DNA of 64,000 bases from an uncultured Actinomycetota bacterium. GTDB lineage: Bacteria; Actinomycetota; Actinomycetes; JAHEKZ01. The stretch lies in NCBI GenBank assembly GCA_963743915.1, contig CAVURN010000002.1, forward strand, positions 352,001 to 416,000, in the 5' to 3' direction. This document shows positions 1-64,000 of the stretch, in pieces. Below the pieces are notes generated by a model. That model was not told where the DNA came from. It did no database searches and was given only the letters and a program-made list of their open reading frames with translations. Position numbers and translations under genes: made by a program. Numbering within the stretch: the stretch's first letter is position 1; each line of letters begins with the position of its first letter.

Positions 1-716
1 GTCCAGCCCGGTCACGGTGCGCATCACGAACCGGTCGCACCCCAGGGGGTCACGCACCTCGACCGGCCACGACGGCTCGTCCTCGGGCGGCGGAGCCACG
101 ACCGGGTCGCGGAACGGCAGGTCGAACGCCCCGGCCACCTCGCGCGCCACTCCGCGCAGCGACAGCGCGTAGCCGCGGTCAGGGGTGACGGCGATGTCGA
201 GCACGTCGTCGCGCAGCCCCAGCGCCTCGACGGCGTCGTCGCCCGGAGCACCCACGTCGGCGGACAGCACCCAGATGCCGTCGTGGTCCTCGCCGACGTC
301 CAGCTCACGAGGTGAGCAGATCATCCCGTCGGACACGTGGCCATAGGTCTTGCGGGCGGCGATGGCGAAGCCACCAGGAAGCACAGCCCCGGGGAGCGCC
401 ACCACGACCAGGTCGCCGTCGGCGAAGTTGCGGGCGCCGCAGACGACGCCCCGGCCGTCCGGCTCGCCCTCCGCCCCGGCCTCGTTGTGAGAGCCGACGT
501 CCACCCGGCACCAGCGCACCGTCTTGCCGTTGGAGTGGGTCTCCTCGGTGAACGTCAGGACCCGACCGAGCACCAGCGGTCCGACGATGTCGGCGCCGAC
601 CTGGTCGACGGTCTCCACCTCGAGTCCGACGGCGATCAGCCGCTCGGCCACTTCGCGCGCCGCGACGCCTGGTGGCAGGTCGACGACCTCACGCAGCCAC
701 GAGAGCGGGACGCGCA

Positions 717-717
<1 letters not shown>
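1..717 (-). CDS. pheT: Phenylalanine--tRNA ligase beta subunit (5' part; runs off window)
   Basis: Manual translation from ATG at 717: MRVPLSWLREVVDLP...VVCGARNF...SDGMICSPREL...DIAVTPDRGYALSLRGVAREVA; start overlaps the pheS stop. Confidence 0.96.
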
Positions 718-2914
<2,197 letters not shown>

Positions 2915-3005
2915 GGCCGGATTGTGCCAGTCGGTCGCCCCGGGGCCATGCCGCCGCACGGGGGTCGTCGCGCTGTCACGTGACGACGCAGGCGAGGATT
3001 TGTTC

Positions 3006-3047
3006 GGCGTGATGGCTGCGGGCGTGATGGCTGCGGGGCGTGATGGC
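3006..3047. repeat. 15-bp tandem repeat GGCGTGATGGCTGCG, about 2.7 copies
   Basis: Units at 3006-3020 and 3021-3035; partial unit at 3037-3047. Confidence 0.9.
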
Positions 3048-3070
3048 CTCGAGAAAGTTGTGCGCAGGGG

Positions 3071-3099
3071 TTGCGTGGGTGAGGTCTGTCACCTACAAT
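3071..3099 (+). promoter_or_regulatory. sigmaA-type promoter of the DUF222-HNH gene
   Basis: TTGCGT (3071-3076), 17 bp spacer, TACAAT (3094-3099). Confidence 0.7.
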
Positions 3100-3114
3100 C
3101 GAACATACGTTCGA
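3099..3114. promoter_or_regulatory. LexA SOS box
   Basis: TCGAAC-ATAC-GTTCGA, a perfect match to the actinobacterial consensus TCGAAC-N4-GTTCGA; overlaps the -10/TSS region. Confidence 0.9.
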
Positions 3115-3124
3115 AGCGATCAGC

Positions 3125-3199
3125 ACCACCCGAGAGAGCAGTTGTCGAGCAGATGAGTCCTTCCGCTTCGAGGCCCTGCTCCGACTCCTCTCCGGTGGT
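3125..3199 (+). other. Long imperfect stem-loop in the 5' leader of the DUF222-HNH gene
   Basis: ACCACC/GGTGGT, GAGAG/CTCTC, GTCG/CGAC, AGCAG/CTGCT and CCT/AGG are nested complementary blocks. Confidence 0.6.
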
Positions 3200-3204
3200 C
3201 CTGC

Positions 3205-4461
3205 GTGTTCCTGCCCGATGCACTCCCCGAGCCGCTCGTGAGCGTGCTCGCGGAGGTGCGCGCATGGAGCGAGTCCGAGGTCGGAGCCCCAGCGTCACCT
3301 GAAGAGCGTGCCGCCTGGGTCTCGGGGCTGCGACAGCTCGTCGACGCCGCCGAGGCGGTGTACCTGCAGACCCTGGCCGACTTCGACACACATGGTGACG
3401 GTGCCGTCCTGCACGGCGCGCGGACCACCTCTGCCTGGCTTCAGGGGGCTCTCCACCTCGCCCCCGGGGAGGCGAGCACCCACGTCCGGGTGGCGCGAGC
3501 CTCGCGGGATCAGCTCAGTGGACCACTGGATGACCTTCTCCAGGGACGGATCACGGCCGGACATCTGTCCGGCATCGAGCGGAGTCTGCGTCGTCTGCCC
3601 GAAGCTGTCGTCCCCGAGGCGGCCGCCACGTTGGGGGCGCTGGCCCGCCAGGTCGACGTCGGACGCCTCCGCACAGCAGGACGCCGGCTCCAGCACGTCG
3701 TCGATCCCGACGGCGCACTGCGCGACTGCGAGAAGCAGTTCGAGCGTCGGTACCTGCAGCTGTCGCCGCTGCTCGACGGCATGGTCGCGATCGACGGCCT
3801 GCTCGACGCCGAAGGCGCCGAGGCCGTCGGGGCGGCGCTCGCACCGGCGCTCGTCCCCGCTGGCGAGCACGACCTCCGCAGCACCGCCCAGCGCCGCGCG
3901 GACGGCCTCGTCGACCTTGCCCGCACGGTGATCGACCTGCCCGACGCCGGCACGCTCTCGAGGCAACCCGTGCAGCTGCAGGTGCACGTTCCCTGGCAGA
4001 CGCTCATCGACACCCGGGGCGAGCCGGCGTTGCTCGGAGACTCACCGCGCGAGGGTGTCCCGCTCCCCTGGCTGACGGGTGAGCGTCTCGGATGCGATGC
4101 ACACGTCGCGCGCATCGTGCTGGGTCCCGACGGTGTCCCACTCGAGCTCGGACGTTCCGCACGCCTCTTCTCCCCCGCTCAGCGTCGCGCGCTGGCGGTA
4201 CGTGATGGCGGCTGTCGTTTCCCCGGTTGCCCGCGGCCCCCGCGGTACACCGACGCGCACCACATCACCCCGTGGTCGCAGGGCGGCGCCTCTGACCTCG
4301 ACAACGCCCTGCTGCTCTGTCGTCACCACCACCGCCTCGTCCATGAGGGCGGATGGAGCATCCGCGGGCCCGACGGCGAGCTCGCCGCCGACGGCAATGC
4401 GCTCCTCTGCTTCTGTGGTCCGGATGGGCAGAAGCTCACCAGCGATGCGCGAGGTCCGTAG
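3205..4461 (+). CDS. DUF222 (13E12-repeat family) HNH endonuclease domain protein
   Basis: 418 aa; RSTAQRRADGL, CDAHVARIV, RLFSPAQRRALAVRDGGCRFPGC...DAHHITPWSQGGASDLDNALLLCRHHHRLVH. Confidence 0.9.
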   Translation: MFLPDALPEPLVSVLAEVRAWSESEVGAPASPEERAAWVSGLRQLVDAAEAVYLQTLADFDTHGDGAVLHGARTTSAWLQGALHLAPGEASTHVRVARASRDQLSGPLDDLLQGRITAGHLSGIERSLRRLPEAVVPEAAATLGALARQVDVGRLRTAGRRLQHVVDPDGALRDCEKQFERRYLQLSPLLDGMVAIDGLLDAEGAEAVGAALAPALVPAGEHDLRSTAQRRADGLVDLARTVIDLPDAGTLSRQPVQLQVHVPWQTLIDTRGEPALLGDSPREGVPLPWLTGERLGCDAHVARIVLGPDGVPLELGRSARLFSPAQRRALAVRDGGCRFPGCPRPPRYTDAHHITPWSQGGASDLDNALLLCRHHHRLVHEGGWSIRGPDGELAADGNALLCFCGPDGQKLTSDARGP

Positions 4462-4521
4462 CTCCATGCGGAGATGCTGATACCTCATTGACGCTCGCCG
4501 TGTGCCGCCATACTGCGCACC

Positions 4522-5007
4522 ATGGCCAAGATCCCAGCGCGACCCGCGCGCCGGAGCGCCTGGCTCCGCCGAAGGTGGCGGTGGCTACTCGTCGCCGTCG
4601 TCCTTCTGTTCGCATTGATCATCGGTTGGGCGTGGCAGCAGTCACGAGAGGCGGAGCTCACCTCGCTGGCCTGGGACAGGGCTTGGGGGGTCCGTGTCGA
4701 GGCGGACTTCGCCCCTGTGCTTCCGATCACGGTCACCGGTGCCACGCTCACCACGGACGCCGGTGGTGGCGTTGGCTATCTCTGGGACACCTCATCGGCG
4801 GCCGAAATGCCCCCTGACCAGATGCGCATTCACTGGGGCCGGCCAGCCTCGCTCTCGTTCACCTTCGTCCCAACATGCGAGGGGCCCGTCGACGACGAAG
4901 GGGTCATCACTCTGCAGACGGCGAACGGGGAACGGCGCGTGTCCGTCGACCTTCCCAGACTGAGTGACGCGGTGAAGGGCTGGTGCGCGTTCGTCGAGAC
5001 CCGCTGA
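4522..5007 (+). CDS. Hypothetical membrane-anchored protein
   Basis: 161 aa; basic N-terminus, one TM helix (WLLVAVVLLFALIIGWAW), two Cys; CATACT 7 nt upstream of the ATG. Confidence 0.6.
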   Translation: MAKIPARPARRSAWLRRRWRWLLVAVVLLFALIIGWAWQQSREAELTSLAWDRAWGVRVEADFAPVLPITVTGATLTTDAGGGVGYLWDTSSAAEMPPDQMRIHWGRPASLSFTFVPTCEGPVDDEGVITLQTANGERRVSVDLPRLSDAVKGWCAFVETR

Positions 5008-5046
5008 CCGGTCGGCGCGGCCACATGCAGCATCGCCGGGCAAAGC

Positions 5047-5871
5047 TCACGCGTGCTGCGCGCGGGCGCTCGCGTACAGGCACAACGCCGCCGCTGTGGC
5101 GAGGTTGAGGCTCTCGGCCTTGCCGTAGATCGGGATGCGGACCACGGCGTCCGCCAGTGCGAGGACGTCGGGGGGAACACCCCACGCCTCGTTGCCGAAC
5201 ACCCAGGCCGTGGGGTAGGCCAGCTCACCGCGCGGGGCGAGGTGGTCGAGGTCTGTCTCTCCGCTGCCGTCCGCGATGAGGACCCGCAGCCGTGCTGCAT
5301 GCACTGCGCTGACCGCGTCGGTGACGGTGACTCCCGTCACGATCGGCAGGTGGAAGATCCCGCCCACCGACGCGCGTACGGCCTTGCCGTTGTACGGGTC
5401 CACCGAGTTGCCGGCGAAGATGACGGCGGCCGCACCGGCTGCGTCGGCAGCCCGGATGACCGATCCCGCGTTCCCGGGGTCGCGGACGTCGGCGAGCACC
5501 GCGACCAGTCGAGGGCGCCGCTTCAGCACCGCGTCGAGCGGAAGATCGACGCAGTCGGCGACCGCCACCAGGCCCTGCGGGGTCACCGTTCCCGCGAGCG
5601 AGGCCAGCACGGACTCGGCGGCCGTGACGACGGGGACGCCCGCGTCTGCCGCCAGATCGACGAGCTCGGGGTACCGATCTCCCGCGTCCACCGCCGTGAT
5701 CAGCTCGTGCAGGGTCGCGCGACCTTCGCGCGCGGCGACAAGCGCCTCGCGGACTGCCTGCGCCCCCTCGACCAGGAAACGCCCCTGCTCCTGCCGAGAA
5801 GCACGACGGGCGAGCCCCCGGAGCCGCCGAACCCGGGCAGCGCTCGGGTCGGTGAGCTCAGGGCTCGCCAC
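5047..5871 (-). CDS. TrmH/SpoU family RNA methyltransferase
   Basis: DPGNAGSVIRAADAAG, FGNEAWG and AESLNLA SPOUT motifs; typical position after rplT. Confidence 0.92.
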   Translation of the reverse strand: MASPELTDPSAARVRRLRGLARRASRQEQGRFLVEGAQAVREALVAAREGRATLHELITAVDAGDRYPELVDLAADAGVPVVTAAESVLASLAGTVTPQGLVAVADCVDLPLDAVLKRRPRLVAVLADVRDPGNAGSVIRAADAAGAAAVIFAGNSVDPYNGKAVRASVGGIFHLPIVTGVTVTDAVSAVHAARLRVLIADGSGETDLDHLAPRGELAYPTAWVFGNEAWGVPPDVLALADAVVRIPIYGKAESLNLATAAALCLYASARAQHA

Positions 5872-5889
5872 GTCGATGGGTGCCGCCGG

Positions 5890-6270
5890 TCAGGCAGCGG
5901 GTGCGTTGCGGTCGTCGGGCAGCGCCGCCTTGGCGGTCTCGACCAGAGCCTCGAAGGCCTTCGGGTCGTTGACCGCGAGCTCGGCGAGCATGCGGCGGTC
6001 GACCTCGAGGCCGGCCGCCTTCATTCCCTGCACGAAACGGTTGTAGGTGAGCCCGTGCGAGCGGGAGGCAGCGTTGATGCGCTGGATCCACAGCCGACGG
6101 AAGTCGCCCTTGCGCGCCTTGCGGTCGCGGTAGGAGTAGCCGAGGGAGTGAGTGACCTGCTCCTTGGCCTTGCGGTACAGGCGCGACCGCTGCCCGCGGT
6201 ATCCCTCGGCGCGGGACAGGACGGTACGACGCTTCTTCGACGCGTTGACTGCGCGCTTGACGCGTGCCAT
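5890..6270 (-). CDS. rplT: 50S ribosomal protein L20
   Basis: [10 protein letters not shown]...[16 protein letters not shown]...[12 protein letters not shown]. Confidence 0.98.
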
Positions 6271-6303
6271 GGGGTGTCTCCTGGGGTTTCGGGTCAGCCA
6301 GGC

Positions 6304-6498
6304 TCAGCGGCCGAGCAGCTTCTTGGCTTTGCGGGTGTCGGCGGGTGAGAGCTCGACGTCGACCGACAGACGTCGGGTACGACGGCTCGACTTGCCCTCG
6401 AGCAGGTGGCGCTTGTTGGTGCGCTCGCGCATCAGCTTGCCGCTCCCGGTGACCCGGACGCGCTTCTTGGTGCCGCTGTGCGTCTTGTTCTTCGGCAT
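6304..6498 (-). CDS. rpmI: 50S ribosomal protein L35
   Basis: [22 protein letters not shown]. Confidence 0.98.
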
Positions 6499-6591
6499 CG
6501 CTCTCTCCTTGCCCTTCTTGACTCGACGCGCCCGGTGGGCCCGCTCTGGCTGTGGCCTTCGGTGCGTCGGCCGGTGGTCTGTGGTGTCCTG

Positions 6592-7235
6592 CTACTCGCT
6601 GGCGTCGCTGCTCTCGGTCGCCGCGTGGCCTCGGCCTCGGCGTCCTGGGCGGCCGCGTACTCGGCGTCGGAGTCGCGCTTGCGGGTCTCCCGCTCAGCGC
6701 GCTGCTCGGCCATCACGTCGGCCTTCTTCCGGGTTGGCCCGAGGACCATCACCATGTTCCGGCCGTCCTGCTTCGGCGACGACTCGACGAAGCCGAGCTC
6801 GGCGACGTCCTCGGCCAGCTTCTGCAGCAGGCGGAACCCGAGCTCGGGACGGCTCTGCTCACGACCACGGAACATGATGGTGATCTTCACCTTGTCCCCG
6901 GCCTTGAGGAAGCGGACCACGTGACCCTTCTTGGTCTCGTAGTCGTGCTGGTCGATCTTGGGGCGCAGCTTCATCTCTTTGATGATGGTGTGGGCCTGGT
7001 TCTTGCGGGCCTCACGGTCCTTCATCGCCGACTCGTACTTGAACTTGCCGTAGTCCATGAGCTTGGCCACGGGCGGACGGGCCATCGGGGCCACCTCGAC
7101 GAGGTCGAGGTCGGACTCCTGGGCCAGCCGCAGCGCGTCCTCGATCCGGACGATGCCGACCTGTTCGCCGTTCGGACCGACCAGCCGCACCTCGGGGACG
7201 CGGATCCGGTCGTTGATGCGGGTTTCGGCGCTGAT
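6592..7235 (-). CDS. infC: Translation initiation factor IF-3 (ATC start; probable 1-nt deletion near 6625)
   Basis: AAGGAG-N5-ATC AGC GCC GAA ACC CGC ATC AAC; [34 protein letters not shown]; natural-looking end ATESSDASE* at 6592 in a neighbouring frame. Confidence 0.92.
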
Positions 7236-7264
7236 GAGTGCTCCTTGTTCCGGTGACAGAGACG

Positions 7265-7445
7265 GACCCGGACACGAAGAAGGCCCCCGTGCCTGTGCAG
7301 ACGGGAGCCCGAATGGTCAGGAAGTCAGCGGAGCCGACACCCTGCGCACCGGCGTACACCGGTGCTGACCGGACCCGACGACCTGTGGTCCACGACGTGG
7401 AGCCGGCGGTCGATGCGGGTGGGAGGCGGGCCTCCGCTTGCAGAT
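7265..7445 (-). promoter_or_regulatory. Putative L20-leader-like attenuator of infC-rpmI-rplT
   Basis: Minus strand AAGCGGAGGCCCGCCTCCCACC, internal hairpin GCACCGG-N6-CCGGTGC, and terminator-like GGCTCCCGT-N10-ACGGGGGCC-TTCTTC before the RBS. Confidence 0.5.
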
Positions 7446-7486
7446 CCGGCGGTGAACCGGATCGGTCGTGGTGAGAGGGTACCAGG

Positions 7487-7861
7487 ATGACCGGCACACC
7501 CTCGAATTCGGACGCAGCCGACGGAGCCCTGCGCGACATCGCCGAGGTGCCGGCCATTGAGGTGGTCACGACCGTGGCCCTGCACCTGATGAGCGCCGCC
7601 GCGGTCAAGGTCGGGCTCGGCGCCCACGACGATGCGACCGACGAGACCGACCTGGACGAGGCGCGCACCCTGATCACGGCGCTCGCAGGGCTGGTCACCG
7701 CTGCCGCTCCGCGACTGGGGACCTTTCACGCCGCGCCGCTCCGGGACGGGCTCCGGACCTTGCAGCTCGCCTTCCGCGAGGCGTCGCCGGTCCCCGATGA
7801 GCCCGGACAGGGACCCGGCGAGGAGCTGACCGGGCCGGTCTTCCCCACCGCCCCGCGCTAG
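7487..7861 (+). CDS. DUF1844 family protein
   Basis: RDIAEVPAIEVVTTVALHLMSAAAVKVGL...LRDGLRTLQLAFREAS; conserved position divergent from infC in actinobacteria. Confidence 0.85.
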   Translation: MTGTPSNSDAADGALRDIAEVPAIEVVTTVALHLMSAAAVKVGLGAHDDATDETDLDEARTLITALAGLVTAAAPRLGTFHAAPLRDGLRTLQLAFREASPVPDEPGQGPGEELTGPVFPTAPR

Positions 7862-7864
7862 ACG

Positions 7865-7886
7865 TCCGCCACCTGGGGTGGCTGGA
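7865..7886. terminator. Short hairpin between convergent genes
   Basis: GCCACC-TGG-GGTGGC at 7868-7882. Confidence 0.4.
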
Positions 7887-7894
7887 ACTCCCGA

Positions 7895-8617
7895 CTACTC
7901 CACGACGGTGGCGTCAGCAGCCGCTGGGGCAGCGGAGTCTCCCGCGCGCAGCAGCGGGTAGAGAAGGGCGGCCAGCAGACCGCCGACCGCGGGGGCCAGG
8001 ATGAAGACCCACAGCTGGCTGAGCGCGTCCCCGCCCTCGAAGAGCGCAGGCCCGAACGAACGGGCCGGGTTCACCGAGGTGCCCGTCAGGGGGATGCCGA
8101 CGAGGTGCACGACCGCCAGCGCAGTGCCGATGCCGATGCCGGCCAGCGCGGCGGTGGCGGCCTTGTCCGTCACCAGCAGGATGACCAGCACGAAGACCAG
8201 GGTGAGCACGGTCTCGACGACCAGGGCACCGGCGAGGTTGATCCCCGCACCTTCGCCGTAGGCGTTGGTGCCGAGCGCTCCGGTCTGGTCGAGCACGTCG
8301 AACTGCTCGACCATGAGCCAGAGCAGGAATGCGCCCAAGGTGGCGCCGAGGAACTGCACCACCGCGTAGAGCCCACCCGTGGCAGCGTCCATGCGCTTGG
8401 TCACGACCATGGCGATGGTGACGGCCGGGTTGACGTGGCAGCCGCTGATCGGCCCGAAGGCGTACACGCCGAACGCGAGCACGAAGCCGAAGGCGAGGGC
8501 CACCGCCAACGACCCGTTGGTCTCGATCCCGGAGACCGCTGCGCCCACGGCGAGGAACACCAGGGCGAACGTTCCGACGAACTCGGTGAGCAAGCGCTTG
8601 GTCAGGTCATCAGCCAT
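7895..8617 (-). CDS. MIP family channel (aquaporin Z-like)
   Basis: Two NPA boxes: [11 protein letters not shown] and [13 protein letters not shown]. Confidence 0.92.
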
Positions 8618-9443
8618 GGCCCTCATGGTGCCGGGTTCGCGACCCCCGGGGCGAGAGGACGTCCGGCGTGTCGGGTGTCCGGTCAGGGGGCACGGACGCG
8701 ACCCGCAGCCCGTCCGGCAGGGCCGCGACCAGGGCGCGGTCGCCGCGCAGCCGGGTGAGCAGCGGCTCCAGCTGGTCCCGTGACAGGGGCGGGTCCGCCA
8801 CCAGGACGAGGCCGACGGAGGGCTCCTCCGCACCTGCCGGTCCCGCTTCCACCGGAGGTGCGGCGGTCGTCACCAGGTGCGCGGACAGCAGCAGGCTCGT
8901 GACGCCGGGTTCGGCCTCCAGGACGCCCCGCGCGGCTGCCTGCACGACCGGGTCGGCCGAGGGGTCCCCGGGTGCGCGCGCCGCAGCGGCCAGGAGCAGC
9001 AGCTCACCGTCCGCGACCGCGAAGGGCACGGGGCCGGCGGCATCGACCAGCAGCGCGTCGGCGCCCTCGTCCAGGGCGGCACGTGCGGCCAAGGGGGCTG
9101 CCAACGGCACCGGTCGGGCGTCGTCCTGCCAGGCCCGAAGACTCTCGGTTCCCGTGAAGGCCAGCAGCGAACGTCGCCCGTCCGCCGCCTCGATCAGGAC
9201 CGTGGCCATGGAGGACTGCTTGTCCCGGCGCAGTCCGTCCGCGCCGGTCTCCGACTCATCGAGCATCGCGACGACGGGCACGAGCAGCCGGCTCGCGGCC
9301 AGTGCGCGCAGCACGCCGGAGCCGTCGCCCGTCCCCGCGGCGGCCGCGTGGAGGGCGTGCACCAGGTCGGCCGACGGCGCACCGTCGTCGTCGGGCAGCG
9401 GAGGTGCGGGGACGGGCGCACCGGCGAACCGCGGATCGGTCAC
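8610..9443 (-). CDS. SseB family protein
   Basis: DDDG...[12 protein letters not shown]...DKQSSMATV...[13 protein letters not shown]; follows hisG as in other actinobacteria. Confidence 0.8.
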
Positions 9444-10304
9444 AGGCGACAGGCGTGGATGTCGGTGACGAGGATCCCGCGGGCACCGAGGTCGTAGAGC
9501 TCGTCCATCACCTTGTTCGTCTGCGGCCGCGGCACCAGAGCACGGACGGCCACCCATGCCGGGTCGTGCAGCGGCGAGATCGTGGGTGACTCGATGCCCG
9601 GGGTGATCGCACACGCCTGCTCGACCAAGGTCGACGGGACGTCGTAGTCGACGATCACGTAGGTGGCGGCCGACGATCACGCCGTTGCAGCCGTCGCTGG
9701 AGCTGGTCGAGCGCGGTCTCGACGTCCGCGGCGGCGCTGCCGTTCCCCGAGCCCCGGATGAGGACCGCCTCGCTCTGCAGGATCGGCTCGCCGAACACCT
9801 CGAGGCCGGCCTGCCGCAGGGTGGACCCGGTCTCGACGACGTCCGCCACGACGTCGGCCACCCCGAGCCGGATGGCCGTCTCCACCGCGCCGTCGAGCCG
9901 CGTGACGGAGACCTCGATGCCGTGGTCGGCCAGGTACGCCTGCGACCAGCCGGGGGTACGACGACGCCACCCGCAGCCCCTCGAGGTCGGCGATGGTGTC
10001 CGCGGTCCCGGGTCGCGCCGCGAACCGGAAGGTGGACGCCCCGAAGCCGAGTGGCATCACCTCCTCGGGCGTCGGAACCGCTGTCGAGCAGCAGGTCCCG
10101 GCCGGTGATGCCGACGTCGAGCTGCCCGGACCCCACGTAGGTGGCGATGTCGCGGGGACGGAGGAAGAAGAACTCGGTGTCGTTGTCGGGGTCGTGCAGG
10201 ACGAGCTCGCGTGCCACCGTGCGCTGCCGGTAGCCGGCCTCGCGCAGCATCCGGGAGGCCGGCTCGGAGAGCGACCCCTTGTTGGGGACGGCGACGCGGA
10301 GCAT
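9440..10304 (-). CDS. hisG: ATP phosphoribosyltransferase (several apparent frameshifts)
   Basis: [12 protein letters not shown]...RPRDIATYV...[10 protein letters not shown]; [11 protein letters not shown]; [11 protein letters not shown]; ESPTISPL...[15 protein letters not shown], spread across frames. Confidence 0.9.
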
Positions 10305-10351
10305 GGCGTCCTTCCTGAGGGCGGAGGTGGGTGCGGGTGTGGTCGGAGCGG

Positions 10352-10616
10352 TCAGAGGCGCCGGTAGACGTCCTCGAGGGACAGGTCGCAGGCGATCATC
10401 ATCACCTGCACGTGGTACAGCAGCTGGGCGAGCTCCTCGGCCGCGCGGTCGGCGCCCTCGTGCTCGGCGGCCATCCACGCCTCGGCAGCCTCCTCGACCA
10501 GCTTCTTGCCGATCGCGTGCACACCCGTCGTCGAGCAGGCGCACCGTGCCGGAGCCGTCGGGCCGGGTCAGGCTGCGCGCCTGCAGCTCGTTGAAGAGGT
10601 CGTCGAAGGTCTTCAT
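10352..10616 (-). CDS. hisE: Phosphoribosyl-ATP diphosphatase (1-nt insertion ~10520)
   Basis: [11 protein letters not shown]...GSGTV, then [18 protein letters not shown]...[12 protein letters not shown] in the shifted frame. Confidence 0.9.
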
Positions 10617-10656
10617 GGCAGGCCCCAGCGTAGTGAGCGCACCACAGGCCGACCCG

Positions 10657-11127
10657 TCACCCTCGTCTCGTCCGCAGTCCGGTCGCCATGGCGACGGCGG
10701 CGGCGGCCGCCTCGGCGCCCTTGTCCTCGGTCGAGCCCGGCAGGCCCGCCCGGGCCAGTGCCTGCTCCTCGTCGTCACAGGTGAGGACGCCGAAGCCCAC
10801 CGGGCGTCCGCTGTCCAGCATCACTCTCAGGAGACCGTCGGTGGCGGCCCGGCACACGTACTCGAAGTGCGGAGTCCCTCCGCGCACGACCACCCCGAGG
10901 GCAACCACCGCGTCGTGCTGCTCGGCGAGCGCGGCCGCACCGAGCGGCAGCTCGAACGCCCCAGGCACGCGCAGCTCCTCCACCACGGAGACGCCGGCAG
11001 CCGCGAGGGCGCGTCGTGCGCCCTCGAGCAGCCCGTCCATCACGACGGTGTGCCACTGCGAGGCGACGACACCGACGCTGAGCCCGCTGCCGTCGACCTC
11101 CAGGTCGGGTGCTCCTGCTCCGCTCAT
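10657..11127 (-). CDS. ribH: 6,7-dimethyl-8-ribityllumazine synthase
   Basis: [28 protein letters not shown]. Confidence 0.96.
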
Positions 11128-12374
11128 CGGGTGCCTCCTTCGGTGGGGGTGTCGAGATCCGGCAGCTCGTGCCCCATCCGGTCGCGCTTGGTCGCCAGGT
11201 AGCGCACGTTCGCGTCCGTGACCGACGGTGGCAGCGGCTCGCGGGCGACGATGGTCAGGCCGTAGCCCTCGAGACCGGCGCGCTTGGTGGGGTTGTTCGT
11301 GAGCAGCCGCATCGTGCGCACCCCGAGGTCGGCCAGGATCTGGGCCCCGGTGCCGTAGTCACGGGCATCGGCGGGCAGTCCGAGCTCGAGGTTGGCCTCG
11401 ACGGTGTCGGCGCCGGCGTCCTGCAGCTGGTAGGCGCGCAGCTTGTGCAGCAGCCCGATGCCGCGGCCCTCGTGGCCGCGCAGGTACAGCACCACCCCGC
11501 GACCCTCGTCGGCGACCCGCTGCAGGGCCGTGGCGAGCTGCGGGCCGCAGTCGCACCGGGTCGACCCGAGCACGTCACCGGTGAGGCACTCGCTGTGCAC
11601 CCGCACGAGCACGTCGTCGCCGTCGCCGATGTCGCCGCACACCAGCGCCACGTGGTCGGTGCCCGTGATGGTGTCGCGGTACCCGAAGGCGGTGAAGGTG
11701 CCGAAGCGCGTGGGCAGCTGGGTGGAGGCCACCCGCTCCACCTGGCGTTCCGTGCACCGGACGTGAGCGATGAGGTCCGCGATCGAGATCATCGTCAGGC
11801 CGTGCTCGTCCGCGAACTCCCGCAGCTGCGGTGCCCGCATCATCGAGCCGTCGTCGTGGACGATCTCGCAGATCGCTCCCGCGGGGCTGAGCCCCGCCAG
11901 GCGGGCCAGGTCCACGGCCGCCTCGGTGTGGCCCGGCCGGCGCAGCACCCCTCCCTCGGCCGCCCGCAGCGGGAAGACGTGACCGGGCCTGGTGATCTCG
12001 TTCGGCTCGGTCGCCGAGTCGGCCAGCACGCGGATGGTGTGGGCCCGGTCAGCCGCTGAGATCCCGGTCGTGATGCCGTCGCGGGAGTCGACGCTGACGG
12101 CGTACGCCGTTCCCTTGCGGTCCTCGTTGACCATGGTCATCGGGGGCAGGGCGAGCCGGTCGAGGTCGGGGCCGGTCATGGCCACGCAGATGACGCCGGA
12201 CGTGTGGCGGATCATGAAGCCCGCCAGCTCCGGGGTGGCACGCTGCGCGGCGAAGATGAGGTCGCCCTCGTTCTCGCGGTCCTCGTCGTCGACGACGACA
12301 ACAGCGCGGCCGACGGCGATGTCCGCGATGGCCTGCTCGACCGGATCGAGCCGCAGGGGGACGGTGGTGGCCAT
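11124..12374 (-). CDS. ribBA: Bifunctional DHBP synthase / GTP cyclohydrolase II
   Basis: [23 protein letters not shown]; [10 protein letters not shown]...[18 protein letters not shown]. Confidence 0.96.
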
Positions 12375-12967
12375 CAGCGGTCTCCTCGCATCATCTGCTC
12401 CACGTACTTGGCCACGACGTCGACCTCCAGGTTCACCGGGTCACCGGGTTGTCTGCTGCCCAGAGTGGTGAGCGCGAGCGTCGCGGGGATCAGGCTCACG
12501 GTGAAGGTGCCCTCACCGAGCGCAGCCACCGTCAGCGACACCCCGTCGACCGTGATGGAGCCCTTCTCCACGACGTACCGGTTCAGGTCGGGAGGCAGCG
12601 AGATCTCGACGAGCTCCCAGCTCTCGCCGGGCGTGCGCCGCACGATCGTGGCTGTCGCGTCGACGTGCCCCTGCACCAGGTGCCCGCCGAGCCGCGACTG
12701 GAGGGTCAGCGGCCGTTCCAGGTTCACCGGCGAACCGGGTCGCAGGACGCCCAGGCTCGAGCGCTGCAGCGTCTCCTCCATCACGTCGGCGGTGAAGGTG
12801 CCGTCCTCGACCGAGGTGACGGTCAGGCACACCCCGTTCACCGCGATGGAGTCGCCGTGTCCGGCGTCCTCGGTCACGAGTGGACCGCGGATCCGCACGG
12901 CGGCCGATGCCGCTCCATGCTCGACCGTGACGACCTCGCCGAGCTCCTCGACGATCCCTGTGAACAT
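12374..12967 (-). CDS. ribE: Riboflavin synthase
   Basis: MFTGIVEE start; [23 protein letters not shown]. Confidence 0.96.
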
Positions 12968-14012
12968 CTAGTCATCTCCCTCGAAGCGTGGCGCGTCCGG
13001 GTGCAGGAGCGCCGTCCATCGGATGTCGGGGCCGACGCGGCGCACGTCGTCGAGCTCGAGCCGTCTGACGTCGCCGATCGTGGCCACGCCGAGGTCGCCG
13101 ATCAGCGACGGACCGGCACCGAGCAGCGCAGGGGCCACGAAGCCCACCATGCGGTCCACCAGGCCGGCACGGAGAAAGGCGGCCGCCAGTGTCGGCCCCC
13201 CTTCGAGCAGGACGTGCTGCACGTCGCGGTCCACGAGCGACGTCAGGAGCCCTTCGACATCGTGACCGGGGACCAGAATCGTCGGTGCGGCGTCGTCCAG
13301 CACGCGCGAGGACGCCGGCAGCGCGCGGTCCCCGAGGACGACGCGGAGAGGTTGGTGGGGCAGCAGGGAGCCGTCGGTGTCCCGTGCGGTGAGGTGCGGG
13401 TCGTCGACGAGGGCGGTACCGGTGCCGACCACCACCGCATCGACCTCGGCCCGCAACCGGTGCACCTGCGCGCGTGCCTCGGCCCCGGTGATCCACCGGC
13501 TGGTGCCGTCGGCCGCTGCCGTCCGGCCGTCGAGGGTGGAGGCGGTCTTGAGGGTCACCAGGGGTCGGCCGTGCTCCAGCGCGAACGACCAGACCCGGTT
13601 GAGGCCGGCCGCCTCGTCCTCCCGCAGACCTCCTTCGACGGAGAGCCCGGCAGCGCGGAGCGCCTCGGCCCCGCCGCGGGCGACGGGGTTGATGTCGTGC
13701 TGTCCGAAGACGACCCGCGCCACGCCGGCGTCGAGCAGCGCTTGCGTGCAAGGACCGGTACGGCCTCTGGTGGTGGCACGGCTCGAGGGTGACGACGACG
13801 GTGGCGCCGCGCGCTGCGACCCCCGCGGCGGTGAGGGCGTCGATCTCGGCGTGCGGCGTACCAGCGCCACGGTGGAAGCCTTCACCGACCACGCGTCCGT
13901 CGTCGTCGAGCACGACGGCACCGACGCGGGGATTGGGGCCTCGCGGCACGCCCGGGGTGGCCGCCAGGAGCAACGCGCGCTGCATCGCTGCGCGTTCGGC
14001 GTCGCTGGCCAT
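12968..14012 (-). CDS. ribD: Bifunctional deaminase/reductase RibD (frameshift ~13770)
   Basis: [19 protein letters not shown], then [30 protein letters not shown]. Confidence 0.92.
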
Positions 14013-14109
14013 GCCCGGCTCCCGTCGGTTCAGGCTCCGGGGTCGGACGGGTGCAAGGACGCACCTCGGGGCCGGGCCTCCGAGCCGCTGCCCGGACGCC
14101 AGACCACGC

Positions 14110-14232
14110 ACGCGCCTCCCATCCGGACTTTGACCGTCGGCCTCGGAGTTCCACCGAGTCAACCGGTCACTGGAGGTGACCGGGTCGCGGGCTGTAACCG
14201 CCGGTTCGGAGTTGCACCGACCCCGGAGCGTG
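14110..14232 (-). ncRNA. FMN riboswitch (RFN element)
   Basis: Minus strand CTCCGGGGTCGGTGCAACTCCGAACCGGCGGTTACAGCCCGCGA...GACTCGGTGGAACTCCGAGGCCGACGGTCAAAGTCCGGATGGGAGG, upstream of ribD. Confidence 0.95.
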
Positions 14233-14306
14233 CTTCGCGGGTCAGTCTCTCACAGCGGCCGTGCGCCCGGCATCCCCGCGCGCCTTCGCTGCTGACCCGC
14301 GACCGG

Positions 14307-14972
14307 CTATCCGGCGGCCGCCTCGGCGGCCTTGCGCAGCTCGGCGACCATGGCGCCGGGGTCTTCGGCGGAGTACACGGCAGAGCCGGCGACGAAGACG
14401 TCCGCACCGGCAGCTGCCGCTCGCTCGATGGTGGCCTCGGAGATGCCACCGTCGACCTGCAGCCACACCGCGGAACCCTGGTCCCGCAGCAGGGCCCGGG
14501 CCCGCTCGATCTTCGGCAGCACGACGTCGAGGAAGGGCTGGCCCCCGAACCCGGGTTCGACGGTCATGAGCAGCACCATGTCCAGCTCGGGGAACAGGTC
14601 CGCATACGGCTCCACCGGGGTCGCCGGCTTGAGCGCCATGCCGGCACGCGCTCCGGCTCTGCGCAGCTCGCGGGCGAGCCGCACCGGTGCGCCGGCCGCT
14701 TCGACGTGGAAGGTGACCGACGCCGCCCCGGCCTCGACGTAGGCGGGTGCCCAGCGGTCGGGGTCCTCGATCATCAGGTGGCAGTCGAGGGGCAGCCGGG
14801 AGACCGCGGCCAGCCGCTCGACGATGGGCACGCCCAGGGTGAGGTTGGGGACGAAGTGGTTGTCCATCACGTCGACGTGGACCCAGTCGGCGGTGTCCGC
14901 GATGCTCTCGACCTCGTCGGCCAACCGGGTGAAGTCGGCCGTCAGGATGCTCGGCGCGATCTGGATGCCCAC
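14307..14972 (-). CDS. rpe: Ribulose-phosphate 3-epimerase
   Basis: [35 protein letters not shown]. Confidence 0.97.
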
Positions 14973-15105
14973 GGGCGGAGTCTAAGCCGGTCACGCGCCC
15001 GGCAGCGGGGGCGGCCCGCCGCACATTGCTCCATCCGGGAGACAGGCGGGCCGACTCGGTGGCGCAGCGCGCCACCGTCGGTCACGATGGAACCAGGGAG
15101 GGGAC

Positions 15106-16327
15106 ATGGGGGGAAACACCAGCGTCGGGGGGCCGCGGCTCGTCGACCGCGTCCTCGCCGTGCCCTCCGGGTTCACCGGAGCGGAGCGACGCCGTGCGCG
15201 GACGCTGCTCGGGATCTCCAGCGCGCTGGCAGTGGCCGCGGTGCCGGTCGCCGTTCTGGTGGGTCTCACGCTGCCCGACCCGACGCGCAGCGTCCCGGTC
15301 GTCCTCGTGGGTCTGGTGTTCTACGGGGTCATCCGCACGCTCGTCGCGCGCTCGCACGGCACGGCAGCGGCGTGGGTCTTCCTCGGCTACTTCGTGCTGG
15401 TTCCCGTCAACGGCGTCATCACCGACGGTGCCCCGCTCGCCATCGACGTGCTCTTCCTCCCGGTGATCCCGATCCTCGCCGCCCTCGTGCTTCCCCTGCG
15501 ACATGTCGTCCTCGCCTTTGCGTTGGCGATTCTCGAGCTCGGCCTCGTGGCAGCGTGGTCCCCGGACGCGGCGTACGACTCCGCCGACCTCAGCGTGTAC
15601 GTGGTGATCCTGCTGGCCATCTGCGGATCGGCCGCTCTCGCCCTGTCGGTGATCATCGATGGTGCCTTCGTCGAGGTCGACACCACCAGGGTCGAGGCCC
15701 AGAGGTTGGCCGACGAGCTGCAGGTGGCCAACAGCGAGCTGGAGGTGCGCGTCCGGTCCCGCACCGCTCGAGCTCGCCGAGGCGTTGCAGCGCGAGCAGC
15801 GGCTCAGCGCCCAGCTCGCCGAGCTGTCGGTCCGTGACTCCCTCACCGGACTGCACAACCGACGGCACATGGACGAGTCGATCGACCAGATGTTCCGTTA
15901 CGCCCAACGCAGTGGGAGCCCACTCAGCGTCGCCATCATCGACCTCGACGACTTCAAACGCATCAATGACGAGTACACGCACCTGGTGGGTGACCAGGTG
16001 CTGCGCGAGGCCGCGACCGTCATGGCTGCGTGCGTCCGTGGCGCCGACGAGCTGGTCCGCATGGGAGGCGAGGAGTTCGCGCTGCTCATGCCTGGCACGT
16101 CGTCGGGCGAGGCCATCACGGTCTGCGAGCGGATGCGACGTTCCCTCGAGACCCACGACTGGTCCACGGTGAAACCCGGCGCCCGGGTGACCGCGAGCTT
16201 CGGTGTCGCCACCAGCGGAACCAGCCGCGAGGTCTCCACGCTCATGCGTCACGCCGACGAGCAGCTGCTCAAGGCCAAGCGCAGCGGAAAGAACCGCGTG
16301 CTCTGCGCCACGGCGGAGGTGGCCTGA
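15106..16327 (+). CDS. Membrane-bound GGDEF (GGEEF) diguanylate cyclase (frameshift ~15765)
   Basis: About 6 TM helices and a coiled coil (ELQVANSELEVRVRSRT), then DSLTGLHNRR, DLDDFKRIND, GDQVL, RGAD I-site, RMGGEEF, VTASFG, AKRSGKNRV. Confidence 0.88.
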
Positions 16328-16342
16328 TCCGACCCCTCGCCC

Positions 16343-17740
16343 TCAGCTGCGGCGACGGAGCAGAGCCAGGTACATCGCATCGGTGCCGTGCCGGTGCGGC
16401 CACAGCTGCACGTCCGGTCCCGGCCCGAGGAAGGGCAGCTCGGCCGGCAGGCAGCTCCGCGCGTCGAGCGGCTCGAAAGCGTCAGGGAGCGCCTCTCGTA
16501 CGGCTCCGACGACCTCGACCGTCTCCTCCAGCAGCGGTGAGCACGTGACGTATCCGACCACCCCGCCGGGTCGCACCAGCCGCAGCGCGTTCTCGAGCAG
16601 CCGACGCTGCAAGGTGACGAGGTCCGGCAGGTCGCCGACGCGTCTGCGCCACCGTGCCTCCGGCCGACGACGCAACGCTCCCGTCCCCGTGCAGGGGGCG
16701 TCCAGCAGCACCCGGTCGTACCGGCCGGCTGCCTGCTCGCCCACGACGGGATCTGCTGCATCGACCACGCGCACGGTCGCGGAGCCGTAGCCGGCGACTG
16801 CCTGCTCCACCAGGCGGGCCCGGTGCGGCTGCAGCTCCCAGGCGTCGAGCGTCGCACGGCTCTGGGTGCCCAGGGCGGCCAGCAGCGCGGCCTTGCCCCC
16901 GGGCCCTGCGCACATGTCGAGCCATCGCTCCGGGCTTGCCGGACCACCGGCGGCGACCACCGGGGCCGCGAGCAGGGCAGCGGCCACGAGCTGGCTGCCT
17001 TCGTCCTGGACGCCGGCCCGGTGCTCGCGCACCGCGGGCAGCTGACCCGGGTCACCGCCCGGCCAGACGACCGCCCACGGTGACCAGCGTCCCGGTTCTC
17101 CCCCGGCGCTGACCAGCTCGGACACGTCGCAGCGTCCGGGGCGAGCGACCAGCGTGACCGCCGGGCTCCGGTTGTCGGCGGCGAGGAGCGCCTCGAGCTC
17201 GCCGGCGCCGTCCCGGGCCACCAGGGCCCGGTCGAAGGCCTCCACGACCCAGCGCGGGTGGGCATGCCGGAGGGCGAGCCCGTCGAGAGGGTCGTGGTGC
17301 GGGTCGTCGGCGAGCAGCGCGTCGACCCACGCGTCGTAGTCCTTGCTACTGATGCGGCGGAGCACGGCGTTGACGAAACCTGCCCGTCCAGCCCCGAGCT
17401 CGCGCCTGGCGAGGGTCACGGTGGTGGCGACAGCGGCGTGCGGCGGCACCTGCATACCGAGGAGCTGGTGGGTACCCAGCCGTAACAGGTCGCGCACCGG
17501 GGGGTCGACGCCGTCCCAGGGGCGGTCGATGCTGGCAGCAGCGATCCGGTCGTACGTACCCGAACGACGGAGGGTCCCGTAGGTGAGCTCGGTGGCAAAG
17601 GCCGCATCGCGTCCGGCCAGACCGGCCTTCCGCAGCCGTCGCGGGAGCAGCAGGTTCGCGTACGCGCTCCGTTCGGAGACGGCGCGCAGCACGCTGAACG
17701 CCACGGCCCGGGCGGAGTCGTCGGGCGGCTGGGGTGTCAC
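16343..17740 (-). CDS. rsmB: RsmB/NOP 16S rRNA m5C methyltransferase
   Basis: NusB-like N-terminus; [31 protein letters not shown]. Confidence 0.93.
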
Positions 17741-18684
17741 GAGAAGCGCTCGTCACCGACGAGTCGGGCACCACGCGCCCAGTCGGAGGCGGCCATCGGT
17801 CGCCTGCCGGCCGGGCGCACCTGTCCGAGCTCGACGGGCACCGACCCGGTGCCGACGTAGACCGCACCCTTTGTCACCGCCACCTGGCCCGGGGAGAGGG
17901 GGTCGATCCCTGCATCCCGCAGGTCGGTGGAGGCGTCGCTGGAGGCAAGGCGCAGCAGTCCGAGCCGGACGCCGGCGACCTCGCTCCAGGCGCCGGGCGC
18001 CGGGGTGCACGCACGGATCCGTCGGTCGACGGCAAGGGCGGGATCGGTCCAGCGGACCCGCGCGTCCGCGGTCGTCAGCTTCGGCGCGTGACTGACGTCC
18101 GCGGCCGACTGCGGCACCGGACGGAGCTCGCCGCTGGCGATGCCGTCGATCGTCTGGGCCAGCAGCTCGGCTCCGCTCGTCGCCAGGCGGGCCAGCAGGT
18201 CACCGGCGGTGTCGGAGGGCCGGACGGTCTCGGTGACCGTCCCGTAGACCGGTCCGGTGTCCAGTCCCTCCTCCAGCAGGAAGGTGGAGGCACCGGTGAC
18301 CTCATCCCCGTGCAGCAGCGCATGCTGCACCGGTGCTGCGCCGCGCCACGCCGGGAGCAGCGAGAAGTGCAGGTTGACCCACCCGTGCGGCGGGAGCGTC
18401 AACAGCGGACGTGGGACGAGACCGCCGTACGCGACCACCGGACAGCAGTCCGGGGAGAGGGCCGCGATCTCGCCAGCTGTCTCGGCGTTGAGCGCTGCCG
18501 GCCGCAGCACGGGAAGTCCGAGCTCCGACGCACGCCGCGCCACAGGAGACGGCTCGAGGCGGCGTCCCCGTCGCGACGGCGCGTCCGGCCGGGTGAGCAC
18601 ACCGACGACCTCGTGGGGCGAGGCGAGCAGCCGCTCCAGGGACGGAAGGGCGACGTCAGGCGTTCCGGCGAAGAGGAGACGCAT
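17737..18684 (-). CDS. fmt: Methionyl-tRNA formyltransferase
   Basis: [32 protein letters not shown]. Confidence 0.96.
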
Positions 18685-18695
18685 GGACGGCGGAC

Positions 18696-19241
18696 TCAGA
18701 GGGCGACGCCGCGGGTGGGGTGGGGACTGACCTTGACCGTGGGCACCGGTCCCCCCGCCCACTCCGCCTCGCGGATCGCCTTCATGGCCGCCTTGCGCTG
18801 CTCCTGGTCGAGCCGGTCGATGAACAAGATCCCGTCGAGGTGGTCGGTCTCGTGCTGCACGCAGCGCGCGAGCAGCTCGGTTCCCTCGATCACCACCGGG
18901 TCGCCGTACATGTTGAATCCCTTGGCCACGACACCGAAGGCGCGCCTGCAGTCGAACGTCAGCCCGGGGAGCGAAAGACACCCCTCCTCGCCGTCCTGTG
19001 TCTCCTCGGTGAGGTCGAGGGTCGGGTTGACCAGGTGTCCGACCACGTCGTCGACGTCGTACGTGAAGACCCGCAAGGAGACCCCGAGCTGGGGTGCGGC
19101 GAGACCGACTCCAGGCGCGTCGAGCATGGTCTCGGTGAGGTCCTTGACCAGCGTCCGCAGCTCCTTGTCGAAGTCGACCACCGGCTGCGCCGGCATGCGC
19201 AGCACCGGGTCGCCGAAGAGCCGGATGGGTTGGACGGTCAT
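18696..19241 (-). CDS. def: Peptide deformylase
   Basis: [22 protein letters not shown]. Confidence 0.97.
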
Positions 19242-19267
19242 GCAGATCAGTCTAATGATCGCCGCGG

Positions 19268-19332
19268 CAGCAGCTGGTCTCAGCGTCAGGTCACAGCGTC
19301 AGGTCACAGCGTCAAGTCACAGGGCCAGGTCA
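19268..19332. repeat. 13-bp tandem repeat CAGCGTCAGGTCA (3 good and 2 degenerate copies)
   Basis: Units at 19281-19293, 19294-19306 and 19307-19319; degenerate units at 19320-19332 (priA 3' end) and 19268-19280. Confidence 0.85.
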
Positions 19333-21422
19333 CTGGGATCGACCTGGACGCGGGGCACCCGGTGCTTGCGCACGGTGATCTGACCCAGGGCGCGCCGGAG
19401 CGCGAGCGCCAGCTCCGAGGCGCGCTGCGGCGGTGCGGCGAGCATCCAGGTGGCCTGGGCCTCGTCTCCCCCGGTCGGCCGGGCGACCGGTCCGTAGGTG
19501 TCCGTGCCCTCCGGGAGCTCGAGCAACTCGCGGAGCTCGGCGACCGCCGCGGTGCCACCGGAGACCACCGCGAAGCGACGACCGGGGGGCAGTCCGAGCG
19601 CCTGGCGGTCGGCGAGCTCGTGGCCGGCGAAGCCGACCGGGTCCCACCGCACCAACGCCTGGACCACCCGCATGGCCGCGTCGGCCACGACCACGACCTG
19701 GCCGCCGGCCTCCGAGCTGCGGACCAGGGCTGCCGCGGCGACCCACCGACGCAGTGCCTCTTCGTCGGCCCGCAGGTCGGCCCGACCGACGAGCGCCCAG
19801 GTGTCGAGCAGCAGAGCCGCTGCGTAGCCGCCCGGTGCCAAGGGCTCGGCGCCCGGCGTCGCTACCACCAACGAGGGCTCGGCATCGACCTGGCGAAGGA
19901 CGTCGCGACCGCCGGAGGTGATCACCGGCACCCCAGGGAACGCGCGCCCCAGCTCTTCGGCGGTGCGACGAGCGCCGACGACTGCAGCACGCAGCTGGTC
20001 GTGCCCACACTCGGTGCAGCGGAACCCGGCGACCACGGTCGCGCACCACTGGCAGGCCGGGGTCCCGCCTGCCGACGGGACGCCGACCGGGCCCTGACAC
20101 TGCGCGCACCGTACGCGTGACCGGCACCGGCCGCACACCACTGCCGGCAGGTAGCCGCGTCGGGGCACCTGCACGAGGACCGGGCCCCGGGTGAGGCCGT
20201 CGTGGGCGGCCCTCCAGGCGACCGAGGGCAGCCGCGCGGCAGCCGCGAGCGGGTCGCGGTCGGAGTGCGCGTCGCTGCTGGCGCGCACGCGTGGGGCGGA
20301 TCGCCGGACCTCGGCGCGGTCCGGTGACACCGGCTCGAGGAAGCCGCGCTCCACCATCGCGGCCACCTCGGTGCTGCGGGTGTAGCCGCCGATCAGCAGC
20401 GCGCTGCCGCTCTGGTGCACCCGTAGCGCGGCGACCTCGCGCACGTGCGGGTACGGCGCGCGGGGCTCGGCGTGGAGGTCGTCGCCGTCATCCCACACGA
20501 CGACGAGGCCGAGCCGTGCCACGGGCGCATACACCGCGGCGCGGGTGCCGACCACGACCGACGCCTGTCCGCGCAGCACCCGGAGCCACCGGCGGTAACG
20601 CTCCCGCGGACCGAGATCGGCGGTGAGGACGACGTGCTCGACCTGCGCCGCGGTGAGGGCGGAGGCCATCTGCTGGACGTCTCGGTGGTCGGGCACGACG
20701 ACCAGCACCCCGCGACCGGCGGCGGCGGTGGTGGCCACGGCGGCCACGACAGCACCGATCCAGTGGAGCGGCCGGTCGTCGGACGGTGGCCCGGGCAAGG
20801 TCGTCCAGGCCGCACGCGGGCGTCGGCCCTCCGCCAGGGCGCGGAGGAAGGCCGGCCCACGGCGGTAGCGCGCCCAAGGTTCGTCGTCGACGCGTGGCAC
20901 CAGAAGCTGCTCGGGTCGCGCCGGATCCGCGGTGGCCTCGCGTTCGACGGCGGCGTGGCGCGGAGGCACCGCCAGCCGCAGCACGTCGGCGAGGGTACCC
21001 GCGTACCGGTCGGCCACTGCCCGGGCCAGCCGGAGGACCTCAGGGGTGAGCACCGGCTCGGGTGAGAGGACCGACGCCAAGGGACTGAGTCGACCGCCGT
21101 GCTCGCTGGTCGCCAACCGTTCGAGCAGGAACCCGTCGACCAGCTGCCCGGCGAACCGCACCCGCACCCGGCAGCCCGGGACCGCCGAGGCGTCCTGCGC
21201 CTCGGTGACGAGGTAGTCGAAGGGACGGTCGAGGTGGGCGAGCGGCACATCGACGGCGACCCGCGCCACCGGCAGCAGCTCGGCCACCGGACGCGCGGTG
21301 GAGGGTCCCGCCCGCCGGGCGCGCGCCGCCCGGCGGCGCACCGCCGCCTGCGGAAGGTCGGACAGACGCAGCTGCTCACCCTGTTCGCCGCCGGGCGGTG
21401 CGGGCGCGGGGCTGTCGGTCAC
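19317..21422 (-). CDS. priA: Primosomal protein N' (actinobacterial type)
   Basis: LAHLDRPFDY, VVGTRAA, WDDGDD, QVPRRGY, four CxxC pairs. Confidence 0.93.
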   Translation of the reverse strand: MTDSPAPAPPGGEQGEQLRLSDLPQAAVRRRAARARRAGPSTARPVAELLPVARVAVDVPLAHLDRPFDYLVTEAQDASAVPGCRVRVRFAGQLVDGFLLERLATSEHGGRLSPLASVLSPEPVLTPEVLRLARAVADRYAGTLADVLRLAVPPRHAAVEREATADPARPEQLLVPRVDDEPWARYRRGPAFLRALAEGRRPRAAWTTLPGPPSDDRPLHWIGAVVAAVATTAAAGRGVLVVVPDHRDVQQMASALTAAQVEHVVLTADLGPRERYRRWLRVLRGQASVVVGTRAAVYAPVARLGLVVVWDDGDDLHAEPRAPYPHVREVAALRVHQSGSALLIGGYTRSTEVAAMVERGFLEPVSPDRAEVRRSAPRVRASSDAHSDRDPLAAAARLPSVAWRAAHDGLTRGPVLVQVPRRGYLPAVVCGRCRSRVRCAQCQGPVGVPSAGGTPACQWCATVVAGFRCTECGHDQLRAAVVGARRTAEELGRAFPGVPVITSGGRDVLRQVDAEPSLVVATPGAEPLAPGGYAAALLLDTWALVGRADLRADEEALRRWVAAAALVRSSEAGGQVVVVADAAMRVVQALVRWDPVGFAGHELADRQALGLPPGRRFAVVSGGTAAVAELRELLELPEGTDTYGPVARPTGGDEAQATWMLAAPPQRASELALALRRALGQITVRKHRVPRVQVDPSDLAL

Positions 21423-21471
21423 GACGGAGTTCTACCGGTCGGGACCGACGAGGTCGGGCCGGATCCCGGCG

Positions 21472-22665
21472 TCAGGCGCCCGCTGCTGAGCGGAGCGCGT
21501 CCGCCCGGTTGGTGGCCTCCCACGTGAAGTCCGGCAGCTCCCGGCCGAAGTGGCCGTAGGCCGCGGTCTGGGCGTAGATCGGCCGGAGCAGGTCGAGGTC
21601 GGCGATGATCGCCCCCGGGCGCAGGTCGAAGACCTCGAGCACCGCGCGCTGGATTTCCGCGTCCGGGACCGTTCCGGTGCCGAAGGTCTCGACGAACAGC
21701 CCCACGGGATGGGCCTTGCCGATCGCGTAGGCGACCTGTACCTCGCACCGTCGGGCCAGTCCGGCCGCCACGACGTTCTTGGCCACCCAGCGCATGGCGT
21801 AGGCGGCTGACCGGTCGACCTTGCTCGGGTCCTTGCCGGAGAAGGCCCCGCCTCCGTGCCTGGCCATGCCGCCGTAGGTATCGATGATGATCTTGCGTCC
21901 GGTGAGGCCGGCGTCCCCCATGGGCCCGCCCACCTCGAACCGGCCGGTGGGGTTCACGAGCACCCGGTAGTCGCTGGCGTCGACCGCGAACCCGGCAAGC
22001 GTCGGCGCGATCACCAGCTCCTCGATGTCGGGCTGCAGCAGCGTCTCGAGGTCGATGTCACCGGCGTGCTGGGTGGAGACGACCACCGTGTCGACCCGCG
22101 CCGGGCGGTCGCCGTCGTACTCGATGGTGACCTGCGTCTTGCCGTCCGGGCGCAGGTAGGGCACCTGGCCGTCGCGCCGCACCGCGGCCAGCTGCTGGGC
22201 CATCCGGTGGGCGATCATGATCGGGAGCGGCATGAGCTCGGCCGTCTCGTCGCACGCGTAGCCGAACATCAGCCCCTGGTCGCCCGCCCCCTGCCGGTCG
22301 AGCGGGTCGGCGGAGTGGTCGTGGCGCTCCTCGTAGGCGTCGTCGACGCCCTGGGCGATGTCGGGAGACTGCGCGCCGATCGACACCGAGACGCCGCAGG
22401 ATCCGCCGTCGAAGCCCTTCTTGCTCGAGTCGTAGCCGATGGACAGCACCTTCTCGCGGACCAGTCCGGGGATGTCGGCGTAGGCACTCGTCGTGACCTC
22501 GCCGGCGACGTGCACGAGGCCGGTGGTGACGAGGGTCTCCACCGCGACCCGGCTGCTCGGGTCGTCCTTGATGAGTGCATCGAGGATGGTGTCGCTGATC
22601 TGGTCGGCGATCTTGTCCGGGTGACCTTCGGTCACGGACTCGGAGGTGAAGAGGCGGCCAGTCAC
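21472..22665 (-). CDS. metK: S-adenosylmethionine synthetase
   Basis: [29 protein letters not shown]. Confidence 0.98.
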
Positions 22666-22727
22666 GACGGGTGCTCCTCGTGTGCGCGGGGCGATGGGAC
22701 GCCGGCGGGCCGCCGGCACCGGGCAGT

Positions 22728-23933
22728 CTAGTGAGCGGGCAGCCGTTCGACGACGAGGTCCCAGACGCGGTGGGCCAGCGCCGTCTTCGGGCCTCGCTGC
22801 ACCTCGGTCATGCTGCCGTCGCGGCCCAGGATCACCGCGGCGTTGTCGTCCGTGCCGAAGGCGAGCCCGGGGCCCACCTCGTTGACCACGAGCAGGTCGC
22901 ACCCCTTCCGGGCGAGCTTGGCGGCACCGTGCGCACGCCAGTCGGCCACGTCGTCACCGGTCTCGGCCGCGAACCCGACGACCACCTGTCCCTGACCCCG
23001 CGCCGCCACCAGCGCGGCGAGCACGTCGTCGGTGGGCGAGAGCACCATCGTGGGCACCCCCTCGTCCTTCTTGATCTTGTGATCGATGACGTCCGAGGGC
23101 CGGAAGTCGGCCACTGCAGCGGCCATGACGACCGCGTCCGCCGACGGGGCGAGGCCGAGGACTGCATCCTTCAGCTCAGCCGCCGTCTCGACCCGGTGCA
23201 CGGTGGCACCGGCGGGATCGGGAAGGGACACGTTGGCGGCGACGAGCTCCACCCGCGCTCCCCTTGCCACCGCTGCACTGGCGAGCGCGTACCCCTGACG
23301 CCCGCTACTGCGGTTGCCCAGGAACCGCACCGGGTCGACCGGCTCGCGGGTGCCACCCGCCGAGACCACGACGGTGCGACCGATCAGGTCAGGAGCTGCT
23401 GACGGACGGGCGAGCACCTGCTCGGCGACCGCGACGATCGCGTCGGGGTCGGGGAGCCGACCCTTGCCGGAGTCCGCGCCGGTCAGCCGACCCTCGGCCG
23501 GTTCGAGCACCAGGACCCCGCGCTGGCGAAGGGTCGCGACGTTGGCGACCGTGGCGGCCTGCTCCCACATCTCGGTGTGCATCGCCGGCGCCATCACGAC
23601 CGGGCACCGGGCGGTGAGCAGCACGTTGGTCAGCAGGTCGTCGGCGAGTCCGTGCGTCGCCTTCGCGAGCAGGTTGGCGGTCGCCGGGACGACGAGCACG
23701 AGGTCGGCCTCCTGGCCGAGCCGGACGTGTGGGACGGCGTGGGCGTCGGCGAACGGATCAGCGGTGACGGGTTCACCGGAGAGCGCGGCCCAGGTCGGCG
23801 CACCGACGAACTGCAGCGCCGCGGCCGTGGGGACGACCCGGACGCGGTGCCCGGCCTCGGTGAGGCGGCGCAGCACCTCGCAGCCCTTGTACGCCGCTAT
23901 TCCCCCGGAGACCCCGAGGACGATGCGCGCCAT
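22728..23933 (-). CDS. coaBC: Phosphopantothenoylcysteine decarboxylase/ligase
   Basis: [48 protein letters not shown]. Confidence 0.96.
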
Positions 23934-23955
23934 GTCGTGGAGGGTGACGCGTCGG

Positions 23956-24267
23956 TCAGGAACCCTTGGCGCCGCCGCCGGACTGGACGCCGTGCTCGTC
24001 GAGGTCACCCTCGACACGCTCGTAGGTGAGCAGGTCGGCGCTGATCTCACGCATCGCGATCGACAGCGGCTTCTCCTGGACGTGGGTGTCGACGAGCGGG
24101 CCGACGTACTCCAGCAGGCCCTCACCGAGCTGGGAGTAGTACGCGTTGATCTGCCGGGCACGCTTGGCCGAGTACAGCACCAGCGCGTACTTCGAGTCGA
24201 CCTTGCTCAACAGGTCGTCGATCGGCGGGTTGGTGATGCCTTCGGGGACGCCGGTGACTCCGGACAC
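23956..24267 (-). CDS. rpoZ: RNA polymerase omega subunit
   Basis: [11 protein letters not shown]...[16 protein letters not shown]...[10 protein letters not shown]. Confidence 0.96.
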
Positions 24268-24321
24268 ACGAACTCCTGCAGGTAGGGGGTGGGCAACCGG
24301 GCCGCCTGCGCCGGTGGGCGG

Positions 24322-24918
24322 CTAGACGCTCAGGTCGTTGTCGGACCGCATCAATGCTACCAAGCGCTCGCAGACCTCGTGCACGTCGTTGTTCACCAGC
24401 TGCACGTCGAACTCCGGAGCGGCCGCCAGCTCGACCCGAGCCCGGGCCAGCCGGCGGGCGATGACCAGCTCGTCCTCGGTGCCACGGCCGGTCAGCCGCC
24501 GCGCCAGCACCTCCCACGAGGGCGGGGCCAGGAAGACCAGAAGGGCGTCCGGCATCTCCCTGCGCACCTGGCGGGCGCCTTCGAGCTCGATCTCGAGCAG
24601 CACCGGTTCCTGACGCGCGAGCCGCTCCAGGACGGGGGCCCGCGGTGTGCCGTAGCGGTGGCCGGCGAACTCCGCCCACTCCAGCAGCTCCCCCGCCGAC
24701 ACCGCGGCGTCGAAGGTGGCGTCGTCACAGAAGACGTACTGGATCCCGTCGACCTCCCCGGGTCGCGGGGCGCGGGTGGTCAACGAGACCGACTGCCAGA
24801 TCTCCGGGTGCGTGGCCCTGAGACGTGCCACGACGGTGCTCTTGCCCACACCGGACGGGCCTGACAGCACGGTGAGACGGGACCGCCGGCCGCCGGCGGT
24901 CGGTACGGGGTCGGTCAC
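24322..24918 (-). CDS. gmk: Guanylate kinase
   Basis: [25 protein letters not shown]. Confidence 0.97.
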
Positions 24919-25280
24919 GAGGGGGAAGTGTTCCCCAGTCCGGACGCACCGAGCTCACCGAGCGACGAGGTGCCGAACTCCTTGCGCAGCGCGGCAACCT
25001 GGTTGGTGCCGAGCCCGCGCACTCGTCGGCTCTCGGAGATCCCGATGCGCTCCATCAGCTGGCGGGCCCGGACCTTGCCGACGCCGGGCATCGACTCGAG
25101 CAGCGCCGACACCTTCATCTTGCCGATGATGTCGTCGGTCTTCCCCTGGTCGATGACCTCGAAGAGCGAGGCGCCCGAGTGCTTGAGCCGGTTCTTCACC
25201 TCGGCCCGCACGCGACGGGCCTCGGCGGCTTTCTGTAGCGCCGCCGCGCGCTGCTCGGGTGTCAACGGGGGGAGCGCCAC
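24915..25280 (-). CDS. mihF: Actinobacterial integration host factor
   Basis: [23 protein letters not shown]...[17 protein letters not shown]. Confidence 0.96.
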
Positions 25281-25342
25281 GGTTCGAACCTTTGCTGGAG
25301 CCGGCGGAGCGGCGGCTGCCGCCCCGGAGGGACAGGGCGAAC

Positions 25343-26059
25343 CTAGCGACTCCGGTCCGCGGACGGCAATGTCCTGCAGGATGCCGCGATCGCTGCAGCC
25401 GCAGCCGCCGGGTCGGGTGCCGCGGTGATGGGCCGTCCCACCACCAACAGGTCAGCCCCGTCCGCGAGTGCCTGCTCCGGCGTGGCGACGCGCTGCTGGT
25501 CGGCCAGGTCGGCACCGTGCGGGCGTACGCCCGGGGTCACCAGCAGGACGTCTCTCCCCACCACCTCACGCACGGCGACGACCTCGTGCGGGGAGCACAC
25601 GAGTGCGCGCGCCCCCGCAGCCACCGCGAGCTCGGCGAGCCGCAGCACCGACGACCGTGCATCGCCGAGTCCCATGGCGTCCAGGTCGCGAGGACCGAGG
25701 GACGTCAGGATGGTGACGGCGGCGATCCGAGTGTCCGGAAGGGCCTCTGCGGCCGCAGCCACCATGGCGGCGCCACCGAGTGCGTGGACCGTGAGCAGCT
25801 GCGGTGCAAGGCCCGAGACCGACCGGGCACCTCCCGCCACTGTGGTCGGGATGTCGTGCAGCTTCAAGTCGAGGAAGAGTGCACACCCCGGCGCCCGCTC
25901 GGTCACGGCGCGGACGCCGTCGCCGCCGGAGCGCAGGTAGAACTCCAGCCCGAGCTTGAGGGTGGAGACGTGCGGCGCGACGGCACTCGCCCATCGGGCT
26001 GCCGTCGTCACATCAGGTGCGTCCAGTGCGACGGCGACCGGGGCCGGGGTGGCAGTCAC
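25343..26059 (-). CDS. pyrF: Orotidine-5'-phosphate decarboxylase
   Basis: VALD, FLDLKLHDIPTTV, VTPGVR, VVGRPIT. Confidence 0.96.
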   Translation of the reverse strand: MTATPAPVAVALDAPDVTTAARWASAVAPHVSTLKLGLEFYLRSGGDGVRAVTERAPGCALFLDLKLHDIPTTVAGGARSVSGLAPQLLTVHALGGAAMVAAAAEALPDTRIAAVTILTSLGPRDLDAMGLGDARSSVLRLAELAVAAGARALVCSPHEVVAVREVVGRDVLLVTPGVRPHGADLADQQRVATPEQALADGADLLVVGRPITAAPDPAAAAAAIAASCRTLPSADRSR

Positions 26060-27171
26060 CGTGGCGGCTCCCGGTCCCCTGCCTGGTTCTCCCCTGGCTG
26101 GGTCGCAGACGCATCGGGGGCCGGCGGCTCGGCTGGTGGCGGTTCGGCGGCGGGCGGCTCAGGCGCCGCGGCGGGAGTGGTCACGGCCGTGGGGCGGGGC
26201 CGGTGCGCGTGGCCCACCGCGTCCTCGAACCGGGAGAACCCGCGCGCCGCCACGAGCCGCTGCAGCTCGTCCAGCACCCGCACGGGAGCATGCGGGTCGT
26301 GGAAGACGGTCGTCCCCACCTGGACTGCCGACGCCCCCGCAAGGACGAACTCGAACGCGTCCTGACCCGTGCGGATGCCTCCCATGCCGATGATCGGGAT
26401 GTCGGGCATGGCCTGGTGCACCTGCCACACCGCGCGCACCGCGACCGGCCGGATGGCGGGACCGGACAGGCCACCGGTCACACCGCCGAGATGCGGACGC
26501 ATCGTCTCGGTGTCGATCACGACCCCCAGCAAGGTGTTGATCATCGACAGCCCGTCGGCGCCCGCTTCGACGCACGCCCGGGCGATGGCCACGATGTCGG
26601 TGACGTCAGGGGACAGCTTGGCGAAGACCGGCACGCCGGGCGCGCTGTGGCGTCGCACACCCTCGACGACGAGAGCGCTCGACACGGGGTCGCACGCGAA
26701 GACCTGGCCGCGGTCCTCGACATTGGGGCAGGAGATGTTCACCTCGAGAGCGGTGACCGCCGTCGAGTGCCGCAGCCTCTGTGCCAGCCGCGTGTACTCG
26801 TCCGCCGTGCCGCCGGCGATGGACACCACGACGCGCGCGCCCCGCTGCTCGAGCCAGGGCAGGTCGTGCTCGACGAAACGGTCGATCCCTGGCCCCTGCA
26901 GGCCGATGGAGTTGAGCATGCCGCTCGGTGTCTCGGCCATCCGTGGGGTCGGGCGGCCCGATCGTGGCTGCAGCATGATCGACTTGGTGACCACGGCACC
27001 CAGGGCGGTGATGTCGAAGAACTGGTCGAGCTCGCGTCCGTAGCCTGCGCAGCCCGAGGCAGTCATCACCGGATTCGGCAGGGTCGTGGTCATCAGTCGG
27101 GTGGACATGTCGACGTCCGGCAGCGGCACCTCCGTCTCGGCGGGGGCGATGACCCGGGTCAGGCGCGTCAT
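26056..27171 (-). CDS. pyrD: Dihydroorotate dehydrogenase B, catalytic subunit
   Basis: NPVMTASG, GMLNSIGLQGPG, EVNISCPNV, GGLSGPAIRP. Confidence 0.93.
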   Translation of the reverse strand: MTRLTRVIAPAETEVPLPDVDMSTRLMTTTLPNPVMTASGCAGYGRELDQFFDITALGAVVTKSIMLQPRSGRPTPRMAETPSGMLNSIGLQGPGIDRFVEHDLPWLEQRGARVVVSIAGGTADEYTRLAQRLRHSTAVTALEVNISCPNVEDRGQVFACDPVSSALVVEGVRRHSAPGVPVFAKLSPDVTDIVAIARACVEAGADGLSMINTLLGVVIDTETMRPHLGGVTGGLSGPAIRPVAVRAVWQVHQAMPDIPIIGMGGIRTGQDAFEFVLAGASAVQVGTTVFHDPHAPVRVLDELQRLVAARGFSRFEDAVGHAHRPRPTAVTTPAAAPEPPAAEPPPAEPPAPDASATQPGENQAGDREPPR

Positions 27172-28031
27172 CAGTGACCTCCTCCGGTCGGGGCGCCCCA
27201 GGTGTCCGCGGGCACCGTGCCGACGGCGTCCCACCGCACGCGGTCGCCGCGGAAGACCGGTCCGTCGACGCACGAGCGCACCATGCGGGTGACCCCGTCG
27301 TCACCGACGACCGGCAGCACGCAGGTCATGCAGACCCCGATGCCGCACGCCATCGCCTCCTCGACCGCGCACTGCGAGTGCGCCCCGAAGCGGGACGCGA
27401 GATCGGCGACCGCCGCCAGCATCCCCATCGGGCCGCAGGCGTAGATGACGTCGGCATCGGTTCGGCGGAGCAGTCCGGGCAGGACGTCGGTGACCCGCCC
27501 GCGATCCCCCAGCGAGCCGTCCTCGGTCGTCACCACCACCGACTGGGCCATCCGTTTGGCCTCGAGCACGCCGAAGAGGCGACTCTCGGTCGCCGCGCCG
27601 AGGACGAAGTCGACCCGGCAGCCACGCTCACGCAGCTGCTCGGCGAGCGAGAAGAGCGGGGCGCTGCCGTACCCGCCCCCGACCAAGGTGCACGTGACCG
27701 GCTCCTTGGGCAGGGCGAACGGCTTGCCCACGGGTCCCACGACGTCGAGCGCGTCGTGCTGCCGGACCCTCGACAGCCAACGGGTGCCCCTGCCGTGCTC
27801 GGCCACCACGATCTCGACGGTGCCGCCGTACACGCCGCGGTCCTGGGTGCGGTAGACCGAGAAGGCGCGGCGCAGCAGCATGGACGTTTCCTCGCCGCCC
27901 ACCGCCAGCGCGACGAAGTGGCCCGGCCTCACCTGCTCGGCGACGCCTGGCGCCACCAGGGTCAGCTGGTGGTAGTCACCGGCACGGCGGATGCTGAGCA
28001 CCTCACCACGGACCTGCACGGGGCTCATCAA
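27171..28031 (-). CDS. pyrK: Dihydroorotate dehydrogenase electron transfer subunit
   Basis: [29 protein letters not shown]...C [2Fe-2S] motif. Confidence 0.92.
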
Positions 28032-31000
28032 GCGTCTCCTCGGGCTGCGGTGAGGTGTGCCGCGTGCTCCTGGAGCGACCGCACCCCCACCTCGTCACGG
28101 ATCAGCGCCTCGATGCCCTGCACCGCGGCGGCCAGGCCCTGGACCGTGGTGATGCAGGGCACTCCCTTGGCCACCGCTGCAGAGCGGATCTCGTACCCGT
28201 CGAGACGGGCACCTACGCCGTAGGGCGTGTTGACGATGATGTCGATCGTCCCGTCGAGGATGAGCGACAGCGTGTCCTGCTCCCCGCCGGACTCGAAGTG
28301 CTTGCGAAGGACAGTGGCCGGCACGCCGTTCCGTCGCAGCACCTCGGCGGTCCCGGCCGTCGCCACGATCTCGAAACCGAGGTCGTGCAGACGCTTGACG
28401 GGGAAGATCATGGACCGCTTGTCCCGGTTGGCCACGGACACGAACGCGGTGCCGCTGGTGGGGAGTCCGCCGGCGTACGCGGCCATCTGCGACTTGGCAT
28501 AGGCCGTGCCGAACAGTGCATCGATGCCCATCACCTCGCCGGTCGACTTCATCTCCGGGCCGAGAACCGTGTCGACGCCGTGGAACCGCCCGAAGGGGAG
28601 CACCGCCTCCTTGACGGCGATCGCGGTGTCCATGGGCAAGGTGCCGCCGTCACCCTCGGCGGGCAGCATGCCCTCGGCGCGCAGCTCGGCGATCGTCGCT
28701 CCCATCGTGACGCGCGCTGCCGCCTTCGCGATCGGTGTGGCGGTCGCCTTCGACACGAAGGGCACGGTGCGGGACGCCCGCGGGTTGGCCTCGAGCACGT
28801 ACAGGACGTCCGACGCCTGGGCGTACTGCACGTTGAGCAGCCCGTGCACACCGACCCCTGCGGCGATGGCCTCGGTGGCTAAGCGGATCCGCTCGATGTC
28901 AGCGCGCCCGAGTGTCATCGGCGGCAGTGCGCACGCCGAGTCACCCGAGTGGATCCCGGCCTCCTCGATGTGCTCCATCACGCCGGCGAGGAAGAGCTCC
29001 TCACCGTCGTAGAGCGCATCCACGTCGATCTCGACGGCGTCGTCGAGGAAGCGGTCGACCAGAACCGGGTGCTCCGGACTGACCTGTGTGGCGCGCCCGA
29101 TGTAGTCGCGCAGCATGTCGTCGTCGTACACGATCTCCATGCCACGTCCACCGAGCACGTACGACGGTCGGACCAGTACGGGGAAGCCGATCTCGTCGGC
29201 GATCTCCTTGGCTTCGTCGAACGACATCGCCATGCCGTGCTTGGGAGCGATCAGGCCCGCATTCGCGAGCACCTTGCCGAAGGCACCGCGCTCCTCCGCG
29301 AGGTGGATGGCCTCCGGGCTCGTGCCGACCACCGGGACCCCGGCGTCCTTCAGCCGCTGCGCCAGGCCCAGCGGGGTCTGCCCACCGAGCTGCACGATGA
29401 CACCGGCCACCGGTCCGGCCTGCTGCTCGGCGTGCACCACCTCGAGGACGTCCTCGAGAGTGAGCGGCTCGAAGTACAGACGGTCGCTGGTGTCGTAGTC
29501 GGTAGAGACCGTTTCGGGGTTGCAGTTCACCATCACCGTCTCGTAGCCGGCCTCACGGAGCGTCAGCGCCGCGTGCACGCACGAGTAGTCGAACTCGATG
29601 CCCTGGCCGATCCGGTTGGGCCCCGAGCCGAGGATGACGACGGCGGGCTTCTGGCGCGGCCGAACCTCGGACTCCTCGTCGTACGAGGAGTAGTGGTACG
29701 GCGTGTGCGCGGCGAACTCGGCGGCGCAGGTGTCGACCGTCTTGTAGACCGGTCGGATCCCCAGCGCCTGACGGAGCTGTCGCGCGACGTCATCGGAGAT
29801 TCCGCGAAGCTCGGCCACCTGCTGGTCGGAGAAGCCGTGGCGCTTGGCGCGCCGCAGCAGAGAAGGGTCGAGGTCGGTGGCGGCGCGCAGCTCGGCGGCG
29901 ATCTCGTTGATGAGCGCGATCTGGTCGAGGAACCAGGGATCGATCCCGGTCACCTCGTACATCTGGTCGACGGTGGCGCCATGCCAGAGTGCGCGCTGCA
30001 CGACGGTGATGCGTCCGTCGTGCGGACGCCGCGCCTGCTCGACGAGCGCATCGAGGTCGACCTCGCCGGCAGGGGCGGTCCACGAGAAGGAGGCGTCCGG
30101 CTTCTCGACCGAGCGCAGCGCCTTCTGCAACGCCTCGGGGATGTTCCGTCCGATGGCCATCGCCTCGCCGACACTCTTCATGTGCGTGGTGAGCGTGGGG
30201 TCGGCCGAGGGGAACTTCTCGAAGGCGAAGCGTGGAACCTTCACGACCACGTAGTCCAGAGCCGGCTCGAACGACGCCGGCGTCTGCGTCGTGATGTCGT
30301 TCGGCACCTCGTCCAGGGTGTAGCCGATCGCGAGGCGCGCCGCGATCTTGGCGATCGGGAAACCGGTCGCCTTGCTGGCCAGTGCGCTCGAGCGGGAGAC
30401 CCGCGGGTTCATCTCGATGACCACGAGCCGGCCGTCGACAGGGTTGACGGCGAACTGGATGTTGCAGCCACCGGTGTCGACCCCGACCGCGCGGATGATG
30501 GCGATGCCGACGTCGCGCATGTGCTGGTACTCGCGGTCGGTCAGCGTCATCGCCGGGGCCACGGTGATGGAGTCGCCGGTGTGGACACCCATCGGGTCGA
30601 GGTTCTCGATCGAGCAGATGACCACGACGTTGTCGTTCCGGTCGCGCATCAGCTCGAGCTCATACTCCTTCCAGCCGATGATCGACTCCTCCAGGAGCAC
30701 CTCTGTCGTGGGGCTCGCCTGCAACCCCTCACCGGCGATCCGGCGCAGGTCCGTCTCGTCGTAGGCCATGCCGGAGCCGGCACCGCCCATCGTGAAGGAC
30801 GGCCGGACCACGACCGGGTAGCCGAGGTCGTCGACGGCCGCCAGGCACTCGTCCATCGAGTGGCAGATGGCCGACCGCGCCACCTCCGCTCCGACCTCGT
30901 TCACGATCGCCTTGAACATCTGCCGGTTCTCACCGCGCTGGATCGCCTCGACGTCCGCGCCGATCAGCTCGACGTCGTACTTCTCCAGGACCCCGGAGTC

Positions 31001-31309
31001 GTGCAGCGCGATGGCCGCGTTGAGGGCGGTCTGCCCGCCCAGCGTCGGCAGCAGGGCGTCCGGGCGCTCCTTGGCGATGATCTTCTCGATGATGTCCGGG
31101 GTGATGGGCTCGACGTACGTGGCGTCCGCGAACTCCGGGTCGGTCATGATCGTGGCGGGGTTGCTGTTGACCAGGATCACCCGCAGGCCCTCGGCGCGGA
31201 GGACGCGGCAGGCCTGGGTCCCTGAGTAGTCGAACTCGGCCGCCTGACCGATCACGATCGGCCCCGACCCGATGACCATCACCGACTGCAGGTCGTCACG
31301 CCGCGGCAT
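28028..31309 (-). CDS. carB: Carbamoyl-phosphate synthase large subunit
   Basis: 1093 aa; [47 protein letters not shown]. Confidence 0.98.
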
Positions 31310-32448
31310 CAGCGGACCTCCCCGTGAGGCGCCGGGTGCTCTTCCGGGGCCAGCATGAGGTCGACGAACCGGTCGAACAGGTAGGCGGAGTCGTGCGGCC
31401 CGGCGGCCGCCTCCGGGTGGTACTGGACGCTGAAGGCCGGGGTGTCGAGCAGCCGGAGGCCTTCGACCACGTCGTCGTTGAGACAGACGTGGCTGACCTC
31501 GGCACGCCCGAAGGGGGTGTCGGAGACGCCGCCGAGCGGGGCGTCCACGGCGAACCCGTGGTTGTGGGCGCTGATCTCGACCTTGCCCGTCGCACGGTCC
31601 TGCACCGGTTGGTTGATGCCGCGGTGCCCGTACTTCAGCTTGTAGGTGCCGAATCCGAGCGCCCGCCCCAGCACCTGGTTGCCGAAGCAGATGCCGAAGG
31701 TCGGGATCCGCCGCCCGAGGACCTCGCGCATCAGGGCCACGGCGGCGTCCGCGGTGGCCGGGTCGCCCGGGCCGTTGCTGAAGAACACGCCGTCCGCTCC
31801 GATGGCGACGATGTCGTCGACCGTGGCGGAGGCGGGGAGCACGTGCACGTCGATCCCGCGCGCGGCCATCAGGCGCGGCGTCATGGCCTTGATGCCGAGG
31901 TCGATGGCCGCGACGGTCAGCCTCGCGTCGCCGAGGGCGGGCACGACGTAGGGATCGGCCGTGCTGACGTCGGCGGTGAGGTCGGCCCCGGCCATGTCGG
32001 GACTGGTCCGGACCTTCTGCAGCAAGGACTCCACGTCGGTCTCGGTGGAGATGCCGACCCGCATCGCTCCTTGCTCACGGAGATGCCGGGTCAGCGCGCG
32101 GGTGTCGATCCCGGAGATGCCCACGACGCCCTGCTCGGCGAGGCGCTCGTCCAGCGACCGCGTCGAGCGCCAGCTCGACCGCGTCCGCGAGGGGTCGCGG
32201 ACCACGTAGCCGCTGACCCAGATGCGACGCGACTCGTCGTCCTCGTCGTTCACCCCGGTGTTGCCGATGTGCGGCGCTGTCTGGACGACCACCTGCCGGT
32301 GGTACGACGGGTCCGTCAACGTCTCCTGGTAGCCGGTCATGGCAGTGCAGAAGACCGCCTCGCCGAAGGTCTCGCCGGGGGCACCGAACGACTCCCCCTC
32401 GAAGACGCGGCCGTCCTCGAGCACGAGCAGGGCGGAAGTGGCGCTCAT
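31309..32448 (-). CDS. carA: Carbamoyl-phosphate synthase small subunit
   Basis: [29 protein letters not shown]. Confidence 0.98.
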
Positions 32449-32981
32449 CGGATCGCTCCCGTCGCCGAGCGCCGCACGTCCTCGGCGGCCGCTGCGTCCC
32501 GCACCCGCAGGCCGGTCTCGAGGGTGGCCGCGTCGTGGCGCCAGGTGAGCACGAGCACGCCGCCGGACTCGTAGACCTTGCCGGCGTGCCCCCGGTCATG
32601 GCGGGCCTCGACCAGGCGGTCCGCGGGGATGAAGAGGTCGGGCGCACCGGTGCGGAGGCACCACACCCCGTCCGCACCAACCGCGACCTGTGCCGCGCTG
32701 GGCACACCGAGACCCTGGACCACCACGCGGTCCAGCCAGTCCCCTGCCCGCGTGGTGCCCAGGTACCGCGCCGGGACGCCGGAGACCATCAAGCCCTGCT
32801 GGGGCAAGGGCGGGACGGGGGGCAGGGGGGCGATGTCCTGCTGCCGACGTCCGCGTCGGACCCAGCCCAGACGCATCAGGCCGATCACGGCCAGCAGCAG
32901 CAGCGCCAGCAGAGCAGTCAGCAGCAGCCGCTCGGGCCAGTCGGTGACCGGAGCGGAGGCGAGCACGTCGACCGCGGTCAT
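32445..32981 (-). CDS. Conserved membrane-anchored protein of the actinobacterial pyr operon
   Basis: One TM helix; [14 protein letters not shown]; typical position between pyrC and carA. Confidence 0.8.
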
Positions 32982-34291
32982 GCGACCACCGCACCGTCAC
33001 GCGCGGTGAGACGCCCTCGCAGGAACGTCGCGACCGGCCGCGCCGACAGCTCGGTGCCGGCGAACGGCGTGTTGCGGCTGCGGGACACCAGGGCGGTGGC
33101 GTCCACGGTGTAGCGGGTCGACGGGTCGACGAGCACGAGGTTGGCCGGCTCCCCCGCGGCGATCGGGCGCCCGTGCCCGGAGAGGCGACCGATCTGCGCG
33201 GGGCGGACCGCCATCCGGTCGGCGACGCCGGCCCAGTCGAGCAGACCGGTGTCGACCATGGCGGCGGCGACGACGCCGAGCGCCGTCTCGAGGCCGACCA
33301 TCCCCATGGCCGCCGCCGCCCACTCGCAGTCCTTGTCCTCCAGGCTGTGCGGCGCGTGATCGGTCGCGACGGCATCGATCGTGCCGTCGGCCAGACCCTC
33401 GCGCAGCGCGTCGACGTCCTGCTGCGTGCGCAGCGGCGGGTTGACCTTGTAGCGCGGGTCGTAGCTGCGGACGAGCTCCTCGGTGAGGAAGAGGTGGTGG
33501 GGTGTCACCTCCGCGGTGACGTTGATGCCCTTGCCCTTCGCCCAGCGCAGGATCTCGACCGACCCCGCGGTCGAGACGTGGCAGACGTGCAGACGGGAGC
33601 CCACGTGCCCCGCCAGCAGGACGTCGCGGGCGATGATCGACTCCTCGGCGACCGCCGGCCACCCACGGAGGCCGAGCACCCCCGACACCGGACCCTCGTT
33701 CATCTGCGCGCCTTCGGTGAGGCGCGGTTCCTGCGCATGCTGGGCCACGACCCCGTCGAACGCCTTGACGTACTCCAGGGCGCGCCTCATCAGCACCGCG
33801 TCGGACACGCAGTGGCCGTCGTCGGAGAACACCCGGACGCGGGCGGCCGACTCGGCCATGGCTCCGAGCTCGGCGAGCTCGCTGCCCGCCAGGTCCACGG
33901 TGACGGCTCCCACCGGGTGGACGTCGCAGAGGCCGGCGCGGCGTCCGAGGTGCCACACCTGCTCCACGACACCCGCGGTGTCGGCCACCGGGTCGGTGTT
34001 GGCCATCGCGTGCACGGCGGTGAAGCCCCCGACGGCTGCCGCGGCGGAGCCGGAGGCCACCGTCTCGGCGTCCTCCCGACCGGGCTCGCGCAGATGGGTG
34101 TGGAGGTCGACCAGGCCCGGCAGCGCCACGAGCCCGGACGCATCGAGGATCTCGGCGTCGGCGTCGGAGAGCCCGGTGCCCACCTCGGCGACGACGCCGT
34201 CGGCCACGAGCACGTCGCGCGGCGCGCCCCCGAGGACGGACGCGCCCTTGACCAGGTAGCGCCTGGGCTGCTGGTCGTCGCTGGTCGGCAT
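32978..34291 (-). CDS. pyrC: Dihydroorotase
   Basis: PGLVDLHTHLREPG, EVTPHHL, KVNPPLR, ATDHAPH. Confidence 0.96.
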   Translation of the reverse strand: MPTSDDQQPRRYLVKGASVLGGAPRDVLVADGVVAEVGTGLSDADAEILDASGLVALPGLVDLHTHLREPGREDAETVASGSAAAAVGGFTAVHAMANTDPVADTAGVVEQVWHLGRRAGLCDVHPVGAVTVDLAGSELAELGAMAESAARVRVFSDDGHCVSDAVLMRRALEYVKAFDGVVAQHAQEPRLTEGAQMNEGPVSGVLGLRGWPAVAEESIIARDVLLAGHVGSRLHVCHVSTAGSVEILRWAKGKGINVTAEVTPHHLFLTEELVRSYDPRYKVNPPLRTQQDVDALREGLADGTIDAVATDHAPHSLEDKDCEWAAAAMGMVGLETALGVVAAAMVDTGLLDWAGVADRMAVRPAQIGRLSGHGRPIAAGEPANLVLVDPSTRYTVDATALVSRSRNTPFAGTELSARPVATFLRGRLTARDGAVVA

Positions 34292-35263
34292 CACTCGTCA
34301 CCGTCCACTGTCGGACCGCTCACTGTCGGACCGCCCAGAGCAGAGTCGCTGCCACCCAGCAGCAGGTAGAGCACCGCCATGCGCACACTGACTCCGTTCG
34401 TCACCTGTTCGACGATCACTGAGCGGGTGGAGTCGGCCACCTCCGCGGTGATCTCCAGCCCGCGGTTCATGGGGCCGGGGTGCATGACGATGGCGTGCTC
34501 CGGCAACCGCGCCATCCGGTCGGCGTCCAGGCCGTACCGCCGCGAGTACTCGCGGGCGCTCGGGAAGAACGCCGCGTCCATGCGCTCGCGCTGGACGCGC
34601 AGCATCATGACCGCATCGGCGTCCCCGAGCACGGCATCGAGGTCGTAGGAGTGGTCGCACGGCCAGCCCGACACACCCACCGGCAGCAGCGTCGGCGGGG
34701 CCACCAGCGTGACCTTCGCACCGAGGGTGGACAGCAGCAGCACGTTGGAGCGCGCGACGCGGCTGTGCAGCACGTCACCGACCACGACGATCGAGCGTCC
34801 CTCGAGGGTGGTGAGGTGTCGACGCATGGTGAAGGCGTCCAGCAGCGCCTGCGTCGGGTGCTCATGCGTCCCGTCCCCCGCGTTGACGACCGAGCCGCCG
34901 ATCCATCCAGAGTGGGCCAAGGTGTGCGGCGCACCGCTCGCGCCGTGGCGGATCACGACCGCGTCAGCACCCATCGCCTCGAGGGTGAGCGCGGTGTCCT
35001 TCAGGCTCTCCCCCTTGGAGACGCTGGAGCCCTTGGCGCTGAAGTTGATGACATCGGCGGACAGCCGCTTGGCCGCGGCCTCGAACGAGATGCGGGTCCG
35101 GGTGGAGTCCTCGAAGAAGAGGTTGACGACGGTGCGCCCCCGCAGCGTCGGCAGCTTCTTGACCGGGCGGTCCGCGAGCGCGGGCGAGCTCGTCGGCGGT
35201 GTCGAGGATGAGGGTGGCGTCGTCGAGGGACAGGTCGCCGGCGGACAGCAGGTGACGGGTCAT
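34291..35263 (-). CDS. pyrB: Aspartate carbamoyltransferase (frameshift ~35175)
   Basis: MTRHLLS...; [11 protein letters not shown] in the shifted frame; [18 protein letters not shown]. Confidence 0.93.
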
Positions 35264-35859
35264 CAGGCTGCTCCCCCCGACTGGGACGCCGGCGGCGAGT
35301 CGTCCTCGGCGCCACCGATCACGACGGCGTCGCGGCCGTCCGTCTCCGCGACGAGCACCTGCACGTTCTCGCGGGTGGAGGTCGGGAGGTTCTTGCCCAC
35401 GTAGTCCGCACGGATGGGCAGCTGGCGGTGGCCACGGTCCACCAGGACTGCGAGCTGCACCGCGCGCGGTCGGCCGAGCTCGCTCAGGGCGTCGAGCGCG
35501 GCGCGGATCGAGCGACCGGAGAAGAGGACGTCGTCGACCAGGACCACGATCGCGTCGTCGATGCCGCCCGGTGGCAGCTCGGTGCGACCGAGCCCGCGCG
35601 CAGGGCGCATCCGCAGGTCGTCGCGGTACATCGTGATGTCGAGGCTGCCCACCGGCACCGAGGTGCCCTCGACGTCTCCGATCCGCGCAGCCAGACGCTG
35701 CGCGAGCGGGACACCGCGGGTGGGGATTCCGAGCAGGACGAGCGACTGGGCGCCCTTGTTGCGCTCGAGGACTTCATGGGCGATACGGGTCAGCGCACGC
35801 TGGACGTCGTCGGCGTCGAGGACCTCGCGGTCGTCGGCGCCGGTCTCGGACCGGACCAT
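35263..35859 (-). CDS. pyrR: Bifunctional pyr operon regulator / UPRTase
   Basis: [42 protein letters not shown]. Confidence 0.97.
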
Positions 35860-35863
35860 GGCG

Positions 35864-35903
35864 GACCTCCTTTCCCGCCTCACCGGACGGACTTAAAGGA
35901 CGT
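35864..35903 (-). promoter_or_regulatory. PyrR binding site overlapping the pyrR Shine-Dalgarno
   Basis: Minus strand CCTTTAAGTCCGTCCGGTGAGGCGGGAAAGGAGG resembles the PyrR loop consensus (UUUAA...GUCCnGnGAGG...AAAG). Confidence 0.8.
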
Positions 35904-36053
35904 CGAACACCCTCACCCTAGCGAACCCTCCGCCGCACCGATCAGCGGGCGGGGGCGGACGCCGGCCACGCTCTGCAACCAGCCCGGCGCGTCCATTCGG
36001 GGGAATGTCCCCTCAGGGCGGGGACGTCTTGGGCCATACCGCTTGACGCGGTG

Positions 36054-36083
36054 GTCACTCTCCGTGACGCTACTCTCCGTGAC
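36054..36083 (+). promoter_or_regulatory. Two tandem 15-bp BldD-box-like sites upstream of bldD
   Basis: GTCACTCTCCGTGAC and GCTACTCTCCGTGAC versus consensus NTNACNCWGNGTNAN; TTGACG at 36043-36048. Confidence 0.65.
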
Positions 36084-36226
36084 CGATTCTCGGGGCCCAG
36101 TGTCGGTCACCGCACGCGATGCGTGCGGAGGGTGACCACGGCACGGCCGGTGCGGACTGCATCGCGGCGTTCCGGGGTCATCGGGGGGATCCGACCGTGC
36201 GGTCGGGTCGGACGAAAGGTGCAGGA

Positions 36227-36718
36227 GTGACCGACTACGCCAAGGCGCTCGGGGCGCGTCTCCGGGCCATTCGACAGCAGCAGGGCCTCTCGCTCCACGG
36301 GGTGGAGGAGAAGTCGCAGGAGAAGTGGAAGGCCGTCGTCGTGGGCTCGTACGAGCGCGGCGACCGCGCCGTCACCGTCCAGAAGCTCGCCGAGCTCGCC
36401 GACTTCTACGGCGTCCCGGTCAGCGAGCTGCTCCCCGACAACAGCCCGGCGGCGGCCGCAGAGCCTCCGCCGCGCCTCGTGATCGACCTCGAGCAGCTCA
36501 GCCAGGTGCCGGCCGAGAAGGCCGGTCCCCTCGCCCGGTACGCGCAGACCATCCAGAGCCAGCGCGGCGACTACAACGGCCGCATCCTGTCCATCCGGCA
36601 GGAGGACCTGCGCACCCTCGCCGTCATCTACGACCAGTCGCCCGGGGCGCTCACCGAGCAGCTCATCAGCTGGGGCGTCCTCAACCCCGAGGCACGCCGC
36701 GCACTCCCGCTCGACTGA
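36227..36718 (+). CDS. bldD: BldD family transcriptional regulator
   Basis: YAKALGARLRAIRQQQGLSLHGVEEKS..WKAVVVGSYERGDRAVTVQ; c-di-GMP motif RGD-x8-RQED; divergent from pyrR. Confidence 0.93.
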   Translation: MTDYAKALGARLRAIRQQQGLSLHGVEEKSQEKWKAVVVGSYERGDRAVTVQKLAELADFYGVPVSELLPDNSPAAAAEPPPRLVIDLEQLSQVPAEKAGPLARYAQTIQSQRGDYNGRILSIRQEDLRTLAVIYDQSPGALTEQLISWGVLNPEARRALPLD

Positions 36719-36731
36719 CGGCCACAGCCGC

Positions 36732-36799
36732 CGAGTGGTGCGCTCCCACCATTTCAGGCCGCCTGCGGGGGCCAGATCTGCCTGGAGCGCACCTCTCGA
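36732..36799. repeat. 68-bp palindromic element, copy 1
   Basis: CGAGTGGTGCGCTCC...GGAGCGCACCTCTCG inverted arms; homologous to 37943-38010. Confidence 0.85.
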
Positions 36800-37841
36800 C
36801 TGTGACGTTCCCGCCCGAGCACCACGAGTCCCGGAGGCGGGCGCCAGGGCTCACGCCGCCGTTGCTGCGCCCTCCTGCGCCAGCGGTCCATGAGTCCGTC
36901 TGCGTCGTGCCGCACCTCAGCGTCGCTCCAGCGCACGACGTGCAGGCCGGCCACGGTCTCCAGCCACTCCTGGCGCCGCTTCTCTGCGTACAGAGCGCCG
37001 GACGCTTGCGCTGGCACAGCCGGGGGCTCCAGCGTCTCGTCGTACTTGAGCCGGCCATCAGCCTCACCCGCGATGCCGAGGTGCAGCCACAGGTCGTCCG
37101 GACGGAACTCGACACCCTCGAAGCGGATGACGGGGTTGCAGTGCGGCATCGGCGCACCACGAACCAGCAGCTCACCGCGACCTCGTGACTCCAACGGAGA
37201 CTCCGAGCAAGCGTCAGACCACATCAGGGTCCGCCTGGCACGGACGCACCCTCGGACCGGGCCGCGTGTCTCCAGCATCACCTGCATGAGGTCTCGATCC
37301 GCCCCGCGCGCGAGCGCAGCGTCGACGGTGACCAGCGCCTGCGGCTCGGGGAGGTCGACGGCGATGTCGACGGCGGTGCGTTCGAGGGTGGTGACCGCCA
37401 GACCTTCATGGACCACGACCGGTGGCGGAGTCACCGAGCGCAGGGTCCGCACGCCGACGAGTTGACAGGTGTTCCGAGGCCGCAACACTTCGGGACGGGG
37501 TGGGATCCCCGACACGGGAAGACCCCAGACCAGCGCGGCCGAGCGGAGACCCGCCACCGCCAAAGGGCTGACGGCAAGGGCGGCCGCCAGACGAGTCAGG
37601 TGGTCGCGGCGACCCGCCACCCAGACGTCGCGGACCGATCCCGAGGGCCGCGCTCCGCATGTGCAGGGGACAGGACGTACCGACCCCTTTCGACCCGCAC
37701 CAGCTGACCACGACGCACCAGGCGTGCGATGTCGTGGTCGGCCAGCCCGGCGCTGGTCAGCTCCGACGCCGTGATGGCCCCTCCGCGTACGGACATGCGT
37801 CGCAGTACATGGGGTGGGAGATCTCCGGGACGTGGAGGCAT
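36754..37841 (-). CDS. AbiEi-like winged-HTH plus PD-(D/E)XK-like (DUF559/Vsr-type) nuclease-domain protein (frameshift ~37650)
   Basis: N-terminus GGAITASELTSAGL...LVRRGQLVRVERGRY; SAALVWGLP, VTTLERTAVD, ALVTVDAAL, SESPLESR, RPDDLW...GEADGRLKY, EKRRQEWL...VVRW. Confidence 0.78.
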
Positions 37842-37942
37842 CGCGACACCATGCCCGGCGGTGCCGTCCCGTGTCCGGAGAACTTCCCTTGCTGTGGATG
37901 ACGAGGGCCACGCGTGACCACGCGCCGGCCACTACCAGGTGT

Positions 37943-38010
37943 CGAGTGGTGCGCTGCACGCATCAGGGCCGCGTTGAAGACGTCGAATCTGCGTGGAGCG
38001 CGCCATTCGA
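37943..38010. repeat. 68-bp palindromic element, copy 2
   Basis: (T)CGAGTGGTGCGCT-G-CACGCA...TGCGTG-G-AGCGCGCCATTCGA; same length and orientation as copy 1. Confidence 0.85.
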
Positions 38011-38028
38011 GGATGGCGCGCGGGGACG

Positions 38029-39505
38029 TCAGCGGGGGTAGCCCGATCGCCTCGTCGTCGAGCGGGCCGGTGTACGCCGGTGCTGCACCGGCCACGGCAT
38101 CGCCGATCCGGTGCACGCGCATCGCGTTCGTCGATCCGGGGATGCCCGGAGGGCTGCCGGCGACGATCGTGACGTGATCACCGATGGAGCACCGGTCGAA
38201 CTCCAGCAACCGTGCCTCGACCTGGCGCACCATGTGGTCGGTGTGTGTCACCGGATCGACCAGGTAGCTCTCGACGCCCCAGGTCAACGACAGCTGGTTG
38301 CGCACCTGGGGGTCAGGAGTGAAGGCCAGGAGCGGCACCGACGAGCGGTACCGCGCGAGGACCGTGGGCGTGCGCCCGGTCTCGGTGAACGCGACGAGGA
38401 ACTTCGCGCCGAGCTGGTTGGCGACGTGGACCGCCGCCCGGCAGATGGCGTCCCCCTTGGTGGTCGGCAGCCCCTCGACCCGCGGGATGCGGTCGAGTGC
38501 GGTGTCCTCGATCGACTCGATGATGCGTCCCATCGTCGCCACGGACTCGATGGGAAAGCGTCCGATGCTCGTCTCTCCGGAGAGCATGAGGGCGTCCGCG
38601 CCGTCGAGGATGGCGTTGGCGACGTCGGACGCCTCCGCCCGGGTGGGCCGGGACGCACTGATCATCGACTCGAGCATCTGCGTGGCGACGATGACCGGCC
38701 GACCCTTCTCGCGGGCCAGGCTCACGGCGTGCTTCTGCACCAGTGGCACCTGCTCGAGCGGAAGCTCGACGCCGAGGTCGCCGCGGGCGACCATGATGCC
38801 GTCGAAGGCGTCGAGGATCTGCGGAAGGTGGGCGACGGCCTGGGGCTTCTCGATCTTGGCGATCACCGGTCGGTGGATGCCCTCGTCGTCCATCACCTCG
38901 AGCACCGGGTCGACGTCCTGAGCCGTCCGCACGAAGGAGAGCGCCACCAGGTCGACCCCCTGACCCAGGGCCCAGCGCAGGTCGTCGACGTCCTTGTCGG
39001 ACACCGCCGGGACGCTGACCATCGCGCCCGGAAGGTTGATGCCCTTGGCGTCGGAGAGCGTGCCGCCCTCGACCACGCGGGTGATGACGGCCCGGCCCTC
39101 GACCGCCTCGACCCGTAGCAGCACCCGACCGTCGTCGACCAGGATCGGGTCCCCCGCCGCGACGTCGTCGGCCAGGCCGCCGTGGGTCGTGGAGACCATC
39201 TCCTGGTCCCCCGGGACGTCCTCGGCGGTGATCACGAAGCGGGCTCCCGGGCGGAGCAGCACCGACCCGTTCGCGAACCGTCCGAGCCGGATCTTCGGGC
39301 CCTGGAGGTCCGCCAGCACGCCCACGGCGCGTCCGCTCGCCTCAGCGGCCTGCCGCACCAGGGCGATCGACCGCGCGTGGTCGGCGTGGGTGCCGTGGCT
39401 GAGGTTGATGCGCGCCACGTCGAGGCCGGACTCGACCAGCGCCGCAACCGTGCCCAGCGTGCTGGACGCGGGGCCCAGGGTCGCGATGATCTTGGCCCGG
39501 CGCAT
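38029..39505 (-). CDS. pyk: Pyruvate kinase (probable extra base in the G5 run at 38034-38038 hides the stop at 38029)
   Basis: MRRAKIIATLGP, DLQGPKIR, AKIEKPQA, MVARGDLGVE, ATQMLESM, MLSGET. Confidence 0.96.
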
Positions 39506-39551
39506 GCGCCGAACACTACCGAGGGGCGGGTCCGGGAGGCGGACACCACCC

Positions 39552-39580
39552 TTGTCATTCGAACAGATGTTCGATACCCT
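39552..39580 (+). promoter_or_regulatory. sigmaA-type promoter with a LexA SOS box filling the spacer
   Basis: TTGTCA (39552-39557), 17 bp spacer, TACCCT (39575-39580); TCGAAC-AGAT-GTTCGA at 39559-39574. Confidence 0.9.
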
Positions 39581-39686
39581 GAACTCGTCGCACGAACGCC
39601 TCCGCGCGGGGCGCCCACTTCCTGACAGCAGCTGACGCGGTCCTCCGCACCCGGTGAGCGACACCCTCCTCCCCCCGGAGTGTGCG

Positions 39687-40968
39687 ATGTCCGAACCGTC
39701 CCCCTTGGCCCGCTGGGAGGCCCCGTGGCAGCCGCCGCCGGGTCTGCGGCCCGCGCCGACCGCACCACGCTCCCCGGCTCGACCCGCTCGAGCGGGCGGT
39801 GACAGCCGCCCTCGACCTCGACGTCGACACCGCGCCTCCCCGTCAGCTCGCCGACGAGGTGGTCGAGCTCTTTCGCCAGGTCGACCGCCTGACGGCAGCA
39901 GCCCTGGACCGGCTGGCCCGCGTCGACGCGCACGGCGTCGCGGCGTCGGAGTCCGGCACGACCACTGCGTCCTGGTTGCGGCACCACACCGGTCTGCCGT
40001 CCGGAACGTCCTCGGACCTGGTGCGGGCGGCGCGGGTCGTGCGCGAACAGCTGCCGGCGACCCGTGAGGCCCTGCGCTCCGGTGAGGTCACCGCGCAGCA
40101 TGCCCGCACCATCTGTCGGACCGTGCACCTCGTCGACACGCACAGCCGTCCTGAGGTCGCTGCGCAGGCAGCGGCCGCCGTCGAGGACGTCCTCCTCACC
40201 GTGGCCAAGGCGGTCGATGCCGGTTCGCTCACGGGGTTCGCCACACGCGTTCGCCAGGTGGTCGATCCGCAGGGCGCTCTGGCTGACGCCGCACGCGCCC
40301 ACGAGAGGCGTTGGCTGAACACGGCGAAGACCGTCGACGGCATGGTGAGTGTCGACGGGCTGCTCGACCCGGAGTCGGGATCGCTCGTCCTGACGGCCTT
40401 GTCCGCGGCCTCGGGTCAACGGGGTCCCGACGACCGCCGGAGCGCCCCGCAGCGTCGTGCCGACGCCCTGGTGGAGGTCTGCCAGCACGCCCTCGACACC
40501 GGAGCCGAGCCCCACCAGGGCGGAGTCCGTCCCCACCTCCTGGTGACGGCGCCACTGTCGGCGTTGACCGGTTCGGCCACGTCCTCGACGGACTCCGGTC
40601 CGGAGGCAGCGTGGACCGGGCCCCTGACCACAGAGGCAACCCGGCGGATCGCCTGCGACGCGTCGGTCACCCGCATCGTGCTCGAGCCCGACTCACTCCC
40701 CCTCGACGTCGGTCGCTCGACCCGCACCGTCCCCCAACACCTCCGGCACGCCCTCCTCGTCCGCGACGGTGGTTGCGTCGCGGAAGGATGTGACCGGCCA
40801 CCGGCCTGGACCGAGGCGCACCACGTGGTGCACTGGGCGGAGGGCGGCGCGACCGCCCTCGACAACCTGGTGCTGCTCTGCCGCGCCCACCACCGCAAGG
40901 TGCACGAGGACGACTGGCAGTTCGAGCAGCTCGGTGCTCGCTGGCGACTCGTCCCCCCGCCGCCGTGA
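39687..40968 (+). CDS. DUF222 (13E12-repeat family) HNH endonuclease domain protein (likely ATG 39687 with 1-nt insertion ~39770; in-frame ORF from 39682)
   Basis: RSAPQRRADALVE, RRIACDASVTRIV, LDVGRSTR, RDGGCVAEGCDRPPAWTEAHHVVHWAEGGATALDNLVLLCRAHHRKVH; GGAG 6 nt before ATG 39687. Confidence 0.9.
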
Positions 40969-40974
40969 GCGATC

Positions 40975-41700
40975 TCAGCCGACGCCGGCACCGACCAGCG
41001 ACCCCACACCCCAGGTGACCGCGGCCGCGATCCCACCGAGGGCGAGCTGACGCGTGCCGGAGTAGAACCAGGAGCGGACGGTGAGCCGCGACACGAGCAC
41101 GCCCACGGCGAAGAGCGCCACGACCGACATCACCAGCGCCGGGATCAGCGACGTGGCTCCGAGCAGGTACGGCACCAGCGGGATCAGCGCGCCGACGGCG
41201 AAGGCGAGGAAGCTGGAGATGGCGGCCGTGACGGGTGACGGCAGGTCGAAGGGGTCGACGCCGAGCTCCTCGCGGACATGCACCTCCAGCGCGTTCTGCG
41301 GGTCGCGGGAGATCTCGCGCGCCACCTGTGCGGCCAGCTCGGGGCCGAGGCCGCGTCGCTCGTACGTGTCGGCCAGCTCGCGCTCCTCGGCCTCCGGTCG
41401 CACCTGCAGCTCGTGGCGCTCCAGCTCGATCTCCGCCATGGCCAGCTCGCTCTGGGAGGCGACGCTGACGTACTCGCCGACTGCCATCGAGGCCGCGCCT
41501 GCCACCAGACCGGCGAGACCGGCGATGACGACAGCCGTCGAGTCGGCTCCGGCCGCCGCGGAGCCGGCCGCGACACCGGCGATCAGCGCGAAGTTCGACA
41601 CCAGGCCGTCGCTGGCGCCGAAGACCGCAGGACGCAGCCAACCTCCCGTGACGTCACGGTGTGCATGGTGGACCTCGAACCTACGTTCCTCGTCGCTCAC
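40975..41700 (-). CDS. VIT1/CCC1 family transporter
   Basis: WLRPAVFGASDGLVSN, AGAASMAVGEYVSV; the start may instead be ATG 41733. Confidence 0.92.
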   Translation of the reverse strand: MSDEERRFEVHHAHRDVTGGWLRPAVFGASDGLVSNFALIAGVAAGSAAAGADSTAVVIAGLAGLVAGAASMAVGEYVSVASQSELAMAEIELERHELQVRPEAEERELADTYERRGLGPELAAQVAREISRDPQNALEVHVREELGVDPFDLPSPVTAAISSFLAFAVGALIPLVPYLLGATSLIPALVMSVVALFAVGVLVSRLTVRSWFYSGTRQLALGGIAAAVTWGVGSLVGAGVG

Positions 41701-42583
41701 CGCGTCCCTCTCCGTGGTCGGTCGTCGCTCCATCCTCTCCCCTGTCGGGATCTGCCGCGCGGTCACCCAGCAGCTCCGCCGGGGCCTCGCGACCGGGGCG
41801 CTTCCTGGCCGACAGCATCAGGTAGACCACCGCGCCGACGAAGACGAGCAGCGACACCCACACGTTGACGCGCAGACCGGCAACCTCGTTGGCGGGGTCG
41901 ATACGGATCAGCTCGATCGGGAACCGCACCACCGTGTAGAGGGCCACGTAGAGGGCGAAGACCCGTCCGTGACCCAGCCGCCACCGCCGGTCCACCAGCA
42001 CGAGCACCCCAGCGACGGCGAGCATCCAGAGCGACTCGTACAGGAAGGTGGGGTGGAACGTGCTGACGTCGAGGTACTGGGCGGGACGGTGGTCCAGGTC
42101 GATCTCGACCGCCCAGGGAAGCGTGCTGGGCGTCCCGAACAGCTCCTGGTTGAACCAGTTGCCCCACCGGCCCACCGCCTGCGCCACTGCGAGTCCCGGG
42201 GCCAGGGCATCCCCGAACGGGGGCAGCGGGATCCCCCGCCGCCGCAGCGCGATCCAAGCCCCCACTCCCCCGAGCGCGACCGCCCCCCAGATCCCGAGCC
42301 CACCCTTCCAGATCATCAGCGCCTCGAGGGGGTCGCCGCCGTCGCCGAAGTACGCCTGGGGCGAGGTGAGGACGTGGTAGAGACGCCCCCCGACGATGCC
42401 GAACGGCACCGCCCACACCGCGGTGTCCGCGACCACCCCCGCCTCCCCGCCACGGGCGCGCCACCGGCGCTCGCCGATCCAGATCGCCAGCGCGATTCCC
42501 ACGATGATGGACAGGGCGTAGCCCCGCACCGGGAAGAACCCCAGGTACCAGACGCCCTCGCTGGGGCTCGGGATGGACAGCAT
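41681..42583 (-). CDS. lgt: Prolipoprotein diacylglyceryl transferase
   Basis: GGRLYHV, GGLGIWG, QAVGRWGNWFNQELFG, HPTFLYES. Confidence 0.96.
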   Translation of the reverse strand: MLSIPSPSEGVWYLGFFPVRGYALSIIVGIALAIWIGERRWRARGGEAGVVADTAVWAVPFGIVGGRLYHVLTSPQAYFGDGGDPLEALMIWKGGLGIWGAVALGGVGAWIALRRRGIPLPPFGDALAPGLAVAQAVGRWGNWFNQELFGTPSTLPWAVEIDLDHRPAQYLDVSTFHPTFLYESLWMLAVAGVLVLVDRRWRLGHGRVFALYVALYTVVRFPIELIRIDPANEVAGLRVNVWVSLLVFVGAVVYLMLSARKRPGREAPAELLGDRAADPDRGEDGATTDHGEGRGERRGT

Positions 42584-42597
42584 GGAGCGGACGCCGC

Positions 42598-43437
42598 CTA
42601 CTGGGCGGCGATCGCCTCGTCGAGGGTCTTCTCGAACGCGGCAAGGTCGTCGACCTTCTTGCCGTCGATGAGCACGGTCGGCGTCGACGTGATGCCCGCG
42701 TCGAGCTGGCTGCTGGCCACCTGCGCGACCCAGTCGCTGTACGGCTGGTCGCGCACACACGACTCCCAGGTGTCGCCCTCGAGGCCCACCTCGTTGCCCA
42801 TCGCGATCAGCGCGTCCGCATCCCACGCCTCCTGCCCCGGGTTCTCCTCCGGCTGGTTCGCGTAGACCGTCAGGTGGAAGTCGAGGGCTTCGGTCTGGCC
42901 GACGTCGGCCGCGCAGCCGAAGGCGTTGGCGGCCAGCTTCGACGACGAGTTCCCCAGGTTCTGGTCCAGGAAGGAGAGCGGGTGGATCGTCATCGTCACG
43001 TCACCGCTGTCGACCTTGTCACGCAGCGTCTGGCCGAACTGCGCCTCGAACGCCTTGCACGACGGGCACTGGAAGTCCTCCCACAGGTCCACCTCGACCG
43101 GACCGTCGCCCGCGACGACGCCGCCCCCCTGCTCCTCGACGAGCGCCGGCAGGTCGGCCGTGGTCGGCGCGTCGTTCTGGTTGGACGCCCACCACGCGTA
43201 CCCGACGATGCCGACGACCACCACGACGACCACCACCGCGATGAGCACGTTCGAGGTCTGCCGTTTCCGGCGGTCCGCCTGGGCCTGACGCTGCCGCTCG
43301 CTGGCCAGTCGGTCCCGCGCGGCCCGCTTGCCTCCGCCGCGCCTGCTGGCTGCCCTTCTTGCCGCCGCCCTCACCTCGCCCACGCTTGCCGCCGTCGACG
43401 GGTCTCGGCCCTCGCGGGTGCGCTTGTCCTCGGTCAC
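42598..43437 (-). CDS. DsbA family thioredoxin-fold membrane protein
   Basis: TM helix; EDFQCPSC; STPTVLIDG. Confidence 0.88.
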   Translation of the reverse strand: MTEDKRTREGRDPSTAASVGEVRAAARRAASRRGGGKRAARDRLASERQRQAQADRRKRQTSNVLIAVVVVVVVVGIVGYAWWASNQNDAPTTADLPALVEEQGGGVVAGDGPVEVDLWEDFQCPSCKAFEAQFGQTLRDKVDSGDVTMTIHPLSFLDQNLGNSSSKLAANAFGCAADVGQTEALDFHLTVYANQPEENPGQEAWDADALIAMGNEVGLEGDTWESCVRDQPYSDWVAQVASSQLDAGITSTPTVLIDGKKVDDLAAFEKTLDEAIAAQ

Positions 43438-44000
43438 CGGTGCGGCTCCTCTGCTGCCTCTGGGTCTGCTGGCTCGTCTGATTCTGCTTCGTCGTCCCAC
43501 TCGTCGTAGAGGCCGAGGTCCCCCGTGCCCGCCGCACCTCTGCGGTCCACGGCCCAGGCGCTGCTCGGGAAGACCACCAGCCACGCCGCCATCAGCGTGA
43601 ACCCGAGGTCGCGCAGGACCACCGGCAGGTAGCTCGCCTCGCCCTCGGGGACGGCGCCCCCGCCACCGAAACAGCCGCAGTCGATCGACAGACCACGGGC
43701 CCACGCCGACACCACACCGACGACGAAGGCTGTCATCAACGCGCCGGTGAAGATCGCCATGAGCCGGGTGGCGATGCCGAGGACGAGAGCGATCCCGATC
43801 GCGACCTCGAGCAGCGGCAGCGCGTAGCCGACCAGCTCCCCCGCTCGCGGCGGCAGGATCTGGTACGCCTGGACCGCCTGCGCCGCCTGCACCGGCTCGG
43901 TGATCTTCAGGCCACCGGCCACGATCAGGACGCCACCGAGGCCGACCCTCACCAGCGTGGAGATCCACTCCTGGACCCGGGAACCGGTGAAGCGCCTCAC
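43434..44000 (-). CDS. MauE/DoxX family membrane protein
   Basis: AVQAYQILP, ARGLSIDCGCFG. Confidence 0.88.
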   Translation of the reverse strand: MRRFTGSRVQEWISTLVRVGLGGVLIVAGGLKITEPVQAAQAVQAYQILPPRAGELVGYALPLLEVAIGIALVLGIATRLMAIFTGALMTAFVVGVVSAWARGLSIDCGCFGGGGAVPEGEASYLPVVLRDLGFTLMAAWLVVFPSSAWAVDRRGAAGTGDLGLYDEWDDEAESDEPADPEAAEEPHR

Positions 44001-44835
44001 CTGGCCCCGCCCACCGTCTGGGACGCGGAGCGATCGATCCCGGCACGCAACGCACGGGCCAGCGCGCGGACCCGCTCCACGCCCTCCTCCTCGTCGGGCG
44101 CGTCGAGCAGGGCGCGCACGAACGCCGAGCCCACGATGACCCCGTCCGCGAAGCGGGCCACGTCGGCGGCCTGCTCCCCGGTCGAGACCCCCAGTCCCAC
44201 GCAGACGGGAAGGTCGGTGACCGCCCGGGTGCGGGCCACCAGTGATTCAGCGGCGGGACCGACCTGATCACGCGCGCCGGTGACCCCCATCACCGCGGCG
44301 GCGTAGACGAAGCCGGAGGACGCGGCGGTGGTCAGCGCGATCCGCTCGGCGGTCGAGGACGGAGCGACCAGGAAGATCCGTCGAGAGCTGTGCGGTGCTG
44401 CTGGCCTCGATCCACGCCCCGGCCTCGTCAGGGGTGATGTCGGCGGTGATGACGCCGCAGCCGCCGGCCTCCGCGAGCTCGGCGGCGAACCGGGCGACGC
44501 CGTACCGCTCGATCGGGTTCCAGTAGCTCATCACCATCGTGGGGGCACCGGTCGCCGCGACCTGCGCGACGGTGGCCATCACGTCGGCGGTGGTGACGCC
44601 GCCCGGCCAGTGCACGGTCCACGGCCGCCTGGATCGTCGGACCGTCGAGCAGCGGGTCGGAGTAGGGCAGCCCCACTTCGAGGGCGTCCACGCCGCCCTC
44701 GACCATCGCCGACATCGCCGCGACCGAACCGCTCACCGAGGGGAACCCGGCCGGCAGGTAGCCGATCAGCGCCGCGCGCCCCTCCGCACGGGTGCGCGCG
44801 AAGAGCTGGGACAGCGCGGTGCCATGGGTGCTCAC
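43997..44835 (-). CDS. trpA: Tryptophan synthase alpha chain (frameshifts ~44615 and ~44385)
   Basis: [49 protein letters not shown]. Confidence 0.93.
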
Positions 44836-46075
44836 GCCGGGGACTCCGTGGCGTCGATGCCGAACCAGCGCGCGGCCGTCGCGACGTCCTTGTCGCCGCG
44901 CCCGGAGAGGTTCACGACCAGCACCGCGTCGGGACCGAGCTCGCGACCGACGTGCAGAGCGCCGGCGAGCGCGTGGGCCGACTCGATGGCGGGGATGATG
45001 CCCTCGGTGCGGCAGAGCAGGGCGAAGGCCTCCATCGCCTCGGCGTCGGTGACCGGACGGTAGGTGGCGCGCCCGGTCTGGTGGAGCCAGGCGTGCTCGG
45101 GCCGACCCCCGGGTAGTCGAGCCCGGCCGAGATCGAGTGGCTCTCGACGGTCTGTCCCATGTCGTCCTGCAGCAGGAACGACCGGGCGCCGTGCAGCACC
45201 CCGGGCGCACCTCCGGTGATGGTCGCCGCGTGCCGGCCCGTCGCGACGCCCTCGCCTCCGGCCTCGAACCCGATGAGGGCGACGTCGGTGTCGTCACGGA
45301 AGGCGTGGAAGATGCCGATCGCGTTCGAGCCGCCACCGACGCAGGCGAGCACCGCGTCCGGCAGGCGTCCGACCAGGTCGAGCGTCTGCTGCCGCGCCTC
45401 TTCGCCGATCACCTTGTGGAACTCGCGCACCATCACCGGGAACGGGTGCGGTCCGGCCACGGTGCCCAGGAGGTAGTGCGTGGTGTCGACGTTGGTGACC
45501 CAGTCGCGCATCGCCTCGTTGATCGCGTCCTTGAGGGTGCGTGAGCCGCTCGTGACCGGGACCACCTCGGCACCGAGCAGCTGCATCCGGACGACGTTGA
45601 GCGCCTGGCGTCTGGTGTCCTCCTCCCCCATGTAGACCACGCACTCGAGACCGAGCAGGGCGCAGGCCGTCGCCGTGGCGACTCCGTGCTGGCCGGCTCC
45701 GGTCTCGGCGATCACCCGCGTCTTGCCCATGCGCCGGGTGAGGAGCGCCTGGCCCAGCACATTGTTGATCTTGTGCGACCCGGTGTGGTTGAGGTCCTCT
45801 CGCTTGAGCAGGATGCGGGCCCCGCCCGCGTGCTCGGAGAGCCGGGTCGCGTCGGTCAGCGGGCTCGGTCGTCCGGTGTAGGTGCGCTGCAGGTGGTCCA
45901 GCTCGGCCAGGAACGCGGGATCGACCCAGGCGGCCTCGAAGGCCGCGTTGAGCTCGTCGAGGGCGGCGACGAGCGCCTCGGGGACGAAGCGCCCACCGAA
46001 CTGCCCCCAGTGACCGGTGGCGTCCGGCGCGTGCCCCACCTGGGTCGTCGCGGGATGGTCGAGGTCGGTGGTCAC
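44832..46075 (-). CDS. trpB: Tryptophan synthase beta chain (frameshift ~45100)
   Basis: [59 protein letters not shown]. Confidence 0.95.
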
Positions 46076-46886
46076 GGTGTCCCTCTCGACGACGTCGGGT
46101 GTGCTCCGGCAGCGACCAGGTCGGCGACCGCGCTGCGCGGGTCGGCGCCGATGACGAGCGCCTCACCGACGAGGACGGCGTGCGCGCCCTTGCTGGGCGT
46201 AGCCGATCACGTCGGCCGGTGATCGGATGCCGGACTCGGCGACGCGCAGCACCTCGGTCGGGATCGAGGGCGCCACCCGCGCGAACGTCGACGGGTCGAC
46301 CTCGAGCGTCGTGAGGTCGCGGGCGTTGACCCCGATGAGGCGCGCTCCCGCGTCGACGGCCCGCGCCACCTCGTCGGTGTCGTGCACCTCGACCAGCGGC
46401 GTGAGACCCAGCGACTCCGCACGTTCCACGAGCGAGACCAGGGCAGGCTGCTCCAGCGCCGCGACGATGAGCAGGACCAGGTCGGCACCGGCCTCGCGCG
46501 CCTCCCACAGCTGGTAGCTGGTGACGATGAAGTCCTTGCGGAGCACGGGGACGTCGACGGCGTCGCGCACCGCCCGGAGGTCAGCGAGGCTTCCGCCGAA
46601 ACGCCGACCCTCGGTCAGCACCGAGATCGCATGCCGCGCCACCATCGGCGTACTGCCGGGCCAGTGCCGCCGGGTCGGCGATGCCGGCCAGCGCACCCTT
46701 GGACGGGGATGCGCGCTTCACCTCGGCGATGACCGCGGTGCCCGGGTGCTCGCGCAGCAGCGCGGCGGCGTCGCGCGGGGCCGGGGCGTCCGCCGCCGCG
46801 GCCTTGACCACGTCGAGCGGACGGACGGCCTCACGGGCGGCGAGGTCCTCGCGCACGCCGGCGACGATCTCGTCCAGAACGCTCAT
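46072..46886 (-). CDS. trpC: Indole-3-glycerol phosphate synthase (frameshifts ~46630 and ~46190)
   Basis: [44 protein letters not shown]. Confidence 0.93.
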
Positions 46887-46949
46887 CGACCCAGGGTATC
46901 GGCGGGATGCGGCCAACTGCGGCGGCAGGGTCGGCGGACGCCGGGTCGG

Positions 46950-47291
46950 TCAGGTGCTCGCCAACGCCCCGACGACCAGCAGGAGGAGAAGCGCCAGGAC
47001 CCCGAGCGCCAGCAGCGCGACCGCGACCCAACCGAGGATGATGCCGACCTTGGCCAGCCCCTCGCCCCCGAGCCGGCCACCAGACGCCGCGATCTCGTCG
47101 TTGGCCTGCTTGCCGACGATGATCGCTGCCACCCCGAGCACCTGGCAGGTCACGAGGCCGAGGATGCCCAGCACCAGTGCCGTGACCGCCTTGCCGGAGT
47201 TCGGAGGCGGTGCGCCGTAGGGCTGACCCGGCGGCACCCCCGGCACCCCCGGCGGCGGGGGTGGTGGGGGCGGGGGTGCCTCGTAGCTCAT
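46950..47291 (-). CDS. DUF4190 domain membrane protein
   Basis: Polyproline N-terminus; KAVTALVLGIL...GEGLAKVGIILG. Confidence 0.8.
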   Translation of the reverse strand: MSYEAPPPPPPPPPGVPGVPPGQPYGAPPPNSGKAVTALVLGILGLVTCQVLGVAAIIVGKQANDEIAASGGRLGGEGLAKVGIILGWVAVALLALGVLALLLLLVVGALAST

Positions 47292-47340
47292 GCCGACAAC
47301 CTCGGTTCGGGGGACGAAGCGGTTCGGGGGACGGTGAGGA

Positions 47341-48063
47341 TCAGGCCATCTCGACGACGGAGCCGCCACTGAGCCGGCGCCAGGCGTAGGCGACCGCGAT
47401 CGCCGTGATCGGGTAGGTGACGAAGAGCCCGATGCCGCACAGCAGCGCGCCGGCGAAGTTGATGAGCAGCGTCAGGATGAACAGCAGCAGCAGCGACCCC
47501 ACGTTGGCGGAGACGAGCTGCCAGGACATCTTCATCGCCTCGATGCCGTCGTCTGTACGTCCGTCGACGATCGCATAGCCGTAGAACGCGAAGAGGAAGG
47601 CGAGGATGAGCCCCGGGATGATGCACAGCAGGAACCCGACCCCGACGGCGAGGCCGACCAGGATCGACGCGATCAGGTACGGAACCAGTCCCTCGGTCTG
47701 GAAGAGCATCCCGACCTCGGGGGTCCGTCCGTCGACGACGGCCAGCGCGGCCCGGATCAGACCCATCGCGAGGATCAGCGACACGACCGTGGTGAAGATG
47801 TTCCAGACCATCACGATCACCCAGCTGTCCAGGATCCACTGCCCGGCCAGCGAGAGACCGAACGAGACCAGGACGACGACGAGCGCGATGAGGATCAGCG
47901 CGCCGGCGTTGCGGGTGAACCCGTTCCAGCCGTAGCTGATGGCGGCACCGGCGTCCAAGGGGGCACCGGAGGGTCCTGGGGGCGGCGGCGATCCGGGGCC
48001 TGGCGGCATGCCGGGCGGCGGCGGGACGTCTCCGGGCGGCGGCGGGGGCGTGTAGTCGGACAT
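47341..48063 (-). CDS. Proline-rich integral membrane protein
   Basis: Pro-rich N-terminus, several TM helices, AISYGWNGF, LLCIIPG, GALLCGIGL. Confidence 0.8.
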   Translation of the reverse strand: MSDYTPPPPPGDVPPPPGMPPGPGSPPPPGPSGAPLDAGAAISYGWNGFTRNAGALILIALVVVLVSFGLSLAGQWILDSWVIVMVWNIFTTVVSLILAMGLIRAALAVVDGRTPEVGMLFQTEGLVPYLIASILVGLAVGVGFLLCIIPGLILAFLFAFYGYAIVDGRTDDGIEAMKMSWQLVSANVGSLLLLFILTLLINFAGALLCGIGLFVTYPITAIAVAYAWRRLSGGSVVEMA

Positions 48064-48184
48064 GGTTCCTCGATTCGGTCCCTCGGGCGGAGGGGGCACC
48101 CTCCGGGCCGGTCGCGACGACCTACCGAGGGCTCACGCTAGCGAGCCTCGGTGCGAAACGGGGGGATTTGCCGCCGCGTCCGCC

Positions 48185-48619
48185 TCAGGCGGTGGAGGAG
48201 AGCCACGGGAACCAGGGCAGGTTGCGGACGACGCCGAACAGGATCGTGGCCACCAGGACGCTGCCCCACAGCCAGCGCGCGCCCCGCGCGCCGGTCAGCG
48301 AGCGCCCCCGCGCCGCGCTCACCGCGAGGACCGCTCCCACCAGCAGGAAGAGCGGCAGCAGCAGGTTGAAGTCGAGGGCAGCACCGACGTCCCCCTGGAG
48401 CAGGGCGTGCGTGCCCCGCAACCCCCCGCAGAGCGGGCAGTCCAGACCGGTCAGCGCCCGGAGGGGGCAGACGCCGTACGCACCGGGGGTGTTGGGGTCG
48501 CGGGCCAGCAGCAGGCCGGTCGCCGCGGCTCCGCCGGCCACCCAGGCAGCGACCCGCCAGGTGCTGCGACCCGGGCGCAGGCTTCCGGAGCGGGTCGGCG
48601 ACGGCTGCAGCGCGGTCAT
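48185..48619 (-). CDS. DUF2752 domain membrane protein
   Basis: CPLRALTGLDCPLCGGLRGTHALLQGD. Confidence 0.88.
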   Translation of the reverse strand: MTALQPSPTRSGSLRPGRSTWRVAAWVAGGAAATGLLLARDPNTPGAYGVCPLRALTGLDCPLCGGLRGTHALLQGDVGAALDFNLLLPLFLLVGAVLAVSAARGRSLTGARGARWLWGSVLVATILFGVVRNLPWFPWLSSTA

Positions 48620-48635
48620 GGCCTCGGCGGTGCGC

Positions 48636-48863
48636 TCAGGCCGCCGCCGACTGCGACGGCGGCGTGGGGTGGGCACCCATGCCCATCATCTGCATCACCT
48701 TGCCGGCGACCACTCCGACGACCACGAGGGCGCAGCCGACCCAGAAGAGCCAGGGCTGCGACAGCAGCACGCCGATCCCACCGACGACGAAGGCCACCAT
48801 GACGATGGTGACGGCGGTCCATGCAGCCGGGGTGGATCCGTGGTCGTCGTGCGCGGCGGACAT
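48636..48863 (-). CDS. HGxxPAAW family small membrane protein
   Basis: HGSTPAAW motif followed by 2 TM helices. Confidence 0.88.
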   Translation of the reverse strand: MSAAHDDHGSTPAAWTAVTIVMVAFVVGGIGVLLSQPWLFWVGCALVVVGVVAGKVMQMMGMGAHPTPPSQSAAA

Positions 48864-48928
48864 CGGTTCTCCTTGTAGGTCGGAAGCTCACCCATTCTGG
48901 CACTGCGTGGGGCAGAAGTCCCGGCAGG

Positions 48929-49366
48929 TCAGCGTTCCGGCGACTCGCTCGTCGGGTCCTCTCCCCGGTCCAACGCCTTCCAGAGGTCACGCGGATCGGA
49001 GACGGTCTCGGCAGCGGGCCCGCCGCGTTCGTAGCGTCTCGAGAGTGGTGGCCACGACGGTCCGCGCCACGCCAGGAGGACGCCCGCCACACCCATCGTC
49101 CCGGCCGCCGTCCAGGCGGCCAGGTCTGCTGCGTCGGCGCTGAGGAGTGGGGCGAGCACCGCAGCGATCCCCACGACGAGACCGAGCGGCAGCCGCCCGC
49201 GTGGTGGGACCGCGAACAGCGCCGGAACCGTCGCGACGGCAAGCACCGTCAGCCCGCTCGCGGCAGCGACATCACTCGCGAGTCCGGCCACCGCGGACAC
49301 CGCCAGCAGCACGAGCACCGGCCCTCGACCTGCGAGTCGTTGCCGACCGGTCGCGACGCCTGTCAT
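48929..49366 (-). CDS. Trp biosynthesis-associated membrane protein
   Basis: TM helices; C-terminal WPPLSRRYER...LWKALDRGEDPT; follows trpE. Confidence 0.78.
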   Translation of the reverse strand: MTGVATGRQRLAGRGPVLVLLAVSAVAGLASDVAAASGLTVLAVATVPALFAVPPRGRLPLGLVVGIAAVLAPLLSADAADLAAWTAAGTMGVAGVLLAWRGPSWPPLSRRYERGGPAAETVSDPRDLWKALDRGEDPTSESPER

Positions 49367-49373
49367 CGGCGGT

Positions 49374-50880
49374 TCACGGGGCCCGCAGCGTGGCAGCGGT
49401 GGCGACGGCTCGCAGGACGGCGGTGGCCTTGTTCACCGACTCGCGGTGCTCCGCCTCGGGGTCGGAGTCGGCCACGATGCCTCCACCGGCCTGGACGTAG
49501 GCCCGACCCGTCGCGGAGCAGCGCGGTGCGGATGGCGATCGCCATGTCCATGTCGCCGGCGAAGTCGAGGTAGCCGACCGTCCCCCCGTACAGGCCACGT
49601 CGACTCGGCTCGAGCTCGTCGATGAGCTCCATCGCCCGCACCTTGGGAGCGCCCGACAGCGTGCCTGCCGGAAAGGTGGCGGCCAGCACGTCGAACGCCG
49701 TGCGGCCCGGGGCGATCTCACCGACCACCGTCGACACGATGTGCATGACGTGCGAGTAGCGCTCGACCGACATGAAGTCGACGACCTCGACCGTGCCCGC
49801 GCTGCAGACGCGTCCGAGGTCGTTGCGGGCCAGGTCGACCAGCATGAGGTGCTCGGCCCGCTCCTTCTCGTCGGCGAGCAGGTCGGAGGCGAGGGCGGCG
49901 TCCTGCTCGGGTGTCTCCCCGCGCCAACGGGTACCTGCGATGGGGTGCGCCAGGGCACGGCCCTCCGCCACCTTGACGAGTGCCTCGGGGCTGGACCCCA
50001 CGATGTCGAACCCCTCGAAGCGCAGCAGGTACATGTAGGGGCTCGGATTCACCGCGCGCAGCACGCGGTACACGTCGAGCGCATCGGCCGGACAGTCGAT
50101 CTCGAACCGCTGGCTGACCACGACCTGGAACGCGTCCCCGTCGCGGATCGCTTCCTTCGCCTGCTCAACCGCGTGCAGGAAGTCCGCGTGCTCGGTGCGC
50201 GAGCTGTACCGAAGCGGCACGTCGGCGTCGACGACGGCGACCGTGGATGCGGCGGGGACGGCCAGGTCGGAGGTCATGCGGTCCAGCCGCGCGACCGCGT
50301 CGGCCCACGCCTCGTCCACGCGCGCGTCGGTGGCGTCGTAGTTGATGGCGTTGGCGATGAGCAGGACGCTGCCGTCGGCGTGGTCGAGCACCGCGAGGTC
50401 GGTGGCGAGCATCAATCCGAGCTCGGGCAGGCGCAGCTCGTCGGCGGCCTTCGACGGCAACCGCTCCCACCGCCGCACGACGTCGTAGCCCAGGTAGCCG
50501 ACAAGACCGCCGGTCAGCGGCGGCAGGTCGGGCTGTCGCGGGGTGTGCAGCGTCTGCAGCACCTCCTGGAGCACGCTCAGTGGGTCGCCGGTGAGGGGGA
50601 CGCCTACCGGCGGCTCCCCACCCGTCCAGTGCGCCTGCCCGTCGCGCTCGGACAGGACGGCGTGGGAGCGAGCACCCACGATGGAGTAGCGCGACCACAC
50701 CCCGCCGTGCTCGGCGGACTCCAGCAGGAACGTGCCAGGACGGTCCAGGGCCAGCTTGCGGTAGAGGCCGACGGGCGTCTCGGCGTCCGCCATGAGGCGA
50801 CGCACGACCGGGATGACCCGGCGGTCCGCGGCGAGCGCCCGGAACTGCTCCAGCGTCGGGCTGACGGCTCCGCTGCTCAC
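49374..50880 (-). CDS. trpE: Anthranilate synthase component I (frameshift ~49505)
   Basis: [56 protein letters not shown]. Confidence 0.95.
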
Positions 50881-51257
50881 GTGTCCTCCGGTGACGGACC
50901 GGTGACCGACGGGATCACGCCGTCGTCGAAGCAGGTGCGGGTGCCGGTGTGGCAGGCGGGTCCGACCTGGTCCACCTTGACGACCAGGGTGTCGCCGTCG
51001 CAGTCGAGCCGGACCTCCTTCACCCACTGGACGTGGCCGGAGGTGTCGCCCTTGCGCCAGTAGTCCTGGCGGCTGCGGCTGAAGTACGTGACGCGCCCGG
51101 TCGTCAGCGTCCGGCGCAGCGCCTCGTCGTCCATCCACCCGACCATCAGCACCTCACCGGTGTCGAACTGCTGGGCCACCGCAGGAAGCAGGCCACCGGC
51201 GTCGCGCTTGAGCCGGGCGGCGACGGCCGGGTCGAGGCCGTGGGCGGAGCTGGACAT
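50877..51257 (-). CDS. hisI: Phosphoribosyl-AMP cyclohydrolase
   Basis: [30 protein letters not shown]. Confidence 0.96.
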
Positions 51258-51323
51258 GGGTGTCATTCTGCCGGTCGGCACCCCGAAGTCGCGTCGGAGC
51301 CCCGCGCGGGAGAGGCTGCTGGC

Positions 51324-51965
51324 ATGGGAACCGTCACTCTGGCACGACGCGAACGCGCCGCTCTCGCCGACCTGCTCGACGAGGTCGGCCCAGACGCCCC
51401 CACGCTCTGCGCCGGGTGGACGACCCGGGAGCTGGCGGCTCACCTCGTGCTGAGAGAGAGCCATCCCGCTGCGACGGGCATCGCCGTCCCCGCGCTGGCG
51501 CACTGGACCGAGTCGAAGCAGCGCGCTCTGGCGGAACAGCCGTACCCTTCGCTGGTCGCGCGCTTCCGTGGCGGCCCTCCGCTGATCTCGCCGCTGCGGC
51601 TGCCCAAGGCGGACAGCCTCGCCAACACCTTCGAGCACTTCGTCCACCAGGAGGACGTCCGGCGCGCGGCGGCGGAGTGGGAGCCCCGCCCCCTGACCGA
51701 GCGGGACCAAGGAGTCCTGTGGTCGCAGCTGCGCGCGCGCCTGCGCCTGTTCGTCCGAGGGGCACCGGTCGCGGTGCGGGTCGTCGCCCCCGGCTTCGGC
51801 GAGGCCACCGTCGGTGGCGGCGACGGCGCGGACACCGTGACCCTCACCGGGCCACCCGGTGAGCTGGTGCTCTACCTGCACGGACGACGCGAGCAGGCGT
51901 TGGTCGAGGTGTCGGGGGCCGACACCGCGCGCGCCGCGTGGACGGAGCACACGCTGCGCGTGTAG
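51324..51965 (+). CDS. TIGR03085 family metal-binding protein (mycothiol-dependent isomerase-like)
   Basis: ERAALADLL...[20 protein letters not shown]...[12 protein letters not shown]. Confidence 0.85.
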
Positions 51966-51983
51966 CTGGGGTCCAGCCGCTCG

Positions 51984-52751
51984 TCAGCGCACGACGTGGC
52001 CGGCGCGACGGAGGCGGTCCTTGACGTCGGCGATGGTGAGCTCGCCGAAGTGGAAGACGCTGGCAGCCAGCACCGCATCGGCACCGACGTCGACGGCCTG
52101 ACAGAAGTGGTCCAGGCTGCCCGCGCCACCGCTGGCCACCAGCGGGAGGTGCGTGCGCGCCCGGACCCGTCCGATCATCTCGAGGTCGAACCCGTCCCGG
52201 GTGCCGTCCGCATCCATCGAGTTCAGCAGGATCTCCCCCGCCCCGAGCAGCTCAGCCCGCTCCACCCACGCCAGCGCGTCGATCCCTGTGCCCTGGCGGC
52301 CACCGTGGGTGGTGACCTCGAACCCGGACGGCGTCTCCGCGCCGCGCGACCTGCGCGCGTCGACACTCAGCACCAGGACCTGACGGCCGAACCGTTCGGC
52401 GATCTCGGAGATCAGCTCGGGACGCGCGATCGCCGCGGTGTTCACGCCGACCTTGTCCGCCCCTTCCCGGAGGAGCCGGTCCACGTCGCTGACCGACCGG
52501 ACCCCTCCCCCGACCGTGAGCGGGATGAACACCTCACCGGCGGTCTGGTGGACGACGTCGTAGGTGGTCGAGCGGTCTGCGCTCGACGCGGTGATGTCCA
52601 GGAAGGTGAGCTCATCTGCCCCCTCGGCGTCGTAGCGGCGCGCGAGCTCCACGGGGTCGCCGGCGTCACGCAGGTTCGTGAAGTTGACGCCCTTGACCAC
52701 CCGTCCCGCGTCGACGTCGAGACAAGGGATCACCCGCACAGCCAACGTCAT
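51984..52751 (-). CDS. hisF: Imidazole glycerol phosphate synthase cyclase subunit
   Basis: [33 protein letters not shown]. Confidence 0.97.
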
Positions 52752-52760
52752 GGGTCGAGC

Positions 52761-53102
52761 CTAGGTTCCCGCCCAGGTGCGGGCGAGGTCGACCAGAGCC
52801 CGCTCACGCCGCCCCCGCAGATGGCCTGCGGTGCCCCACAGCCGGGCGCGGAACGACTCGTGCAGGACGATCTCGGTCACCCCGGCGCCCGAGTCCTCGA
52901 GTCGCGCGACCCCCTCGTGCTCCCTGACCGGGAGACCGCCGACCAACGCGTAGCGGAGCAGCCGCGGAGGCTCGGCGTGGGTGACGCGGAAGGTCAGGTC
53001 CGCCCCGGGCATGGGAGGCCAGGAGCGGGGGTCGTGGACCACGGTCCAGAGGTCCTCGGCATCCCGGGACGTGCGGAGCCGCACCTCGACCTCGACCCGC
53101 AT
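52761..53102 (-). CDS. SRPBCC-like small protein
   Basis: 113 aa; LWTVVHDPRSW, EPPRLLRY; fills the gap in operon orientation. Confidence 0.55.
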   Translation of the reverse strand: MRVEVEVRLRTSRDAEDLWTVVHDPRSWPPMPGADLTFRVTHAEPPRLLRYALVGGLPVREHEGVARLEDSGAGVTEIVLHESFRARLWGTAGHLRGRRERALVDLARTWAGT

Positions 53103-53114
53103 GTCAGTCGTCCG

Positions 53115-53516
53115 TCACGTGTCGGGGTGCTGGCGTGCGTCGAGCTCCACCTCGACGAGCAGACGCGGATCGATGAGTCCGGCGACGACCACCATGGTGG
53201 CGGCCGGCGGCGCCGCCCCGAAGAGGTCACCGTGCACCGCTCCCACGGCATCGGTGTCGGCGCGGTCGGTGACGTACATGCGGGTGCGCACCACGTGCTC
53301 GGCGCGCATCCCGAGCTCGGTGAGGGCACCGAGCGCGACGGCGAACGCCTGCCGTGCCTGACCGGCGGCGTCCGCAGCGGGTTCGTCTCCCCCGCTCACC
53401 GCCGTGGTTCCCGACACCCACGCCTCGTCACCGATCCGCAGCGCCCGGCGGTACCCGAACCGGGACTCCCACGGTGCTCCGGTCCCGACGGTGCGGCGTC
53501 CGCGTGCGCCGGTCAC
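53115..53516 (-). CDS. RidA/YjgF family protein
   Basis: [35 protein letters not shown]. Confidence 0.9.
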
Positions 53517-54250
53517 GAGCTGGACACCGTCGCCAGTGCCTCCTGCAGGGTGAAGGCACCGGCGTACAGAGCCTTGCCGACGATGGCGCCCTCGACACCG
53601 ATCGGCACCAGTGCGGCGATCGCCTCGAGGTCGGCGAGCGAGGAGACGCCTCCGCTGGCGACCACCGGTCGGTCGGTGCGGGTACAGACCGCCGTGAGCA
53701 GCTCCAGGTTCGGGCCCTGGAGGGTGCCGTCCTTGGCGACGTCGGTGACGACGTAGCGCGCGCAGCCGTCGCGGTCGAGCCGGTCCAGCGTCTCCCAGAG
53801 GTCGCCACCTTCTTGCGTCCAGCCACGCGCCGCGAGCGTGGTGCCGCGCACGTCGAGCCCCACCGCGATCCGGTCACCATGCTCGGCGATCGCCTTGGCA
53901 CACCACGTCGGGCTCTCCAGCGCCGCCGTGCCGAGATTGACCCGGCGACATCCTGTGGCGAGCGCGGCGTCCAGCGACGCATCGTCGCGGATGCCACCGC
54001 TCAGCTCGACGTCCACGTCGAGGCGACCGACCACCTCCGCGAGCAGCTCGCGGTTGCTGCCGCGTCCGAAGGCTGCGTCGAGGTCGACGAGGTGGATCCA
54101 CTCCGCGCCCGCCTGCTGCCAGGCCAGCGCTGCCGCCCAGGGGTCGCCGTAGGAGGTCTCCGAGCCGGCCTCGCCCTGGACCAGGCGCACTGCCTGTCCG
54201 TCTGCGACGTCGACAGCCGGCAACAGCTGCAGACGAGGGGCGGCGTTCAC
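53513..54250 (-). CDS. hisA: Phosphoribosyl isomerase A (bifunctional HisA/TrpF)
   Basis: [45 protein letters not shown]. Confidence 0.95.
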
Positions 54251-54276
54251 GGCGGGAAGCCTAGCCACGGCCGCTG

Positions 54277-54624
54277 TCAGAGGTGGACGCGGCGTTCCGG
54301 GTCCCACACGAGCCAGACGATCAGCGGGACGGCGATCGTCGTGATGGTCAGCCCGAACCATCGGGCGTTCCATGTGTCGGTGAAGACCCAGATCAGCGCA
54401 TTGGCCGCCAACCAGAGCCCGAACACGACCCAGAGCCTCCGTCGCTGCCGCTGCTCGCGGGCCGACCGCACCTTCTTCTTCTGGGCCGGCTTCTGCCCGG
54501 GCCTCTGGCCACCTCGCGGACGGGCCTCGGACCCGACGGCGTTCGCTGCCGCACCGTCGCGGGTCCTCGGCGCGCGCTTCTTCGCCCGCTGCTCGGCCCG
54601 GCGCCTCGCCTTCTGCTTGCTCAT
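54277..54624 (-). CDS. Hypothetical membrane protein (basic N-terminus, 2 TM helices)
   Basis: [13 protein letters not shown]...; C-terminal TM helices; fused to hisH in the ORF track only through a frameshift. Confidence 0.65.
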
Positions 54625-54635
54625 GTCAGGTGAGG

Positions 54636-55275
54636 CTAGAGGGTTCGGAGCCAGTTGCGGAGCAGCTGCCAGCCCCGCGTCACCGGACTTCTCCGGGTGG
54701 AACTGCGTGGCCGACAACGGTCCGCCTTCGACCGCCGCCACGAACCGGCTGCCGTGCGTGGACCACGTCACGACCGGCGAGGGGAGCTGAGCGTCAGGCT
54801 CGAGCACCCAGTCCCGGACGCCATACGAGTGGACGAAGTAGAAGCGCTCCCCCTCGACGCCCGCGAACAGCTCGGAGCCGGACGCCACCTCCACGGTGTT
54901 CCACCCCATGTGGGGCAGCACCGGGGCGTCGAGGCGCTCGACGACGCCCGGCCACCGTCCGAATCCCGCCGTCTCCACGCCGTGTTCCACGCCGCTGCCG
55001 AACATCACCTGCATGCCGACGCAGATGCCGAGGACCGGCCGGCCCTCCACGAGACGTCGATCGACCAGCTCGGACGCGTGCAGAGCCGCCAGTCCCTGCA
55101 TGCACGCGGCGAACGCCCCGACCCCGGGGACCACCAGGCCATCGGCCTCCAGTGATGCGCTGCGGTCGGAGGTCACGGTGACGTCGGCGCCGGCGCGCTC
55201 CAGGGCGCGAGAGGCCGAGCGGACGTTGCCCGACCCGTAGTCGAGCACGACCACCGAGCGGCGCTGTCCGCTCAC
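54636..55275 (-). CDS. hisH: Imidazole glycerol phosphate synthase glutaminase subunit (1-nt insertion ~54670)
   Basis: [41 protein letters not shown]; [11 protein letters not shown] in the shifted frame. Confidence 0.93.
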
Positions 55276-55427
55276 AGGTACAACCACCCCGCCAGAGCAC
55301 AGAGCAGCCCGAACACCACGAGCAGCACCGCGGACCACACCGGTTTGCGCCCCGTGTAGAAGGCGTAGGCGCCGCCGAAGCAGAAGCCGGCGAGGGCGAA
55401 GAACAGGACCGAGAGGTACTCGGTCAT
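55272..55427 (-). CDS. Small hydrophobic protein (51 aa)
   Basis: [23 protein letters not shown]...LAGWLYL*; translationally coupled to hisB and hisH. Confidence 0.7.
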
Positions 55428-56029
55428 GCGCCGAGCGTGCCCTTGGTCGAGGGGACACCGGTGACACGCGCATCGAGGCTCACCGCGTCGCGCAGGGCGC
55501 GGGCCACCGCCTTGAACTGCGCCTCGACCACGTGGTGGGCGTTGCGCCCCGTCTGCACCTCGACGTGGAGGGTGATCCGTGCCTCCGCCACGACCGACTC
55601 CCAGATGTGCCGGGTGAGTGTGGTGTCGTACGTGCCGATCAGCTCGACCAGCTCCGGCTCGGAGTGCACGAGGTAGGGCCGCCCTGAGAGGTCGACGGCG
55701 GCCAGCACGCGGGTCTCGTCGAGCGGCACCACCGCAGAACCGAACCGCCGGACACCGGACTTGTCACCGAGCGCCTCGCGCAGGGCCTGTCCGACGGCGA
55801 GCGAGGTGTCCTCGACCGTGTGGTGCGCGTCGACGTCGAGGTCGCCCTTCGTCTGCACGGTGAGGTCGAGCCAGCCGTGCTTGCCGAGCTGGGAGAGCAT
55901 GTGGTCGAAGAAGGGCACGCCGGTGTCGACGTCGACCTGGCCGGTGCCGTCCAGCGCCAGCTCGACCAGCACGGACGACTCCTTGGTGGCGCGCTCCACC
56001 CGAGCGGCACGCGGTGCGGTGGACGTCAT
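55424..56029 (-). CDS. hisB: Imidazoleglycerol-phosphate dehydratase
   Basis: [34 protein letters not shown]. Confidence 0.97.
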
Positions 56030-57117
56030 GCGACGGACTCCTTCGTGATGGCGGTGAGGGCCGTGAGGAACGCGGTCGTCTCCTCCGGGGTGCCGGCGGT
56101 GACACGCAGATGACCAGGAACTCCGACGTCCCGGATCAGGACGCTCGCCTCGAGCAGCCGGCGCCACAGGACCGACTGGTCGTCGACGCCGCCGAAGAAG
56201 ACGAAGTTGGCGTCGGAGGGGTACACGTCGTAGCCCAGGTCGGTGAGGGTGTCGACGATGCGGTCGCGCTGCACCTTCAGCGCCTCCACCCACCGGAGCA
56301 GCTCGTCGGCGTGGGTGAGCGCCGCACGACCGACGGCCTGGGTGACCGCTGACAGGTGGTAGGGCAGGCGCACCAGCTGCAGTGCGTCGACCACGGCCGG
56401 GTTCGCGACCGCGTAGCCCAGGCGGGCACCGGCCAGCTCGAGCGCCTTGCTCAGCGTGCGCACCACGACCAGGCGCTCACGCCCGGGAAGCAGGGTGCAG
56501 GCGCTGGGCCGGTCGGAGAACTCCGCGTACGCCTCGTCGACGACGACCAGTGCCCGCGTCTCGTCACACACCTGCGCGACGACCTCGAGCTCGAGCGAGG
56601 TGCCGGTGGGGTTGTTCGGGGAGCAGAGGAACACCACGTCCGGATCGTGCTCAGCGACCGCCTGCCGGATGTCGACGACCGTGAGCGCGAATCCGTCGCC
56701 CCGCGCAGCGCTCCGGTACTCGGTACCCGTGCCCCGCGCGATCAGTCGGTGCATCGAGTAGGTCGGCTCGAACCCCAGCGCCCGACGTCCGCTGCCGCCG
56801 AACGCCTGCAGCAGCTGCTGGAGCACCTCGTTGCTGCCGTTGGCCGGCCACACGGCGTCTGCGGCCACGTCCGCACCCGTCCGCGCCCGCACGTAGCCCG
56901 CGAGCGACTCACGCAGCAGGACCGCGTCGCGGTCGGGGTACCGGTTCAGCCCGAAGGCGGCATCGGTGACCTGCTCGACGATGGACGCCACCACTGCGGC
57001 ACCCGGTGCGTACGGATTCTCGTTGGTGTTCAGGCGGACGGCGACGTCGATCTGCGGTGCGCCGTACGGGGTCTGCCCCCGGAGCTCGTCGCGCAGCGGC
57101 AGGTCGTCGAGTCCCAT
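56026..57117 (-). CDS. hisC: Histidinol-phosphate aminotransferase
   Basis: LNTNENP, NGSNE, SPNNPTG, DEAY, RTLSKA, RLGY. Confidence 0.96.
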
Positions 57118-58421
57118 CAGCTGTCCCGGGGCACGCGCGCCCGCACCGCGTCGACGTGCGCCTGAAGGTCTTCAGCGCCGCCGAGCGCGTCGATGTGGGG
57201 AGCGGACGCAGCCAGAGCCGCGCGGTCGTACTCGATCACGTGGATCCCGCGCAGGAACGACTGCACCGACAGACCGCCGGTGTGGCGCGCCGTGCCTCCC
57301 GTCGGCAGCACGTGGTTGGACCCGGCGAGGTAGTCGCCGAGCGACACAGGGGCGTACGGGCCGACGAAGATGGCGCCGGCGTTGCGAACCCGGTCGGCCC
57401 GAGCCCGCGCGTCGGCCGTGACCACCTCGAGGTGCTCGGCAGCCCACTCATCGACCACTGCGAGTCCCTGCTCGAGGTCGTCGACCAGGCAGTAGGCACT
57501 CTGCTTCGACAGCGCCGTCTCGACGCGCTCCCGGTGCCGGGTGGCGGGTACCTGGACGGCGAGCTCGGCGTCGACCGCGTCGAGCAGGTCGGCGCTGTCG
57601 GTGACGAGCAGGCAGGACGCGTTCTCGTCGTGCTCGGCCTGCGCGATGAGGTCTGCCGCCAGGTAGCGGGGGTCGGCACCGGCGTCGGCGAGGATTCCGA
57701 TCTCGGTCGGGCCGGCCTCCGAGTCGATCCCGATGGTCCCCTTCAGGAGCCGCTTGGCCGCTGCGACGTACACGTTGCCGGGGCCGGTCACGAGGTCGAC
57801 CCGTGGACAGTCCTCCGTGCCGTAGGCGAACATCGCCACCGCTTGAGCTCCTCCGACCGCGTACACCTCGGTGACGCCCAGCAGGCCGCACGCCGCGAGG
57901 ATCGTGGGGTGGGGAAGCCCCCCGTGCTCACGCTGCGGAGGCGACGCGACAGCGAGCGCGCCCACCCCGGCCACCTGGGCAGGGACCACGTTCATGACCA
58001 CGCTGCTGGGATAGACGTAGACCCCACCGGGCACGTACAGACCCACGCGGCCCACCGGCACCCATCGCTCGGTGACCGTGCCGCCGGGCACGACCTCGAC
58101 GGTCAGGTCCTCGCGCCGCTGCACCTGGTGGACGCGTCGGGTCCGGTCGATGGCCTCCTCGAGAGCGGCCCGGAGCTCGGGGGTCAGCGTGGCCACCGCG
58201 TCCTCGATGGCGGCGACCGGTACCCGCGCCGATGGCACGTCGACGCCGTCGAACCGTGCAGTCAGCTCGCGCACGGCGGCGGCGCCCCGGTGGCGCACGT
58301 CGTCGCAGAGGGGTCGCACCACGTCGACTGCCGCCTCGACGCTCAATGCGGCCCGCGGCAGCACGTCACGGGGATCGACGGACGAGCGCGCTGCCCCGGT
58401 GAGGTCGATGCGGGAGATCAT
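57117..58421 (-). CDS. hisD: Histidinol dehydrogenase
   Basis: [42 protein letters not shown]. Confidence 0.97.
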
Positions 58422-58449
58422 GGGACCAGAGTCTAGGAAGGACCGCGGT

Positions 58450-58971
58450 CTAGCCGGAGGGTGGAGGCGGCGCAGGTGCCACGGCCGCCGAGGCGAGGAG
58501 CATGCCGAGCAGGCCCAGCGCCGCCACCAGTGGCGCGAGCAGCACCCCCGGCGCGCGGAGGCTGAGGGCTCCCTCGACCGTGGTGGTGACCCCCGCCGCG
58601 ACCGTGTCGACCAGGGACGCCGGGTCCGGCGGCCCCAGGACACCGCCCACCACCCATCCGGTGAGGCTCACCAGCGCCGCGCCGACCGCCACCGACACGG
58701 CGAGCGGCACCGGCTGGGAGCGACCGCGGGTCCACAGCAGCGCCGTGAGGGCGATCCCGGTCAGCAGGCCGAGCACCAGGAACCAGCCGTCGGCGGCGAA
58801 CCAGTCGTCGTGGCCGATGTCGGCCGGCACGACGGACCCGTCGGAGGTGATCGTCCACTTCACGGCCGGGGTCAGCAGCCACCACAGGACGCCCAGGACG
58901 ACACCGAGCACGATGCCCACGAGCGCCCCCTCCGCGCCGATCTGCAGACGGGCGCGGCCGGCCTCGGTCAC
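58450..58971 (-). CDS. Integral membrane protein
   Basis: 4 TM helices; FAADGWF motif. Confidence 0.75.
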
Positions 58972-60467
58972 GTGTCGCTCGCGTCGGAGAACACCAGCCG
59001 GAGACGGATGCGTGAGCCCCCGTCATCGGGCGTCACTGTGCCGCCGAATCCGGCCAACGGCTCGATGACCGAGGAGGCGTCCGGTGCTGCGAGCTGGGCG
59101 AAGCTGCGGATCGTCGCGAGGTCCACCCACACCAGGGAGGCGGCCTCCCCGCTGTCCGGCAGCGCCTCGCGGTACGTCGGGTCGCTGCCGAGTTCGCCGT
59201 CGCCTGCCTCCAGCCGGTCGGCGAACTGCTGGGAGGTGGCGACCACCATTCCGTCGGCGACCGCCTGCGCGGTGAAGCCGAACCCACCGGTCAGTGGATC
59301 GAGGACCCGCTGCAGCCGCCGGGCCAGGTCGTCGGCCGACGCCGGGTCGGTGACCGACCGCAACCCGATCCCGGGGACGCCGGTGAGCAGCCCTCCACCG
59401 TCCACGGCAGCGACCATGTCGTCACCGAGCAGCGTCTCCAGGTCGTCGGGCACGACGAGTCCGTACTGCGCCTCGAGCTCGGCGAGCTGACGCTCGAGCT
59501 CGCGGGTGCCGCCCGCTTCCTCCACCCGATCGAGCACCGACTGCCACTGACTTGCCACGGCCTCAGCACCACCGGTGACCTCCAGGGCGAGAACCGTGCT
59601 CTTCGGGAGTCCCTCGGCGAGGACCGCCGGTGTCGCCGAGGTCGAGACGTCGACGCTGCTCCACGCGAGCAGCTCGAGGGCACTCGGCTCCGCGCGGAGC
59701 ACTGCACCCGTCTGGCCCCCGCCCATCGTCGAGCCATCGAACGCGTCGAACCCCAGGTCCGTCGCGAGGGTCTCGGCGGCGGCGTCGAGCGCTTCGGCGT
59801 CGACGTACATGCTCATGATCCCGTCGTCGAGGCGGTCGAACACCTCCTGGAAGGGCGAGGACTCGGCCAACGGGGCGGTGTCCGCAGCAGCAACGATCTC
59901 CGCGGCCGTCGCGGAGTCCGGGAAGCGGGGGACCTCCCCCTCGGGCAAGAGGTCTCCGCCCACGAGCGGGACCTCGGAGAAGAGGTCGCCGGACACGATG
60001 ACGTAGCCGTCGGCGAGCGCCATCTGGTCGTCGTCGAGGACTCGACCGAGGTCGGCGAGCGCCTCGTCACCGTCGGTCGCCTGCAGCGCCGCAACCGGCG
60101 TCAAGGCGCGCTTCTCCGCGTCCCAGCTCAGGCCGATGCCCACGCGGTCACCGACCCAGTCCTCGACCCGTGCCCCTTCCAGGTCGGTGCCCTGGACCAA
60201 CCGGTCGATCACCACCTGGCGCAGGTCCGGCCGCTCTCCGTAGGCGTCCTCGACGTCGGGGAACCGGCCCAGCAGGCGGACGAGGTTGAGCTTCTGCTCC
60301 GCGGCCGGGTCGAGGTCGACGTCGGCGAAGGCCACCAGGGTGTCGGGCAGGACGTCCTCGGGCTGGGTGCCGCCTCCGCCGACGAAGGCGCCCACGGCGA
60401 AGCCCGCACCAGCAGCGGCCACGACGGCGACCGCTGCGCCCGTGACGACGAGGGCGCGCCGGTTCAC
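58968..60467 (-). CDS. DUF3352-like secreted/membrane-anchored protein
   Basis: N-terminal TM; GTQPEDVLP, DLDPAAEQK, WVGDRVGIG, DDLETLLGD. Confidence 0.7.
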   Translation of the reverse strand: MNRRALVVTGAAVAVVAAAGAGFAVGAFVGGGGTQPEDVLPDTLVAFADVDLDPAAEQKLNLVRLLGRFPDVEDAYGERPDLRQVVIDRLVQGTDLEGARVEDWVGDRVGIGLSWDAEKRALTPVAALQATDGDEALADLGRVLDDDQMALADGYVIVSGDLFSEVPLVGGDLLPEGEVPRFPDSATAAEIVAAADTAPLAESSPFQEVFDRLDDGIMSMYVDAEALDAAAETLATDLGFDAFDGSTMGGGQTGAVLRAEPSALELLAWSSVDVSTSATPAVLAEGLPKSTVLALEVTGGAEAVASQWQSVLDRVEEAGGTRELERQLAELEAQYGLVVPDDLETLLGDDMVAAVDGGGLLTGVPGIGLRSVTDPASADDLARRLQRVLDPLTGGFGFTAQAVADGMVVATSQQFADRLEAGDGELGSDPTYREALPDSGEAASLVWVDLATIRSFAQLAAPDASSVIEPLAGFGGTVTPDDGGSRIRLRLVFSDASDT

Positions 60468-63400
60468 GCCACGCTGCCTTGGCCGAGAAGGGCCTTGACG
60501 TCGCCGAAGAGCGCGGGTGAGGGGCGGACGCGCAGCCGGTCGTCGAGCCGCATGACCGTGGTGCGTCCGCCGGACTGCAGTTGCAGATGGACCTCGACGG
60601 TGCCGGGGTGGGCGCTGAGCACCTCCTTGAGCCGGTCCACCACCGGCGGCACGCACCGGGCGACCGGCAGCGAGATGACCACCGGACCTCGCGCCTCCTC
60701 GGCGTCGAGGTCGGGCACGGTCATCTCCATCGCCACGAGCTTCGGGACGTCCTCGCGCCGGTCGAGCCGGCCCTTGACCAGCACGATGCGGTCCTCGTGC
60801 AGCTGGGGGGCGACGAGCTGGTAGGCGGACGGGAAGAACATGACCTCGACCGCGCCCTCGAGGTCCTCGATCGTGGCGATCGCCCAGGCGTTCCCCTGCT
60901 TGGTGACCTTCCGCTGAAGACTGGTGATGAGACCGCCGATGGTGAGCGTGGACCCGTCGGGTCGCTCCGCGTCGGCCATCAGCTCGGCCACCGAGCAGTC
61001 GGCGTTCGCTGCGAGCACGTGCTCCACGCCGAAGAGCGGATGGTCCGACACGTACAGCCCGAGCATCTCGCGCTCGTGGGTGAGCAGGGTGGACTTCTCC
61101 CACTCGCCGACAGGGATGGTGAGATCGGTGGTGAAGGCCGCAGTCTCGGAGTCCTCGGAGGAGCCGAACAGGTCGAACTGACCGATGGCTTCGGCCCGCT
61201 TCGTCTCGAGCACCATGTCCACGGCCTCGGCGTGCACGGTGATCAGGCCACGACGCGTGTGGCCGAGGGAGTCAAAGGCACCCGCCTTGACCAACGACTC
61301 GATGACCCGCTTGTTGCAGACGACCTGGTCGACCTTTGCGAGGAAGTCGGTGAAGTCGGTGAAGCGACCCTTGCTGCGCCGCGCCTCGACGACCGATCCG
61401 ACGACGTTGAGTCCCACGTTCCGGATCGCCGCGAGACCGAACCGGATGTCCGAGCCCCGCGGCGTGTAGTTGGCGTCGGAGTCGTTGACGTCCGGAGGGA
61501 GCACCTTGATGCCCATCCGGCGGCACTCGTGCAGGTAGAGCGCGGACTTGTCCTTGTCGTCCCGCACCGAGGTGAGCAGCGCCGCCATGTACTCGGCCGG
61601 GAAGTTGGCCTTCAGGAACGCCGTCCAGTACGACACCAGGCCGTATCCAGCGGTATGCGCCTTGTTGAACGCGTAGTCGGCGAACGGCACGAGGATGTCC
61701 CACAGCGTCGTGATCGCCTTGTCGGAGTAGCCACGCGCCCGCATGCCCTCGGAGAAGGGCACGAACTCCTTGTCGAGCACCTCCTTCTTCTTCTTGCCCA
61801 TCGCCCGACGGAGGAGGTCGGCCTGCCCCAGCGTGTAGCCCGCAAGCTGCTGCGCGATCGCCATGACCTGTTCCTGGTAGACGATGACGCCATAGGTGTC
61901 GCCCAGGATCTCCGACAGCGGCTCGGCCAGCTCGGGGTGGATCGGAGTGACAGGCTTGCGTCCGTTCTTGCGGTCGGCGTAGTCGTTGTGAGCGTTGGCG
62001 CCCATGGGCCCCGGCCGGTAGAGCGCGAGCACGGCCGAGATGTCCTCGAAGTTGTCCGGCACCATCGACCGGAGAAGGGCGCGCATCGGCCCGCCGTCGA
62101 GCTGGAACACCCCGAGCGTGTCCCCTCGCGCCAGGAGCTCGTAGGTCGGTTTGTCGTCCAGCGACAGCGTCTCCAGCACGATCGTCTCGCTGCGGTTCGC
62201 CTCGATGTTGGCGAGGGCGTCCTCGAGCACCGTCAGGTTGCGCAGCCCGAGGAAGTCCATCTTCAGCAGCCCGAGCGCTTCACAGGTCGGGTAGTCGAAC
62301 TGCGTGATGATGGCGCCGTCCTGCTCGCGCTTCATGATCGGGATGTGGTCGACCAGGCGCTCGCTGGACATGATGACGCCGGCGGCGTGCACGCCCCACT
62401 GGCGCTTGAGGTTCTCGAGGCCTCTCGCGGTGTCGACGACCCGCTTGGCGTCCGCGTCCGACTCGTACAGCGCCCGGAACTCGCCGGCCTCGCTGTACCG
62501 CCTGTCCTTGGGGTCGAAGATACCGCCGAGCGAGATGTCCTTGCCCATCACCGACGGGGGCATCACCTTGGTGATGCGGTCACCGAGCGCGTAGGGATAC
62601 CCCAGCACGCGTGAGGCGTCCTTGACCGCCTGCTTGGCCTTGATGGTCCCGTAGGTGACGATCTGCGCGACGCGGTCGTCGCCGTACCGCTCGGTGACGT
62701 AGCGGATGACGTCGCCGCGTCGACGCTCGTCGAAGTCGATGTCGATGTCGGGCATCGAGACGCGCTCGGGGTTGAGGAAACGCTCGAAGAGCAGGCCGTG
62801 CTTGAGCGGATCGAGATCGGTGATGCCGAGCGCGTAGGCCACGATCGCGCCTGCCGCCGACCCCCGTCCCGGGCCGACCCGGATACCTTGGGCCTTGGCC
62901 CAGCCGATGAAGTCGGCGACGACCAGGAAGTAGCCGGGAAAGCCCATCTGGGTGATGACGTCGACCTCGTACTCCGCCTGCTTGCGAACCTCGTCGGAGA
63001 CGCCGTCGGGGTACCGACGGTGGAGGCCGCGCTCGACCTCCTTGACGAACCAGCTCGCCTCCGACTCCCCCTCGGGGACGTCGAAGCGCGGCATGAGGTT
63101 GGCGTCCTCGTTGAAGGCCACCTCGCACCGCTCGGCGATGAGCAGCGTGTTGTCGCACGCCTCGGGGAAGTCACGCCAGACGTCCCGCATCTCCGCGGCA
63201 GTCTTGAGGTAGAAGTCGTCGGAGTCGAACTTGAACCGCGTGGGGTCGGCGAGCGTGGAGCCGGACTGCACACAGAGCAGCGCCGCATGCGCCTCGGAGT
63301 CCTGCGCGCGCGTGTAGTGCAGGTCGTTGGTGGCGACCAGTGGCAGGTTGAGCGTCTCGGCCAGCCGGAGCAGATCGTCGCGCGCACGACGTTCGATGCC

Positions 63401-63979
63401 GAGGCCGTGGTCCATGAGCTCCGCGAAGAAGTTGTCGGCCCCGAAGATGTCGCGGTAGTCGGACGCCGCCTGAACGGCCGCGTCGAACTTGCCGAGCCGC
63501 AGCAGGGTCTGGACCTCGCCGGACGGGCATCCGGTGGTGGCGATCAGCCCGGTGCTGTAGGTCTGCAGCAGCTCGCGGTCCATCCGGGGCTTGAAGTAGA
63601 AGCCCTCGATGCTGGCCAGGCTGGAGAGCCGGAAGAGATTGTGCATGCCGGTCGTGGACTCGGCGAGCAACGTCATGTGCGTGTAGGCGCCCGACCCGGA
63701 GACGTCGTCCTCCCCCCCGCCGCCCCAGCGGACCCGCGTGCGGTCGCGTCGATCGGTGCCGGGCGTCAGGTAGGCCTCGGTGCCGATGATCGGTCGGATG
63801 CCCCGGTCGCGCGCCTGTCGGTAGAAGTCGTACGCGCCGAACACGTTGCCGTGGTCGGTGATGGCGATGGCCGGCATCTGCTGCTCGACTGCGGCGTCGA
63901 GCAGCTCGCCGACGCGCGCGGCACCGTCGAGCATGGAGTACTCGGTGTGCACGTGCAGGTGCACGAACGAGTCGGCCAT
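60464..63979 (-). CDS. dnaE: DNA polymerase III alpha subunit
   Basis: FVHLHVHTEYSMLDG, GRGSAAG, SMPDIDIDF, GVHAAG, YAFNKAH; 1171 aa, no intein-sized insert. Confidence 0.98.
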   Translation of the reverse strand: MADSFVHLHVHTEYSMLDGAARVGELLDAAVEQQMPAIAITDHGNVFGAYDFYRQARDRGIRPIIGTEAYLTPGTDRRDRTRVRWGGGGEDDVSGSGAYTHMTLLAESTTGMHNLFRLSSLASIEGFYFKPRMDRELLQTYSTGLIATTGCPSGEVQTLLRLGKFDAAVQAASDYRDIFGADNFFAELMDHGLGIERRARDDLLRLAETLNLPLVATNDLHYTRAQDSEAHAALLCVQSGSTLADPTRFKFDSDDFYLKTAAEMRDVWRDFPEACDNTLLIAERCEVAFNEDANLMPRFDVPEGESEASWFVKEVERGLHRRYPDGVSDEVRKQAEYEVDVITQMGFPGYFLVVADFIGWAKAQGIRVGPGRGSAAGAIVAYALGITDLDPLKHGLLFERFLNPERVSMPDIDIDFDERRRGDVIRYVTERYGDDRVAQIVTYGTIKAKQAVKDASRVLGYPYALGDRITKVMPPSVMGKDISLGGIFDPKDRRYSEAGEFRALYESDADAKRVVDTARGLENLKRQWGVHAAGVIMSSERLVDHIPIMKREQDGAIITQFDYPTCEALGLLKMDFLGLRNLTVLEDALANIEANRSETIVLETLSLDDKPTYELLARGDTLGVFQLDGGPMRALLRSMVPDNFEDISAVLALYRPGPMGANAHNDYADRKNGRKPVTPIHPELAEPLSEILGDTYGVIVYQEQVMAIAQQLAGYTLGQADLLRRAMGKKKKEVLDKEFVPFSEGMRARGYSDKAITTLWDILVPFADYAFNKAHTAGYGLVSYWTAFLKANFPAEYMAALLTSVRDDKDKSALYLHECRRMGIKVLPPDVNDSDANYTPRGSDIRFGLAAIRNVGLNVVGSVVEARRSKGRFTDFTDFLAKVDQVVCNKRVIESLVKAGAFDSLGHTRRGLITVHAEAVDMVLETKRAEAIGQFDLFGSSEDSETAAFTTDLTIPVGEWEKSTLLTHEREMLGLYVSDHPLFGVEHVLAANADCSVAELMADAERPDGSTLTIGGLITSLQRKVTKQGNAWAIATIEDLEGAVEVMFFPSAYQLVAPQLHEDRIVLVKGRLDRREDVPKLVAMEMTVPDLDAEEARGPVVISLPVARCVPPVVDRLKEVLSAHPGTVEVHLQLQSGGRTTVMRLDDRLRVRPSPALFGDVKALLGQGSVA

Positions 63980-64000
63980 TCCGGTGCCGGCCTCCCATCG

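Follow-up and report, generated by a model that had tools for sequence, protein, structure and literature searches.

Palindromes of a private family bracket an inserted, frameshifted AbiEi-nuclease gene in an uncultured actinobacterium: a candidate cassette for homing-like palindrome copying

The window is a stretch of 64,000 nt from an uncultured member of the Actinomycetota. It holds, at 36732..38013 (no strand), an inserted block of about 1.3 kb composed of palindrome A, a nuclease gene and palindrome B, which separates the bldD stop codon from that of pyk. The left neighbour is a bldD-like regulator gene (36119..36718, plus strand, stop codon 36716-36718) with Pfam matches to BldD-like_C (E 2e-37) and HTH_31. 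The right neighbour is the pyruvate kinase gene pyk (38029..39505, minus strand, start coordinate approximate), matching Pfam PK and PK_C. Comparison with relatives places the native pyk stop at TCA, 38029-38031. In the assembly the ORF reads on through palindrome B as far as 37757 owing to one extra base near 38034-38042; the near-identical X1 and X2 contigs have one base fewer at 38039. No further gene is present within the 1.3-kb insert. In agreement with the preliminary description of this DNA, no AbiEii/DUF1814 toxin gene adjoins the nuclease gene, the neighbours being bldD and pyk.

Palindrome A (36732..36799, no strand, 68 nt) is the copy at the 3' end of the nuclease gene and starts 13 nt past the bldD stop. 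Palindrome B (37943..38010, no strand, 68 nt) is the copy upstream of the gene, ~100-145 nt ahead of its start and 18 nt from the native pyk stop. The two have the same orientation, as first described: the first 13 nt are common to both (CGAGTGGTGCGCT), 20 of the last 24 positions are equal, and GGCCGC is present in each. Over the full length 44/68 positions are identical (16/68 with B reverse-complemented, ungapped). Covariance model R1 scores 74.7 bits for A and 76.6 bits for B on the plus strand. Each copy folds into a hairpin, again as described, with plus-strand ssDNA energies of -23.3 (A) and -22.7 kcal/mol (B), z of -5.2 and -4.7, and 0/200 shuffles reaching equal folding; on the minus strand z is -5.6 for A and -2.4 for B. 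The stop codon of the nuclease gene (36754-36756) is contained in palindrome A, so that the last ~15 codons are encoded by the palindrome.

The nuclease gene (36754..37841, minus strand) is frameshifted; its product joins an AbiEi module, made up of the wHTH and the AbiEi C-terminal domain, to a Vsr/DUF559-like nuclease. The start is ATG 37841, or ATG 37796 as in the orthologue P0001, which is intact, 346 aa long and 86% identical to the window protein. The frameshift (+2; 37657..37661, minus strand) consists of 5 nt (CATGC, coding strand) in place of 3 nt in intact relatives, and was called by comparison with P0001 and ~90%-identical relatives. Bases 37657 and 37660 are missing from a contig of run X5; no near-identical contig among those shown covers 37640-37670. 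The window gene has 81 homologues. A metagenome scan with P0001 gave one distant locus (33%) and no orthologous cassette in another context.

The N-terminal ORF (37596-37841, 81 aa) matches Pfam AbiEi_4 (PF13338, E 8e-9) over residues 19-57, which places the winged helix-turn-helix expected from the sequence at 37671..37787 (minus strand). PADLOC AbiEi models span residues 4-169 of P0001 (E 2.5e-9), and the AbiEi fold is found over orthologue residues 1-194, that is, the ~195 N-terminal residues (6y8q, Z 9.3; 1zel, Z 7.3).

The Vsr/DUF559-type PD-(D/E)XK nuclease domain lies at 36900..37210 (minus strand), in the frame 36754-37659 that contains SESPLES (37186-37206), RPDDLW, GEADGRLKY and EKRRQEW. 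These supply the nuclease motifs: E-S-x-x-E in SESPLES, D in RPDDLW, E-x-D-G-x-x-K in GEADGRLKY, and EKRRQ. Residues E198, S199, E202, D233, E244, D246 and K250 are invariant or nearly so among 44 homologues (alignment A2), and all seven are present in the window frame; by analogy with the Vsr family they are probably catalytic. Searches with the window C-terminal frame against Pfam, NCBIfam and PDB sequences gave nothing useful, and Pfam DUF559 (PF04480) does not match the window protein even at E 10. Of the 44 homologues, 8 match DUF559 and 8 match MTES_1575; the family profile reaches 3hrl only at E 0.064. Since sequence searches were unproductive, the fold was reached through homologues and a model. 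Residues 197 to 314-317 of an AF2 model of the orthologue (pLDDT 90) were compared with known structures, giving Z 9.9 to 3hrl (rmsd 2.5, 92/94 residues), Z 9.7 to 3r3p and Z 9.6 to 1cw0. As modelled, the C-terminal domain is of the Vsr/DUF559 nuclease fold, which agrees with the reading first made from its motifs.

The edges of the inserted block coincide, to within a few nucleotides, with the outer ends of the palindromes. No target-site duplication was seen at the block. Empty sites, which the preliminary description proposed to look for, do exist. Ten related loci carry bldD and pyk on a single contig; in all ten the two stops are 0-65 nt apart and no palindrome is present. A contig of run X5 parts from the window sequence at 36733 and from there enters the region of the pyk stop; the flanking contigs of this run are ~98% identical to the window and represent a metagenome strain with the empty site. 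Gene-less joints (36763>37954) occur in metagenomes of two studies. The gene and its palindromes are one unit, cleanly inserted between the bldD and pyk stops. In the other-genus genomes G015, G017, G018 and G019 the bldD-pyk gap is 0.7-1.5 kb and contains no homologue and no such palindrome.

Further copies of the window palindrome were sought in the 2.9-Mb genome with a profile and with covariance model R1. The family has seven strong copies, five of them lone and two bracketing the nuclease gene, an arrangement beyond what chance would give. All five lone copies begin directly past a gene stop, and four of them lie between convergent genes. No strong copy was found among 40 relatives; the family is private and is not the generic terminator or REP that the palindrome might have been. 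One lone copy is missing from the equivalent site in G005 and G010, as read from the sequence; in G011, match coordinates at the same site leave just 23 nt. An unrelated palindrome occupies this intergenic site in G009. At the site of lone copy C1:150603, the matches are 1.9 kb apart in G006 and 2.4 kb apart in G007, and no homologue was found in ~1.5 kb of each gap. Lone copies C3:190475 and C3:89387 are flanked by genes that do not lie next to each other in congeners. Four weak model matches in relatives lie 120-150 nt upstream of a homologue, each with a second matching copy at the 3' end of that gene. Mean pairwise identity of the window family is 0.62, the lowest in the genome (highest pair 0.73), against 0.89 for family F1, the gene of which is intact. 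Near-identical copies are lacking, so there is no sign of recent spread. With its gene carrying a +2 frameshift and its palindromes the most diverged in the genome, the window lineage is probably no longer active.

The genome encodes ten paralogues, at most 52% identical to the window protein. Eight adjoin palindromes (six with matching copies on both flanks, two on one flank); two, including the closest paralogue (52% identity), are without a convincing one. Most paralogue-flanking palindromes belong to private dispersed families of 3-25 copies. Families were defined by BLAST clustering; clustering by arm similarity merged unrelated GC-rich matches and was dropped. Copies are single palindromes of 60-90 nt, with nested forms in F3. 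The 70 palindrome sites comprise 31 convergent, 35 tandem and 4 divergent positions, on crude gene calls. Family F1 (model R2) occupies 25 sites here and 12 in G016, while the remaining 39 genomes have none. G016 is the sole relative of the 40 with a close orthologue of the F1-flanked protein (55%; next best 40%), and this orthologue is likewise flanked by R2 matches. Gene lineages correspond one to one with palindrome families, the two being jointly present or absent.

The same arrangement extends across the Actinomycetota. Eighty homologue loci were surveyed (alignment A4), 75 of them with full flanks. Palindrome density per kb is 1.42 upstream and 1.94 downstream of the gene, against 0.10 in the gene body and 0.10 in the far flanks. 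At least one palindrome is present in 54/75 loci and a matching sequence on both flanks in 45/75, compared with 0/31 control windows; 21/75 loci have no convincing palindrome. Flanking copies match each other in 20/23 loci and in 25/31 one-sided loci. The 3'-end palindrome often overlaps the stop codon of the gene. The relative orientation of the flanking copies is not fixed (9 direct, 7 inverted, 7 unclear). Palindromes are shared by 13/17 locus pairs at protein score ratios of at least 0.7, by 1/16 at 0.5-0.7 and by 0/1345 below 0.5. Homologues thus carry flanking palindromes of their own that change with the protein, an association anticipated from the window alone; sharing between close orthologues may be simple common descent.

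These data bear on whether the gene is a mere passenger among independent REP- or MITE-like palindromes that are spread by another mover and prefer gene ends, the nuclease genes being bracketed merely because they are recent insertions at gene ends. Such an account is very unlikely. It would accommodate the palindrome families with no gene nearby in the 90%-complete assembly (F4, with six copies, and several three-copy families) and the unrelated palindrome of G009. It does not fit the one-to-one pairing in eight of ten paralogues, the matching flanks in the survey as against none in the controls, or the behaviour of F1, which accompanies its gene in 2/2 genomes and is missing in 39/39 without the gene. 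No candidate transposase for the palindromes was found.

Regulation alone is a second alternative. The protein would be an autoregulated AbiEi-type repressor with a nuclease effector, for instance defence- or toxin-like; the upstream palindrome would serve as operator and the downstream copy either as terminator or insulator or as an additional operator that permits looping, while lone copies would be relics or decoys and the cassette would move by ordinary horizontal transfer and recombination. According to PMC7319586, AbiEi and Rv2827c repress their own promoters via paired inverted repeats of 23 bp that lie no more than ~131 bp from the start. The palindrome arms here are ~20 bp, a complete AbiEi makes up the N-terminal two thirds of the protein, and upstream copies end 42-197 nt ahead of the projected start, where by analogy an AbiEi-type operator would be located; the position of palindrome B is likewise compatible with autoregulation. 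Repression through the upstream palindrome is a live rival and is also compatible with palindrome copying. As the whole explanation it is rather unlikely, for the gene's 3' end bears the same palindrome again, often over the stop codon, and families of up to ~25 copies occur at the 3' ends of other genes, which is not where operators lie; just 4/70 sites are divergent. In addition, comparison with congeners shows one lone copy to be an insertion. A scan of 36500-38200 for a sigma-70-like promoter or an intrinsic terminator consensus gave neither, a point of little weight because actinobacterial signals differ.

A third alternative is transposition through single strands, in the manner of IS200/IS605 and RAYTs, with ssDNA hairpins (e.g. 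on the lagging strand) excised and reinserted directly by the protein. The layout resembles that of REPtrons and IS200/IS605 ends as given in PMC3337134, and both window copies fold strongly as single strands. The enzyme, by contrast, has a hydrolytic PD-(D/E)XK fold, and no Y1/HUH transposase (PF01797) was found in the 90%-complete assembly, whereas control genomes give matches; the absence of a RAYT was part of the preliminary description. The PD-(D/E)XK fold is not known to form the covalent intermediates that strand transfer needs. Stem covariation among the seven copies of the window family is not above that of shuffles, so a hairpin or cruciform is not favoured over plain duplex recognition. 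The wHTH is moreover of a type shown in PMC7319586 to bind duplex inverted repeats. This route is very unlikely. Of the palindrome-nuclease unit first postulated, the unit itself is upheld by the private family, the empty sites and the flanked homologues; a role for the ssDNA hairpin is not.

With moderate confidence, the locus is best explained as one decaying example of a type of single-gene cassette that occurs across the Actinomycetota and in which the nuclease would drive homing-like copying of its palindrome. A cassette of this class consists of an AbiEi plus Vsr/DUF559 gene bracketed by a lineage-specific palindrome of 60-80 bp that also occurs alone at gene ends. Binding of the two ~20-bp palindrome arms may fall to the wHTH modules, on the model of AbiEi and Rv2827c with their 23-bp inverted repeats. 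The nuclease would then nick or cut at the cognate palindrome and so start its copying. Host repair and recombination would copy palindrome-bearing DNA into the break in a homing-like manner; the host is needed since joining DNA is beyond a hydrolytic PD-(D/E)XK nuclease. Where the break at a lone palindrome is repaired from a cassette, the gene and two complete palindromes could be copied in. The reverse event, or recombination between two copies, could yield lone palindromes. Protein bound to the upstream copy probably represses the gene as well.

A broader proposal is put forward tentatively, with slightly less than even confidence: that a second system of the REPIN-RAYT kind, with an evolutionary origin of its own, is driven by AbiEi-wHTH/Vsr-like nucleases. 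Individual enzyme lineages would recognise and cut private palindromes, which host repair would copy without an HUH or DDE transposase, with the enzyme's own gene occasionally copied too. Up to ten such lineages would reside in one 2.9-Mb genome, and a large share of the short palindromic repeats of Actinomycetota would stem from them. To our knowledge, REP/RAYT, essentially confined to Proteobacteria, is the only described case in which a single-copy gene keeps up its own set of extragenic palindromes; no published account of an AbiEi-nuclease/palindrome partnership turned up in literature searches. If the proposal is true, partnerships of enzyme and palindrome arose more than once, here on an unrelated hydrolytic nuclease, and the source of many actinobacterial intergenic palindromes is explained. 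A large unstudied family, whose members are at present labelled no more than 'AbiEi antitoxin domain' or 'DUF559', would acquire a testable function, and such genes should not be read as orphan antitoxins in annotation. Each lineage would provide a natural protein with its ~20-bp arm pair, the lineages together forming a matched protein-DNA set.

Several known systems share part of this organisation. With MITEs and solo LTRs the locus has in common a scatter of short non-coding copies that are related to the ends of an element carrying a gene; gene-less forms of the locus occur in metagenomes. It differs in the lack of a DDE transposase and of target-site duplications, and in copies that are single palindromes, not two joined ends. 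IS200/IS605 elements, as described in PMC3337134, carry one enzyme gene between imperfect palindromes, and a single enzyme gene between palindromes at both ends is also found here. The present cassette, unlike these elements, has no Y1 transposase, bears complete similar palindromes in place of distinct left and right ends, and has a single-copy gene. Homing endonuclease genes resemble it in presence or absence between close relatives with exact edges; its intergenic position between two stop codons and the palindromes at both ends are different. The structures 3hrl, 3r3p and 1cw0 are placed in one clade in Table 1 of PMC3424549, and the modelled catalytic fold and conserved acidic residues ally the window protein with this Vsr/DUF559/I-Bth0305I clade. 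I-Bth0305I, in the account of PMC3239194, demonstrates that the same fold can serve a selfish homing element. In contrast to Vsr and I-Bth0305I, the gene here is not in an intron or intein, has no neighbouring cytosine methyltransferase in the window and is bracketed by palindromes. The AbiEi antitoxin fold (wHTH and C-terminal domain) is shared with AbiE type IV toxin-antitoxin systems; in place of an AbiEii/DUF1814 partner there is a fused nuclease domain, and further copies of the inverted repeat are present at the gene's 3' end and in other parts of the genome. From REPtrons the cassette differs in its enzyme, an AbiEi wHTH with a Vsr/DUF559 PD-(D/E)XK domain in place of an HUH/Y1 transposase, in being an insertion present or absent between close strains, and in host phylum, REP/REPIN-RAYT systems belonging to Proteobacteria and this one to Actinomycetota. 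Its families are also small (3-25 copies), whereas REPs of REP/RAYT systems run to hundreds of copies. In other respects the locus behaves like REPtrons. The gene is flanked by cognate palindromes (A and B here, both flanks in 6/10 paralogues), each single-copy gene lineage is tied to one dispersed family, several lineages coexist in the genome, and the repeats lie at gene ends. RAYTs are characterised in PMC3337134 in corresponding terms: a single-copy gene flanked by its own palindromes, a lineage tied to one repeat family, several lineages per genome, and repeats scattered at gene ends.

The nuclease gene and the two palindromes that bracket it form one unit, located between a bldD-like regulator gene (plus strand, stop codon 36716–36718) on the left and the pyruvate kinase gene pyk (minus strand) on the right. 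Both palindromes are 68 nt long. Palindrome A (36732–36799) lies at the 3' end of the nuclease gene and holds its stop codon; palindrome B (37943–38010) lies 100–145 nt upstream of the gene start. They match in the same orientation at 44 of 68 positions, with the first 13 nt identical and 20 matches in the last 24 nt. As single-stranded DNA (plus strand) they fold with z-scores of −5.2 (A) and −4.7 (B), and none of 200 shuffles folds as well, which confirms the hairpin pair of the preliminary description. Two models built from the window palindrome family itself, a profile and the covariance model R1, detect seven strong copies (A and B included) and two weak candidates in the home genome (G000; 2.9 Mb, five contigs).

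The nuclease gene is on the minus strand and broken. Its N-terminal ORF (37596–37841) encodes a winged helix of the AbiEi_4 type (Pfam E 8e-9); the remainder is in another frame (36754–37659; stop codon 36754–36756, within palindrome A). The frame break is located by P0001, an intact orthologue of 346 aa, 86% identical: the window has 5 nt at 37657–37661, P0001-type sequences 3. A metagenome contig about 90% identical to the window lacks two of the 5 nt, and the context is no homopolymer. Sequencing error at 37657–37661 is conceivable, because the site is spanned by none of the near-identical contigs shown. Palindrome A encodes the protein tail RSRQIWPPQAA, also found in P0001 and in the homologue P0038. 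The latter is an orthologue variant with an internal deletion that keeps the palindrome-encoded tail.

AlphaFold models P0001 with high confidence (pLDDT 90). Residues 1–194 resemble 6y8q, an AbiEi antitoxin (E 4e-7 by Foldseek; Z 9.3), and also Rv2827c (1zel). Residues 197–317 resemble three structures that belong to one PD-(D/E)XK clade (PMC3424549, Table 1): 3hrl, a DUF559 protein (Z 9.9; 92 of 94 residues at rmsd 2.5), 3r3p, from the homing endonuclease I-Bth0305I (catalytic domain; Z 9.7), and 1cw0, which is Vsr (Z 9.6). Of the 81 homologues found, 44 were aligned; across them the nuclease domain keeps its acidic and lysine residues invariant or nearly so, and the window frame has them intact. 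Pfam scans of these 44, one by one, give AbiEi_4 in 30, DUF559 in 8, MTES_1575 in 8 and AbiEi_1 in 3. PADLOC recognises the AbiEi part alone. Both the AbiEi-type N-terminus and the nuclease-like C-terminal domain read earlier from the sequence are thus borne out, and no AbiEii gene is adjacent, the neighbours being the bldD-like regulator and pyruvate kinase.

At the right edge, pyk carries one extra base (GGGGGTAGCCC region, 38029–38045), six codons ahead of the native stop, and its ORF is thereby extended by about 90 codons through palindrome B to 37757. Near-identical contigs of metagenome runs X1 and X2 have one base fewer at 38039, so the extra base probably reflects an error of assembly or a change specific to this strain.

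The unit was inserted between bldD and pyk. Ten related loci, nine from congeners and one from another genus, carry both genes on a single contig; in all ten, the stop codons of bldD and pyk are 0–65 nt apart and there is no palindrome. Twice, in congeners (loci L003 and L006), the stops overlap in a shared CTAG, leaving zero intergenic DNA; the window cassette entered a bldD–pyk junction of such a very tight kind. Metagenomes were compared through Logan contigs (four runs, four studies). A contig of run X5 tracks the window up to 36733 and from there passes directly into the sequence around the pyk stop; the X5 contigs of bldD and pyk match the window at about 98% identity and have greater depth than the X5 cover of the nuclease gene. 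From this contig and the empty junctions of relatives, the insert edges are therefore the outer ends of A and B, within a few nt. No target-site duplication was seen at these edges. A gene-less form with 36763 joined to 37954 keeps palindrome sequence (contigs in two studies), and a second deletion form joins 36954 to 37967 (another contig); each joint is one low-depth contig, placed at 85% likeness.

The arrangement recurs. Of the ten paralogues of the nuclease in the home genome, six are bracketed by matching palindromes and two have palindromes on a single flank; no convincing palindrome is found beside the remaining two, the closest paralogue (52% identity) among them. Separate dispersed families account for most of the paralogue palindromes. 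By strict palindrome scan of the genome, families F1, F2, F3 and F5 have 16, 12, 11 and 5 copies, the others 3–4; F1 rises to 25 sites with its covariance model (R2). F3 consists of nested palindromes of 85–89 nt, an outer GCCGAGTGCGGCGCTGGATGA arm pair enclosing an inner GTCGAGTGCGC pair; two of its 11 copies are identical (examples at C1:243190–243278, C2:554987–555075 and C5:370201–370289). The paralogue at C5:20874 has an F3-like element upstream. F4 (GATCTTGAGGTTGGGGGCAGAC...) has six copies, at C1:115004, C1:534523, C2:771374, C2:782513, C3:231272 and C3:549715. No nuclease gene is near F4 or several 3-copy families in this assembly, which is 90% complete; these may be orphan families.

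R1 gives ten weak hits in relatives; four of them sit 120–150 nt upstream of a homologue (35–45% identical), and every such gene has another matching copy at the 3' end. Across 80 homologue loci surveyed in species-representative genomes (26–52% identity), palindrome density per kb is 1.42 over the 330 nt upstream, 1.94 downstream, and 0.10 both in the gene body and in the far flanks. The 75 loci with full flanks have a palindrome upstream in 33, downstream in 44, on both sides in 23 and on neither in 21. Matching copies occur in 20 of 23 two-sided pairs and a partner-like match lies across the gene in 25 of 31 one-sided loci, compared with none of 31 control windows, by a cut-off chosen after these controls scored at most 11. 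Matching sequence is thus on both flanks at 45 of 75 loci. A cassette class of nuclease gene with its own palindromes is well supported.

Gene and palindrome are paired one to one. Palindromes are shared by 13 of 17 locus pairs at a protein score ratio of at least 0.7, 1 of 16 at 0.5–0.7 and 0 of 1345 below 0.5, so that sharing is confined to loci whose proteins are very similar. This shows specificity, not independent co-evolution, because close pairs are partly orthologous loci. The two also co-occur. In 40 relatives (unpublished genomes G025 and G033 included) R1 gives no hit above 47 bits and no orthologue of the window gene is found. R2 finds 12 sites in G016, of a different genus, and none in the other 39 genomes; among the relatives, the F1-flanked protein has a close orthologue in G016 alone (55% identity; next best 40%), and R2 hits flank that orthologue too. 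The age of a palindrome family fits the state of its gene: mean pairwise identity is 0.62 (maximum 0.73) in the window family with its broken gene versus 0.89 in F1 with its intact gene. The window locus is an old, probably inactivated member of its class.

The five other window-family copies all lie just past a gene's stop, four of them between convergent genes. At the lone copy C1:150603, which sits between a convergent gene pair, the same intergenic site reads as empty in two genomes, G005 and G010. By match coordinates, only 23 nt remain there in G011 and the gap is 1.9–2.4 kb in G006 and G007; G009 has a different, unrelated nested palindrome (CCGAGTGCACACCTGGT...; L133, 2190–2310). The site looks like one hit recurrently. 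Two further lone copies are uninformative on empty sites, their synteny being broken. Palindrome copies prefer gene ends and shun promoter regions: of 70 family palindromes, 31 fall between convergent, 35 between tandem and 4 between divergent genes, against 346, 1150 and 343 for all adjacent gene pairs (crude gene calls).

The AbiEi module would bind both palindrome arms of about 20 bp, since AbiEi and Rv2827c are described as binding pairs of 23-bp inverted repeats (PMC7319586). The nuclease may then cut at the palindrome, and host repair would copy palindrome-bearing DNA into the break. Such a homing-like route is preferred over a RAYT-like single-strand route because the fold is hydrolytic and a genome search gave no Y1 transposase. 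A break in a lone palindrome, mended from the cassette, would leave two complete palindromes around the gene, the layout observed. The homing-like route does not explain palindrome arrival at a palindrome-free site or the varying relative orientation of the flanking copies (9 direct, 7 inverted, 7 unclear). The upstream copy is also likely to mediate autoregulation, a role that is compatible with mobility.

An AbiE toxin–antitoxin pair is rejected on the lack of an AbiEii gene. Identity as a classical homing endonuclease gene is likewise rejected. Among the papers listed from the DUF559, RAYT/REPIN and extragenic-palindrome literature (subscription journals and preprint supplements outside scope), no published description of this gene–palindrome class was found, nor any work joining DUF559 with palindromes or RAYT/REPIN with Actinobacteria. 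RAYT family membership is rejected, as the defining HUH/Y1 enzyme is absent here. The earlier proposal of a REPtron-like unit without a RAYT transposase is supported by gene-and-palindrome insertion, one-to-one pairing and the Y1-negative genome search. RAYTs are described as repeat-flanked, tied to one repeat type, single-copy and present as several distinct lineages per genome (PMC3337134), and on these four features the behaviour of the cassettes agrees.
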